A stretch of 64,000 bases of DNA, taken from Nitrososphaerales archaeon. GTDB taxonomy: Archaea > Thermoproteota > Nitrososphaeria > Nitrososphaerales > UBA213. The stretch is from NCBI GenBank assembly GCA_965197925.1, contig CBDAOC010000018.1:192001-256000 (forward strand), in the 5' to 3' direction. This document shows positions 1 through 64,000 of the stretch, in pieces. The stretch's first letter is position 1. The number at the start of each line of letters is the position of its first letter. The notes below the pieces were generated by a model, which made no database searches, was not told the origin of the DNA, and was given only the letters and a program-made list of their open reading frames with translations. The position numbers and the translations under genes were made by a program.

Positions 1-1
1 A

Positions 2-85
2 GCATTGTAGTACTTGTCAGAATCAAATATCAATGTAGTATTGTTGGATAAGCATGGTAAGTTATACACCTTGATTAAACTGTAG
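2..85 (+). pseudogene. cas1: Cas1/casposase-like internal fragment, cut by the window edge, with an in-frame TAG
   Basis: Manual translation from nt 2 gives AL*YLSESNINVVLLDKHGKLYTLIKL*, resembling the Cas1 N-domain segment AL..LSE.NI.V.LLD..G. Short, so tentative. Confidence 0.5.
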
Positions 86-142
86 ATAGACCTTGGTATA
101 TGTTAATTAACTTTAAAATCGAGATTATACATATGATATATT

Positions 143-349
143 TTGAAAGTTGCAAGTACGAATTTGGACAACATATCAAATGATAAGATTATAAAAAAAT
201 GCAAATCATGCAGAGAGAGTATTGCCGAACACATAAAGAACCTTATTTTACAAAATCTAAATGAAGATAACCAGGTTCCTAAACTTAGGATTACTGGTAT
301 TGATGATATTCCTTACCAGAATGGAGAGCTAAATTTCGAAGATGAGTAG
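143..349 (+). CDS. small ribbon-helix-helix-like DNA-binding protein
   Basis: N-terminal beta-strand-like MKVASTNL followed by helices (SIAEHIKNLI); similar layout to ORF 2791-3015. Confidence 0.4.
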   Translation: MKVASTNLDNISNDKIIKKCKSCRESIAEHIKNLILQNLNEDNQVPKLRITGIDDIPYQNGELNFEDE

Positions 350-614
350 ATAGAGATTGAAGATTGAAGTGTCCGTCTGATTATGAGGGAAGTAGCTAAG
401 GAAGAATTTGATAATCAGACTTTGTGCAAGAAGTGTAGAAGAAGAACCAGGTAATCAGCAGGGCCTGACTGCGAGAGTCTACATACCTAACCTTAAGTAT
501 TAATTATTCGTAACATATGCAAACACATGATTAGTGATGAACGGATATTATTCGGCCCTGACAGCAGCTTCTACATAGCCATATATACCCCTTATTGAAA
601 ATTAGAAACAATAT

Positions 615-1178
615 ATGCCACAAACAAAGGCGGTTGTTAGCGTAGAAAATGTCGTTGCGTCTGCAAGCGTAAATCAAAGGATAAATCTTAACGATATAAC
701 ACAAAAATTTCCTGACGTCGAATACCATCCCGATCAGTTCCCGGGCTTGGTCTTTAGGATAAAATCACCCAAAACCGCTACCTTAATCTTCAGTACTGGC
801 AAGATGGTTTGTACAGGTGGCAAATCAGAAGATCAATCTATCAAGGCTGTAAATAGTGTAGTTCAGAAACTGAAGAAGGGTGGGATTCCCATAGAAAACG
901 AACCTTCCATAGAGATACAGAACATAGTTGCATCTGTCAATCTAGGGGGCAAGATAAACATAGAACTTGCTGCTAGAGTGTTACCTAGGAGCATGTATGA
1001 GCCAGAGCAGTTCCCTGGCTTGATACACAGAATACTGGATCCTAAAAGTGTAATACTTCTATTTGCTAGCGGTAAGCTCGTATGTACTGGTACCAAGAAG
1101 GAGAACGAGGTTTATAGAGTAATAAACGCGTTGCATATACTGCTGGAAGAGAAGGAGTTAATGATATACGAGAGTTAA
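615..1178 (+). CDS. tbp: TATA-box binding protein
   Basis: Two TBP repeats: NVVAS...YHPDQFPGLVFR...LIFSTGKMVCTG and NIVAS...YEPEQFPGLIHR...LLFASGKLVCTG. Confidence 0.98.
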   Translation: MPQTKAVVSVENVVASASVNQRINLNDITQKFPDVEYHPDQFPGLVFRIKSPKTATLIFSTGKMVCTGGKSEDQSIKAVNSVVQKLKKGGIPIENEPSIEIQNIVASVNLGGKINIELAARVLPRSMYEPEQFPGLIHRILDPKSVILLFASGKLVCTGTKKENEVYRVINALHILLEEKELMIYES

Positions 1179-1279
1179 ATCTTCTGTTTGATCTGTTTTC
1201 TCGAACGATAACCAGTTTGAATCGAACTATTATAGAATTGAAAGTCTTAAGAATATCTTAAGACCATGTGGTATAATCT

Positions 1280-1346
1280 GGATGCTGATGATGAAAGGAA
1301 AAGCCGTCTGAAGTTTGATGAATAATATAGGCGAGTTGAAGCATCC
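1280..1346 (+). ncRNA. C/D-box-like sRNA
   Basis: 7-bp terminal stem GGATGCT/AGCATCC; C box ATGATGA 1288-1294; 13-nt guide; D' CTGA 1308-1311; C' TGATGA 1316-1321; 14-nt guide; variant D box TTGA 1336-1339. Confidence 0.65.
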
Positions 1347-1528
1347 TCTAAAGCCCACATTGATGGAATCTTGACAATCTTATCAGTCTTGGGAGTAGTT
1401 GGAGAGTATTTGAAGAGTGTTTTAATGTAATCTTAAGAAATGTTAAGAGTGGTTTGAGAGTATTTGAAGACCATCATAAGAGTATTTTAATACTCAATCA
1501 TAATTATAATTACGTACAGGGTCTTCTC

Positions 1529-1576
1529 GATTCTATTCGTGGAAAACTACTTGTAGAAAATTCTACGAATAGAATC
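1529..1576. repeat. 16-bp inverted repeat (hairpin) just upstream of CRISPR repeat 2
   Basis: GATTCTATTCGTGGAA (1529-1544) pairs with TTCTACGAATAGAATC (1561-1576), with one G-U pair. Confidence 0.75.
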
Positions 1577-1691
1577 TATATCATGTTTGAATCGAACTCT
1601 TATAGGATTGAAATGATGTTAGCGTTATGGTCGTGGTAACTGATTGTGCGGTTTGAATCGAACTAATTGGAAATTGAAACTTGAATTCGAT

Positions 1692-1814
1692 CTAATTCCG
1701 TTCTACAGAGACAACAAAACTAACTTTTTTGATATGATCTTTTAGATGGATACTAACACCGTAACCTTTCAGTAATTTGATATTGTAATGGTTCTTCTTT
1801 CCTTTGAGTAACAT
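1692..1814 (-). pseudogene. cas1: N-terminal stump of a casposase-type Cas1
   Basis: Manual translation MLLKGKKNHYNIKLLKGYGVSIHLKDHIKKVSFVVSVERN*. The first about 26 aa match the start of thaumarchaeal casposon Cas1 as I recall it (KGKKNHYN.KLL.GYG.SI.LK). Confidence 0.7.
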
Positions 1815-1987
1815 GATCTATCAGATTTCACTGATCAAAATCTTTACGGCAGAGTGTCATATTTTTAAGCGGAAAGTGGGACATACAATTTTTTTGATTG
1901 GTGTTGTAGTAAGGAATATGTTAGAGGGTTGTTCATTCCAACTTTTCATAACCTATCTATAACTTTGGAGTATTTGCATCTTATGAT

Positions 1988-2243
1988 AGAACTCTAGAAC
2001 ATCGTAAAAAGAAACATAGAACAGATAGAACACCTCAGAACAGAGAACAGGCCCTATACAGTATCTATACAGTATCTATACAGTATCTATACAGTAGGAT
2101 TATCTGTTCTGCGTTCTGTGTTCTTTTCCTACTTGAGGATAAGGTGAAGGATTAGACGACTTGGATATTTGGCAATCTACAACTGCAGAGGATATCAGTG
2201 GGCAAAAATGACCTATTCGAATGTGTTGCATGTTGCGTGTTGC
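1988..2243. repeat. iterated repeat block: AGAAC x6, 11-bp tandem CTATACAGTAT x4 (2054-2096), inverted GTTCT x3, TGTTGC x3 (2224-2243)
   Basis: Read directly from the sequence. Confidence 0.85.
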
Positions 2244-2438
2244 AGATTTTTTGCTTAGAATTTATTGATGAAGAATAAGAGTATCCCTCCACCTTACGCA
2301 TGGAAATCTGACGCTTGTCGTAAAGCTTGTATGTATCATATTCGAAAAGTTTAGATCTATTCTACCTGTAGTCTAAGATCATGGACTCTACAAGATTCGA
2401 GTTACAAAACAGATAGTATATAGCAGCGTTATCCAATT

Positions 2439-2747
2439 TTGATGGGATTGGGCTCGATAAAGATACTCATAGATGCAATGCGTGACGGGATTGACCTAGA
2501 ATTAAATAAACTGGGTTATGAGGCTTATAGCGTCAGGAAGCTTGTTGAGAAGGGAGAGAAATTAAAGAGTGATTATTCTATTATAAAATATGCTGAACAA
2601 AATAAAATGATTTTGGTTACAGAAGATATTGATAACATAGAGGGTTGTATGGAGAACAACATAGAATGTGTACACTTTGAACAGATTCATTCTCTCAACT
2701 ATCTTCTGGAAGCGTTAGAAAAGATAACACAGATTGAATTAGCATAG
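2439..2747 (+). CDS. DUF5615-like PIN-domain protein (putative toxin/RNase)
   Basis: KILIDAM...LGYEAYSV...SDYSIIKYAEQNKMILVTED pattern. Confidence 0.7.
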   Translation: MMGLGSIKILIDAMRDGIDLELNKLGYEAYSVRKLVEKGEKLKSDYSIIKYAEQNKMILVTEDIDNIEGCMENNIECVHFEQIHSLNYLLEALEKITQIELA

Positions 2748-2790
2748 AACCATCTAGATCATGGTTTAGCTTTAGTCTATCAGGTCTACA

Positions 2791-3015
2791 ATGACTCTAC
2801 GAGTTGTGTATAAATTAACAGAAGAAGAGCATGCAAGGTTGCTTGAATTTTGCAGTAGGGGAGGATGTACTCCATCTGCAATGGTAAAAGAAACTATTAT
2901 CATAAGGATTATACCCGAATCTCCGACGAGAGAGAGAAACCTTATGGACATGTTAAGAGAACTTTCGAACAAACACCAACTAGTGAAGAGCTGTAAGAGT
3001 AGTTTTCACTATTGA
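2791..3015 (+). CDS. small RHH-like DNA-binding protein
   Basis: LRVVYKLTEEEHARLLEFC..GCTPSAMVKETI, a beta-helix-helix pattern. Confidence 0.5.
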   Translation: MTLRVVYKLTEEEHARLLEFCSRGGCTPSAMVKETIIIRIIPESPTRERNLMDMLRELSNKHQLVKSCKSSFHY

Positions 3016-3258
3016 ACTTAATAAGAGAAAAAGGATTCTAGGTCAAAATATAATTTTTTGTTGGAAGTGGTAAATCTTGAAGTGGTATTATTTGAACTGT
3101 CACCGCATCTATAGAGATAATATTCAGCTTTACTTAATATGTTGTATCTATAGATATATCTATAGATATAGGATAAGTTTAAACAAATCAAAGGATTTGA
3201 TTCCTAAGACATTATAGCAGTTTCATAAATTAATCTTACTAAACCATTTTTATATAAT

Positions 3259-4136
3259 GAAGTCATCCCAATACTCTCCAATACATCATAATCGACGAAA
3301 TGATAACAAATGCCAGATAGTTTTGTGCATTCTTCTCATATCTGATCCTGGTTCTGTGGAACCCATTCTTCAACCAGGCAAAGAATCTCTCCACAACATA
3401 GCGCGTCTTGCCGTATAGGTATTGTTCTGTATTATCATTTTGTTGTTGTGTCTTACTGTTTTTTCTGTAAGGTATGCAGTCAGAGATTTTTCTTTTGGTG
3501 AGGTATTTCCTGATGAATTCTGCATCATAGCCCTTGTCTGCTTGGCACCGCGCAATTTTTCTGATAGATCTCTCATCCAGATATTGTGAGATGCCATCCA
3601 TCACGTCTACAAATCTTGCAGAGTCATGCTGATTTGCAGGACATTACTACTGAGACTGGCAGTCCGTTTTGTTCCACCGCAACGTGTATTTTTGTGCCTG
3701 AAATCCTGTTGAATCCGTTGTATCCTATGACGCTTCCCCTTTTTTGGCCGGAACTGATGACGAATCGACCGTTTTTTGCAGCTGCATCTTGCCTGATCTG
3801 TGGGCTGATTTGACTGCAGCGGAGAGGATATTCTTCCATATTCCACGTCGCTGCCAGTTCTGCAGTCTGCGGTGCGCAGTTGATTTGGAGCCGTACCTTT
3901 GTGACATCCCAGTCCACCTGCATCCTGTTATCCCGACAAACAGGATTCCGTTGACTGTCTTTCTGTCGTCTGCCCTTGGCCTTCCGGTTCTGGCTGGCTT
4001 GGGGAGATGCGGTGATATCATCTTCCATTGTTCACCTGTTATCTCCTGAAATTTCATGATCTGCTACGGGCAGCATTGCAAATAGATCCAAATGATCGTC
4101 AATTATTCACTAAATGATCAGTTTTGGGATCAGCTG
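3259..4136 (-). mobile_element. IS5-family element type A, copy 1 (orfA 3725-4057, orfB broken by an extra frameshift)
   Basis: TGRPRADDR, TGCRW, DKGYD and RYVVERFFAWL motifs; imperfect TIRs GAAGTCATCCCAATACT / AGTTTTGGGATCAGCTG; A6G slippery site. Confidence 0.92.
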
Positions 4137-4137
4137 T

Positions 4138-4578
4138 ACATCTTCATTGCCTACAGGAATGGTAAGGTATGTTGTAGGAGATGAAGGATATGATGATCAC
4201 AAGTTATGTGATTTCAGCAGGTATAGAGGGCATCCAGTATTCCCATTGGAAAGGTACAAGCATACTACAGATAATAATAGACTGGCATTGCTGCAGTTCT
4301 ATCAATCTGAATTTAGACAGCATGTATATTCTCGGAGGAGCATAAGTGTTGAGCCATTGATAGAGCATATGAAGGATGTATTTACCATAGATCCATTGCC
4401 AGTTAGAGGGTTCGATAAGGTAAGGAACATCGTTCTGATTTCTATATTGCTATACCAGCTGATGGTATACTACAACTACTTGACGGAAGACCATTAAGGG
4501 CATTGAAGCACATGTTGGGAAGTTAATCAATCAGAGGCATCAAGTTATTTTTGTTATATGGAATAATGCCCATGCCTC
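4138..4578 (+). mobile_element. 5'-truncated copy of the ~1.09-kb DDE IS (type C)
   Basis: Near-identical to the 3' part of 43164-44255; right TIR ATAATGCCCATGCCTC. Confidence 0.9.
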
Positions 4579-4803
4579 AACTAATTCATCGTTCGTTGGA
4601 GACTTGATTATTATATCTAGAAGAACGTTTGAGGTAGGGCTTTCATTATATTCTACCCAACCCATTATGGTTACTGTTTCACCTTTTTCATAATCTACCT
4701 TTTTCATCTCTATGATTGGCTTCGATACGTGTGTAGCAAAAGCATCGGATGTAAAAACTGAGAATATTAAAAGAAGAATCAAGGTAGATATCACTTTCAT
4801 CAA
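4540..4803 (-). pseudogene. secreted/surface protein truncated by IS insertion
   Basis: Signal peptide plus KVDYEKGETVTIMGWV; the last residues (EAWALFHITKIT) are read from the IS right end. Confidence 0.6.
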
Positions 4804-4950
4804 TGTCTAGTCACAATTATCCAATTTGAATTTTTATAATTTGAAACGTCAATCTAGAAAACAATTATTCTCTGCATTCCTAAAGCTAACATACCAATCA
4901 GTTATTAATAGTCATACACAATTGAAATACAAGTGTGGGGTATCTGATGT

Positions 4951-5142
4951 ATGCGCTTTAGTCTCTTTAGTAAGAAACAAAGGTGTAAGCTTTGTGGCAA
5001 TAGCTTTGGTACATTGGAAGAATTGATAGAACATTTAAGAAAGGAGCACAAGCGTAAAATGATAAAATGTAGCAAATGCAAGAGGGAGTTTCTTTACGAA
5101 TCAGAACGTTTTAAGCACATGAAAGAATTCCACAGGAAATGA
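4951..5142 (+). CDS. C2H2 zinc-finger protein
   Basis: CKLCGNSF...LIEHLRKEH and CSKCKREF...FKHMKEFH. Confidence 0.8.
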   Translation: MRFSLFSKKQRCKLCGNSFGTLEELIEHLRKEHKRKMIKCSKCKREFLYESERFKHMKEFHRK

Positions 5143-5187
5143 AGTGTTTGAGATAATTAATAATGGACAATAATTTAGTGATTCACT

Positions 5188-6411
5188 ATGACTTTATTGA
5201 TATGGTTAAACAAAGATGGAAAGCTCCTTCTTTTAGCCAATATAACGAGGATGTTAGCCTTCGGTTTCCTCAGCATAATACTTGCAATTTACCTTACAAG
5301 CGTAGGCTATGATGAGCTATATACGGGCATAATAATCACTGCAACGCTAGTAAGCGGTACTTTTTTTACACTCTTTGCAAGCTTATTCGCAGATAGGATA
5401 GGTCGCAAGAAGACATTAGTTCTTTTTTCTGGTTTGATGTCCATATCTGGAACAATCTTTGCTTTTACAACTGACTTTTACCTTCTAATGCTTGCAGCTC
5501 TAATAGGCTTCATCAATCCGACTGGTATTAATTTTGGTGCATTCATCTCCGTCGAACAAGCAATAATTCCACAAACAAGTTCAGATAGAAAAAGGAATTA
5601 TGCTTTTGCGTTGTTTAGCACAGTAGGAACGATTGCTGTGGCATCTGGGACATTGATAGCAAAGGTTCCCGAATTTTTGCGTGTGACATATGGTCTTGAT
5701 CTTGTGAATTCTTACCAACCCTTGTTTGTGTTTTACGCTTTGATTGGGTTAGTCACTATGGGCATCTATGCTGCTTTGTCAAAAAATGCTGAAGTCAGTA
5801 CCATAAAACCTGTCAAGAAAGTAATTCTTAGCGCTCAGTCAAAATCGGTAGTTAAGAAATTGTCGTTTTTATTCGGCATTGACTCCTTTGCTGGGGGATT
5901 CGTAATACAGAGTTGGGTGGCATACTGGTTCTTCATAAAATTCGCTGTTCCGGAGAATGAGATTGCCGACATATTCTTCATTACAGGTATCCTTACTGCT
6001 TTATCTTACATATTAGCCGTAAAAATGGCTAGCAAGATTGGCCTGGTAAAAACTATGGTATGTACACATATACCAGCAAACCTGCTCCTTATACCGCTTG
6101 CACTGGCACCATCATTACAAATAGCAATAGTGTTCTACATGGTTAGAATGTTCCTAGCAATGATGGACGTACCAACAAGACAATCATACGTTATTGCAAT
6201 AGTGAAACCTGAAGAAAGAATTAAGGTCGCTGGTCTGACTAACCTTTCACGCAACATTCCATTTTCTACAGGCCCTATACTAGTGGGTTATATGTTTCAG
6301 TTCGTATCATTAGCATTTCCTTTCATTCTTAGTGGTGCATTGAAAACAGTATACGACCTTTTACTCTATAGAAGTTTTAAAAAAATCAAACCGCCTGAAG
6401 AACAGGAGTGA
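5188..6411 (+). CDS. MFS transporter
   Basis: About 12 hydrophobic segments; motif A-like ADRIGRKK. Confidence 0.92.
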   Translation: MTLLIWLNKDGKLLLLANITRMLAFGFLSIILAIYLTSVGYDELYTGIIITATLVSGTFFTLFASLFADRIGRKKTLVLFSGLMSISGTIFAFTTDFYLLMLAALIGFINPTGINFGAFISVEQAIIPQTSSDRKRNYAFALFSTVGTIAVASGTLIAKVPEFLRVTYGLDLVNSYQPLFVFYALIGLVTMGIYAALSKNAEVSTIKPVKKVILSAQSKSVVKKLSFLFGIDSFAGGFVIQSWVAYWFFIKFAVPENEIADIFFITGILTALSYILAVKMASKIGLVKTMVCTHIPANLLLIPLALAPSLQIAIVFYMVRMFLAMMDVPTRQSYVIAIVKPEERIKVAGLTNLSRNIPFSTGPILVGYMFQFVSLAFPFILSGALKTVYDLLLYRSFKKIKPPEEQE

Positions 6412-6476
6412 TCTTATGTACAACATGAATTATCCATACTCAAAATGTATACTAATATTATATATTGTAATCTACA

Positions 6477-7658
6477 GTGTTCATCTTTATGAAGAGAGTG
6501 TATGTTGCAATGTATGGAGTAGGTTTAGGCCATGCCAGCAGGATGTTATTGATTGCAAACAATTTGCAATCTGATGCAACTCTCAGGTTTTCATCATTTG
6601 GAGATGCTGTAAATTATACTAAGATGCAGGGATTTGAATGTTTTTCTATTCCAAGTGTTGATTTTGCCTGGGGTACAGATAGAGGTTTCTCCGTGAAAGA
6701 AAGTATAATTAAGCTACCTCAAAATCTTCTGCGCTTTACTGCACAATTAGGAATGGAGGGAAAATACATGGGAAGTTTCAAACCAGATGTGGTCGTTTCA
6801 GACACAAGGTTATCATCGTTGTTTATGGCAAAGGTGTTAGATCTTCCTTGCATTACAATCTTGAATCAGATCAAACTACTCTTATCTCCAAGATTGCGAG
6901 AGTTTAGGGTTGCCCGCCTGTTTGAAACTATGCTAGCGGAGTTGCTCGGTTCATTTTGGTCCAAGAGCGATTCCATATTGATACCCGATCTTCCCCCTCC
7001 CTACACTTTGTCTGAACAGAATCTATGGACCGTAGGAAGCACTACAAACAAACTGAAATACGTTGGTTTCCTGGCACCCAAACCTAAAATCAACGGAGAT
7101 TACGCTGATAAGGTAGCGAGGCTACTCCAACTAGATCGTAAGAAGAAAATTGTATTTGCACATATAAGTGGACCTTATGAAACTAAAGTGATGATACTGG
7201 AAAAAATTAAGGAAGCATTTCAAGAGATTAAAAACAATGAAATTGAATTTGTGGTATCTGAAGGAGAGCCAAATGGAGACACTACGCCAAGAAAGATCAA
7301 GAATGGGTGGTACTTCCAGTGGTGCCCTTTTAGAGACGAAATATTTGCAATGAGTAACCTGATAATTATGAGGGGAGGTCATTCCACGCTTGCACAGGCA
7401 ATTCAATATGGAAAACCCGTAATTACTATACCGATACACAAACATGGTGAACAATTAGGTAATGCCAAAAAGGTGCAGAAGATCGGCTTCGGCCTGATGT
7501 TGAACCAGAGGGGGTTGAAATCAGATGATATTTGTAGTGCAGTGGAACAAGTTTTAAATGATTCTCGTTTTGCTAATAATGCTGAGATGCTGATGGATGT
7601 TGCAAATAAATTAAATGGTATTGAAGAAATAGCGAATGTAGTGAGATCTTATTTTTAG
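6477..7658 (+). CDS. glycosyltransferase (GT28/MurG-like)
   Basis: GVGLGHASR, RGGHSTLAQAIQYGKP and HGEQLGNA motifs. Confidence 0.88.
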   Translation: MFIFMKRVYVAMYGVGLGHASRMLLIANNLQSDATLRFSSFGDAVNYTKMQGFECFSIPSVDFAWGTDRGFSVKESIIKLPQNLLRFTAQLGMEGKYMGSFKPDVVVSDTRLSSLFMAKVLDLPCITILNQIKLLLSPRLREFRVARLFETMLAELLGSFWSKSDSILIPDLPPPYTLSEQNLWTVGSTTNKLKYVGFLAPKPKINGDYADKVARLLQLDRKKKIVFAHISGPYETKVMILEKIKEAFQEIKNNEIEFVVSEGEPNGDTTPRKIKNGWYFQWCPFRDEIFAMSNLIIMRGGHSTLAQAIQYGKPVITIPIHKHGEQLGNAKKVQKIGFGLMLNQRGLKSDDICSAVEQVLNDSRFANNAEMLMDVANKLNGIEEIANVVRSYF

Positions 7659-8021
7659 ATAACAAATTGTATGATTTTATTGTGTCTAGGAATGTAGGGT
7701 AGATATTCTTTGCTTGCCCATAATGATTGATTCCACTTTATTCCAACAAAATAGCTAATGATGGAATAATATGGATAAATTGTAGAAAAACCCCCATTTG
7801 CCCAAATGTCCTTTTGGGCTGAGAAAGGAATTAGTAAAAAAACGATATACACCTGATAGATTTCTATCCATCTAGTTGTCCATATTTGAGAAGTATGAAT
7901 AATGTAAAAATAGAAGAACAATCGTATCAAAAAGTTAGAAGATGTGTTGATCTGAATTAACCTTCCTTGTTCGTAGATTCAATGGTAACCTTATAACAGG
8001 ATACCCTAGAATGAAGCTTTA

Positions 8022-9308
8022 TTGACTAAGAATATCAACGAAGCACTTGCAATGCAGCATGGCATTTATATAGAATTGCGCGGGTGGGTAGTTACCAAGA
8101 ATATTGTTGGTGGCTTATTATTCTTCACTTTACGTGATGGTTCGGGGTATATTCAGGTGGTTGGTAAGAAGGGGGTTACTGATGAAAATTCTCTCACTAA
8201 GATGAAAGACGTGACTATTGAATCAGCAGTTAGATTGAAAGGACAATTGAGAGACGATAGAAGAGCTCCAGGAGGGAAGGAACTCACAATGCAAGAAATG
8301 GAAATAATTGCAAAGGCAGACAAGTGGCCGATAACCAAAAGTGCAGTGAAATCCTCTTCCTTCTTGTATGATAACAGACACCTATCCATACGAGGTAGGA
8401 AAAGTAGTTCAATAATGAAAATAAGGTCGGAATTTATTAGAGCTGTATTCAATTTTTTCGTTGAACATGATTTTGTCTATATAAATGCACCATCAATAGT
8501 ACAATCTGCTGTGGAAGGCGGATCAACGCTATTTGATATTAATTATTTCGGCAAGAAGGCGGCGTTGACGCAAAGTGGACAACTGTATGAAGAGGCAGCC
8601 ATCTGCGCCTTTGGCAAGGTTTTCATCATGCAGCCGGCATTTAGAGCTGAGAAATCTAGGACAACCAAACATCTTACAGAATTTGTAATGATAGAAGCAG
8701 AAGTAGCTTTTAATGAACAACTTGATAATATGAAGCTGCAGGAGGATCTTGTGAATTATGCTTGCACAAGGATAGTAGAAAAGAGAAATAAGGAATTGGA
8801 AATTTTGGGAAGAAAATTTAAAATTCCTGAAAAACCTTTTCCTCATATAACGTATGACGAAGTTAGAGAAATGGTACTAAAAAATGGTATTAACTTTCAA
8901 TACGGTGAAGATATACCAACAGAGGCTGAACGGTTTGTTTCTAAAACATTTGACAGCCCATTCTTCATAACCGATTATCCATTGAGTGCAAGGAGTTTTT
9001 ATCATATGACAAAACCTGACAATGATGCCATAACATTATCGGCTGATCTTATTGCACCAGAAGGATTTGGGGAGATAGCTACCGGGGGCCAAAGAATACA
9101 TGTTTACGATCTCTTGGTTGAGAGGTTAAGGCAGCATGAATTACCGACAGAATCATTCCAATGGTATGTTGATCTACGGAAGTATGGAATGCCTCCACAT
9201 GCTGGTTTTGGCATTGGTGTAGAAAGAGTGGTAAGATGGATATGTAATCTTAAACATGTTAGATCTACTTCTCTATTTCCAAGAACTATAACAAGATTCT
9301 ATCCCTGA
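8022..9308 (+). CDS. asnS: class IIb aminoacyl-tRNA synthetase, most likely asparaginyl
   Basis: OB-fold N-terminus, VEGGSTLF, QSGQLYEE, motif 2 FRAEKSRTTKHLTEF, motif 3 GFGIGVER. Confidence 0.75.
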   Translation: MTKNINEALAMQHGIYIELRGWVVTKNIVGGLLFFTLRDGSGYIQVVGKKGVTDENSLTKMKDVTIESAVRLKGQLRDDRRAPGGKELTMQEMEIIAKADKWPITKSAVKSSSFLYDNRHLSIRGRKSSSIMKIRSEFIRAVFNFFVEHDFVYINAPSIVQSAVEGGSTLFDINYFGKKAALTQSGQLYEEAAICAFGKVFIMQPAFRAEKSRTTKHLTEFVMIEAEVAFNEQLDNMKLQEDLVNYACTRIVEKRNKELEILGRKFKIPEKPFPHITYDEVREMVLKNGINFQYGEDIPTEAERFVSKTFDSPFFITDYPLSARSFYHMTKPDNDAITLSADLIAPEGFGEIATGGQRIHVYDLLVERLRQHELPTESFQWYVDLRKYGMPPHAGFGIGVERVVRWICNLKHVRSTSLFPRTITRFYP

Positions 9309-9768
9309 CCTTTTTTTATTCTATGACCGCACTTACTCAAGTGTCGATACTGCTTTTACATATTTCGATTAATAATTTTTCATCGACATCCAGTACCCTC
9401 CTCAGTGTCTTAATTTATCAAATATGTTAGTTCTAAAATAATTGTAATGTATGGAATTTTAGATCTTTCTATCTTTCTGATCCTTATTGATCATGAGGCA
9501 CTTTATAGATTGTAAATACTGAAATATCAAATAAAAAGTGACCAATTTCATGGAGTTTTATATGATGATAATAAAAATTGTGAGGCATAAATTCATTTAT
9601 CCAGCTATCCAGGTGTTCTTTAACCCTTCTATTTTAGATAGCTGCCGCGAATGGATCGGCGCTCCATATCATCATCTTTCTAGCTTTGTTCTAATACATA
9701 CTAAGCTCGCTGTTATAGTCATCTCATTTGCTGAGGGAAAACTACATGCAATTTGAAACACATGTCTA

Positions 9769-9912
9769 CTACCCTTGGGTTAAGCGTAGTTCTTTCCTCA
9801 GAGCTTCATTAATAATTTCTGCCATAGTTACCCCTCTGACAACAGCCTCTACTTTCGCTCTATCTAATAATTCTTCATCAATTCTAATCGATACTGCAAC
9901 GATTTTGCCCAT
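9769..9912 (-). CDS. CopG/RHH-family DNA-binding protein, 47 aa (not in ORF track)
   Basis: MGKIVAVSIRIDEELLDRAKVEAVVRGVTMAEIINEALRKELRLTQG*. Confidence 0.75.
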   Translation of the reverse strand: MGKIVAVSIRIDEELLDRAKVEAVVRGVTMAEIINEALRKELRLTQG

Positions 9913-10488
9913 ATCTATATTTATGCAGCATCACTCATATGTTTTTCGCCTGCGCAATTGAGAACGAAAATAAAGTGAAAATCATATTAGAATTGCACAG
10001 TATAATGATTTCATGAACGGTTACCATCTAATCAGACCTTTGCTCTTTTTCTTACCTAAACTTACAAAAACATTTTCTTATTTCAGACATTATCTTTCAT
10101 TTTTGTTCCTCCTTGTACTTGAAGAAACACTTTTCATATTCACTATTTCTTTGATAAATTCTACTTATCTCAGCATGCTCATATTCTAGCAAGTGTTATG
10201 AGCAAATATGCAGAGTGTCCATGGAATAATAAAGGTACCATTACAAAACAAAAAACAGATGAGCTTGATCTCAATCTTAACTAAATAATAAAATTATTAA
10301 GAGATCTATTTGAGGAGAATGCGGAAATTATCGAGTGAAATCCACCTCGATCTTGATTGTGAATGTTATCTAAAGTTCTTCAATGCATATTCTGATTATG
10401 GACTACAAATAGAACCGTTTTATAGATACCATGAATCGAAGTACGATGAAGCAAACGATTTTATTCTATTTTCATAAGAAAATGGGAA

Positions 10489-11175
10489 GTGAGGCTCTTT
10501 TATTATGTTCTCCTAATTCTTTTAATATCTTCGGTATTTCCTGAAGCTTTAGGAACAGTTGAGAGAATTGAAGAGGGATTAGTAATACCCTATAATGCCT
10601 TTAACTCTCAGGGAACTGGTGTTGAATACTTTGAATCTGAGCATAAAAGGGATTGGCTCTTAACTATAAAGAACAATTTGATTTACAATTCTGATAATCC
10701 AGAGTCAACAATCGTATTGCGCTTAAAAGAAAATGAAAGAAGTGATGAACATATAGAACTTACAATGGATGGTAAGAATAAAATCACTATCGCTGTGAGC
10801 ATTAAAGAAACTAGTGATCTTCGGTTAAACAATGCTGAGAATTCTTGGTTTTCAGACAAGCCCTTGATATTATTTTATTCAAAGGCTCAGGATGGAAAAA
10901 TCAGCATTAGCAATGGTGAAAGTACTATAGTTGACGGGCTTAAAGTTGGAGAATTTGTACCTCGAGTCATTGAATTTTACGGATTGGGTCATTCTCAGGA
11001 TTTGCCCGTGGTATTAGAAGGGAAAATCAGATTGGAGATTATATCTGGCGATCCTGTGGCCAATTTTCCATTCATGTTGATATTGATCATCGTTGGGTTT
11101 GCTGCTGCACTTGGATTAAGCCTACGTAAGCTCAAAAGTAATAAAGAATGGTATTCAAAAACTAGTGATCAATAA
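10489..11175 (+). CDS. membrane-anchored exported hypothetical protein
   Basis: N-terminal signal peptide and C-terminal TM helix. Confidence 0.75.
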   Translation: MRLFYYVLLILLISSVFPEALGTVERIEEGLVIPYNAFNSQGTGVEYFESEHKRDWLLTIKNNLIYNSDNPESTIVLRLKENERSDEHIELTMDGKNKITIAVSIKETSDLRLNNAENSWFSDKPLILFYSKAQDGKISISNGESTIVDGLKVGEFVPRVIEFYGLGHSQDLPVVLEGKIRLEIISGDPVANFPFMLILIIVGFAAALGLSLRKLKSNKEWYSKTSDQ

Positions 11176-11238
11176 TTCAACAATAAATTTATTTACCAAT
11201 CGGGAAACCTATTTGAATAAAAAAGATTGAGTTGTTGT

Positions 11239-11406
11239 TCAGCTTAGCACGTAATTAGCATGGGGTTTCGCGAGATAATGTGATGGATTCGTCTCAAAGC
11301 TGACCTGACATCCAGCCACATCAAAGTAATACTTTTTACCTTGGTGTTCAGTTACCCACTCAGAATTCTCATCTACTTCCCCTCCACATACTATATCTCT
11401 TGCCAT
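11239..11406 (-). CDS. YHS/TRASH metal-binding domain protein, 55 aa (not in ORF track)
   Basis: MARDIVCGGEVDE...HQGKKYYFDVAGCQVSFETNPSHY. Confidence 0.8.
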   Translation of the reverse strand: MARDIVCGGEVDENSEWVTEHQGKKYYFDVAGCQVSFETNPSHYLAKPHANYVLS

Positions 11407-11621
11407 TATCGTTCGGTTTTATGTCCAATCGCTTGCTTATAAGATTTTCCAACTTGCCTATATCCATAGTAGAATTCTTTAGATCTTCCTCTATGATCTA
11501 ATAATTTCATTCATTATTTTAGCTATGAAATAAAGTGTTGTTAATATTATGAGTACGAATTAATCAAGTGGATCAAAATGATGGCAATTTGATCACCGGT
11601 TGATCATCTCTAATTGTATGG

Positions 11622-13109
11622 TTGCTCGTTAGACTAAATATTCGAGGAAAATTTTATAAGATAGTGGAAGAGATAAAGGGAAAAGAGGAGCAGAAATTGG
11701 TAAAATTCATTATGCTAGGATTCGACGGATGTTCACCGGAACAGGTTTACAGACACACTGATGAGTTGCCGAATATCAAGAGAATAATGGATGCTGGCGG
11801 ATATGGGGTAAATAAAAGTGTTATACCTCCTATAACGCCACATGCATGGACAACCATCTTTTCAGGAAAGAATCCAGGCGCGTTCGGATACTGGGACTTT
11901 CAGTATAGATCGAGCTACTCCTACGTGGAAGATCAAAGAGCGACATCGATGACATGTAAAGAGCCTAGACTTCACAATATTCTTCCCAAGAAAGGTTTTA
12001 AGATGGGAATGGCAGGAGTACCACTCTCATCGCCACCTTTGGATATAATGAACGGGTTCTGTATATCTGACTTTATGACAGGAACAACCAAGGGAAATTG
12101 GATACATCCTCCTACGATGGCCCCGGAAGTACACAGTTGTTGCGGAGATTGGATCTTTGACGCATCTACGGTAGATGAAAATTTCAGAAAGATGGAGAAA
12201 GGAAAGCTGAAACAGAGAATAGCAGATATGGATGTACAGAGGTTCAAGCTTTTCAAAGCAGTTCATGAGAAATACGACTTCTTGGCAGCGGACTGTATGG
12301 GTACAGACAGAATGGGACATTTATTCTGGAGTGACTTTGATCCTAAACATGTAAGGTTTGTAGAGAACTCTCCACACCAGGATGCCTATGTTGAGCACTT
12401 GAAGTTCTTGGATAAGAACGTCGGGGAGCTAGTAGACAAAGTGGGAGGCTTGGAGAAGACAAACTTTATGATATTGAGCGATCACAATGTGCAGAGACTA
12501 GATGGAAGATGTAACATCAACATGTGGTTGATCGAGAATGGATATATGAAATTGAAGGAAGGCGCAAAACCAGAAATAAAAACAAACCTAACAGAATTAC
12601 TGACAAATATGGTCGATTGGTCACAGACTAAAGCATGGGGAAGTGGCTATCAAGGACAGATCTTCTTGAACATGAAGGGCAGAGAGAGATTTGGTATAGT
12701 CGATGAAAAAGATTATGACACCGTCCTTGACGGAATACTCAAAGAACTAAGTGATTTCCCAGACGAAAAAGGAAACAAGATAGAGGGTACCAGAGTAACG
12801 AAGAGAAAGGACGTATACAGTGGGAAATATTCTCATTTGGCACCTGACCTGTTCTTATGGATCGGAAATGGAAATTGGGCTGTAAACGAGAGACTTGGAT
12901 ATGATTCATTGTACTCATATGACACATTGTTAGGCCAAGACGATGGAATACATGGCGATGACTGCACATTCATGATGGGTGGACCTGATGTTCCCCGCTT
13001 GGGCGAAATAAAGGGAGGTAGCCTGCTTGATATTGCACCTACAATGCTTGACATAATGGGCGTAGAAAAACCATCAGACTTCGAAGGAAAATCTTTCATA
13101 AAGAAATAA
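11622..13109 (+). CDS. alkaline-phosphatase-superfamily protein (type I phosphodiesterase/nucleotide pyrophosphatase)
   Basis: LGFDG, SVIPPITPHAWTTIFSGKNPG, DRMGH, ILSDH, DIAPT; true start probably TTG near 11697. Confidence 0.88.
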   Translation: MLVRLNIRGKFYKIVEEIKGKEEQKLVKFIMLGFDGCSPEQVYRHTDELPNIKRIMDAGGYGVNKSVIPPITPHAWTTIFSGKNPGAFGYWDFQYRSSYSYVEDQRATSMTCKEPRLHNILPKKGFKMGMAGVPLSSPPLDIMNGFCISDFMTGTTKGNWIHPPTMAPEVHSCCGDWIFDASTVDENFRKMEKGKLKQRIADMDVQRFKLFKAVHEKYDFLAADCMGTDRMGHLFWSDFDPKHVRFVENSPHQDAYVEHLKFLDKNVGELVDKVGGLEKTNFMILSDHNVQRLDGRCNINMWLIENGYMKLKEGAKPEIKTNLTELLTNMVDWSQTKAWGSGYQGQIFLNMKGRERFGIVDEKDYDTVLDGILKELSDFPDEKGNKIEGTRVTKRKDVYSGKYSHLAPDLFLWIGNGNWAVNERLGYDSLYSYDTLLGQDDGIHGDDCTFMMGGPDVPRLGEIKGGSLLDIAPTMLDIMGVEKPSDFEGKSFIKK

Positions 13110-13298
13110 GACAACTTACAACCGGTGAAATAAAAAACACAAACCCCCTTTTTTATATTTAGATAGAATTAACAATGTTTGTATTCATCAATTTTAATTA
13201 TATTTAATATATAGAAAAGTGCTCAATCGTGAACAGAAACTATTTCTAAATATGAATTGAAAAATACTTCATTGGTTCCTCTTACCCGAACAAACAAA

Positions 13299-13976
13299 TC
13301 ATTCTTCTCCAAAAACTATCTTTTCAAATATTGTTCTTCCTAGGAATTTAGCTTGTGAAAAGTCATGCTCTCCAAATACAGTCCGCTGGAAGTTAGCCTC
13401 ATCGTTAAATGTAGTGTTCTTAAAGTCAGCCTTCCTAAATGAGGCATCCTGGAAGACAGCTGTTCCATCAAACTGAGCTCCCTCAAAGCTTACCAGATCA
13501 AAGGTCGTACTTTTGAAGTAGGCAAGCTTTTTGAATACAGTCCGCTGGAAGTTAGCCTCATCGTTAAATGTAGTGTTCTTAAAGTCAGCCTTCCTAAATG
13601 AGGCATCCTGGAAGACAGCTGTTCCATCAAACTGAGCTCCCTCAAAGCTTACCAGATCAAAGGTCGTACTTTTGAAGTCTGTCAGATCGTGGAATCTAGT
13701 AAAGTCAAAATAAGTCGCCTTTTCAAAAACCTGGGTGACCCTCAGCTCAGGTAAGTTATATCCTATACATAACAAATCCTCTTTTTCTGAAATTGCAATT
13801 TCAATCTTTTTGATCAACATTTCATTTACTTCGCTTGGATTTTCTTGCCAGTAACCTAGATCATGAAATATGCAATGAATTCCTGTGGAAAGCGCTTCTT
13901 CATCACAACGATAAGGTATCTCCAACCAAGTATTATAGTTATAATACCAAGTTTGGAAGTCACACCGATTTGGCAA
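13299..13976 (-). CDS. pentapeptide-repeat protein with a perfect internal duplication
   Basis: CIFH N-terminal motif and F-x4-F periodicity; 13375-13519 is identical to 13534-13678. Confidence 0.85.
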   Translation of the reverse strand: MPNRCDFQTWYYNYNTWLEIPYRCDEEALSTGIHCIFHDLGYWQENPSEVNEMLIKKIEIAISEKEDLLCIGYNLPELRVTQVFEKATYFDFTRFHDLTDFKSTTFDLVSFEGAQFDGTAVFQDASFRKADFKNTTFNDEANFQRTVFKKLAYFKSTTFDLVSFEGAQFDGTAVFQDASFRKADFKNTTFNDEANFQRTVFGEHDFSQAKFLGRTIFEKIVFGEE

Positions 13977-14263
13977 ATCATGTTCACGCTCCTATGAACT
14001 CTCTAATAGGTCAAACAACGTATTTAACCCCTCAATAGATACTCATTAAATCTACTATGCATTTAAAGGCTCAAAGAATTCTTCTAATTCTTGAATTTTG
14101 CCGCATTCGACATAATTCTCCATTAGATGATTTCCCTTAACAGCAAATCCAAGTATTAAGGTATGTTCTCTGTGCTTCTTACCCGAAGGAAAGGTATACT
14201 TCCCATGTAAAAAGTGTATTTACTCGGGCAAATGTTATATCTTACAATTTTCAAGTATTGTAA

Positions 14264-14692
14264 GTGAAATGGGTTACCCGTGAGAAGGCAAAAGTTGACA
14301 GGATTGCGTGTCCATGGCTCATAAAGAAATTCGTCGATCCAGAAGCCGAATTTCTCTTTGTTTCTGCGGATAATGTTATGAAAGCTGCAAATGAACAAAA
14401 TGCCATTCCCTTTGATATTCCAGATGTGGAACTCGGCCATCATGGTGAAAAATGTAGTTTTGATGCCATTATAGAGAAATACAACATCCAAGATAGGGCC
14501 CTCTTCCAGCTTGCAATGATAGTCCGGGGTGCAGATACTCCTAACAGAACATTAACTCAGGAATCCCTTGGACTTGTAGCTGTTGCAGAGGGATTCAGAG
14601 CAATAACGAAGAATGACTTTGATAACATGCACAAGCAGTTTTTTGTGTATGATGCTCTTTATGAATTCTGTAGGATTAAGATGTTAGAATAA
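14264..14692 (+). CDS. chrB: chromate resistance protein, ChrB domain
   Basis: MKWVTRE..KVDRIACPWLIKKFVDPEAEF, HHGEKCSFDA, IVRGADT. Confidence 0.9.
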   Translation: MKWVTREKAKVDRIACPWLIKKFVDPEAEFLFVSADNVMKAANEQNAIPFDIPDVELGHHGEKCSFDAIIEKYNIQDRALFQLAMIVRGADTPNRTLTQESLGLVAVAEGFRAITKNDFDNMHKQFFVYDALYEFCRIKMLE

Positions 14693-15319
14693 CAAGATAA
14701 GAAAATGTTTCATATGGTGTTCTGATGAAACTGCTGTGTTGAATAATCAACTTAGAGAAAATAGAATCTTCTTACCATGAGACTTCAACATACTCGCCGA
14801 GAAACAAGTATCACGTAGAAACCAGGATTATTCATCTTTGGCTTAAGTTGAATAAAAAATCTTCTACCCATTAGAAATGAAACTGGTTCTAAAAGTTGGT
14901 AACTACAAAAGTATAGAGGTTGGTTTCAAATGACCCAATTCCATTATGAACAAATGACGTGAAAGATCTGTCGTTCCTTTTCTCCGATCTACAATTCACA
15001 ATTGACAAAACGAATTTCATTATATGAACGACTATTCTTTACGGCATTGATATTTTGTTGTATACTTTTCTAACAAATAGGAGAACAATGATACCGTGTA
15101 TAATAGTTTATTCTTATTGCTCCGATATTACTTAATGGACTAACTATGTATATGTACTAAAGTTGGTTTGTGCCGTATGAAATCATTATCATCCATCATC
15201 ATGCTGCCTACACGGTTTGCTCCGTAATCAATCGTCTTCCTTTGTAAATATATGTCAAGCGTTAATTCAAACCACAGGATGGACCATTTATTCATCAACC
15301 TAATATATTACCTATTATA

Positions 15320-16190
15320 CAACTCATCTCAAAACTAACCATTTAGACAATTTTTAGCAACCATTTAGATCCATGAATAGCGACATCTAAAATTATTTTA
15401 TGAAATTCCAAGAATTATCAGACAAACAGTGGAGTATGATGGAATCACACATACCACCACATGCAAAAACTGGCAGGCCTAGGGATGATGATAGAAAAAT
15501 CATTAACGGAATAATCCATGTTCTAACTACTGGATGCCGATGGGACGATATGCCAAAAAGATATGGTGATGATTCTACTGCAAACAGAAGGTTAAACAAA
15601 TGGCAACAAAAAGGAATCTGGAAAAAGATTCTATCGCGTACTATTCACTCAGCACATAAATCTGGCAAAATTAATCTACAAATATCAGTTGACTCTTCAT
15701 CCATTCCTGATAAAAAAGGGGCAATGTAACTGGATATAATGGATTCAAGAGAATAACAGGTACAAAAATACATGCCGCAGTAGAGAGTAACGGATTTCCA
15801 ATATCCATACTGTTGAGTCCAGCAAATGAACATGACAGTACAAAATGCATGGATGTTACAGGATCAATTTCAGACTATCTTGATGATGATTCAATACAAC
15901 AGATAGAACCAGTTTATGCAGACAAAATGATGCAAAATACATCAGAATGTATTTGTGGGATAGAAATATTGCATGTTGCATCCCATACAAAATAAATTCC
16001 AAGTTCATCTTGCAAAATAATGATTGCAAACATTGCAACAAGACAAGATTTGTAGTTGAGAGATTCCTTGCATGGCTCAAGAATGGATTTCACAGAACAA
16101 GAATCAGGTATGAAAGAACGGCAGAAAACTACCTGGCATTTGTTAATCTTGCATCATTTTTGATGTATTGTAGGGTTTTGAGATGAGTTG
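15320..16190 (+). mobile_element. IS5-family element type B, copy 1 (defective orfB)
   Basis: 16-bp TIR CAACTCATCTCAAAAC / GTTTTGAGATGAGTTG; orfA 15400-15729; DKGYD motif destroyed by a frameshift. Confidence 0.92.
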
Positions 16191-17114
16191 ATGGTGAGAT
16201 GCTTCATCGTTAGAGTATGGATAAGAATACCAAGCAACAATGCTTTGCATGAATACTATTCGATAGACATGCCATACAACAGGAAGGTAATGAAGGCATG
16301 TGGTCTTAATAGGTTGCCAGACAGAAGAACATTCGACAGAAGGTCAAGGCCGTATCAATTGACATAAGATCAAGGATAGATGTTATGGGTATGCTCTTCA
16401 TAAAAGATGGGTTGGTAGACCCATCCATAGTATCCGTTGACAGTTCCTTGTTGAAAGCAAAGGGACATGTATGGCATAGATCAAACATGAAGAAGAATGA
16501 AGTGCCACGCTCCGGTATAGATACAGATGCTCGATGGGGCTACAGCAGAACCAAGGGATGGGTATTCGGATACAAGATGCATCTAGCATGTAGCACAGGT
16601 TCATTGATAGTTCCATTATCAGCTGATTTCACAACAGCTAACATTACTGATAACAAGATGTATGAAAGCATAACATCTTCATTGCCTACAGGAATGGTAA
16701 GGTATGTTGTAAGAGATGAAGGATATGATGATCACAAGTTATGTGATTTCAGCAGGTATAGAGGGCATCCAGTATTCCCATTGGAAAGGTACAAGCATAC
16801 TACAGATAATAATAGACTGGCATTGCTGCAGTTCTATCAATCTGAATTTGGGCAGCATGTATATTCTCGGAGGAGCATAAGCGTTGAACCATTGATAGAG
16901 CATATGAAAGATGTATTTACCATAGACCCATTACCAGTTAGAGGATTTGATAAGGTAAGGAGTATAGTGTTGTTATCAGTATTGTTGTATCAGGTAATGG
17001 TGTACTACAATCATCTAGCAGGAAGACCATTAAGGGCATTGAAGCACATGCTCGGAAGTTAATCAATCAGAGGCATCAAGTTATTTTTGTTATATGTAAT
17101 AATGCCCATGCCTC
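16191..17114 (+). mobile_element. 5'-truncated type C DDE IS
   Basis: Transposase VDSS...GYKMHL...GYD...RISVEP (ORF 16385-17062); right TIR present, left end replaced by the IS5 element. Confidence 0.92.
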
Positions 17115-17174
17115 AATTATATGTGAAACATACATTTTGCATATTCATAAATCAGTTAACTAAATCCTAAGGAA

Positions 17175-17700
17175 TCATTTTTCTACAGGTATATTGGGTT
17201 TAAGCTCACTGAAATCCAAGTGATTTATTCTTCCCTCAATATACATCATCAATTCTCTAGTCTTTATCTCGATAATACTAGATCACTGATGCTTTCTGTT
17301 CTTATAGATAACACTCATTCCAAAAAGTTTTCCAAGTTTGGTTAACAAAAGTTTTACAGCATTTGGTCTTAATCTAATGTTCCCTTTTAGTTTCTAGGAA
17401 ATCCTTCTTCTTTATCCACTTCCTAAATGCAATTTTAACAACAGTGATATCTAGCCATCTAAAAGGTTCCATCAAATCATATACCAATGATGCCTTATTG
17501 TTGTAGTTTTCATGCAAAAATCCTACATAAGCATCCAAACCAACTTTGTTGACAGCCTTCCAACATTCACTTTCTAAAACAGAATATCCATAATTCAGCA
17601 AAGCGTTAACAGGATCAATGACATTCCTGGGTTTTCTTTGACCACTCCTGGCTTCAAACTCAAACTTATCATCAATTACGTTAGTTATAGCATCCCAGTA
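17175..17700 (-). pseudogene. cas1: C-terminal half of a Cas1-solo/casposase-like gene, with a frameshift and an in-frame TGA
   Basis: YWDAIT...FEARSG...DPVNALLNYGYSVLESEC...VGLDAYVGFLHE...SLVYDLMEPFRWL...KKKDF, then after a shift IRLRPNAVKLL...YKNRKHQ*SSIIEIKTREL...LDFSE. Confidence 0.9.
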
Positions 17701-18115
17701 TCATTGTATACCACAAAACACTTGTCCCCTGCCATTAGAATCATGTTATCTCACCTCACCCAACAATATCTTATCTTGAGGCGTAGAGAAGGCTAACAAA
17801 ACGATTATTCATAATATAGATTTGAGCCACTAGTTTTATACACCATCTGTCCTCGCTTCAAGACTAGAATCTGATAAGACCATCAATCAGATACATGAGT
17901 TCTAGTAAATTTACATTGAGCTAGAACATTTACACAGACAACATAAAGCTTAAGAGTATTTACGAACTAATTTACTGTTATGAACTGTCTTATACCGCCG
18001 GGAATATTCCTCGGTCTGATTCCAGTATTGTCATCTCTGGATATCTCTTCTTATTGAAATGGCCGTTCCGAAGGAATTCTTAACTTCACATATGGAAATA
18101 GTGTTAGGGTGTAGT

Positions 18116-20032
18116 ATGAGAATGAGAACAATATTATCATTTGCCGTGATTGCAATACTAACAATAAGCTTGGTAAGCGTGCCCTCGGTGTACGCTCCTT
18201 CCGCTATTCCAAAGGAGATCCAAAGGGTCCAAACGACCTTCCAGAAGTTAGTGTAGCACCATCTAAGATACGGGTTATTGATGGTGAGAATATTATAGCA
18301 TATACAAGACCTCTTTACACCGCCTTTGATGATCCTTCTAATCACGAAGTATCTACCGATTTACATGATGGAGTGGCAAAACTAAGCCTAACTAGAAGCG
18401 ACGGTACCTTTGGTTGTAGTGGAGCCTTAGCAAGTGATAAACTACATATTATTACAGCAGTACATTGTGTGGCCGACGATTTTGGAAATTACATTTTATT
18501 ATCTGGAACAGCTACATTTGAAGGCGATTCTAAATCTATAACCATACCAATAGATCCACTAAACTCTTTATCTCATCCTAATTATGATGGCGATTTCATT
18601 AGAGGAAATGATATAGCCGTTTTAAAACTTGTATCAACTGCTCCTCCCCCAAGTTCCAGGAATCCCCCATGCTACTTCTGATAATTCAGTTGGTCAAGTA
18701 GGAGATAAAATTGGATTTGGTTGGTCTGGGTTCTTGAGCTCCGGAGCTGACAGGCCCACTTATCCATTTGGCACCAAAAGGGATGGCCAAAACCAGTATG
18801 ACTCTTTTGCTGATACAATGTACTTAGCATTAGGATTGGTTCCAAATACGGACTTTGTACCCCAAACAGTATATCAATATGATTCTGATGATGGAGATTC
18901 ACAACATGATGCATTTGACTTTTTCTTTGGAAACTCTGACCTTGGTTTAGGTAATGCTGAAGTTATTTCCGCGCCAGGAGATTCTGGAGGACCGACGATT
19001 CTAAACGGAGAACTCGTAGGTATTACATCTTATGGAATAACCCTAGAATTCTCTCGAGGACCGCCTCCAAGAACTTCGGATTGTACCACAGAAGGTAAAA
19101 GCCCAATATTAGATAGCAGTTGTGGAGAGTTTGTAGGAGATACACGCGTCTCTTCTTATACTAATTTTATTGGTAGTGTCTTAAATTCTGGACCTAATAA
19201 TCCGCCCACTGCATTTGCTAATGGTCCTTACAGCGGAACGGAAGATTCAGCCATTTTATTTGATGGTATAGGTTCTTCAGACCCTGATGGTGATCAATTA
19301 ACATATTCGTGGGACTTTGGTGATGGTTCAGCTGGTTCAGGAGCAGCCCCCACTCACACTTATAGCTGGGGTGAAACATTCACTATTACATTAACGGTAA
19401 ATGATGGAAAAGGAGGTAGTGACACGGCCACTACTTCTGCTACAGTTACAGAGGTGAATGACCCGCCAACAGCTGATCCCAATGGTTCACACAGCGGAAC
19501 TGTAAACGAAGCAATAACATTTGATGGTTCCGGTTCATTTGATCCGGATAATCAAGATGGAACTACCCTCAATGATCAAACATTAACTTATTCATGGGAC
19601 TTTGGGGACACCGGAACAGGAATAGGTGTTAACCCACCTCACACATATACTTCAACAGGATCATTTACAGTTTCACTAACTGTGAGTGATGGAACAGCAT
19701 CTGATACCTCAACAACTACCGTTACAGTTAACGAGGTCTCGCTAGGGGTAACTGTTACATCAATTACTCCTAATTCTGTAGTTGAGGGTCAGTCAGTGGG
19801 TGTAACAATTGGTGGAAGTGGGTTCGTGTCAGGAGCGTCGGTTACATTATCAAGTGGTAGTGGTCTAACACCAAATGTTTCTAATGTTGTAGTTGATGAC
19901 ATTACCATTACAGCTACCATTACAACCCAAAATGGTGGCCCACCCCGTGAGCGTGTCTGGGACGTTACTGTAACAAATACAGATGCATCCAGTGATACTC
20001 TAGTTGACGGTTTCACAGTAATACCTAACTAA
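18116..20032 (+). pseudogene. secreted trypsin-like serine protease with two PKD domains and an IPT/Ig-like domain, split by two frameshifts
   Basis: Signal peptide; TAVHC, DIAVLKL and GDSGGP triad motifs; YSWDFGDG x2; shifts near 18210 and in a C-run near 18645. Confidence 0.85.
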
Positions 20033-20424
20033 ACAAGAATTCCTACTAGAGCTGAATATTTAGAAGGTAAATCTCAAAGTATTTTTCAGGATTAGAACTA
20101 TTTTAGGGTAGGTTCATTTGCTGGTTAGAAGTTAATGACATGATAATGTTAGCTCTGGACCTATTACAACATCTGGGTGTGAAAAGATATAGAACAAAGG
20201 ATGGAAAAGGGGCCCATAAAAATAATTTGAAGGAAATAAATATACCAAATATCTCCATATATCTTCAATAAGTTCAAGCTTCTTCGATGCTTCGAGTCTC
20301 GCTTAGTTTCCGAGTTTGTCTAGCTGTATCTCATGTATATTTGAACAGAGAAGAAAAAGTAACCAACAGGTCAGTTGTCAATCACGAATTATGATTTATA
20401 CCTGAATCTAGGTGGATATTCGTC

Positions 20425-20967
20425 ATGGAAGGGGATAACGGAGAAAATGAACAATTTTGGCGCAACCAGTACGGATTTGTGCTTAATGCTTTGCAACAAG
20501 AAGGCATTAAGTTTTGGACAAGATTTCAATCATCCCTTATAGTGAATGGAGGTTTGTTATCGATCTTTGTTGCTATTTTGTTGTTTTTTCAAAATTCAGA
20601 TTTACAATTGACGTTTCCTCTAAATACTCCGATATGGATATTTACTGCATTTAATTGGGTTCTTATAATAATTATGGGATTGGGTATATTGATATCTTCA
20701 ATTTGGCTAGAACTTACAAAAAATGGAGCGAAGTGGCAGGGTTATTGGGTTAATTTAGGTAGAGATTTAGAGAACACCAATCAAGAAAATTGCGAAGTAT
20801 TTATTTTCAGGAACTTAAGGAGAACCGAAGATGCTTATCCAACAATCAAATGGTCACTAGTAATTCCTATTTTGTTCGTAATTAGCTGGGCATTAATTCT
20901 ATCCCTATTTCTGTATTCATTGTTGCAAAAAACTTTGCTTGAATATTCTTCAATATTCATGTCTTAA
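20425..20967 (+). CDS. 3-TM membrane protein, possibly RipA/Rip1-like
   Basis: QY...FWTRFQSSLIVNGGLL...GILISSIW...LE layout; family assignment is tentative. Confidence 0.5.
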   Translation: MEGDNGENEQFWRNQYGFVLNALQQEGIKFWTRFQSSLIVNGGLLSIFVAILLFFQNSDLQLTFPLNTPIWIFTAFNWVLIIIMGLGILISSIWLELTKNGAKWQGYWVNLGRDLENTNQENCEVFIFRNLRRTEDAYPTIKWSLVIPILFVISWALILSLFLYSLLQKTLLEYSSIFMS

Positions 20968-21049
20968 AAGTTTATTTTATATTCAAGATGCTAGAGGATT
21001 CCATATGAATTAGAGAAGGGATTCTGTGAGACAATTGTTTTTGAGATAG

Positions 21050-21140
21050 TGGGCCCGGAGGGATTCGAACCCTCGGCCTGAAGCTCCGCAAGCTCCCGCC
21101 ATATCCTCTCTATTCTATACGATGACTAGGCCACGGGCCC
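21050..21140 (-). tRNA. tRNA-Arg(GCG) with a 16-17 nt insertion in the D-loop
   Basis: Acceptor stem GGGCCCG/CGGGCCC; anticodon arm GGAGC-TTGCGGA-GCTTC; T arm GAGGG-TTCGAAT-CCCTC. Confidence 0.92.
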
Positions 21141-21181
21141 GTATTAACAATAATAATAATTGAGCATTTTAACTTTGCAAA

Positions 21182-21505
21182 CTAAGATTGTAAGGCGCTT
21201 CCACAATTGGGACAATTGGTTGAACCTCCAATGTAAAAGATAAAGGAACAGTTAGCGCATTTATTATTAGTCAACTTCTGGATTAGATGGAATCCATTAT
21301 TACTATTCTTGCTTATTACATTGTTGGTTTCTAAAATTTTCAATAAATTAACAACTTCCTCTTCAGTAGTATACCTGTTAAGGCTCATCTTTGCCTTCCT
21401 AATAATATCTTCTACGGCGAACTCTCCTAGATCATTGTAATGGTAATATAGTAACTGTCTTAATACATACTCAGTCATTATCATAAATTTAACACCTATC
21501 CACAT
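21182..21505 (-). CDS. hypothetical protein, wHTH-like with a C-terminal Zn ribbon
   Basis: CANC...CPNCG; directly downstream of lysS. Confidence 0.65.
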   Translation of the reverse strand: MWIGVKFMIMTEYVLRQLLYYHYNDLGEFAVEDIIRKAKMSLNRYTTEEEVVNLLKILETNNVISKNSNNGFHLIQKLTNNKCANCSFIFYIGGSTNCPNCGSALQS

Positions 21506-21521
21506 CGTAATAAGTACTAAT

Positions 21522-23102
21522 CTAGATATACCGTTCCAGCGCTTCTACAACCTTGTCTGAACCAATGTCAACAATATATGGCCCCAGTCGTGGACCCCTT
21601 TCTGCACTTAGAAGTATATTATAGAGTAGTTTAAAAAAATCTCTTGGTTCTACTTTATTACTTCTTGCTATCTCGAATATTTTCGTCTGCAGATTCTTGG
21701 CATCATTCTCACTCTTTACAACCTCAATTAAATCAGTTAAGGCATGCTTCTGGTTCTGATTAATGATAATTTCTCTTTTCTCATAATGTTCAAAATCATC
21801 GGCCCAGTTGGAAGCAAGAATCACTTTCTCAACCAGATCGTCTGAACTCTCCTTTATAGTTCCGTAGCTCTTTAGTTTATTTGTTACATAATCCATTCTG
21901 TTGTCTCCGCTGGAGACGGATGCCAGCTGAACGAGCAGCAAATATGGAACATGTTGCGATGGCTTGGAAGCTGGATTCTGATGATTTATGTATTCGTAAA
22001 CCCCCCTAAGCTTTGTTTTCTTCAATTCATTATCAACTTTGATTTTCTCAAAGTAAATATCTTCAAGGTAATCATATTCTGTCATCAATTTTGGCACGTC
22101 GTTCAAATCAAGATTTCTGGTTCCCTTGATCCGTTTATAAAGTAGGAGCAATAATGATTGAGGGCTTCCATATTTTAACCAAATCTGTGGGGTAAACACA
22201 TTTCCAAGAGATTTCGATATCTTCTTTCCAGATTTATCCAAAAACATTTCATACTTCACGTGTATTGGATGAGGATACTTTAGAACTTCATCAGCAATCC
22301 AGTCATTTACCTTGACAGAGTCCATGATGTCCTTTCCATAAGCCTCGAATCTTATGTCCAATGCCTGCCATCTGGCAGCAAATTCTACTTTCCATCCCAG
22401 CTTACCTTCATTGGTTCTAATATCAGCAGAGCCTTCATGGGCACAACCGTCAATGAAATTGTTCCCCATTCTTGAGCCTTTACATCTGTACAGTACTTTC
22501 TTTTCTTCCTTCACATACTCATACGCTTCTGCAACGTAGATCCTTTTACAGCCATCGCAAATAGGGAAATAAGGTAATGAAGTTTTGAACTTCTCCTGTC
22601 CAACCAGTTCCTTGATCTTCTCACCAATGTATTTGGTATTGCTTAAAATAACATCAATCTGCTTTTCCATCAACCCTTGCTTGTAAGCATCTGTTCCACT
22701 TTGAAACCTGTATTCAACTTTCAATTTATCCAGGGCATCGACCAACAGGCTGCTCATGTGTTCTCCGTAAGAATTATGGCAGTCAAAAGGATCAGGTATT
22801 GTTGAAACAGGTTTGGCTAGATAATCCTTGAGCCAATCTGGAAGACCTTCAGGAACTTTCCTTAATCCATCCATGTCATCCGAATAGGCAATCAGTTCAG
22901 ATTTGTAGCCCATATTCTCAAGCGCCATCTTTATTCCGTAAGCTCTCACAGCATCACCCAAACTTCCAATATGTGGTATCCCTGATGCACCCAAACCACT
23001 CTCTACCCTGATTAGGCTAGTGTTTCTTCCTATCTTCTTCTCCCTCTCAATCAGTTTAACCGCTACCTTGTCTAACCAGGTGCCTCTGCCTATAGCCCGC
23101 AT
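21522..23102 (-). CDS. lysS: class I lysyl-tRNA synthetase
   Basis: SGIPHIGS (HIGH-like), KISKSLGN (KMSKS-like), GPRLG. Confidence 0.97.
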   Translation of the reverse strand: MRAIGRGTWLDKVAVKLIEREKKIGRNTSLIRVESGLGASGIPHIGSLGDAVRAYGIKMALENMGYKSELIAYSDDMDGLRKVPEGLPDWLKDYLAKPVSTIPDPFDCHNSYGEHMSSLLVDALDKLKVEYRFQSGTDAYKQGLMEKQIDVILSNTKYIGEKIKELVGQEKFKTSLPYFPICDGCKRIYVAEAYEYVKEEKKVLYRCKGSRMGNNFIDGCAHEGSADIRTNEGKLGWKVEFAARWQALDIRFEAYGKDIMDSVKVNDWIADEVLKYPHPIHVKYEMFLDKSGKKISKSLGNVFTPQIWLKYGSPQSLLLLLYKRIKGTRNLDLNDVPKLMTEYDYLEDIYFEKIKVDNELKKTKLRGVYEYINHQNPASKPSQHVPYLLLVQLASVSSGDNRMDYVTNKLKSYGTIKESSDDLVEKVILASNWADDFEHYEKREIIINQNQKHALTDLIEVVKSENDAKNLQTKIFEIARSNKVEPRDFFKLLYNILLSAERGPRLGPYIVDIGSDKVVEALERYI

Positions 23103-23514
23103 TTTGGAAATTTAATATTTCTAGTAATTTAAGTCATTTTAAAGTAGTTTAAACTTGCATATTGTGCAAAGCATATGTAAATTCATGATAACCAAGTTGA
23201 ATGGGCCGTTAGAGAATTGATCTATAATATTGGGAGAGGAATCACACAATAGGGCACAGACTTTCAATATTGCTTCAGTTTAGATATTGTGAATAGAAGA
23301 GCTAGATTGATAACCTTAACATTGATAGATAAAGTTTTGAACAACTTGAGCAAGAATGAAATATTACATCGATAGATTAAGATGAAACTAATTCAGAATT
23401 ATTCTGGTATCTACACAATCAGTGAAGGATACAATTACATCTTATACATCCGGAAGAAAGAAGATAAAAAAACAGAATATACATTGGTTATGAATCTGCA
23501 ACCTAAAATACCTA

Positions 23515-25104
23515 TCAAGATTGTAACTGTTTAGACATGTATGGACCTTCACTTGTGTAACCTAACTTCCTGTAATACTCTCTGGTTCCAACAGCGCTGA
23601 TCACAAGCATCTTCTTTACGTTGAATCTTTTCAAAGCAATGCGTTCCGCCTCATGCATAAGCATTGTGCCATAGCCTCTATGCTGCCAACTATTGTTGTC
23701 TCTCTTACCAAGACTCAATGCTTGGCCATAAACATGCAATTCTCTTACTATACAACAATTATTGATTTCCGGGCGAGATGCCTTGCTGCTTGGAAAGCGC
23801 ATACGAAGAAATCCAAACAACACATTCCTCTCATGATCCTCGTATGATAAGAATAGTTCATTACCATCAGATGCAATATATTCTTCCTTCAATAGTTTCA
23901 CATTGTAAGAATCATTATTCTCTCTTTTCAGCCCCACCTCCCTGCACCTAATGCAGTTGCACTTTAGACCTTGTGATTTCAACCTTTCGAGTACCATCTG
24001 TCTAAGATTGCCCTTCTTTGGACCAGCAATAATATCTCCCGAATTTATTTCTCTTTGGATACGCATTATCCTAACCCAACGTGGAATGTTTTTCTTCAGT
24101 TCAGCAATGATGTTGACAAGTTCTGAATCCGTATATGAGTTATATTTACCCTGCTTGTACAAAGTAAACAATCCAGTGTTTTTCAACACCAAGGCGGGGT
24201 AGATCTTAAGCATATCGGGCTTGAATCTGGAATCAGAAAATAACTTTTCAAAATCATCAATATCCTTTTCTACACTAGAACTAGGAAGCCCCGGCATCAT
24301 ATGCGCAACTATCTTGTAACCAGCATCCCTTGCGGTTTGAAATGATTCAATCACATCGTCAAGTGTATGACCCCTATTGGTTATTTGATAGACTTCATTC
24401 CGCAGTGCCTGCACACCTATTTCCACCCTTGTTGCTCCAAAGTCAAGCATAGAATCAATATGTTTCTGCTTGCAAAAATCTGGTTTGGTTTCAATAGTAA
24501 GACCCACGTTTCTTACTGCAGCCGTTTCATTGTATCTTTTTGCTTCTTCTAGGCTAACTGACTTGAAGCCATTCAATGCATCATAGCATGATCTTATAAA
24601 ATCAAACTGATAGTCAAGCGGCATGAACAAAAAGGTACCTCCAACAATAACAATCTCGACCTTAGATATTTCATGACCTTTGTACTGTAAATGTTGCATC
24701 TTTGAGCATATTTGTCTAAACGGATCATATTCATACATGATAGCATTCTGAGTTGAAGGTTCAGTGCCAGTATAGCTGTTGGGGGTATTAACCTCTACAC
24801 CCCCTGGACAGAAAGTACACCTCCCGTGTGGACATGGGTAGGGTTTGGGCATCACTGCTACTACCGCAACACCCGATGCCGTTTTAGTGGGTTTTACCAT
24901 TAGTAACTTCCTTACATTTTCGTATGAAGATCTCTTGGCATAATTCAGAATGTCGGAATTCCTTGGGAGTGTGGATAATGCATACTTTGCTGATATCTGC
25001 TTAACAACACGGTTCACTAATTTAATATCCGGATCATCGGTCCTGCTAATTGCTGCAGCAATTTCACTACAAGCAATAGAATAGGTATCCTTTTGGCTCT
25101 GCAT
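23515..25104 (-). CDS. elp3: Elp3 radical SAM/KAT tRNA U34 modification enzyme
   Basis: CPHGRCTFCPGG, ETKPD, RELHVYG, QHRGYG, ISAVGTREYYRKLGY. Confidence 0.97.
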   Translation of the reverse strand: MQSQKDTYSIACSEIAAAISRTDDPDIKLVNRVVKQISAKYALSTLPRNSDILNYAKRSSYENVRKLLMVKPTKTASGVAVVAVMPKPYPCPHGRCTFCPGGVEVNTPNSYTGTEPSTQNAIMYEYDPFRQICSKMQHLQYKGHEISKVEIVIVGGTFLFMPLDYQFDFIRSCYDALNGFKSVSLEEAKRYNETAAVRNVGLTIETKPDFCKQKHIDSMLDFGATRVEIGVQALRNEVYQITNRGHTLDDVIESFQTARDAGYKIVAHMMPGLPSSSVEKDIDDFEKLFSDSRFKPDMLKIYPALVLKNTGLFTLYKQGKYNSYTDSELVNIIAELKKNIPRWVRIMRIQREINSGDIIAGPKKGNLRQMVLERLKSQGLKCNCIRCREVGLKRENNDSYNVKLLKEEYIASDGNELFLSYEDHERNVLFGFLRMRFPSSKASRPEINNCCIVRELHVYGQALSLGKRDNNSWQHRGYGTMLMHEAERIALKRFNVKKMLVISAVGTREYYRKLGYTSEGPYMSKQLQS

Positions 25105-25219
25105 TCTGCTAGTTTGATAATCTACGTATTAAATCTTATAGTTATTATTTCTACTAAAATATTATCAGTAAATAGACAATACGCCGGTATCAAAAAGATG
25201 AAAAATAAAGGAGAAGAGC

Positions 25220-25483
25220 TTAGTTCAGTGACAGGTCAGGAAATGATGCTTGCTGAACGCCTAGTTCATCTTGAAGTTTGCGGATCTTTGTCGCGTACTC
25301 TGTCATTTTAGAGCGATCCCCTTGAACTTTGGCTATCTTGTATCCTTTCCAAGATTTTCTCAACGCTCCCCATGTCTGACCTATTGTGAAGCTCTTCGAT
25401 GCTTGTTGTTCGGTTTGTTCTCCTACTGGGAAAGTCATTCTAAGGATTGCTAACGAGTTGTACATATCATTACGAAAGCGCAC
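25220..25483 (-). CDS. small hypothetical protein between purM and elp3
   Basis: Co-oriented ORF with helical FTIGQTWGALRKSWKGYKIAK; true start is probably an internal Met. Confidence 0.7.
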   Translation of the reverse strand: MRFRNDMYNSLAILRMTFPVGEQTEQQASKSFTIGQTWGALRKSWKGYKIAKVQGDRSKMTEYATKIRKLQDELGVQQASFPDLSLN

Positions 25484-25581
25484 ATGAGTTTATCTTCGTG
25501 TCAATTTTTGTCTCACAGTCTCATTGTACCATGAGAATCAATCTCAATAAACCATTTGATTGATCAGGAAACCTACGAGGT

Positions 25582-26607
25582 CTATACAATCCTTACTTTA
25601 CCTATATAAACTCCCTTCCCATGTGCAACCTTTCCTATAATTGAGCTCTTCAGGCCATACTTTTTGAATATTTTGATTACTATATCAGCCACATTGTCTG
25701 GAATAATCAGATTGAATCCTACACTCATGTTGAAGGTACTATACATTTCTTTATCATCGATCTTCGAAAGTGTCTGTATCAATTTGAAAATCGGCTGGGG
25801 TCTTGGCATATCTTCAAGTTTAAAACAAATATCGTTGCGTAAGCGCGTAAGCTTTGTAAACGCACCACCCGTTATGTGTGCCAAACCATGTATTTCTGCG
25901 TTGTCGATGACCTCCATAACTGGTCTTACATAGATATGTGTGGGCTTTAGCAGTTCATCTGCAATTGTGTTACTAAGTTCCTTGATCTTTTTCCCCAACT
26001 TGTATTTTCTTAGCAAGACCTTTCTGGCAAGACTGAATCCATTGGAATGTAAACCGTTGCTTTCTACTCCCACTATTACGTCACCTATCTTGATCTTGTC
26101 ACCCAGAACAAGTTTATCCTTGTCAACTATCCCCATTACTGCGCCAGCAAGGTCAAAGGCCTGCTTATGCCCAGTAATTATTTCGGGCATCACAGCGGTT
26201 TCTCCACCGATTATTGCAACCCTAGCCTCCCTCGCACCTCTCACCAACCCCTTCACTATTTCTTTCATGAGGTTTTCATCAGGCTTACTAACCGCAGTAT
26301 AGTCAACGAATGCTAAAGGTTCAGCACCGACACAAATTACGTCATTTACATTCATAGCTACACAATCAATTCCAACTGTATCAAGGCGGTTTGCCATTTG
26401 TGCGATTAGTACTTTTGTACCAACGCCATCAGTATGCAATGCAAGAACCTTGTTATCACCAATTTCAACTAGACCAGCATAATGACCATAACCAGATATT
26501 ATTCCATCTTTGAATCTGTGTGTAGAAGAAATAAGATCCATAATGGTTTTATGGGCAGTCTTAATCTTCTTAAGGTCAACACCTGAATCCCTATAGGTTA
26601 TTTTCAT
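25582..26607 (-). CDS. purM: phosphoribosylformylglycinamidine cyclo-ligase
   Basis: TYRDSGVD, TDGVGTK, GGETA, GLHSNGFSL, HITGG. Confidence 0.97.
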   Translation of the reverse strand: MKITYRDSGVDLKKIKTAHKTIMDLISSTHRFKDGIISGYGHYAGLVEIGDNKVLALHTDGVGTKVLIAQMANRLDTVGIDCVAMNVNDVICVGAEPLAFVDYTAVSKPDENLMKEIVKGLVRGAREARVAIIGGETAVMPEIITGHKQAFDLAGAVMGIVDKDKLVLGDKIKIGDVIVGVESNGLHSNGFSLARKVLLRKYKLGKKIKELSNTIADELLKPTHIYVRPVMEVIDNAEIHGLAHITGGAFTKLTRLRNDICFKLEDMPRPQPIFKLIQTLSKIDDKEMYSTFNMSVGFNLIIPDNVADIVIKIFKKYGLKSSIIGKVAHGKGVYIGKVRIV

Positions 26608-26678
26608 AATTGCAACAGATCACGGCAAGCGTATAAACGATTGCAACCATCTGAGCCAAACTATTTTTATGCAACGTC

Positions 26679-26921
26679 TTGCATCCATTATCTATGCCAA
26701 AGGCCCTTGTTCTAATGAATGCCGAGTCGGGTCATGAAAAAGACCTTATGAATGAACTAAAGGGAACATCCTATGTAACTGAGGTTTATGCGGTTTATGG
26801 TGTTTATGATATTATTGTAAAGATAGAGGCAGATTCCATGGAAAAATTAAAGGAGACTGTCGCTACACAATTAAGAAGAATAAAAGGTGTTAAATCCACA
26901 CTCACCATGATCATGGCTTAG
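26679..26921 (+). CDS. Lrp/AsnC ligand-binding domain protein
   Basis: VYGVYDIIVKIEA...LRRIKGVKSTLTM. Confidence 0.9.
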   Translation: MHPLSMPKALVLMNAESGHEKDLMNELKGTSYVTEVYAVYGVYDIIVKIEADSMEKLKETVATQLRRIKGVKSTLTMIMA

Positions 26922-26925
26922 ATAA

Positions 26926-27585
26926 TCATTTTGTTAAAGACACAACTTGAGACCCAAGGATTTTACTGAGCTCATCTGTAGTTTTGGTGAGTCCGTACCA
27001 TTCCCTTATTGTTTCCAAAGTCGCGGAGTGAAAACTTGGATGACTTGACGCCACTGCGTCTGAAATGACCACTATATCATATCCCCTATTGAATCCATCT
27101 CTAACTGAGCTGTCTACGCATACAGATGTATCTGCACCGCAGAAAATTATGGTGTCAATATGAGAACTGCTTAGCCAGAGATCAAGTTCAGTATCCTGAA
27201 ATGCGGAATCCCTCCTTTTTGTTACAATATGATCAGTCTTGTCCGGGCTTAACTCCGGAATTATTTCGGCATCCCATGTTCCCCTAATGCATATTGGAAT
27301 CTTCTTGATTCTTTCACCACGTTTTTTCGGCAGTATCTTATGATTATTGGTAAATAGATCTATGCCAGAAGCTTCACGAACTGCCTGTGTATAAAATATA
27401 GGGATACCTGCCTTTCTACAATCACGTATTGTATTTTTAATATTGGGTACTATATTTCGATAATGTGAAATGTTAACACCTAACCTGGAATAAGACCCAC
27501 CTGCACTGCAAAAACCATTTTGCATATCTACCACCAGCAAAATGGGATTTATCCTGTAACTGCCAAGGTCTATCATGTATTTCAT
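26926..27585 (-). CDS. isochorismatase-family cysteine hydrolase (RutB-like)
   Basis: LLVVDMQNGF, KRRDSAF, GADTSVCVDSS. Confidence 0.9.
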   Translation of the reverse strand: MKYMIDLGSYRINPILLVVDMQNGFCSAGGSYSRLGVNISHYRNIVPNIKNTIRDCRKAGIPIFYTQAVREASGIDLFTNNHKILPKKRGERIKKIPICIRGTWDAEIIPELSPDKTDHIVTKRRDSAFQDTELDLWLSSSHIDTIIFCGADTSVCVDSSVRDGFNRGYDIVVISDAVASSHPSFHSATLETIREWYGLTKTTDELSKILGSQVVSLTK

Positions 27586-27687
27586 TGATTCACAATATCA
27601 ATATTAAGTTTAGTACTAATTTGATCCTGACAGAAATGATATTATCAAATAAACTCAAGCTGGGAAAAAGGTTCATAACAGAGATGT

Positions 27688-28887
27688 ATGGATTTTGTAA
27701 TAATGATGGAGCGGCAGTTACCTAATAAGAAAAGGGCTAAGAAACTGAACATTGCTATTGTATCCACTTATTTACCAACACAATGTGGCATAGCAAAGTT
27801 CACACACAGTTTGCAGAACTCATTGTTAGGTTCAAAAGAATCTGTCAATATCAAAATAATGCGAATGGTTATTCCCGGAGACAAGCAATTAAAAGCTAAC
27901 AACATACATCCAATCACTAAATATAAAAGAGAATCTTATCTTGAAGCATCTGATTTCATAAACAACTCCAATATAGACTTGGTAAACTTACAACATGAAT
28001 ACGGTATATTTGGCGGGAGTTGGGGGAGGTATATTCTAGATTTCATGGTTAATGTGAAAAAACCCATAGTGACGGTGTTGCATACGCTAGAACCAAATCA
28101 GAGCGGTGAGAAGGCTGAAGTTTTTAAAAAGGTATGTAATCTCAGCGAGAAAGTGATAGTGATGGTTCCTTTATCAATCAAAGTTATGGAGCAGAGGTAC
28201 GACCTGGACTACAAAGATAAGGTGATCTACATTCCCCATGGGGTACCATCAATTGAAGGCATATCCAAGGATGATGCCAAGGGAAGATTGGGAATGCAAG
28301 GAAAGTATATCATGATTTCATTTGGTTTGATCAATCCTGGTAAGGGATTCGAATATGCAATAGATGCAATCCCAGATATTGCAAAAGTACAAAAGGATTT
28401 TGCTTACCTCATAATAGGTACTACACATCCAAAAGTAAAGAAGACCCAAGGAGATAAGTATCTGAACATGTTGAAACAGAAGGTAGATGATTTAGGTATT
28501 AAGAATCATGTAAGGTTCATAGAAAAATTCTTTTTATCTGAAGAGGAGTTTAGCAGATACTTGTTTGCTGGAGACATCTTCATAGCACCTTACTTGGCCA
28601 AAAACCAGATCTCTAGCGGTGCTTTGGTGTACGCAATGTCGCACAAAATGTGTGTGATAACAACCCCATTCACACATGCCAAACATGAAATAACCAAAAA
28701 TATTGGTTATATTGTAAAGCACGAGAATTCTGGGATGATCGCGAAGGCGGCAAGGGAATTGTTGGAAAATCCAACAAAGATGAAAAAGATGCAAGGATAT
28801 GCTTACAGACAAGTAAAGGGGCGACAATGGCCCAGAATAGGTCAAAGATACTTGCAGGTTTTTCGGAAGGTAGTAGACAATAACTAA
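27688..28887 (+). CDS. GT4 glycosyltransferase
   Basis: STYLPTQCGIAKFT, QHEYGIFGG, FGLINPGKG, SSGALVYAM. Confidence 0.9.
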   Translation: MDFVIMMERQLPNKKRAKKLNIAIVSTYLPTQCGIAKFTHSLQNSLLGSKESVNIKIMRMVIPGDKQLKANNIHPITKYKRESYLEASDFINNSNIDLVNLQHEYGIFGGSWGRYILDFMVNVKKPIVTVLHTLEPNQSGEKAEVFKKVCNLSEKVIVMVPLSIKVMEQRYDLDYKDKVIYIPHGVPSIEGISKDDAKGRLGMQGKYIMISFGLINPGKGFEYAIDAIPDIAKVQKDFAYLIIGTTHPKVKKTQGDKYLNMLKQKVDDLGIKNHVRFIEKFFLSEEEFSRYLFAGDIFIAPYLAKNQISSGALVYAMSHKMCVITTPFTHAKHEITKNIGYIVKHENSGMIAKAARELLENPTKMKKMQGYAYRQVKGRQWPRIGQRYLQVFRKVVDNN

Positions 28888-30302
28888 AGTGGAACGGCCT
28901 TTATCCCCTCCACTCTTACGGATGGAGTAACTGAAGGTGATGAGTGCCATTGCATTATATGCTTGGAATCTTTTCCTATCGCGGATATATTCATGAGAAT
29001 CCTCTGCAAGTTATCAATTATTCTGACCATCTTGGACGGTCCTACAATCTCCCCATCCTTGATAACGAAAATACCGCTCCTCGCGGTACATGAGAAATCA
29101 CCTTTTTCAGGATTAACCGGATAGGTATACCATAAACGTCCTACCAACAAACCATTTTTCGTTTCCTTGATCATTTCATCCATGCCATAGTCCCCACTTT
29201 TTATTACTATGTTGTGGAAGGAGGGAAATGGGATTGGATCTGCTGACCTACCAACCGGGTATCCAGATCTACTTGCATTACCCGTAGATTCAACTTCATC
29301 TTTGGCGGCATAAAATGTGTCATATATTAAGCTCTGAAAGATCCCATTTTCAATTAGGTTTCTTGTCTGTGTGGGTACCCCCTCATCATCGAAGGGTTTG
29401 CTTCCCATGCAGTCGACGGCCCTTGGGTTGTCCTGCAATGTAAGGGATTCCATAGCAACTTGTTTACCAAGCTTCCCATAGAGGCAACTCCTCTTATCTT
29501 GGTAAGCCTTCCCATTGAAATTGTAAGAAAATACAAATGACAAAAGTTCTCCAATGGCATATGGTGTAAAAATAATGCTAAAGTTTCCCTCCTCATACTT
29601 TCTTGCCCCAGCACATCTGGACGCCATGTCACCTGCTTCCCTACCAATAGATTCTGCGTTAAATGTAGCCATTGTTCTCGCTGCGTTGAAGCCGATGCCA
29701 CTTACCGTTTCACCATTATTTCTTACATCGGCATTTATATTTCCAATTATGTACGTACCTTTATCATGTTGATTTAGATCAATGCTATTCGAAATATAAA
29801 CACGTTCCTTTACAAGATGTAGACTGCCGGATACACTGCTGATCTTGCTAAACTGCAAAGATGAATTTAACATTGAAATTGCTATATCAACAGCTTCATC
29901 AATACTTAATTTGTCAAGCCGTTCGTCGTAACATCTATCTATAGGCGTGATCTTTGTAGGTTCCGGTAACGACTTCCATTCAGACTTTGATTCTATCTTG
30001 GTCGCAGCTGAGATTGCATCTTCTATCGCCTTCCCTAAAGATTTCTCATCCAGAAGTGATGTTGAGGATGCACCTATGTTTTTGTTCCTTACAATGCGTA
30101 ACGCTAAAGCTCTTTCCCTCATACCTTTGGCTTCAACAATCTGCGTATTCGCAATCCTAATTGTTAATATCTCCTTATCTACAAGAAACGATTCGGCTTC
30201 ATCGGCGCCACATTTCAAGGCAGTATTTACTGTCTTATTGCAGATATCCAACATAATGATTTTTGTCCGCTTCGATGATTTTATACTTTTTGAGTATTTC
30301 AT
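28884..30302 (-). CDS. TldD/PmbA family protein
   Basis: PFDDEGVP, STGNASR, GDFS. Confidence 0.92.
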   Translation of the reverse strand: MKYSKSIKSSKRTKIIMLDICNKTVNTALKCGADEAESFLVDKEILTIRIANTQIVEAKGMRERALALRIVRNKNIGASSTSLLDEKSLGKAIEDAISAATKIESKSEWKSLPEPTKITPIDRCYDERLDKLSIDEAVDIAISMLNSSLQFSKISSVSGSLHLVKERVYISNSIDLNQHDKGTYIIGNINADVRNNGETVSGIGFNAARTMATFNAESIGREAGDMASRCAGARKYEEGNFSIIFTPYAIGELLSFVFSYNFNGKAYQDKRSCLYGKLGKQVAMESLTLQDNPRAVDCMGSKPFDDEGVPTQTRNLIENGIFQSLIYDTFYAAKDEVESTGNASRSGYPVGRSADPIPFPSFHNIVIKSGDYGMDEMIKETKNGLLVGRLWYTYPVNPEKGDFSCTARSGIFVIKDGEIVGPSKMVRIIDNLQRILMNISAIGKDSKHIMQWHSSPSVTPSVRVEGIKAVPL

Positions 30303-30370
30303 CCTTTATTATACAAAGTCAACACCCATGAATTTGGGAATAGGGACGGTTCAGAATTAAGGTGAACTCG

Positions 30371-32329
30371 TTATTGAATACCGCATCTTATTTCTTCTAC
30401 ATATGAAGTATAGTTAAGTGTGACTTCTGCACTACCTGGACCTTTGTTATAGAACCACACCTTGTAATTACCAATTTCAAGATTAACTGTCTTGAATGAA
30501 TCGATCGATAGGTTCAAGCTGGTTTGAGAGTCACCATTGGGAGTAAGGGTTACCATATCACCATTCTCAGCCAGTTGTCTTAGTAATAATCCATCTTCCC
30601 GGGTAACAGAAACTACAGGTATTTTTGGTTCATTGACAGATTCATCTTCCAGCTTACCAAAGAACATACCTGGTTGGTCTTTGTACAGAATAAGTGCCCC
30701 ATCTCCTTTCGTAGCTAAATTATTCTCTCTTTCGATAATGCTTTCATCTTCATTCACCTCTTCTACCTCAGATATAATAACAGAATTTTTTAGCTCCAGT
30801 TGTTCTGTATCAAGCGTCCTTGAATAATCTACATAGACCAGTTTACCACTTGTCTCATGTGAAATTGGAGGTGAGTTTTCAGTCAGAATTGCCAAAAAGT
30901 CACTATCATAATTATCCACCATAACAAGTATTGAAGATATTGAAGAGGTAGATGGCGGTTCATAGGTCTTATGACCGCTAGGGGCTTCAATCCAGTATTT
31001 GACTTTTGAAGGATCTTGTAGTTGGATCGCAAATTGTCCTTCCATGACAAACATGCCGGCGTGATCCATAGTTATGTTCTTGTGAATTTTCTGATTAGGA
31101 TCAATAACACCTGATAAGACGGTTTTATCATATGAATCGGGAGTCTCAATAAGTTGTAGCTTGCCAACGGTTCCAGTATCTCGCAACTGCATATATTCCG
31201 AGTCCGACAACTGTAATTGTTCTGACTCAACTTGTGTGATGCCTATGGGCCCCTCCCCTACCTTTAATGTTTTAATTACCTCGTTAGTTGCTACCTCAAT
31301 TATAGACAACGTATCTTCCTTGCTATTGGGTACATACACATGCTTCCCATCTGCCCCCACTAACAATCCTTTTGGCCCTTTCCCAACTGGTATATGCTTC
31401 ACAATTTCAAGTTTGGTTATATCCAACACGGCAACAGAACCTTGATCCTGTACGCCAATGTACGCAAACTTTCCGTCGGGGGTAGGCTCAGAAACACTAG
31501 GACGTCCTCCAAGATCGACAGTCTTGATAATTTTGTTGGTAGAAACGTCGATGATTGACTCACTTTTACCACCTCCCAAGTCTGTGCCATACGAACGCTC
31601 TCCATGATTCTCAACAAATACATACTTCCCATCAGGAGAAACGGTTAACATGAATGGAGCATCTCCTTCAGGAAACTTTATCGTTTCAATAACTTTAAGT
31701 TGTGATACGTTTATGACGGAAACAGAATCTGAATCTCTATTTGGTACATATAGGAGTTCTCTATCGGGTGTAAAATCAACATCACAGGGAAATTTTCCAA
31801 CAGGTATCTTCTTTACCACCTCAAAGCTACCTGTATCTACAACCCACATCTCATTGTGTGAAGAAGCAGGAATGAATGCCAACTTCCCATCAGGAGTAGC
31901 CTCCACAGGATTTATTACACCCCCAACGTGAATGTTTTCAATTAATTTCAACGTTCTTGGATCTATCACCTTCATGTTAGATTTATCAGCCATGTCTCGT
32001 GTCCATAACAATCCATTTTGATCCAAGTAATGGTTGGATGGCCATACAGTATAAGGCACATCTGATTGAAGAATTTTGATATTATTTCGAGGATCTATAA
32101 TGGACGCTGACTCCTTACTAAAGGCATAGATGTAAAAATGGTTATCAATAATATCCACCCGTTCCCATTTTGGTGGGAAATCCGATGTGGTTGATGATAT
32201 TTCCGGCTTTTCTTCAGGTCCAGTTTACACTTCCGGCGTCATAGAATTTAATCCAGAAAATCCAATAGCAATTCCAGCAATTACCCCTACAGCAACTCCA
32301 ATACCCAGAAAAAGATATCTGGAAATCAT
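30371..32329 (-). pseudogene. membrane-anchored YVTN-type beta-propeller protein with a PA-like domain; in-frame TAA at 32225-32227 after the anchor
   Basis: ORF 30371-32158 has repeated IPVG..P...TPDG blades; the same frame continues upstream to MISRYLFLGIGVAVGVIAGIAIG at 32329. Confidence 0.8.
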
Positions 32330-32423
32330 AAACAAATTTCATTTGCTGCTTATAGAATATAAATCATCTGTTAGCAAATTGACTTTTCAGATAAGGATAC
32401 AATTGATGTGTAATACAAATATC

Positions 32424-33303
32424 GAAGTCATCCCAATACTCTCCAATACATCATAATCGACGAAATGATAACAAATGCCAGATAGTTTTGTGCATTCTTC
32501 TCATATCTGATCCTGGTTCTGTGGAACCCATTCTTCAACCAGGCAAAGAATCTCTCCACAACATAGCGCGTCTTGCCGTATAGGTATTGTTCTGTATCAT
32601 CATTTTGTTGTTGTGTCTTACTGTTTTTTCTGTAAGGTATGCAGTCAGAGATTTTTCTTTTGGTGAGGTATTTCCTGATGAATTCTGCATCATAGCCCTT
32701 GTCTGCTTGGCACCGCGCAATTTTTCTGATAGATCTCTCATCCAGATATTGTGAGATGCCATCCATCACGTCTACAAATCTTGCAGAGTCATGCTGATTT
32801 GCAGGACCCATCACTACTGAGACTGGCAGTCCGTTTTGTTCCACCGCAACGTGTATTTTTGTGCCTGAAATCCTGTTGAATCCGTTGTATCCTATGACGC
32901 TTCCCCTTTTTTGGCCGGAACTGATGACGAATCGACCGTTTTTTGCAGCTGCATCTTGCCTGATCTGTGGGCTGATTTGACTGCAGCGGAGAGGATATTC
33001 TTCCATATTCCACGTCGCTGCCAGTTCTGCAGTCTGCGGTGCGCAGTTGATTTGGAGCCGTACCTTTGTGACATCCCAGTCCACCTGCATCCTGTTATCC
33101 CGACAAACAGGATTCCGTTGACTGTCTTTCTGTCGTCTGCCCTTGGCCTTCCGGTTCTGGCTGGCTTTGGGAGATGCGGTGATATCATCTTCCATTGTTC
33201 ACCTGTTATCTCCTGAAATTTCATGATCTGCTACGGGCAGCATTGCAAATAGATCCAAATGATCGTCAATTATTCACTAAATGATCAGTTTTGGGATCAG
33301 TTG
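32424..33303 (-). mobile_element. IS5-family type A, copy 2 (apparently intact orfA/orfB; ATC direct repeats)
   Basis: TIRs; overlapping orfA 32892-33224 and orfB 32428-; ATC at 32421-32423 and 33304-33306. Confidence 0.95.
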
Positions 33304-33424
33304 ATCATATCATAAACCAATCCTTGAAGAATATATTGAATAAGTTTTCCATATTAATCAATTTTTAAAGTTATTGCACATCCTTCATCATAGATCAGAA
33401 ATTTGGATAATCTAGAATAATTGT

Positions 33425-33983
33425 TTAAATCAAGATCACGACTTCACCATCAATCAGTTGTTCTTTGAATACTAAGGGTACCTTTTCAGGCAAAGGATTT
33501 TCCGTGGTTAAGGTCATGAAGGAACCGGGACCGCCTTCCTCTACTACAAACGTAAAGTCCAGATTGCTTCCAGCACCAATACCTGTGATGGTGACCTCTC
33601 CCTTCATAGTTGCTGTCTTACCATGTCTCTAGCTCCATTATTGTTCCTGTTACATACATAACATTGACAGAAAAGGTTCCGCTTAATGGCTTGAAACTTT
33701 CAGCTTTACGTGGCATAAGCGCTAAGCACTCGAAGAATCCATTAACATCTTCCCCATCTTTAGTAGCCTGAAATGAAATCATGGTTATAACAGGTGTCGG
33801 CAAATTGATATCCCCCTGTATCATTCCACCATCACCACCGACAATCATCGTTTGACCACCACCTTTAACAGTTATAGGGTCAATAACTATCTGCGAAGAT
33901 ACTGTCTGTGACAATCCAAACAAAACCAATACGAGGCTCAGGATTAATAATGAAGACATTCCATAAATTAGATATGATTTCAC
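33425..33983 (-). pseudogene. secreted hypothetical protein split by one frameshift
   Basis: ORFs 33618-33983 and 33425-33607 join via ...ELE/GKTATMKGEVTITG with a 1-nt shift near 33625. Confidence 0.65.
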
Positions 33984-34530
33984 TGAAAATTAAATATTCA
34001 ACGACTAATATTAGTTTTTTCTACTAGCAGCTACACCATACTATCCAAACAAAATAACAATAAATGATAGATAAAGGAAACTGAAGAAATCAAATCTATT
34101 TCAAAGTTATAGAAATAAGAAATAAGAAATCATAGTAATTATTTAAAAATGAACAATAATTTACTTACTATCAATAATGAAATTTATACTTAATTTCAAA
34201 TAGAACATAAGGAAATACTGCAGTAAGCCACGTTTCATGATGTCCAAGGAGCCAAGTATGCAGCTATGAGCTGGAGCAAATACCGAATTGGAAATTCAGA
34301 TATATATTGTATACATATCAAACGAAATATTACAGCGTAAACGTTCAAACGAATATTTGGTACTTCAACTATATTTTGTAATAAAACTTAGATTTTTCGG
34401 CGTCTTAATTATTAGTAAACACCTAAAAACAAATGTGATAAAGTTAATGAGGTTAAGAGAAAATTAACTTTCACAGTTTTAACAACAGAGGTGTCATAAT
34501 ATACAAATAAGACGGTTTCATTATTTCTTT

Positions 34531-36270
34531 GTGGCTTCATCTTATTATTACCTCGTTTTGGCATCATCATTTGTAATACTATTTGGACTCTCTCCTCTTG
34601 TTTTTGGGGGGAGTCCCATTGTTCAGATTCTTGATGTATAGGGAAAATCTGTTACAGAGACTATGAGTGTTGGTAGAGATTATGATATTTCCCGCTTTTT
34701 AACTGACATTGATAGGAATACAGAAACTGTCACATTTATACTACAGATTAAAGATGAAAGTGGAATAATAACGGAATTAAGCTGGAAGAATATCAAGATA
34801 CAAGGCCAAGGATTTATTCGACTTGATCTTCCTTGGTCTCCTGAAAAAAGTGGATCTTACTTTATTGAAACATTCGTGTGGGATAATCTTGAGACGCCTA
34901 AACCTTTAGAATCTTTTACCACATTCGAAGTTAATGCAGAACCAGAGCCAGAGCCAGAACCTAAGCCTGAAATAGATACAAAATCCAAGATTAAATGGCA
35001 AAAGGCATATGGTGGTCCCAATGGAGACATTGCTTATTCAGTAATGCCAACAGATGATGGAGGTTACATTGTAGCAGGTTCTACAACTTCGTTTGGCGCT
35101 GGTGATCTTGATGTTTATGTAATTAAATTAAATAGACTTGGTGATGTAACATGGTCATCCAGTTTTGGCGGGTCTGATTTCGACGTCGCAAATATTGTAA
35201 TTCAGACTTTTGATGGCGGTTATCTAACAGCTGGACGCACAAGGTCTTTCGGTGCAGGCAGTTCAGACTTTTATGTCCTGAAGCTAAATCCAGATGGTAC
35301 TCTTGATTGGAATAGAACGTACGGTCAACGTGGCTACGATAACGCGTTTGATATCGAACCTCTCAATGATGGTTACATTATTAGCGGTTACACTCATAGC
35401 AGGTTGGGACCAGGAGATGTCAATAATGTTGACTCGTTGATAATCAAGATAGACTTTGATGGAAACATCATTTGGTCAAAAGCCTATGGAGTTGGCGAAC
35501 CGGGTGTTGATTTTCCTGCCCTCACAGAGGACTTTTATTCAGTTAGAGTGACACCAGATAATGGCTATATTGTGGGCGGATGGTCATCATCAAACTCTGC
35601 TGGCGGTTATGACTTTTTTGCAATGAAACTAGATAAGGATGGCGATTTTCTATGGACCAAAACCTATGGTGGGCCGGATGACGATTACGGTAGATCACTT
35701 GAATTAACAGACGATGGCGGTTATATCATGACTGGTTGGACAGAATCTTTCGGTGCTGGCGTTTCTAATGCGCTAATTATTAAGCTTGATGCTGATGGCA
35801 ATGAACTTTGGTCTAGAACTATTGGTAGCACTGGTAGAGATACAGGTATGGAAGTGAAGCAATCCAGAGATGGAAACTTTATGGTGGCAGGAACATTTTC
35901 CGGAAGTGGTAGGGATGTTCTTGTTGCAAAACTTGATACAAGAGGCGATGTCCTATGGTCAAAAGGATTTGGCGGGACCGCCTTTGATATCGGATATTCG
36001 ATAAAACAAACTAATGACGAGGGATATGTGGTTGCAGGTTCTAAAATGGTTAGAGGGAGAATGAGTGATTTTTATGTGATAAAGTTAGATCGAGATGGTG
36101 ATTGTTGTCAAGACTGTACTATAACTCCCGACATTGGAATTCCTTCCCTAATAGTCAAATCTAGTATAACCCCACAAATAGATGTGTTACTGGATTCCAA
36201 GTCTGGTGCTAAGGTAGGTGCTTCGCCCACTGAATTCACAGAATTCTGTATCGATGTTGAATCGAACTAA
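34531..36270 (+). pseudogene. exported repeat beta-propeller protein; in-frame TAG at 34639-34641 separates the signal peptide from ORF 34663-36270
   Basis: GTG34531 starts MASSYYYLVLASSFVILFGLSPLVFGGSPIVQILDV*GKSVTETM...; EPEPEP linker; repeated GG..D....T.DGGYIVAG.T.SFGAG..D.Y.IKL. Confidence 0.75.
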
Positions 36271-36339
36271 CCAAGCAATATCATTAGATCTATGATATTT
36301 GCTGGAGGTGATAAGCTAATCTCAATATACTAATTAGTT

Positions 36340-37426
36340 GAGGCTTGGGCGTAATTTAGTTCGAAACAATAAGATCAGGTTCTAGTTTTTATTGTTGATA
36401 TGTTTAGCTCAGACTCTATACTTCTTCGTATATTATTTTTAATTGGTGTGATTCGGACAAAACCTAATAGGAAAAGAGGTAGACCATTCTACTATTCTCC
36501 TATAGTTATAGTAGATGCTTCATCGTTAGAGTATGGATAAGAATACCAAGCAACAATGCTTTGCATGAAACTTTTTGATAGACATGCCATACAACAGGAA
36601 GGTAATGAAGGCATGTGGTCTTGATAGGTTGCCAGACAGAAGAACATTCGACAGAAGGTCAAGGCCATATCAATTGACATAAGATCAAGGATAGATGTTA
36701 TGGGTATGCTCTTCATAAAAGATGGGTTGGTAGACCCAGCCATAGTATCCGTTGACAGTTCATTGTTGAAAGCAAAGGGACATGTATGGCATAGATCAAA
36801 CATGAAGAAGAATGAAGTGCCACGCTCCGGTATAGATACAGATGCTCGATGGGGCTACAGCAGAACCAAGGGATGGATATTCGGATACAAGATGCATCTA
36901 GCATGTAGCACAGGTTCGTTGATAGTTCCATTATCAGCTGATTTCTCAACAGCTAACATTACTGATAACAAGATGTATGAAAGCATAACATCTTCATTGC
37001 CTACAGGAATGGTAAGGTATGTTGTAGGAGATGAAGGATATGATGATCACAAGTTATGTGATTTCAACAGGTATAGAGGGCATCCAGTATTCCCATTGGA
37101 AAGGTACAAGCATACTACAGATAATAATAGACTGGCATTGCTGCAGTTCTATCAATCGGAATTTGGGCATGTATATTCTCGGAGGAGCATAAGCGTTGAA
37201 CCATTGATAGAGCAGATAAAGGATGTATTTGATATAGACCCACTACCTGTTAGAGGGTTCGATAAAGCTAGGAGCATCGTTCTGATTTCTATATTGCTAT
37301 ACCAGCTGATGGTATACTACAACTACTTGACAGGAAGACCATTAAGGGCATTGAAGCACATGTTGGGAAGTTAATCAATCAGAGGCATCAAGTTATTTTT
37401 GTTATATAGAATAATGCCCATGCCTC
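36340..37426 (+). mobile_element. type C DDE IS, full length, frameshifted
   Basis: TIRs GAGGCTTGGGCGTAAT / ATAATGCCCATGCCTC; ORF 36700-37374. Confidence 0.93.
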
Positions 37427-37671
37427 AGTTACATTTACAATTGTTTTATCCAATTAATTATCACTAGGTTTACTCATATTTTTATCCCGGGACTTATCAC
37501 AGCTACCAAGATCCATCTCATTCCAAATATCTCAAGAATTAGTGAAAACAATAACTCAATCATCCTAAAAATGTTGATAAACTGTTTGAAGTAATGTGAC
37601 GTAAGAGGATCAAATAATTTATAACAATATAATTGATTCCAAGTACTTATTCGAAATTCCAAAAGCTTATC

Positions 37672-38547
37672 CAACTGATCCCAAAACTGATCATTTAGTG
37701 AATAATTGACGATCATTTGGATCTATTTGCAATGCTGCCTGTAGCAGATCATGAAATTTCAGGAGATAACAGGTGAACAATGGAAGATGATATCACCGCA
37801 TCTCCCAAAGCCAGCCAGAACCGGAAGGCCAAGGGCAGACGACAGACAGTCAACGGAATCCTGTTTGTCGGGATAACAGGATGCAGGTGGACTGGGATGT
37901 CACAAAGGTACGGCTCCAAATCAACTGCGCACCGCAGACTGCAGAACTGGCAGCGACGTGGAATATGGAAGAATATCCTCTCCGCTGCAGTCAAATCAGC
38001 CCACAGATCAGGCAAGATGCAGCTGCAAAAAACGGTCGATTCGTCATCAGTTCCGGCCAAAAAAGGGGAAGCGTCATAAGATACAACGGATTCAACAGGA
38101 TTTCAGGCACAAAAATACACGTTGCGGTGGAACAAAACGGACTGCCAGTCTCAGTAGTGATGGGTCCTGCAAATCAGCATGACTCTGCAAGATTTGTAGA
38201 CGTGATGGATGGCATCTCACAATATCTGGATGAGAGATCTATCAGAAAAATTGCGCGGTGCCAAGCAGACAAGGGCTATGATGCAGAATTCATCAGGAAA
38301 TACCTCACCAAAAGAAAAATCTCTGACTGCATACCTTACAGAAAAAACAGTAAGACACAACAACAAAATGATGATACAGAACAATACCTATACGGCAAGA
38401 CGCGCTATGTTGTGGAGAGATTCTTTGCCTGGTTGAAGAATGGGTTCCACAGAACCAGGATCAGATATGAGAAGAATGCACAAAACTATCTGGCATTTGT
38501 TATCATTTCGTCGATTATGATGTATTGGAGAGTATTGGGATGACTTC
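37672..38547 (+). mobile_element. IS5-family type A, copy 3 (orfA frameshifted)
   Basis: TIRs; small deletion at GACGACAGACAG relative to the other copies. Confidence 0.93.
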
Positions 38548-39089
38548 TATGTATAAATAAGAAAGCATAATAATATAATCTCATTAGGGATTGAGCTGGT
38601 TATGATTTATGTACAAGAATACAAATATCACAAAGACAAGCTCAGCTTATGATCTTACACATATCTGAATATGTAGATAACTCTTGTTATACTTGATGGC
38701 GACAATAGTGATAATAAGCAGTTGGTTTTTTTCCAATCGGTCAGGGTAACATAAATAAGCAGATGTTTTATTAAGATGAACCAATAGGAAAGAATGTTGG
38801 TAGTTATAGAATAGGTTATGTATGGTTTTAAGAAGGAATCGATTTGTCATTATTTGTAATGAAGAATTCTAACAAATATTATTATGTGTGGTTAAGGAAT
38901 CGTGAATGATTGATTGAGTTCGATCCTTTGTTAAGGCTTGTAATTTTATTCACAATTATATCTATAGGAACTTTCATAATGTTCCCTACGTATAGAAGAC
39001 AAATTAGGAATTTCAGGGTCAATAAGGGTGCAAAAAGCTTGGGGCAGGCGAATATCAAGAAAGAAATTGAATAACTATTTTTGTTTATA

Positions 39090-39960
39090 CAACTCATCTC
39101 AAAACTAACCATTTAGACAATTTTTAGCAACCATTTAGATCCATGAATAGCGACATCTAAAATTATTTTATGAAATTCCAAGAATTATCAGACAAACAGT
39201 GGAGTATGATGGAATCACACATACCACCACATGCAAAAACTGGCAGGCCTAGGGATGATGATAGAAAAATCATTAACGGAATAATCCATGTTCTAACTAC
39301 TGGATGCCGATGGGACGATATGCCAAAAAGATATGGTGATGATTCTACTGCAAACAGAAGGTTAAACAAATGGCAACAAAAAGGAATCTGGAAAAAGATT
39401 CTATCACGTACTATTCACTCAGCACATAAATCTGGCAAAATTAATCTACAAATATCAGTTGACTCTTCATCCATTCCTGATAAAAAAGGGGCAATGTAAC
39501 TGGATATAATGGATTCAAGAGAATAACAGGTACAAAAATACATGCCGCAGTAGAGAGTAACGGATTTCCAATATCCATACTGTTGAGTCCAGCAAATGAA
39601 CATGACAGTACAAAATGCATGGATGTTACAGGATCAATTTCAGACTATCTTGATGATGATTCAATACAACAGATAGAACCAGTTTATGCAGACAAAATGA
39701 TGCAAAATACATCAGAATGTATTTGTGGGATAGAAATATTGCATGTTGCATCCCATACAAAATAAATTCCAAGTTCATCTTGCAAAATAATGATTGCAAA
39801 CATTACAGCAAGACAAGATTTGTAGTTGAGAGATTCCTTGCATGGCTCAAGAATGGATTTCACAGAACAAGAACCAGGTATGAAAGAACGGCAGAAAACT
39901 ACCTGGCATTTGTTAATCTTGCATCATTTTTGATGTATTGTAGGGTTTTGAGATGAGTTG
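39090..39960 (+). mobile_element. IS5-family type B, copy 2 (same defect as copy 1)
   Basis: Near-identical to 15320-16190. Confidence 0.93.
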
Positions 39961-40302
39961 ATTATAATAATAAATTCTTGCTGCGAAGCTGATTCTAGGG
40001 ACAATCGTAACCCTTCTGTTAGCCGTAATAATGATTACTATATTCACACCTATTTTTCTTAAATATTGCACAATGAATGTCCTTAGACATTTCCTTATCA
40101 AACATAAAATCATCGTTTTGTTATTGATAGCATGGGAACCAAAGACCAACGGGGTAGAGTAAGACGTTTTTGCAGCAATGATCGATTTAGATGATTGCTT
40201 TAATACTAAGATTTAACAAAAACAGCGATTTCAAGATTATGTCACTGAAAAATTGTTAATAATATTTTTTTAAATCGACAGCCCTACAATGAATCAGGAA
40301 TA

Positions 40303-40617
40303 TTAAGGGTCCATACTCCTTGTTGCTGATGAGTAAAGATAGAGAAGTTCAAAAGCAGTGTATTGAATAAGGTTAAGAAAGTCCTCTTTATTAGATGCAT
40401 ATTTCTTATTCAAACGTAAGAGTTCATTTCCAAATTCCGGTAGGATAAGACCACTCTTCAAATTGGATTGTACGTATTCTTCTATTTCACTCGCACTTCC
40501 TTTCCTGGTAATATCACGCAACTTTCTTAAGTGTACTACCGGAACTTCAAGCTCCATAGCTATTTTTGCAAGGTCACTTGCATCAAACTTTACCTGAACC
40601 CCAGCAGACACCAGCAT
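40303..40617 (-). CDS. hypothetical protein
   Basis: 104-aa ORF with protein-like composition in AT-rich DNA. Confidence 0.5.
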   Translation of the reverse strand: MLVSAGVQVKFDASDLAKIAMELEVPVVHLRKLRDITRKGSASEIEEYVQSNLKSGLILPEFGNELLRLNKKYASNKEDFLNLIQYTAFELLYLYSSATRSMDP

Positions 40618-41283
40618 ACACCCTTATTTCTATTCCTGATCGAACATAATAAAAGCATAACTCTCTCCACCGAGTCATATTAAGGGAAACATATTCTCAC
40701 TAAGATCGTCGCATCTAATTAGATGACCGCACGAATACTCTATCTGTTCTCGTCAGGCTTTTTTGAATCTTATTCCCTCTAATATGACAAGGTTTACTGC
40801 AAGAATTTAGTCCTTTTACAGAGACTTGAAAGATTTCAATTCTTGAATACCACGAGGTAATAAGCCAGATATCGGGAAAGAACTCAGAACTCCGAGATTC
40901 TAATCAAAATTATTACTAATTATGCTAAATGAAAATTAGACTACCACCTAATTTTGATCGAGCATTATGAAATAAACATTACAAACTTCCAGTCTTCTTG
41001 TAGTTTAGAATTTTCAAACTAGGTAGAGTTGGGGATTGTATGAAGTGTTCTACTGCTAATCATGAAATGCGATACAGATGAATAGAGTTTAAGTCAATTT
41101 ACTTTTTACACACTTCTTGGCCTGCTTTATACAATATTGTAAAGAAATCTTGGAGGATTAAGCGTGTGATCACAACCAACTCCCAATTGAATATGCTATT
41201 CTATCCTGGGAACTATAACGCCTATCTCGAATTCAAGCTCCATAATGAGACCATTTATCTCTTTAGCACCATCTTGTTGATTA

Positions 41284-41691
41284 CTACTCCAAAGTGAAGG
41301 GAAAATTTTTATGGAGTATGTCATATTTTTTATCAGACAAGCTTTGTAATTTTTGTAGGGCAGACTTGTATTTCGTAACAGCTATAAGGTAATTCTCCTT
41401 TGCTTCAGAGTAGTTGGTTATTCCTAATTTGCACGTCTTGAAAGCCTCGTCGTAACTTGCTCGATATAATGAAAGCTGGGAGCTCACTATATATTCACTA
41501 GCTCTGTTAAGATGATTTACGGCTAGCAACAAGTGATCATCAGCTGAATTGATCTCTGTATTGATCTCTAACTCTTCTTGTAGATCCTGGTTTTCTATGT
41601 AAATTTTCGTAAGATTAAAGATAACCATAGACAAACCAATCAATATTATAAAGAAAAGGAAGTATCTAGCAGGGTATTTCACAACAAACAA
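41284..41691 (-). CDS. membrane-anchored helical hypothetical protein, possibly truncated
   Basis: N-terminal TM helix followed by amphipathic helices. Confidence 0.55.
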   Translation of the reverse strand: MFVVKYPARYFLFFIILIGLSMVIFNLTKIYIENQDLQEELEINTEINSADDHLLLAVNHLNRASEYIVSSQLSLYRASYDEAFKTCKLGITNYSEAKENYLIAVTKYKSALQKLQSLSDKKYDILHKNFPFTLE

Positions 41692-41903
41692 ATTGATTTT
41701 TTCACAATTTAAGTACTGCTGTCCTAGCTACCGGTTTTATTCCTATGCCTAGTATTGGTGATCTACTAGACAAATCCGAGGTTAACAGGTAACTCGGGCC
41801 ACATATAACATTAAGCTAGTAATATTATCAAATTGTTTGTCAATAATACATCTCGCTAATCGGTACTATCTTTCTTAATATTAATCCGAATACAATAACC
41901 AGA

Positions 41904-42371
41904 CTAAGGGCTTTTATTTTCCTTTAGATATTTCTCATATTTCTTGAGCGCCATCTCTTGTGACGTATCCTCCAAAGACCCTGGCCTCATTTCTTCAATC
42001 TTGTGAATCGCGCTATCCGTATCTAGGCCATTTATCTTGATCATATATGCTATTAGTATAGTTCCAGTTCTACCTTTACCAGCACGACAGTGTACCATAA
42101 TGGATTTTTTATCTTTCAAACAAGTATCTACAAAGTTCACAGCCTCATCTATTTCATTGATTCCAGGTGCACTCTTATCTATTATCGGAATATGGCTGTA
42201 ATCAATGCCAGCAATCCATGATTGTGACAATGGCTCTTTTATCAATGTAAGTACAGCCTTGATACCTTTTTCTTTTATCCAAAATATCTCTTCTTCAGAG
42301 TTAGGAACACCACTTCCCGCAAGCAAACCGTCTATAACCCAAGAAAAATTCGTTGGTCCTTCAATTGCCAT
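41904..42371 (-). CDS. dual-specificity/protein-tyrosine phosphatase
   Basis: VHCRAGKGRTG (CX5R) active-site loop. Confidence 0.93.
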   Translation of the reverse strand: MAIEGPTNFSWVIDGLLAGSGVPNSEEEIFWIKEKGIKAVLTLIKEPLSQSWIAGIDYSHIPIIDKSAPGINEIDEAVNFVDTCLKDKKSIMVHCRAGKGRTGTILIAYMIKINGLDTDSAIHKIEEMRPGSLEDTSQEMALKKYEKYLKENKSP

Positions 42372-42669
42372 CTGTTCCTCTCCCCCAATACATCTTCATC
42401 TTGTTCTATCTCCTAATTCATTCTAACTTCTGCATTTTGATTTAAACTTAGCTGTATAATATTCGATCTTCACACATTTCTTAGCCATTTCACTAAAACA
42501 GCTCCCTTTGATTTTGCTTATTAGCAGTCACTAGACCTACTAGACTTTTATATTCAAGACTTTCCGACATCTCAAAGACCAACTTCATTTGGTGAATAAT
42601 TGTTTATCATGAAGTGTAAGGAAGATTATGGGACAACTAATACGAATTAATTTGCTATAATAGTAACAT

Positions 42670-42855
42670 ATGAAAAGTGTTGACATTGAAAGGTCAGATG
42701 CCAAAAGTTAAGCCCTAATTTGTATGGTTAAGGATTGTGATAAACCCGTTGCAAGGTCAACTTTTGTATCAGGAGCAGAGCGCTCTAAGCTTTATTTTTT
42801 CTGCACAGATCATTGGAAGCTCTGGTTAGACTATTATAACAAGACTAACGATTAA
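42670..42855 (+). pseudogene. small Cys/His (Zn-finger-like) protein with an in-frame TAA at 42709-42711
   Basis: MKSVDIERSDAKS*ALICMVKDCDKP...YFFCTDHW... Confidence 0.4.
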
Positions 42856-43163
42856 GGAAACGAGATTTTTCCACTAGCAACTGGATTTAGTCTATGAAAC
42901 TAAGTATAATAAATCGTTATTTTCATCAGTTCAGATTACGGTATTTAAATTATTATTAGAAGATAAAGCAGTTTTTCCTTGTCCTTGATCTATATAAAAA
43001 ATTCGGCTTGTCCGTTGCTTATTTCATATCTCATATCTCATATTTCGTAGATACTGCATCTAACCATTTAGATTTTTTAATTCACTATGCCTTGACGAAT
43101 TGCTGCAAATGAGCACTTGTGATGCTCTTTAGTTCGATTCATCATCTGGTTTATCAATTACTT

Positions 43164-44255
43164 GAGGCTTGGGCGTAATTTAGTTCGAAACGATAAGATC
43201 AGGTTTCAATTTTCATTGGTAATGTGTTTAGCTCAGACTCCATTACTTCTTCGTATATTATTTTTGATTGGTGTGATTTGGACAAAACCTAATAGGAAAA
43301 GGGGTTAGACCATTTTATTATTCTCCTACAGTTATGGTGAGATGCTTCATCGTTAGAGTATGGATAAGAATACCAAGCAACAATGCTTTGCATGAATACT
43401 ATTCGATAGACATGCCATACAACAGGAAGGTAATGAAGGCATGTGGTCTTAATAGATTGCCAGACAGAAGAACATTCGACAGAAGGTTCAAGGCCATGTC
43501 AATTGACATAAGATCAAGGATAGATGTTATGGGTATGCTCTTCATAAAAGATGGGTTGGTAGACCCAGCCATAGTATCCGTTGACAGTTCATTGTTGAAA
43601 GCAAAGGGACATGTATGGCATAGATCAAACATGAAGAAGAATGAAGTGCCACGCTCGGGTATAGATACAGATGCTCGATGGGGATTCAGCAGAACCAAGG
43701 GACGGGTATTCGGATACAAGATGCATCTAGCATGTAGTACTGGTTCGTTGATAGTTCCATTGTCAGCTGATTTCACAACAGCTAACATTACTGATAACAA
43801 GATGTATGAAAGCATAACATCTTCATTGCCTACAGGAATGGTAAGGTATGTTGTAGGAGATGAAGGATATGATGATCACAAGTTATGTGATTTCAGCAGG
43901 TATAGAGGGCATCCAGTATTCCCATTGGAAAGGTACAAGCATACTACAGATAATAGACTGGCATTGCTGCAGTTCTATAACTCTGAATTTGGACAGCATG
44001 TATATTCTCGGAGGAGCATAAGCGTTGAGCCATTGATAGAGCATATGAAGGATGTATTTACCATAGATCCATTGCCAGTTAGAGGATTTGATAAAGCTAG
44101 GAGCATCGTTCTGATTTCTATATTGCTATACCAGCTGATGGTATACTATAACTACTTGACAGGAAGACCATTAAGGGCATTGAAGCACATGTTGGGAAGT
44201 TAATCAATCAGAGGCATCAAGTTATTTTTGTTATATGGAATAATGCCCATGCCTC
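43164..44255 (+). mobile_element. type C DDE IS (~1.09 kb; size and 8-bp TSD fit an IS5 ISH1-like group), TSD AATTACTT
   Basis: TIRs; AATTACTT at 43156-43163 and 44256-44263; ORF 43334-44203. Confidence 0.95.
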
Positions 44256-44257
44256 AA

Positions 44258-46297
44258 TTACTTAGTGCTTATCTCTTTTGGCGGCAGAATTGTTTGTGGT
44301 TTGTACTGGTCCATTGTAAACCTGCGTGAGGTTGCGAAAGGATGGAAGGGTCTGCCTCTGCCATGAAAGAACTTTGAGAAAAATTCGACGTACATCAATC
44401 GTGCTCCCTGAATCCCAGGCTCGAAGATCCCTATTATGTTGTTGAATAAGTGACCAACCAGAAGTATTATAACTCCAGCTACTATGAACAACTCTCCTCT
44501 GTTCAAGGATTTCAGAAAGATAAAATCTATTAGGTGAGCAAATATTACCGACGCCACAAGTATCCCCACTATACGCGTATAAGATAGAATATGACTGATG
44601 ATGGAGGGTAACTCCAAAAGCGCTCGCATTCCTTCCCCGTAAAACATTAAACCGATACCGACAAAGATCATCCCAAAGTAGCTTCCAACAATAGGATTTT
44701 TCATAGGATTCATAGTTTCGCCACCTAGGAGAACTAATCCGAATAAAGCAAGTCCCCATCCAAATAAGAGCCATCCCGCCTTTCCCAAGATTCCTCGTTT
44801 GTTCTTCTCCCAGTAGTGATTCAAAATACCCAGAGCTAATCCAGAAGACACCGCAATTAGCCCGATGTACCCACTGATAAGAAGAAGTTTGCGTAAACCG
44901 TAGGTGCTTATGGGATCAAAAAAAGTACCGTTGGAGGGCAGGTTTAGACCTAGTTCATTTAATAATTCGAAGGGATATGCATTTAGATGGAATCCAAAGT
45001 ACAAGTTGAACAGAAAACCTAAGAAAATTGCAATGATCGAACCAGGGATCATAACCTTCGCGAGCTTTACCATCTGTCGTGGGGTGAGTATCATAGTCAC
45101 GAATTTGATCAACTTTCTTGGCATCAGAGTCCTACCCTTTTTTCCTCCCTCAACACGCCGTACAACCCATATCGAGCCAACAAGTATTACCAATCCATAA
45201 CCAACATCTCCTAGCATCATACCAAAGAATAGAGGGAAAATAAAAGCAAAGATCAAAGTGGGATCCACCTCATTGGAAGACGGAAGAGAATAGAACCTGA
45301 TGAAGGATTCCACAACCCTAAACCTCTTTGGGTTAGAAAGAAGCGTAGGTGGATTTTCTTCACTTTCCAACTCGTAAACTTGGGTGGTTCCAGGGGCATA
45401 TCTTTCTAGGGTATTCCTCAATTGTTCAAGATTTGGTGTAGGCACCCATCCCTCAAGAGCGAATACATCATTAGTAACACCAAGATTAGCAGCCACTTCC
45501 TGCTCTCTGCTTTCGATTGTAAGTTGTTCTTCTACAGACACTATGGTAGCGAAATGCTTTTCCGAGAGCTCCCTCTTTTGTTGCTCAAAATGTTTAAGCG
45601 TTTTGGAGAATTCATTCAATTCATCCTTTAGCTTCACCATTAGGTCATTCGGTTTGCCAGAAATCCTAGGCATTGGTTCCATCTTTGCTCCATAGCGTTC
45701 TATCGCATTAGCAAGAACGTTTGAGGGAAATTCTGGTGGAATGACAAGAATAAAACGGTTAAGATCCTTTCCTTGTTGTTTATATAAAATTATTTTAGAC
45801 GGATCGACTTGTAAAGCCTGTTTAAAAGCTTCAAAATTTTCAGGTTTAATACGCCCAAAGAATGGATGTGCCAATCTGAACTGAAGGATATTCAGATCTT
45901 CTGGGAAGAAAGAGAATTCTTCTACCAATCGAAGGTGTTCAGTTGACTTTTTCATTTTGGTAAGTAGGTCTTCCTTTTGTCTCTCAAGAGAGGCAACTTC
46001 TCCATCAATTGTAATGGACCGAGCTGCAGCCATCAAGTCATAGAGGGATGGGAAACGACGTGACTCTGAAAATGGTCGAGCTGGAAGAATACTCTTTAGT
46101 GCTCTAATTCTTAACAGCTGATCTGAAACTTCTTTGTGAAGATCATTATCACGCTCATTTCGAAGCATCTCCACAACACTTTTTGATAGTGATTCCAGAT
46201 GCACTACTCCGAGGTCATGAAGGATGGATACTACTCGCTGTCTTTGTATCCTGAGACCGAGAACAGATATACGCTTCATGGAAACAGGCTTTAACAT
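44258..46297 (-). CDS. atpI: V/A-type ATP synthase subunit I (a)
   Basis: MLKPVSMKRI, EGWVP, DPT, GDVGYG, SHILSYTRI, RLMYVEFFSKF. Confidence 0.96.
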   Translation of the reverse strand: MLKPVSMKRISVLGLRIQRQRVVSILHDLGVVHLESLSKSVVEMLRNERDNDLHKEVSDQLLRIRALKSILPARPFSESRRFPSLYDLMAAARSITIDGEVASLERQKEDLLTKMKKSTEHLRLVEEFSFFPEDLNILQFRLAHPFFGRIKPENFEAFKQALQVDPSKIILYKQQGKDLNRFILVIPPEFPSNVLANAIERYGAKMEPMPRISGKPNDLMVKLKDELNEFSKTLKHFEQQKRELSEKHFATIVSVEEQLTIESREQEVAANLGVTNDVFALEGWVPTPNLEQLRNTLERYAPGTTQVYELESEENPPTLLSNPKRFRVVESFIRFYSLPSSNEVDPTLIFAFIFPLFFGMMLGDVGYGLVILVGSIWVVRRVEGGKKGRTLMPRKLIKFVTMILTPRQMVKLAKVMIPGSIIAIFLGFLFNLYFGFHLNAYPFELLNELGLNLPSNGTFFDPISTYGLRKLLLISGYIGLIAVSSGLALGILNHYWEKNKRGILGKAGWLLFGWGLALFGLVLLGGETMNPMKNPIVGSYFGMIFVGIGLMFYGEGMRALLELPSIISHILSYTRIVGILVASVIFAHLIDFIFLKSLNRGELFIVAGVIILLVGHLFNNIIGIFEPGIQGARLMYVEFFSKFFHGRGRPFHPFATSRRFTMDQYKPQTILPPKEISTK

Positions 46298-46307
46298 AAT
46301 TATACAC

Positions 46308-46640
46308 CTAGAGGCGTTTCAGTAATACCTCTTCAATAATTGTAAGCACAGTCTTTTCGTCCAACTTTTTATTTGATATCGTTGATGCCTCTGCCTTAGC
46401 ATCATCCAAAATTTTCTTTGCCTCCGCTAGAGCTTTCTGCCTGGCTTCTTCAACTTGTTTGGCTAACTGCTCCTCACATTCCTTACGAGTGGATTCCAAT
46501 GCTGCTTCAATTGACAAATGTAGATTCTGCAGTTCTTCCTGAACAAACTTCCTGCGGCCCTCAACATCATCGTGTAATTTCTCTTCCTCTTCTTTAATCT
46601 TTTTTAATGATTTTACATATTCTTCTTGTGATTCTATCAT
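46308..46640 (-). CDS. atpH: V/A-type ATP synthase subunit H (G)
   Basis: 110-aa E/K/A-rich coiled coil immediately upstream of subunit I. Confidence 0.8.
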   Translation of the reverse strand: MIESQEEYVKSLKKIKEEEEKLHDDVEGRRKFVQEELQNLHLSIEAALESTRKECEEQLAKQVEEARQKALAEAKKILDDAKAEASTISNKKLDEKTVLTIIEEVLLKRL

Positions 46641-46757
46641 ATATTACCTTTTTCCAAGGATCCAAATGGGAATGGTGGCGCAATACCAGCAACCGCAACA
46701 TTGACAACCTTTATCATTCTATTTATCATATAAAACAGTCTCTTAGTAATAACTAAT

Positions 46758-47402
46758 TTAGGCAATAATTTTATCCTCCCTCGCTTTCATATTTCGTTTT
46801 ACGGTTTTGAGCATAATAAAGGCATCACGCTCCATTTCATCAAACCTAAACTTTATGTAACTCACCACTGCTTCTAGCCTTGGAATCAGTACATTCTCGA
46901 TGGCGTTGGATCTTCGCTTTGTCTTTTCGATTTCATGAAGAATCTTCCTAAGAGCAGTCTCTTTCTCTGCCACATCCAATACCATTTTGTGGATCTGTCG
47001 GAATATCTTGATGGCTTCGTGGATAGAAGTGGGAAGCTCCAAGAACATTTCTGGGAAGTCGTCCATACTTCCTGCTCCTTCCAAATGAGGAATTCTGACC
47101 CCCATCACATTCTTTGGAACTATCATGAGCCTCTGAAGCTTAGGGATTTTCATTGCTCCATTTTCTAGCCTGAGCGAACCTGCGAGCATCTCCGCCATCC
47201 TTATAGTTTCATAGCCTTCGAGTAGCCTCATACGAAGATCACCTCGGAGGGATACAGCCTTTTTGCTTATTCCGAAAAACTCTAGAATCAAGGCTTGACG
47301 TTTCAGCTTTAGAATATTAAGTCCCTTCTTTGCTATTACAATTCTACGTTTAGTGCGAAGGTATTCCATTCGGGTAGGACGAACGTTTATGACTACTGGC
47401 AT
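46758..47402 (-). CDS. atpD: V/A-type ATP synthase subunit D
   Basis: PTRME, LKLKR, NVMGV, EIEKTKRRSNAIE. Confidence 0.96.
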   Translation of the reverse strand: MPVVINVRPTRMEYLRTKRRIVIAKKGLNILKLKRQALILEFFGISKKAVSLRGDLRMRLLEGYETIRMAEMLAGSLRLENGAMKIPKLQRLMIVPKNVMGVRIPHLEGAGSMDDFPEMFLELPTSIHEAIKIFRQIHKMVLDVAEKETALRKILHEIEKTKRRSNAIENVLIPRLEAVVSYIKFRFDEMERDAFIMLKTVKRNMKAREDKIIA

Positions 47403-47404
47403 AT

Positions 47405-48817
47405 CTAACCAATCCTACTTATTTCAGTAGGTTGTTCTCCCTTCTGTCTATTTCTGTACTTGGCAATGAACTCAGGTCTGACACGCTTTATCTCTGATTC
47501 GGAGAGCTCATCCAGGACACTCCAACCCATATTAAGGGTCTGTTCAATAGAACGATCCTCATCAAATGCTTGATTTACGAATTTACCCTCAAAGATAGAA
47601 GCGATTCTAAGGAACTTCCTATCGATCTCGCTAAGGGCCTCATCCCCGACAATGGCAGATAGAGCTCTAGAGTCCTTGCCTTGAGCGTATGAAGAGTAGA
47701 GCTGGTCAGCTAGACCTCTGTGATCCTCCCTTGTCCGTCCCTCTCCGATGCCCTGATTCATCAGACGAGAAAGGCTGGGTAGAACATCAATAGGGGGATA
47801 AATATCAGCCCTGTTCATATCTCTGCTCATGACCAATTGACCTTCCGTGATATAACCAGTGAGATCTGGGATTGGATGTGTTATATCATCTACTGGCATT
47901 GTAAGGATCGGAATTTGAGTAATCGAGCCGTTTCTACCCCTTATTCTGCCTGCCCGTTCATAAATGGTAGCCAAGTCTGTATACATATATCCTGGATATC
48001 CACGCCTTCCAGGCACTTCTTCACGTGCAGCAGAGATCTCCCGCAGGGCTTCACAGTAATTGGTCATATCTGTTAGAATGACCAAGACATGCATTTCACG
48101 TTCATATGCAAGAAATTCTGCGGTTGTTAAGGCCATCCTTGGTGTTAGAACCCTTTCCATGGAAGGATCTGAAGATAAGTTAAGGAATAGAACCGTTCTA
48201 CGTAATGCACCTGTCTCCTCGAATTGTTTTAAGAAGTAATTTGCTTCCTCACTAGTGATTCCCATTGCTGCAAAAACAATAGCAAAATTCTCGGAGATTC
48301 CCAGGACCTTAGCCTGCCTAGCAATCTGAGCTGCAAGAAGGTTATGGGGAAGTCCTGAACCTGAGAAGATGGGAAGCTTTTGACCTCTTACCAATGTGTT
48401 CATAGCATCGATGCTGGAGATTCCAGTCTGAATGAACTCCGATGGCTCCTCCCTCGAGTATGGATTTATACCCGAGCTCACTAGATCCTGTTTTTCTTTG
48501 GCTATGATCTTGGGTCCACCATCCCTGGGATTGCCTAGACCATCAAATACCCTTCCTAGCATTTCATCAGAAACTGCCAGTTGAGCAGTCTCCCCTAGGA
48601 ACCTGACCGAGGTCCCTGTAATACTCATTCCCAGAGTCAGACCAAAAACTTGTACTATAGCCAATCCTTCCCTAGAATCCAAAACCTGACCTTGGCGTCT
48701 TTCACCATTAGGAAGTTTTATCTCTACCATCTCACCATAAGCTGCGTCCTTTACTTCTCCAACAAAAACAAGGGGGCCTGAGATGTTAGATATTGTCTTG
48801 AAATCTAGAAATGGCAT
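47405..48817 (-). CDS. atpB: V/A-type ATP synthase subunit B
   Basis: [30 protein letters not shown]. Confidence 0.98.
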
Positions 48818-50613
48818 TACGTGGTCACCTTCTGTTGTAACTCCTTAAATTGATCTTCCATATCCAATCTGATCTGATTGGCTAGTGTTTTAACCTCTTC
48901 CTCTGGAGTCCACTTTATCTTTGATATCTGATTTTTCACATTTAGATCACTAACCTGAGAGGCATGAGCACCCTGACTTATCACCTTCGTCTCCTTCTTA
49001 CCAAACTCCAGAATTGCAGTGAGCATGGTATACTGCTTTTCAATGGATGTGTAAGTGTCTACTTCGTCATAGGCACTCTGTTGCAAATAGTCCTCCCTAA
49101 GGGAGCGGGCGGTATCTAGAATGCCCTTCTCAGGTTCTGGTAATGCATCATATCCTACAAGTTGTACAATCTCCTGAAGTTCCGATTCTCTCTGTAATAT
49201 CTCCAATGCCTCCTTCCTTAGGTCTACCCAGTTCGCTGCAACATTCTTCGTAAACCATTCACCCAGATCCCTAACATAAAGTGAATAGCTATTAAGCCAA
49301 TTAATCGAAGGAAAGTGTCTTCTAGATGCCAAAGCGGCATCAAGTGCCCAGAATACCCTAGTTACTCTCAGAGTGTTCTGTGAAACGGGTTCAGAGAAAT
49401 CACCCCCAGGCGGCGAGACTGCACCTACCACAGTTATAGAGCCTAGCCTCATCTCCGGGGAATCAACAACAACTTTACCTCCTCTAGCATAAAATTCAGC
49501 CAACTTCCTTCCTAGATATGCTGGATATCCCTCCTCTCCAGGCATCTCCTCTAACCTTCCAGAGATCTCTCTTAGGGCCTCAGCCCACCTAGACGTGCTG
49601 TCAGCCATCAGACTCACATCATATCCCATATCTCGATAGTATTCGGCCATTGTAATTCCTGTGTATATGCTAGCCTCACGGGCCGCGACGGGCATGTTAG
49701 AAGTATTGGCAATCAAAATAGTACGCTCCATCAAAGGACGTTTTGACTTGGGATCTAGGAGCTCTGGAAATGTAGCGAGGACTTCAGCAATCTCATTCCC
49801 CCTCTCGCCACATCCTACGTACACAATCACCGAGCTGTCAGCCCACTTTGCAAGCTGATGCTGAATCACTGTCTTTCCACTACCAAAAGGGCCTGGAATC
49901 GCCGCTATGCCACCCTTAGCGATTGGAAAGAATGTGTCAAGAGTGCGTTGTCCAGTGAGCAATGGAGCTTCAGGTGGGAGTTTTCGTAAAAACGGTCTAG
50001 GTGTACGAACACGCCATCGACTGGACAAACCTACTTCCTTCTTACCTTTAGCTGTTTGGATTGTTGCTACAGTATCCTTCACCGTGTATTCTCCTTCCCT
50101 TATTTCCTCAAGTTCGCCCTTGACATCAAAGGGAACCATGATTCTATGCTTAATCAGAGGAGTTTCCTGTACGTCACCTAAGATCTCTCCAGGGGAGACC
50201 TTGTCACCCTTTTTCGTAATTGGAACGAACTCCCATTTCTTCTCCTCGTTGAGAGCGGCCATTGAATGTCCTCTTCCGATAAAGTCGCCAGCTTGTTTTC
50301 TTAAGATATCGAGTGGTCTCTGGATGCCATCATAGATTGAAGTAAGGAGGCCAGGTCCTAGGTCTAGAGAGAGTGCTTGCTTGGTATTGATAACTTTGTC
50401 TCCAGGTCTCAGACCTGTAGTATCCTCGTAGACTTGAATACTTGCTTTACTGCCATCCAATCGGATTATCTCGCCAACAAGGCCTAGTTCACCGAGATTC
50501 ACCACATCATACATCTGGGCTCCCTCTAGCCCACTTGCGATGACTACAGGACCAGAGACTCTGTTTACTATTGAATTAACTATTTCATTCACCTGTTCTA
50601 ATATCGACTCCAA
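48817..50613 (-). CDS. atpA: V/A-type ATP synthase subunit A
   Basis: Walker [27 protein letters not shown]; no intein. Confidence 0.98.
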
Positions 50614-50941
50614 GAATCCGCCTCGCCAGATCCGCTATTGATTCTTCCTTGACACCTTCCCCAAGGGACGGCATGAACATAACGAGGGGCTTCAGTGATC
50701 CCTCGACCTTTGTCCTAAAGGCCGGGGAAAGTAGATCACGTACGGACTGGCTCACCACCATAAAACCGAATTCGTTTGAATAAAAAAGTCGCTGCATTAC
50801 CTTAACAGCTTCTTCTCCGGTAACAACAAACGTAGAATCAATCCCTAAAAGGCGATAACCTGTCACCAGCTCTTGGTCACCCACGATAGCTATCTTTACA
50901 CTTTCAACGTTTTTTTGTTTTGTAGCCATTTTCTCACCCAA
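50585..50941 (-). CDS. atpF: V/A-type ATP synthase subunit F
   Basis: [19 protein letters not shown]...RRILGVDI. Confidence 0.93.
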
Positions 50942-52001
50942 ATATTAGCATAGATCTTATCCGTTCCGTCGAAAGATTATAATGCTTTCCATAGACAATT
51001 TTGCGTAAATTTGCCCGCTCAAGCTCCGCACGTATTATGAAGTAAAATATTATTCCAATAGAAAGTGGTACATTCTTCAGTCTTTTGAATTGCCTCTCAT
51101 TTATGACTTTGTCAATAGCAACCTCAAAGTCGATCAAACTCTTGGTTTTGTTGTACTCCTCTAATCCTTCCCCAAACTTGTAATAGGGTTCAATCCTTCC
51201 CACAAGTTCGTCCACATTCTTGGCCGTGTAAATTTCTCCCAATTCCTGGGTCGAAATGGTTCCTCCTTCTATGAAGTGTTGATTGATTACTTTCATGTCT
51301 ATACCGCTTTCTTTTGCTTTCGAAAGGTTGAGAATATTTCTTCTGTCTATCTGAGCCTTAATCAGCTCTCTGATTACACCCTCATCGCCTTGGAAGAATT
51401 TGAGACCCTCAAGAAGTGAGGAATAGTAGAATCTTTGTAATGCCACCATCATCGGACCAAGATCCTCTGTTTTTTTATATTTCTCCAAGTGCTGCATCAA
51501 TACCGTCCCATAGCCATACCGAATCAATTGATTTACAACGTCTTCTACATTTGTTTGAGACAGCAGGATCATTATATCGTCATGAACAATATTTCCTCCT
51601 TCAACTCCAGCAGGCACCTTCCTACTGGACACCAAAAAATGTTCTGTCTCTGTTATGGTTTTACCCAGTATCTTTGATGATAGAATTAGCTCAATATTTA
51701 GAATATCCCACTTTGCCAAGTAGGCCCTAATTGCAGACTTTCCATTAAATGGTGAAGACCCCATGGCCGTCGTGTTAACTCCAACTAGATGACGATTCAG
51801 GGCTATCTCAATAAGATCCAATGGTTTGTAAAGTGATGCAGCACGCTCAATTTCGTGCCCGTACCATGTGGATGCCAACTGTTTGATGATCTCCCCAACA
51901 TCTCTAGCTCGAAGTAAATCCATCATGTACTCCTCAGGGAGGAAGTTTAGGGATAGAGCTTGCAATCTACCAAATGAAGCTGAGTATGAAGAGGAAGGCA
52001 T
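50934..52001 (-). CDS. atpC: V/A-type ATP synthase subunit C
   Basis: KWDILNI, IDRRNI, ELERANLRKIVYGK; operon position. Confidence 0.92.
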   Translation of the reverse strand: MPSSSYSASFGRLQALSLNFLPEEYMMDLLRARDVGEIIKQLASTWYGHEIERAASLYKPLDLIEIALNRHLVGVNTTAMGSSPFNGKSAIRAYLAKWDILNIELILSSKILGKTITETEHFLVSSRKVPAGVEGGNIVHDDIMILLSQTNVEDVVNQLIRYGYGTVLMQHLEKYKKTEDLGPMMVALQRFYYSSLLEGLKFFQGDEGVIRELIKAQIDRRNILNLSKAKESGIDMKVINQHFIEGGTISTQELGEIYTAKNVDELVGRIEPYYKFGEGLEEYNKTKSLIDFEVAIDKVINERQFKRLKNVPLSIGIIFYFIIRAELERANLRKIVYGKHYNLSTERIRSMLIFG

Positions 52002-52003
52002 TA

Positions 52004-52561
52004 CTATCCTTTGCCTACAAGGACACCGTAAATATCATCTTCATGTATACGCAGAAGTTCATCAAAGGTAAAATCAAACTGCATTGTACCGTCATGATTC
52101 TCCACCATTATTCCTCCCAGGATTTGAATGGAATTGTCACTTGCCGTCATCCCAATATCCTTCAAAATGCCGCGATCCTCTTCTCTACACCAAATTTGAA
52201 TATCCTCGCCAAGCCTAGTCTTTGAAATTTTGATCATTTCTTCTAAAATCCCCTTATACTTTGAATTCTTTGAATAGTTCTTAAGCTCCTGTCTTATCAA
52301 ATCCAACGCTAAATTGAAGTTTGCATTCATAGCCTCGAATACTAACCGCTTTGCCTGCAAATGTGTTGCTTCGATGATGCTGGTCGTCTCTCTTTCCGTT
52401 CTTAACTTAGTCTCTCTTTCATAACGTCCCCTAAGATCCTTAATCCCTTCATCTTTCTCTTCTAGCAAAGTTTCTTGCTTTTCAGTCAGTTCGGCATCTA
52501 AGGCTTCCAACTCCCTCTTCTTCCGATTCCTTATCTCTACAAGGAAATTATCGGCACTCAA
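52004..52561 (-). CDS. atpE: V/A-type ATP synthase subunit E
   Basis: Coiled coil plus ILGGIMVE..DG...DFTFD. Confidence 0.88.
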   Translation of the reverse strand: MSADNFLVEIRNRKKRELEALDAELTEKQETLLEEKDEGIKDLRGRYERETKLRTERETTSIIEATHLQAKRLVFEAMNANFNLALDLIRQELKNYSKNSKYKGILEEMIKISKTRLGEDIQIWCREEDRGILKDIGMTASDNSIQILGGIMVENHDGTMQFDFTFDELLRIHEDDIYGVLVGKG

Positions 52562-52572
52562 TAAAAATCACC

Positions 52573-52803
52573 TTATAGAATATCAAGCAACAAGATTATT
52601 CCAAGTACGAAACCTATAATCCAAAGAGTTTCTGGAATCACGAAGAAAAATAGGACTTGACCAAATTTTTCAGGTTTCTCCGCAATTATACCCATACCTG
52701 CGGCACCAATACCTTGCTGGGCGTTTCCTGTACCTATCAACCCTCCTGCTATCGCAATAGCCGCTGCAATTGCTAATTGTGGGTCTGCCATTTTTATTGT
52801 CAC
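52573..52803 (-). CDS. atpK: V/A-type ATP synthase subunit K (c), single hairpin
   Basis: GLIGTGNAQQGIGAAGMGIIAEKPEKFGQVLFFFVIPETLWIIG. Confidence 0.96.
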   Translation of the reverse strand: MTIKMADPQLAIAAAIAIAGGLIGTGNAQQGIGAAGMGIIAEKPEKFGQVLFFFVIPETLWIIGFVLGIILLLDIL

Positions 52804-52828
52804 TCGGTTGTCATATATTAATTTTTAG

Positions 52829-52858
52829 TAGATGTAAGATGTTAATATAAGATGTTAA
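52829..52858. promoter_or_regulatory. direct repeats upstream of the atp operon TATA-like region
   Basis: TAAGATGTTAA at 52835-52845 and 52848-52858, plus a partial copy; minus-strand AAAAATTAATATAT nearer the start codon. Confidence 0.45.
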
Positions 52859-52920
52859 ATTGCATTTTCTAATTTGAATGGATCAAATAAAATTCCACTC
52901 ACTTGTTCCATAAAAATTGA

Positions 52921-53178
52921 TCAAGTTTTTCCGATTTCCTTTTGTATCTTTAATATCGGACTACAGCGTGGACATAATTTATGAAGCTCTCCTAATTCTA
53001 TTTCATCGATTAAACTTAAAATTGATGGAACATTGAGATCAGTCTTTAATGCAATAATCCCAATTGGTGTACCCGATGAATAAAGATTCCTAACTTTTTC
53101 CTTTCTATATTTTATAAGCTCATCATCCTTTAACAATATATCAAGATGGTCGGCGATCATTATAAGGGTAGTATACAA
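52921..53178 (-). CDS. small HTH-like hypothetical protein
   Basis: KVRNLYSSGTPIGIIALKTDLNVPSI. Confidence 0.5.
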   Translation of the reverse strand: MYTTLIMIADHLDILLKDDELIKYRKEKVRNLYSSGTPIGIIALKTDLNVPSILSLIDEIELGELHKLCPRCSPILKIQKEIGKT

Positions 53179-53625
53179 TTCTCATGGATGATTATCAATT
53201 GTGACAATAACTTTCTATTGTTGTACTTGAATTGATATGTACCTCTCAGCTTCATAACCTCTTGTGTCAGAAAGAAGTTGCTATCCGATTCAACTTTCAG
53301 TTAAAGTTCTAAAAAGGTAAGCTAGCATATCTTCCTTAATTAGAACATAAATGTAAAGAATATGGGATGAAAAGCAAAGCCAGCGGTGCTCTAACAATAG
53401 CAAATTTTTTCTTATCATTACTTTCAATCTATTCTAGTAGAAATGGCTATTGATGAATCGGTGTTTATAGTCCAAGTAATTCCTTGTATAACAATTAACG
53501 GTAAAGGTTGTAAATCAAATATCTTGGGGACTAACTTATATTATTGAAAATAATAATGAAATTATCCAGTGAACAGTTTTCCTCAAGGAATTATCTCCAT
53601 ATATATACCTCAATTTATTAGTTAG

Positions 53626-53889
53626 ATGTCAAGCAATATTGTTACGATGGAATTAAAATGCCCTCGATGCTCATCCAACAAACAACGTACCATGTCTTCT
53701 TATTTTGCTATATGTTATGATTGTGGCAAGTGGTATTTGACAATTACTAGGAGAATATTCTCTAGGCCCGAATTCGTGAATACCCAGCAGAGGAAGTTTT
53801 ACATGATAACGAGGATGATCAAGATTGCCAATGTTGCAGTTGCTGCTATTGTGATGTTGATTATATTAGGAATTTTCATAGGAGATTAA
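53626..53889 (+). CDS. Zn-ribbon protein with a C-terminal TM helix
   Basis: CPRC...CYDCG and a hydrophobic C-terminus. Confidence 0.6.
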   Translation: MSSNIVTMELKCPRCSSNKQRTMSSYFAICYDCGKWYLTITRRIFSRPEFVNTQQRKFYMITRMIKIANVAVAAIVMLIILGIFIGD

Positions 53890-54500
53890 CTGATTTCTTT
53901 TTCCTCCAAATTACACTAGAATCCATTTAGTAACCTTTACTAGTGCCATGTAGCAGTCTGGTAGACTTCAATATCCTATCTATCTTCCTGAAGAAGGTGT
54001 TTTGATCTTTCTGAAGCTCCTGATGTGCTCATAAAATTCTACTGGCCTTGGTATTTGAAATATCGAATCTTTGAAATAGGTTATGGATTTTTTACCAATA
54101 CTTACAGCAGGATACCTAATGATAGGATATTCCAGACCTCTTGGATAAATGCTCTTGTACATTCTTGACAAGGTTGATAATAATTGATTAACAATAAATT
54201 TATTTGTACAAAACAATTTCCTCATTTTCTACCAGTTGTAATATAAAAAATAATTTAACTTTACCAAGAATGTTGTGACCTAAGCTTTTACTCCAAATGA
54301 ATTCGTAGTGTTCACAAGCTAACGGATTATGCATTGAACATGCTGGCAGTAATTCTTTGCTATTTATAGTCTATACAACTGATGATCATCAATTACTCGA
54401 TTTCCAATACCGTACAACTATCTTCGATACTAAATGGATGGATTATTTTTATGACCAAAATAGCAATAAATATTAGTAAGCATCCAGCAAGGAGCTAAAA

Positions 54501-55415
54501 TTGATTGATTTTGGAGATTTGGTGTTAGATTTCATTCTAAGTTTTCATCCATTGCTGACCGCCATAGATTTCGAGTCATTAACTGCAGATCCTATTTTTC
54601 TAGGTATGCTCATAGGTTTAGGCTTCGTGGTTGGTACGGCAGTTGGAGCATCAGGTATAGGGGGCGCCGCATTGCTACTTCCCTCGCTTTTATTCATTGG
54701 CTTACCACCTACGGCTGTTGTTGGAATTGACTTGGCATTTAACTTCTTCGCCAAATCCTTCGGCACTGCACTTCATTGGAAGAAGCATAACATTAGTTGG
54801 CGTGGCCTTTTCTATACTGCGATAGTGGCGGTTCCAGCAATGGTAGGAGCAAAATTTCTTTGGGACTACATTAAAGAAAGTTATGGTAGTGAATCACTAA
54901 ATCTTGTTATCCTAATTTTGATACCAACCATCTTATTTTCAATTGGAGTGTATATGGTATGGGCTCATGTAATTCCAAGGAAAGTTAAGGAAAACCTAGC
55001 GGGGGGAGAATTGGCAACATCTTTGAAGACGAAATTTTCCAAAGGTGACAAGTCTACCCTTATGGGTGTTGGTGGGGTAGTGAGTTTCATCATGCAAATT
55101 ACATCTGTTGGAGCGGGCACAATTCTGGTGCCAGTCCTGCTGAAGGTAATACGTTCCCCCAAGCATGTTGCAGGAACCTCCATACTTTTCGGAGTAATTT
55201 CAACCGCTATAGGAGCAACTCTGCACGGTGTATCTGGTAATGTTCTATGGCACTTAGTTGTAGTACTGCTGATCGGTGCAATTCCAGGGGTATTACTTGG
55301 TGTAAGAATAGCGTCAACCATCTCTCCACAAAAGCTAAAAATTATATTCACCGTCATAATATTTGCGGCCGCATCGCTGATATTGAGTAAGCTTTTTGAA
55401 CACTTAGCTACTTGA
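54501..55415 (+). CDS. TauE/SafE sulfite-exporter-family membrane protein; stop codon formed at the IS junction
   Basis: GASGIGGAALLLP, SVGAGTILVP, VAGTS; the TGA spans the flank/IS boundary. Confidence 0.9.
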   Translation: MIDFGDLVLDFILSFHPLLTAIDFESLTADPIFLGMLIGLGFVVGTAVGASGIGGAALLLPSLLFIGLPPTAVVGIDLAFNFFAKSFGTALHWKKHNISWRGLFYTAIVAVPAMVGAKFLWDYIKESYGSESLNLVILILIPTILFSIGVYMVWAHVIPRKVKENLAGGELATSLKTKFSKGDKSTLMGVGGVVSFIMQITSVGAGTILVPVLLKVIRSPKHVAGTSILFGVISTAIGATLHGVSGNVLWHLVVVLLIGAIPGVLLGVRIASTISPQKLKIIFTVIIFAAASLILSKLFEHLAT

Positions 55416-56505
55416 GGCTTGGGCATAATTAAGCCGGTCGAAACGATAAGATCAGGTTCCATTTTTCATTGGTAATGTGTTTAGCTCAGACTCGATACTT
55501 CTTCGTATATTATTTTTGATTGACGTGATTCGGACAAAACCTAATAGGAAAAGAGGTAGACCATTCTACTATTCTCCTACAGTTATGGTGAGATGCTTCA
55601 TCGTTAGAGTATGGATAAGAATACCAAGCAACAATGTGTTACATCAATACTTTTCGATAGACATGCCATACAACAGGAAGGTAATGAAGGCATGTGGTCT
55701 TGATAGGTTGCCAGACAGAAGAACATTCGACAGAAGGTCAAGGCTATATCAATTGACATAAGATCAAGGATAGATGTTATGGGTATGCTCTTCATAAAAG
55801 ATGGGTTGGTAGACCCAGCCATAATATCCGTTGATAGTTCCTTGTTGAAGGCAAAAGGACACGTATGGCACAAATCAAACATGAAGAACGAAGTACCACG
55901 CTCCGGTATAGATACAGATGCTCGATGGGGATTCAGCAGAACCAAGGGATGGATATTCGGATACAAGATGCATCTAGCATGTAGTACTGGTTCGTTGATA
56001 GTTCCATTATCAGCTGATTTCACAACAGCTAACATTACTGACAACAGGATGTATGAAAGCATAACATCTTCATTGCCTTTAGGAATGGTGAGGTATGTTG
56101 TAGGAGATGAAGGATATGATGATCACAAGTTATGTGATTTCAGCAGGTATAGAGGGCATCCAGTATTCCCATTGGAAAGGTACAAGCATACTACAGATAA
56201 TAATAGACTGGCATTGCTGCAGTTCTATCAATCGGAATTTGGGCAGCATGTATATTCTCGGAGGAGCATAAGCGTTGAGCCATTGATAGAGCAGATAAAG
56301 GATGTATTTGATATAGACCCACTACCTGTTAGAGGATTTGATAAAGCTAGGAGCATCGTTCTGATTTCTATATTGCTATACCAGCTGATGGTATACTACA
56401 ACTACTTGACAGGAAGACCATTAAGGGCATTGAAGCACATGTTGGGAAGTTAATCAATCAGAGGCATCAAGTTATTTTTGTTATATGAAATTATGTCCAT
56501 GCCTC
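55414..56505 (+). mobile_element. type C DDE IS, full length, frameshifted
   Basis: TIRs; ORFs 55477-55761 and 55779-56453. Confidence 0.93.
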
Positions 56506-56614
56506 AACTATCTAACGTTCTAGTCGTTATCTGTGCCAACCTTGCTAAAGAAAGCCCTAAGGATAGACCAGAATCAAGAGCCATTTTTGATAGTAAGACG
56601 GGTAAATCTATCAA

Positions 56615-57102
56615 ATGGGATTCATCCCTATTGCTCATTGCTTCTTGTATGGTAATGTTGTTGATAAATATTTGCTTGATTTAATACAATACAATGGTAA
56701 ATTTAGCAGCAAGCAACTTGCGTTCATAAATAAATATGAGGTATGCCGCAACGCGACCGTTGGCAATGGTAAGCCACATGTAGTGCCAATGTGCTATATC
56801 TTGATAAACGATTTGTTTTACCTTGCTACAGATTATGGTATAAAAAAATACAAGAATTTGCTCAAGAATAGGAATGTTGCACTTGTTATGATGTTTATCA
56901 ACCAAATATGGCAGTTGCTGTTGAAGGTCAGGCAGAAATAGTTGAGAAAGGGAAAGAGTTCAAAGAAATTTATGATAACTTTTATGAAAAATTTGGCTGG
57001 GTCAGAGATTCACCATGGAGAGAGATTGGAGAATCAATTATCAAGGTGATTCCAGGGAGGAAGATCAGTTGGGGACTGACTAATTTGGCAGCTAGATTGT
57101 AG
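56615..57102 (+). pseudogene. pyridoxamine 5'-phosphate oxidase-like FMN-binding protein, frameshifted
   Basis: ATV..GKPHVVP...KYKNLLKNRNVALV continuing as AVAVEGQAEIVEKG...KISWG in another frame. Confidence 0.75.
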
Positions 57103-57523
57103 GAGAAATTAAGAAATTTTATTTCCTATATCACTAAATCCTCTGGTGTCAATGAAAACAAATATGGGCCTGTCTGCATATCCATTCACAACTTACTTCA
57201 GTACATCTATAAACCAGAGTTGTTGAACAATTTCAATTTCGTAATACATTGTTCTCCGATTACAAGCGTCTAGAGACAGTTATAGATGATTTGTTGGAAC
57301 ATAATATAATACAATATTCTTTGATGTATGGATATCAAAAGACGTCTTCTAAACTAAATATTGTTTGCAATGGAAAAGATTGTAATCGAAAAAGAATGTT
57401 ATTCTAATGGGAAGGAACCCTGCTAAGTTATAGCATAGCATCACATTCATGAATTTAGAAAACATTTAAAATCTAACAGCATTGAAATAATTACTAGAAC
57501 GAATTATCACATTATAAAGCAGA

Positions 57524-57919
57524 TCACTTTCTTATGATAACTTTTGTACTATTATCAATCTTTTCTGCCAAGTTCTCACCGCCAATAATTCTTCCAATCA
57601 CGTTTACTGGAGAATAAGCTTTTATTTTATTGCCACTACTTATCGGTGTTGGACCAAAGAACAAACACAAAGCCCTCCCCTGTGGCCAGTATGCAACATC
57701 CATCAAATCCACACCGGATTTTGCATTCTCCGTTCCTACATCGACTGGCATTGGCTCTGTATACAATTCTTCACCCCATCGGTTAATGATGACCTCAATA
57801 GGCAATTTTTCCAAAATTGCCTTTACGGTCCTTGATGCTTTCTCTTCGTATAATTCAATACTAACCTTATCTTTGAGGTCAGAAAATCTACAATAATATG
57901 TGTGTACATGTATCACCAC
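57524..57919 (-). CDS. cyclophilin-like fold protein (DUF369-like)
   Basis: NRWGEELY, DVAYWPQGRALCLFFGPTP, SPVNVIG. Confidence 0.88.
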   Translation of the reverse strand: MVIHVHTYYCRFSDLKDKVSIELYEEKASRTVKAILEKLPIEVIINRWGEELYTEPMPVDVGTENAKSGVDLMDVAYWPQGRALCLFFGPTPISSGNKIKAYSPVNVIGRIIGGENLAEKIDNSTKVIIRK

Positions 57920-58018
57920 CCCATTTAGTATAAGAGATTTGCGTTAATTATTCTAGGTTTACTTGAGCTTGTTTTCACCCAAAAGAAATAATATAATCAC
58001 ATTGGAAGAATAACATTT

Positions 58019-59479
58019 ATGGTATTGGACGTACCTCTAATTTTGGGACTGGCCGGTATTTTCATCCTTATTGGATATGTTAGCGATTACATCTTCAGGA
58101 GGTTCGGATTACCAGATATAATAATACTTCTTGCCATTGGGGTGATGTTAGGACCAATATTTGGGGTTATTGAAAGGGTAGATATTATTGATTTTGCACC
58201 CCTCCTATCTGCACTGGTTATAACGATTATTCTTTTCGATGGTGGTCTCAACATGAACTACGAGCGTGTGCTAAAGGGAAGTGGTAGGGCGATGATAATA
58301 GCTTCTACTGGTATAGTTCTGACTATGATTGTAACTATGTTGGTAACAGTTCCTACACTTGGTTGGGAACCTGAGATGGGTCTTCTGATGGGTGCAATTA
58401 TTGGAGGAACAAGCGCAGCCATAGTGATCCCACTTGCGAATAAAATACATTCTAATCAAAAAACATCAACACTGCTTACACTTGAATCTGCTTATACCGA
58501 TGTGATCGTGATAATGGTCGTATTAGCTGTAATCCAGATCATAACCATACAGACAAGCCCTGATGTTCTTGGTTTTGTAAGCAGAGGAATCGTTAACGGC
58601 TTTCTTATCGGTGCTGCTGTTGGCATTATAATAGGACTTGCATGGATGCGTGCGCTTATAGCTATGAAGACGGCCTATGAAGACATTCTTACCTTAGCGA
58701 TTGCATTTGTGCTATACGGTATAACTGAATTTCTGGGAGGAAGTGGTCCTGTTGCAGCACTTGCATTCGGTATAACTTTTGGAAATGCATCAAAGATTTT
58801 TCGATCTCTGAAGCACGAACTTCCTCATGTGATAGACTCAACTATTGAGGTATCTGCTAAGAAGTTCCATTCACAGATATCATTCATGGTGCGTGCAATC
58901 TTCTTTGTCTTCTTGGGACTTATAATCTCAGTTAGCACCACTATGATAATAGCGGGAATCATTATAGCATTAGCACTTTTCTTCGCAAGAATAGGCGCAT
59001 CATGGATCAGCACTTACAGGGATCAGGAGCTAAGGAAGGATATGTGGCTTATTAGCTTCATGTTGCCGAGGGGTCTTGCTGCTGCGGTAGCGGCGCAATT
59101 ACCATTGCTGTATAACATCGAAGGCGCATCGGTATTTACTGATATTGCCTTTGTGGTTATAGTTGTTACGGTAGCAATTACTGGAATAGGAGTGAATACA
59201 ACCAAGGCCTCGGTTTCACTATTACCTACACTGAAGAAAGTTACTGGTTCAATTGGAAGAACAGAGGTGTTCAAGAAATCAATGATATTAACAGCAATAG
59301 GATTTGCCATAACTATATCAGGCGTATTTGCATACAACGGTGTCACTGGCGGTGAATTATTTGGAAAATTTACTCCAGTAATTGAACAGAGCAGAGTATC
59401 GGATCTTACCGTTAAACCCGTAGGAACAGATAGAACATACTTATTCGACAGCATTTCAACTGAGAAGAATGCAATATGA
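58019..59479 (+). CDS. CPA1/NhaP-type cation:proton antiporter; frame continues past TGA into a PKD domain (to 59656)
   Basis: LFDGG, GGTSAAIV, LESAYTDV, PRGLAAAV. Confidence 0.9.
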   Translation: MVLDVPLILGLAGIFILIGYVSDYIFRRFGLPDIIILLAIGVMLGPIFGVIERVDIIDFAPLLSALVITIILFDGGLNMNYERVLKGSGRAMIIASTGIVLTMIVTMLVTVPTLGWEPEMGLLMGAIIGGTSAAIVIPLANKIHSNQKTSTLLTLESAYTDVIVIMVVLAVIQIITIQTSPDVLGFVSRGIVNGFLIGAAVGIIIGLAWMRALIAMKTAYEDILTLAIAFVLYGITEFLGGSGPVAALAFGITFGNASKIFRSLKHELPHVIDSTIEVSAKKFHSQISFMVRAIFFVFLGLIISVSTTMIIAGIIIALALFFARIGASWISTYRDQELRKDMWLISFMLPRGLAAAVAAQLPLLYNIEGASVFTDIAFVVIVVTVAITGIGVNTTKASVSLLPTLKKVTGSIGRTEVFKKSMILTAIGFAITISGVFAYNGVTGGELFGKFTPVIEQSRVSDLTVKPVGTDRTYLFDSISTEKNAI

Positions 59480-59678
59480 CAGTTCGGACCAAGTAATATT
59501 CTCTCACATAAATGGGAGTTCGGCGATGGTTCTAAAAGCAGTCAAGAGCAGGTAATACATCAATATACCGAATCGGGTGTTTACATAATCAAACTGACGC
59601 TAACTAGAGAAGATGGACGTGTATATTCAGAAAACATGGTAATCACAATCCGGTAATTGATCAGTAAAGCATATACTG

Positions 59679-60002
59679 TTGAATGAATGTTTATTTTTTG
59701 GATTGAAAGGATCTAAAAGAGATAACCTCTTGAAGAAACTTAAGGAGAAGGCTGATGTAGCGACAAAAACAGGTGCAGAAATCGGTAAGAAGGCTGTGGA
59801 AAAGGGACCAGAGTTTGGAAAGCAACTGAAAAGGCATGGCCTAAGATCGATCGAGAGAAGCATCGGGGCTGCAAGGAAAGCGGCAAATTCTGGAGAGAAG
59901 AATATAGAGATTCTTAAACAACTTGCAGTACTAAAAGAAGAAGGTATAATCACTGAAGAAGAGTTCATCAAGAAGAAGAAGGAGATTCTCGATAGAATTT
60001 GA
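59679..60002 (+). CDS. SHOCT domain protein
   Basis: LKQLAVLKEEGIITEEEFIKKKKEIL. Confidence 0.82.
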   Translation: MNECLFFGLKGSKRDNLLKKLKEKADVATKTGAEIGKKAVEKGPEFGKQLKRHGLRSIERSIGAARKAANSGEKNIEILKQLAVLKEEGIITEEEFIKKKKEILDRI

Positions 60003-60059
60003 AGTAAAAAGAGGAAAATCTTTTAGAGCTAGAAATTTCACTATACTACTCTAGATAAT

Positions 60060-60287
60060 TTGTCAATATTCGCTATATTCCTATTATATAGAATGTATCC
60101 CATGACCCAGTCATCGTTGGACTATTTCCGGAAATTGATAGATGAACACTTTGATAGAGAGAATATCATAATGAAAGAGATGCTAGAGGCGGATCTCTCG
60201 AAAGATGAATGGGTGCACCTCCAAAGTTTCATGAGAGCGCACTCTCACACCAAGTTTGTGACACAAATGAGAAGATACCAGAACTAG
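60060..60287 (+). CDS. small hypothetical protein
   Basis: Co-oriented ORF; start codon uncertain. Confidence 0.5.
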   Translation: MSIFAIFLLYRMYPMTQSSLDYFRKLIDEHFDRENIIMKEMLEADLSKDEWVHLQSFMRAHSHTKFVTQMRRYQN

Positions 60288-60296
60288 CAAGATCAA

Positions 60297-60593
60297 TTGA
60301 CCTCGAGTCAATATTTCGGGAAGGAAAGTTTAATAATTAACCGCAGTTATTTAAAACATATGGCAAAGGAAGTTTCTAAAAAAGAGACAGGTAAGATTAG
60401 AGGAGGAAAATTAAAGGGAATAGCTCTCTCAGAAAATAATACTTTTAGTGAAAGAATGAGAGCAATTGATCTTCTAGGAGAGCTTGGAGACGATGCATTT
60501 GATGAGCTTTCTGATATAGCATCAAAGGGGCTTACCTATAGTGAAAGAATGAATGCTCTCGACATGCTGGAAAAAATAATTAAAAGCGGTTAA
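60297..60593 (+). CDS. small HEAT-like repeat protein
   Basis: Internal repeat TFSERMRAIDLL / TYSERMNALDML; start probably at 60360. Confidence 0.7.
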   Translation: MTSSQYFGKESLIINRSYLKHMAKEVSKKETGKIRGGKLKGIALSENNTFSERMRAIDLLGELGDDAFDELSDIASKGLTYSERMNALDMLEKIIKSG

Positions 60594-60708
60594 GTTCAAT
60601 CTGTTCTTTGTTTATTACACGTATAATCAAAAATCGTGGATAAGTATGTTGGATGAATAAATAGACAATCCTTCTTTTCATGAAAAACCAAGAAAGGTTT
60701 AGTCGTGC

Positions 60709-60752
60709 ATATTTGATTATGTAATATTTGATTATGTAATATTTGATTATGT
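60709..60752. repeat. 15-bp tandem repeat ATATTTGATTATGTA x3
   Basis: Read directly from the sequence. Confidence 0.9.
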
Positions 60753-60816
60753 TAATCTGTAAAGATTATCCCTTCCTAAATTGAGAAGGAAAATGGGAAA
60801 TCTATAGAAATCATCT

Positions 60817-61959
60817 CTAAGAGGGAATCAAACCCCTCTTGTTTAAGCGCTCCAACACAAATAACTCAGTTGCAACATCTATAATAGGTCTAGTTATATC
60901 ACCAATCCTGTTCACTATATCACCAACTTTTCCAGACCATACAGTTGCGAATGATAACAAACAATCTGAATAAGCACTCAAAGCATCAGGGTGCATCATG
61001 GGCGGTTCCTTCACCCTTCCTTCTGAATACAACATTTTCCACCCATTATCTATGTACCAGTTTCGCAAGAATTGTTTGCTAAAATCTTGCAAGTGTCTAG
61101 GTTCTTTCCTTATCTCATCGATCAAAACAGATAATTTTGCATGGTCAAGACTCCATCTACGTTCGTAGAAGTCAATAAGTCTTGTTATCATATTTGGATC
61201 TTTTATTTCCACTATATACCTGTCTTCTTCAGGATTTCCAAAAGTGTCTGCTAGACCAACTTTACCGTCTGAATCTACAAACAATTCGTACTTCCCATCT
61301 GACCTTAGCAGTCCCTTCTCCTTTGCATGTTTCGAAATTAACGAGATGCATTTTTTTATAGTCTTCTGCCCTTGCTCCCACTGGTCATCAGTTAATCTTG
61401 ATCTGCTTTTTGCTTCTTCTTCAGTTAATTGTATATCACCACTCTTGTCGTATTTTGTCGTAAATGTTAACTTGAAGTTGCCATGTTCCACGTCGGGAAT
61501 AACCTTTCCACCTTCAGGCATTTCGGTAAACCCATAATCCCTGAAGTTCTCCTTACCATTTTTGAAATTACGCAAAAGGGATGATCTAGGATGTAAATAA
61601 TAGTGAAAAATAACTTCAAGATCTACAACTCTATTTCTTGTACCAACTTTGATCTCACTAGGGTCTTGTGGGAATCCACCCTCCCCAGGAACTCTTGCCA
61701 CATATATCTTGCATCCATATTCAGTTGTCTCGATGAAACAAGTGCGTATGCCACCTCCCCTCGCTACTTCAAAACTCTTGTTGATGATATATGTCATGGC
61801 CACACTCTTGTTCTTAATATCAAAAGGCCACTTGCCCCTTATCTTGTAATCAAATATCGAGAATGAGTCCTTGGGAATAAAGTAACCTATTCCCATCTCA
61901 TTATCCTTTGGCGATATTTCAATCACGATTTTTTTTGATGATCCCTCTCGTGTATACAT
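60817..61959 (-). CDS. purC: divergent SAICAR synthetase-like protein
   Basis: DSFSIFDY, LEVIF, FTTKYD, DGKYEL, LADTFGNPEEDRY, SKQFLRNWY. Confidence 0.75.
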   Translation of the reverse strand: MYTREGSSKKIVIEISPKDNEMGIGYFIPKDSFSIFDYKIRGKWPFDIKNKSVAMTYIINKSFEVARGGGIRTCFIETTEYGCKIYVARVPGEGGFPQDPSEIKVGTRNRVVDLEVIFHYYLHPRSSLLRNFKNGKENFRDYGFTEMPEGGKVIPDVEHGNFKLTFTTKYDKSGDIQLTEEEAKSRSRLTDDQWEQGQKTIKKCISLISKHAKEKGLLRSDGKYELFVDSDGKVGLADTFGNPEEDRYIVEIKDPNMITRLIDFYERRWSLDHAKLSVLIDEIRKEPRHLQDFSKQFLRNWYIDNGWKMLYSEGRVKEPPMMHPDALSAYSDCLLSFATVWSGKVGDIVNRIGDITRPIIDVATELFVLERLNKRGLIPS

Positions 61960-62116
61960 TTATGTCATTCTAAAAAACAACTATTCAAGTAATAAAAACA
62001 TTCTAGGGTTTTTATATCACGTTTCTCTAATAATTCCCAATTTAGGGTAATATTTAGCTCATTATTACTATGATTAGAAAACAAAGGGATTAAAATCACA
62101 AAGCAATAACCGTATT

Positions 62117-62505
62117 GTGAAAAAAGCACCATTACGTAGGGATATCTTTGAAATACTTGCCGATGAGGTCACAGTAAAACTGTTAAAATCAGCCTTAATA
62201 GGCTTCAGACCTAGGGGAAATATTGCGGGAAAGCTAAAGATAACGAAGAAACAGTATCAATTCGCCTTCATAAACTTGTTCAGGTTGGGCTTATCCACAA
62301 ACGTAATGGCGTCTATATTCTCACAGTTCTTGGAGAGGTAGTTGAAAAAATAATTCTGAAGGTTGCAGATGATGTTATTTCAAATTATTGGAAGCTTAAA
62401 GCAATAGACTCGTTTGAAAAGAAAGAGATACCAGGGACAGAGAAACGCAAAATAATTGATTCAATACTTTCAGATACTGTAATAAAAGAATACATAAGAC
62501 AATGA
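62117..62505 (+). pseudogene. wHTH transcriptional regulator, frameshifted near 62260
   Basis: KLKITKKQY then shifted SRLHKLVQVGLIHKRNGVYILTVLGEVV...YWKLKAIDS. Confidence 0.75.
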
Positions 62506-62807
62506 TGTGTTGAATAATTATCAAAAATCTTATCAAAGCAGAATATGACTTTTACACTTCTAGAGAACTAATGCCTGGCAGTAGATTAAAGTATTATGAG
62601 TTTCTTGTACGACCAATTGCCAATTTACAAAAATTCAGACATTCTCAATATTCAAATACAACTCTGGAGATTATATGATGGTAATAAGACAAAAATACAT
62701 CGCCAAGTAAGATACAACTATGGATGTGCAATATTCATTTCTAAATAACTCATAGTGAAATAGATGTTATGAGATAGTTAAGATTTATAATCAAAATACG
62801 CAAAGCC

Positions 62808-63113
62808 ATGCTGTTGCCAATACCTGGTCCAGAATTTGACTCGGTAGAAGATCCTGTCGACGTGATCAGGGATTTTTTGAAGAGAAATAATAAGGATGCT
62901 TGGCTGCCCGAAGAGATAAGCGAGCACACGGGCATAGATATGACTACTGTATATCACATATGTCAAATGATTCGCGCAAGGCATGTTCAATCTGCTGCTA
63001 AAGGAGAGTTCTTTCCAATACGATCAATAGAAAGGCTTGGCCAGATGTACTTCAAGTGGACTTCGCGAAGAAGAAAGTCAACAAGCAAGGAAAACCAAAA
63101 AAAAGATTTATAA
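62808..63113 (+). CDS. hypothetical HTH-like protein
   Basis: LPEEISEHTGIDMTTVYHIC. Confidence 0.55.
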   Translation: MLLPIPGPEFDSVEDPVDVIRDFLKRNNKDAWLPEEISEHTGIDMTTVYHICQMIRARHVQSAAKGEFFPIRSIERLGQMYFKWTSRRRKSTSKENQKKDL

Positions 63114-63593
63114 CTCTATAAATTCAGGCTGTTTGGTTTCTGTATCAAATATCACTACTGTAGCTTTACCTCTAAATCCATGCGTCGTTCCTGGATTGAG
63201 AACCAGCGTTTTACCAATTTTTCTATTAACTATTGTATGTGTATGGCCATAAATGAGAACGTCATATTTTCCACATTCTATCAACGCATCATTTAACTGT
63301 GATTCTGTTCCGTGATAAACTGCAATTTTTATTCCTTCCTGTTCAATCGTACAGAAATCCCCTCTAATATCCCCTCCTATCTGATCAAAGGCACTAATTA
63401 GCCCGAATTTATCCCCATCATTATTCCCAAATATTCCAACAAGTTTTAATCCCTCAAGGGCTTTAACTATTCCAGGGCTAACATAGTCGCCTGCGTGAAT
63501 AACAAAGTTTACCTGTTTATCTTTGAATAATAGAACAGCTTTCTTGATATTATCTAAATGATCATGGGAATCTGATATTATACCTATTTTCAC
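63108..63593 (-). CDS. metallophosphoesterase (YfcE/MJ0936 family)
   Basis: ISDSHD, HAGD, GNND, GHTH, LNPG. Confidence 0.93.
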   Translation of the reverse strand: MKIGIISDSHDHLDNIKKAVLLFKDKQVNFVIHAGDYVSPGIVKALEGLKLVGIFGNNDGDKFGLISAFDQIGGDIRGDFCTIEQEGIKIAVYHGTESQLNDALIECGKYDVLIYGHTHTIVNRKIGKTLVLNPGTTHGFRGKATVVIFDTETKQPEFIEL

Positions 63594-63716
63594 AATTTTT
63601 ATTTGGAAATCAAGCTAATAGATTTTTCTAAAGACCTAATTCATCTATTTGGTCTTATAATAGGATAACTCCTCTCATTCTCCTTTTGAAGGTGTTATAT
63701 CACCAATTATATAATT

Positions 63717-64000
63717 GAGGCTTGGGCGTAATTTAGTTCGAAACGATAAGATCAGGTTCCATTTTTCATTGGTAATGTGTTTAGCTCAGACTCGATACTT
63801 CTTCGCATATTATTTTTGATTGGTGTGATTCGGTCAAAACCTAATAGGAAAAGGGGTAGACCATTTTATTATTCTCCTACAGTTATGGTGAGATGCTTCA
63901 TCGTTAGAGTATGGATAAGAATACCAAGCAACAATGCTTTGCATGAATATTTTTCGATAGATATGCCATACAACAGGAAGGTAATGAAGGCATGTGGTCT
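63717..64000 (+). mobile_element. type C DDE IS, left end (runs off the window)
   Basis: Left TIR GAGGCTTGGGCGTAAT and transposase N-terminus. Confidence 0.92.

Follow-up and report, generated by a model that had tools for sequence, protein, structure and literature searches.

Features of the locus behind the second tbp gene

The window analysed here is a stretch of 64,000 nucleotides (G000:C18:192001-256000), and its sequence relatives are Thaumarchaeota. G000 denotes the source assembly, which comprises 2.9 Mb in 20 contigs and is 98.7% complete and 5.4% contaminated. We refer to the family that includes G000 as f1 and to the family of Nitrosopumilus/Marine Group I type as f12. Near the left end of the window, a tbp gene is followed by a CRISPR repeat (R1), 340 nt of other sequence, a second repeat (R2), a spacer and a third repeat (R3); the features are listed in Table 1. 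An earlier note on this DNA had described R1, a C/D box cassette with its boxes, stem and guides, and R2 at a distance of 340 nt, and the re-check returned the same coordinates for all of them. It had counted two repeats, both of which are genuine, but had overlooked the degenerate R3, so that the locus contains three. It had also taken the interval between R1 and the RNA for one spacer length; this interval is 35 nt here but 46 nt in G005, a genome of a second genus that also has R1 with the RNA, and is therefore not conserved.

Further to the right, another 11-bp tandem repeat was observed at 2047-2090, and positions 2439-3015 hold a DUF5615 (PIN-like) gene and a small gene without a Pfam match. 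A 90% identical remnant of the latter stretch lies in the eIF5A-dph6 gap, the usual home of the native sRNA. The labels eIF5A, dph6, EF-2, guaA, aspS, trpC and NUMOD3 are presumptive, being assigned from motifs in the translations.

Table 1. Features of the locus (positions refer to the window unless a contig is given)
Feature	Position	Strand	Evidence or remark
cas1-solo (casposase-like), broken fragment, end	1..64	+	tblastn with the genome's intact cas1-solo
Protein-primed PolB, broken	G000:C18:187143-188757, ~3-5 kb left of the window		PF03175 matches and ORFs
tbp, second copy	615..1178	+	PF00352, E 1e-56
Other tbp	G000:C17:125114-125714		82% identical to the window copy
CRISPR repeat 1 (R1), orphan	1215..1244	+	without the G-run leader end of relatives' intact arrays
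Linker	1245..1279	+	9-bp hairpin at 1244-1264
C/D box guide RNA	1280..1346	+	7-bp terminal stem, 1280-1286/1340-1346
Boxes of the C/D RNA	C 1288-1294, D' 1308-1311, C' 1316-1321, D (UUGA) 1336-1339	+	
D' guide	1295..1307	+	pairs with host 23S nt 2665-2675
D guide, apparently rewritten	1322..1335	+	pairs with host 23S nt 2712-2720
11-bp-period tract, degenerate	1347..1500	+	0/1000 shuffles equal its periodicity; strains differ by one whole unit
Long hairpin, 16-bp arms, just before R2	1529..1576	.	z -6.1
CRISPR repeat 2 (R2)	1585..1614	+	340 nt after R1
Spacer, ordinary, 36 nt	1615..1650	+	different spacer at this place in G004
R3, degenerate terminal repeat	1651..1680	+	counterpart of G005's single repeat behind tbp
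cas1-solo 5' remnant	1692..1814	-	28 codons; 79% identity with the intact C1 copy
~100-nt module, diverged relative	2269..2375	-	module occurs upstream of cas1-solo genes and beside the G004/G005 repeats
IS4/5-family element	3263..4057	-	39 such copies in the genome

The C/D box RNA belongs to an order-wide guide RNA family

The box pattern alone was weak evidence for an RNA gene, since the strict pattern had a single match in the 2.9-Mb genome and the three Markov controls gave 1, 0 and 0 matches. We hold the RNA to be real because it is conserved. A search model built from five copies was applied to 150 genomes of the order and found homologues in 64 of them, including all 23 genomes of f12 and seven of the eight other f1 genomes. 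In an independent MAFFT alignment of 33 homologues, each of the seven pairs of the terminal stem showed two-sided changes; none of 500 shuffles equalled the covariation score, and slid controls reached at most a quarter of it. The RNA has C, D', C' and D boxes, k-turn geometry and a terminal stem, as archaeal C/D sRNAs do. UUGA, the D box of the window copy, is common among f12 homologues, as is AUGA, and the host encodes L7Ae, Nop5 and fibrillarin. No Rfam family reached its gathering score. These results demonstrate that the C/D RNA, which the note had read as a C/D-box-like sRNA, is a member of an order-wide thaumarchaeal guide RNA family absent from Rfam.

We then examined 42 of the 68 listed homologue loci. 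Those of G000 and G005 are the two linked to repeats. Among the other 40, 36 adjoin eIF5A and/or dph6, and none has a CRISPR repeat in flanks of up to 1.5 kb, the best matches having 11-14 mismatches. A pattern scan yielded 72 loci, of which 68 lie in the eIF5A/dph6 setting, two are repeats of the repeat-linked G005 copy and two are other G005 copies. L116 (99.9% identical) and L160 duplicate the G005:C11 sequence and are not independent loci.

A separate observation concerns eIF5A itself. The gene is interrupted in the Lys codon of its KPGKHG motif, which we take to be the hypusine site, by an insertion of 17-22 nt resembling a bulge-helix-bulge intron (G000:C18, about 283575-283555, minus strand; L070, L072, L075-L078 and L082). 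The insertion was present in 7/7 f1 genomes examined and in one f8 genome, and absent from six others. Its features suggest a conserved mRNA intron of archaea, and our literature search found no description of it.

Pairing of the two guides with 23S rRNA

The earlier note had proposed searching the host rRNA for guide targets, and both guides proved to pair with host 23S, the D' guide with one mismatch. The D' guide forms 10 Watson-Crick pairs and one C.A mismatch, and its +5 position is nt 2668, presumably about C2510 of E. coli. All 16 homologue rows from f12 have an A-type D' guide, and both f12 23S sequences examined have the matching U. The other 15 rows, from outside f12, have a G-type guide, and the 23S of f15, G005 and G000 has C (an rRNA match was obtained from 4/5 genomes). 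The D' guide covaries with 23S rRNA across families.

The ancestral D guide forms a 12-nt pairing with the anticodon arm of the organism's own tRNA-Met, with +5 on C34, and the intron-bearing tRNA-Met of the host has the same C34 guide site. The D guide of the window copy appears to have been rewritten. It forms nine continuous Watson-Crick pairs with host 23S at a site 48 nt from the D' site, and its +5 position is nt 2716, which we take to be about C2558 of E. coli in the A-loop hairpin. The 9-bp match is short; compared with shuffled guides in a post hoc test, it had a P value of 0.017 against 16S and 23S together, and of 0.0008 when only the 100 nt around the D' site were considered. The pair scores 36 against the threshold of 32 given in the text of Lui et al. 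(PMC6009581), where about 45% of Pyrobaculum sRNAs are described as targeting two sites within 100 nt. Outside rRNA, a single full-length exact guide complement was found in the G000 genome, a 13-mer in a coding-looking stretch on C17 that we take as chance.

The search for a donor RNA with the new D guide found none with C/D layout besides G000 and G005 among the 41 of 57 pattern matches examined. Two other scaffold copies in G005 carry different guides. For the D' guide of the copy on G005:C24, no donor was found: 2/251 genomes match, and the other match is without boxes. tRNA-Leu(UAA) and tRNA-Ala(UGC) were considered as targets of the D guides of these two copies and gave no good match; the tRNAs tested comprised 27 G000 tRNA-like loci and 20 G033/G005 tRNA regions, and the archaeal-type tRNAs recovered did not include Leu(UAA). 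We also observed a group of tRNAs without introns at G000:C16:24379-91424, at least 13 in number and with Arg(ACG) among them, unlike the intron-rich tRNAs of the host; this cluster may belong to a virus or a contaminating contig.

Apparent origin from a Nitrosopumilus-type archaeon

Over the 42 nt from the stem to the C' box, the window copy has 38-39 matches with the best f12 RNAs, versus 31-33 with native f1 copies. Both G000 and G005 combine an A-type D' guide with a C-type 23S of their own, which gives one mismatch in 11. The G005 copy and homologue L146 share an identical stretch of 50 nt, seven bases of which belong to the flank and contain the eIF5A stop codon; they are identical again after the guide, so that the D guide is the sole difference. 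In the window, the last 7 nt of the linker equal the flank of a Nitrosopumilus-type homologue, eIF5A stop codon included. A profile search also found a decayed native-type copy with damaged boxes at G000:C18:50790-50859, beside a repeated element end, and the native eIF5A-dph6 site in G000 holds IS and other mobile remnants instead of the sRNA. Because its scaffold is of Nitrosopumilus type and its D' guide mismatches the host's own 23S, the window copy is foreign by its sequence. The comparisons indicate that it was probably acquired horizontally from a Nitrosopumilus-type archaeon and that one of its guides was rewritten.

Casposon debris and shuffled relatives of the locus

Genes for cas1-solo and protein-primed PolB are both present, broken, just left of the window, and a cas1-solo 5' end lies right of R3. 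Near-identical IS copies flank the whole debris stretch, whose left boundary is a 99.7% identical copy of the IS4/5 element in the window. Repeats of G004 and G005 are bordered by the ~100-nt module, which on G004:C218 surrounds cargo in inverted orientation. No intact casposon with the repeat-RNA unit was found, and a module-specific 22-nt pattern had no match in metagenome contigs. The second tbp is itself enclosed by cas1-solo remnants and IS copies. This gene is present at contig starts in G004 and G005 as well and may therefore be mobile cargo.

Among 301 genomes, the non-RNA parts of the 340 nt occurred only in G000, G004 and G005, apart from one 21-nt match in G222; the tally of 85 in this search includes two unpublished genomes, G259 and G270, from which no other result given here derives. 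The parts are shuffled between loci. In G005, R1 and the RNA lie together at one locus (C11), a lone R3-like repeat lies behind tbp, and hairpin pieces lie elsewhere, the hairpin of 1529-1576 being present without a repeat on C27. In G004, the tract, the hairpin (2/48 differences) and R2 with a different spacer occur at another locus, and tbp is without a repeat. The two further scaffold copies in G005 have no repeat, and one of them lies 1.6 kb from cas1-solo. The D' guide of one pairs with 23S over 10 bp (P = 0.003). The copies differ in their guides and do not form a MITE-like family, with one intact copy in G000 and three in G005 that have unlike flanks. Both further copies (G005:C24:13250-13570, L034; G005:C28:14870-15210, L035) are each preceded by a long hairpin that is conserved but for its variable loop. 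A tandem unit on G005:C24 is without the RNA almost exactly between the stem ends, which hints at precise insertion or loss.

Islands made up of cas1-solo genes and related debris lie behind EF-2, guaA, aspS, trpC and tbp in G005. On G005:C43, C49, C12 and C24 (L190, L192, L193 and L188), cas1-solo is fused to or flanked by lysine-rich repeats that we take to be NUMOD3-like. EF-2 is described as the usual target of thaumarchaeal casposons (PMC6563490).

One explanation of the layout is that the 340 nt are a giant spacer or a mini-casposon, inserted into a repeat by a Cas1 enzyme that thereby duplicated the repeat. In its favour, one repeat alone lies at this tbp site in G005, G000 contains cas4-cas1-cas2 and casposase genes, and parts of the insert are found elsewhere in the genomes of G004 and G005. 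We nevertheless consider such an insertion very improbable. The G005 repeat is nearer to R3 (6 mismatches) than to R1 (10), R1 accompanies the RNA at a further locus, terminal inverted repeats are absent from the insert and a leader end from the repeats, and no directly joined, insert-free form was seen in the 4 runs examined.

CRISPR repeats and the search for cas6

R1 is within 2 nt of the repeats of long arrays in G015, G018 and G036, which confirmed its CRISPR identity, and some such relatives also carry cas6. The regular spacing of 35-40 nt holds for R2-R3 only (36 nt) and fails for R1-R2 (340 nt). The window repeats are without a TATA/G-run leader, and a G-run leader end was present in 6/7 long arrays whose start was examined. 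The same repeat occurs on C20 as a three-repeat mini-array and two solo copies. These were observed at G000:C20:873557-873740 and 871596-871882 (minus strand), the mini-array comprising 3 repeats, 2 spacers and a partial repeat; they are split by IS and lie far from cas4-cas1-cas2 at C20:38914-40580. The window spacer had no second match longer than 13 nt in the G000 genome, and neither it nor the two C20 spacers had a self-target there. None of 169 spacers of relatives matched the window locus, and viral contigs gave no repeat match, no cas1-solo relative and one chance C/D-like match.

The earlier note had suggested that the repeats were co-opted as Cas6 processing sites. We searched G000 for cas6 by three methods and found none: PF01881 had no match, an HMM of seven thaumarchaeal Cas6 proteins reached a best E of 1.4 on six-frame ORFs, and tblastn with a relative's operon returned only cas4, cas1 and weak helicase matches. 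The PF10040 profile was uninformative on this point, as it also missed G036, which has cas6. There was no match to cas5, cas7 or cas8 in G000, and only weak helicase matches to cas3. What remains is cas4-cas1-cas2, in which the type I-B cas1 continues in one frame into cas2. Among relatives, cas6 was found in 0/8 of the family and in 6/41 overall. Because no cas6 was found in G000 or in eight family relatives, release of the RNA by Cas6 is not supported in this host, and R1-R3 would be an orphan mini-array.

A broader version of this idea, in which Cas6 cuts R1 and R2 in this or an earlier host or element and releases a handle-bearing guide precursor, is in our judgement quite unlikely. R1 is close to consensus and lies 35-46 nt upstream of the RNA at two loci in two genera, relatives with nearly the same repeat have cas6, and further arrays whose repeat is similar are present in runs X9 and X13. 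The captured piece would also need a new 5' signal away from eIF5A. Against this, in addition to the missing cas6, cuts at both repeats would yield a product of 370 nt, of which the RNA is 67 nt; G005:C11 is without a downstream repeat in the stretch examined; and two other G005 copies have no repeat. The same RNA stands without repeats at 40/42 homologue loci examined and no cas6 was found in G000, two of the findings that the note itself had named as refuting its idea. R1 and the RNA do recur together in a second genus. Read-through from tbp, which the note had also invoked, is unnecessary, since the repeat-RNA unit of G005 lies away from tbp and the tbp of G004 has no repeat.

We further compared the conservation of the two sides of the unit between G000 and G005. 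R1, linker and RNA together differ at 7/132 positions, versus 33/212 in nearby non-coding DNA (P = 0.003). R1 with the linker differs at 3/65 (P = 0.02), R1 alone at 2/30 (P = 0.27, not significant), and the RNA at 4/67, versus 13/68 in its 3' flank. Because R1, linker and RNA outconserve their flanks, the repeat side may have a role of its own. A more recent transfer could also explain the conservation, because the comparison mixes two G005 loci. The captured RNA has lost its eIF5A context and would therefore need a new promoter or 5' signal; the purine-rich 3' end of R1, with a TATA-like word after it, could serve as such.

Interpretation of the locus

We consider it moderately likely that the locus holds a horizontally captured and retargeted double guide for 23S, run by the host's L7Ae, Nop5 and fibrillarin and lying beside orphan repeats. 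The ancestral form behind eIF5A would guide 2'-O-methylation of 23S through its D' guide and of tRNA-Met C34 through its D guide. In an ancestor of G000, G004 and G005, a piece of ~75 nt that starts with the eIF5A stop codon and stops where the terminal stem does would have been taken from a Nitrosopumilus-type archaeon and inserted, by a presumed route and vehicle, into a casposon-associated module within its repeat tract. The D guide would then have been rewritten, presumably under selection, giving an RNA whose two guides pair with adjacent helices of the peptidyl-transferase domain at sites 48 nt from each other. If a transcript is made, L7Ae, Nop5 and fibrillarin would bind and trim it as they do other archaeal C/D RNAs, and it would methylate 23S or aid its folding at both sites. 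The three repeats would be an orphan mini-array in the same module rather than Cas6 sites in this host, and the R1/linker side may perhaps be the promoter or the 5' boundary of the RNA.

The same RNA could instead be a silent relic, that is, a captured C/D gene drifting in debris, neither made nor used, whose A-loop match is due to chance. The genome is rich in IS and broken genes, the D' mismatch with host 23S stands uncorrected, D guides of native f1 copies vary freely, and for the D guides of the other two G005 copies the RNAs tested offered no convincing target. Moreover, the base at 1327 is missing in strains X10 and X13 (among 40/174 differences listed), which alone shortens the D duplex to 8 bp; their contigs span the whole locus at ~95% identity (4 of 22 runs compared). 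However, two genera retain all four boxes and the stem, with fewer differences in the RNA than in its 3' flank; the target-proximal 11 nt of the new D guide are identical in G000 and G005; and two independent new guides, of 9 bp and 10 bp, match 23S at the P values given above. We regard a silent relic as unlikely and retain the captured double guide as the reading of choice.

A wider proposal is that casposon-type elements carry captured C/D guides as functional cargo and diversify the guides, each copy having a conserved upstream signal that would provide its promoter or 5' end. One foreign scaffold is present in four copies, which carry three different guide pairs and are located in cas1-solo islands of two genera; two of the new guides match 23S. 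The candidates for the upstream signal are the CRISPR repeat with its linker at the window and a different hairpin in the two G005 copies. We put this forward tentatively, and the special case of it in which Cas6 makes the 5' end of the RNA is very doubtful. If the cargo proposal is true, mobile DNA would reprogram the modification of the host ribosome via host enzymes.

As for the locus itself, it would represent a C/D guide that crossed archaeal families and carries an internal marker of its origin, namely a guide base that fits the 23S of the donor and not that of the host. The apparent change of target from tRNA-Met to the A-loop hairpin gives one predicted nucleotide, and the analysis defines an order-wide guide RNA family that is lacking from Rfam.

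Comparison with known systems

CreTA/CreR and solitary repeat units are repeat-flanked regulatory RNAs that are processed by Cas6 and need co-resident Cas6 and Cascade. The window resembles them in that degenerate repeats flank non-spacer sequence outside a main array. It differs in that neither Cas6 nor Cascade was found in G000 and that the enclosed RNA is a C/D guide.

Known guides for tRNA-Met C34 include sR49 of Pyrococcus and an exonic guide of Haloferax (PMC2584109, PMC7994747). By their descriptions, these RNAs share with ours the terminal stem, the C, D', C' and D boxes, the +5 rule and, for the ancestral form, a D guide on tRNA-Met C34. In contrast to them, the window copy has lost the tRNA-Met guide, is foreign and lies in mobile DNA.

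The C/D sRNAs of Pyrobaculum, as described by Lui et al. (2018, PMC6009581), are similar in their duplication, guide replacement and target shift by indels, in copies far from genes, and in having both guides within 100 nt on one rRNA. Unlike the MITE-like sRNAs of Pyrobaculum, the window copy seems to have crossed families, is without flanking inverted repeats of its own and has CRISPR repeats and casposon debris as its neighbours. In the main text of that paper the word 'horizontal' does not occur, and 'CRISPR' appears only in a reference.

TIGR-Tas systems (PMC12045711) are described as having two guides between box C and D motifs and a CRISPR-like look, which the window shares. A TIGR-like, DNA-targeting guide for a Nop-domain effector would accord with C/D motifs and two variable guides in mobile DNA, and with sibling copies that have different guides. 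However, the window has a single unit without an array of 36-nt units and no adjacent Nop-domain effector; the sole Nop-domain gene found is Nop5, beside fibrillarin; and the RNA is of k-turn type with RNA targets, its guides pairing with rRNA or tRNA and descending from a housekeeping sRNA. We regard this reading as hardly credible.

A further comparison is with the stand-alone CRISPR arrays and family 1 casposons on thaumarchaeal mobile elements described by Krupovic et al. (2019, PMC6563490). The window shares with them arrays without cas genes, host-type repeats, location in mobile DNA, cas1-solo together with protein-primed PolB, and islands at the 3' ends of housekeeping genes such as EF-2. 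In the open-licence papers that we searched, no C/D RNA between CRISPR repeats was described, in agreement with the earlier note, which knew of no such system. The arrays of Krupovic et al. are long and lie on conjugative or cryptic elements, whereas the window has three repeats, one true spacer and broken casposon genes, and in this comparison the window alone has an RNA-guide gene between its repeats.
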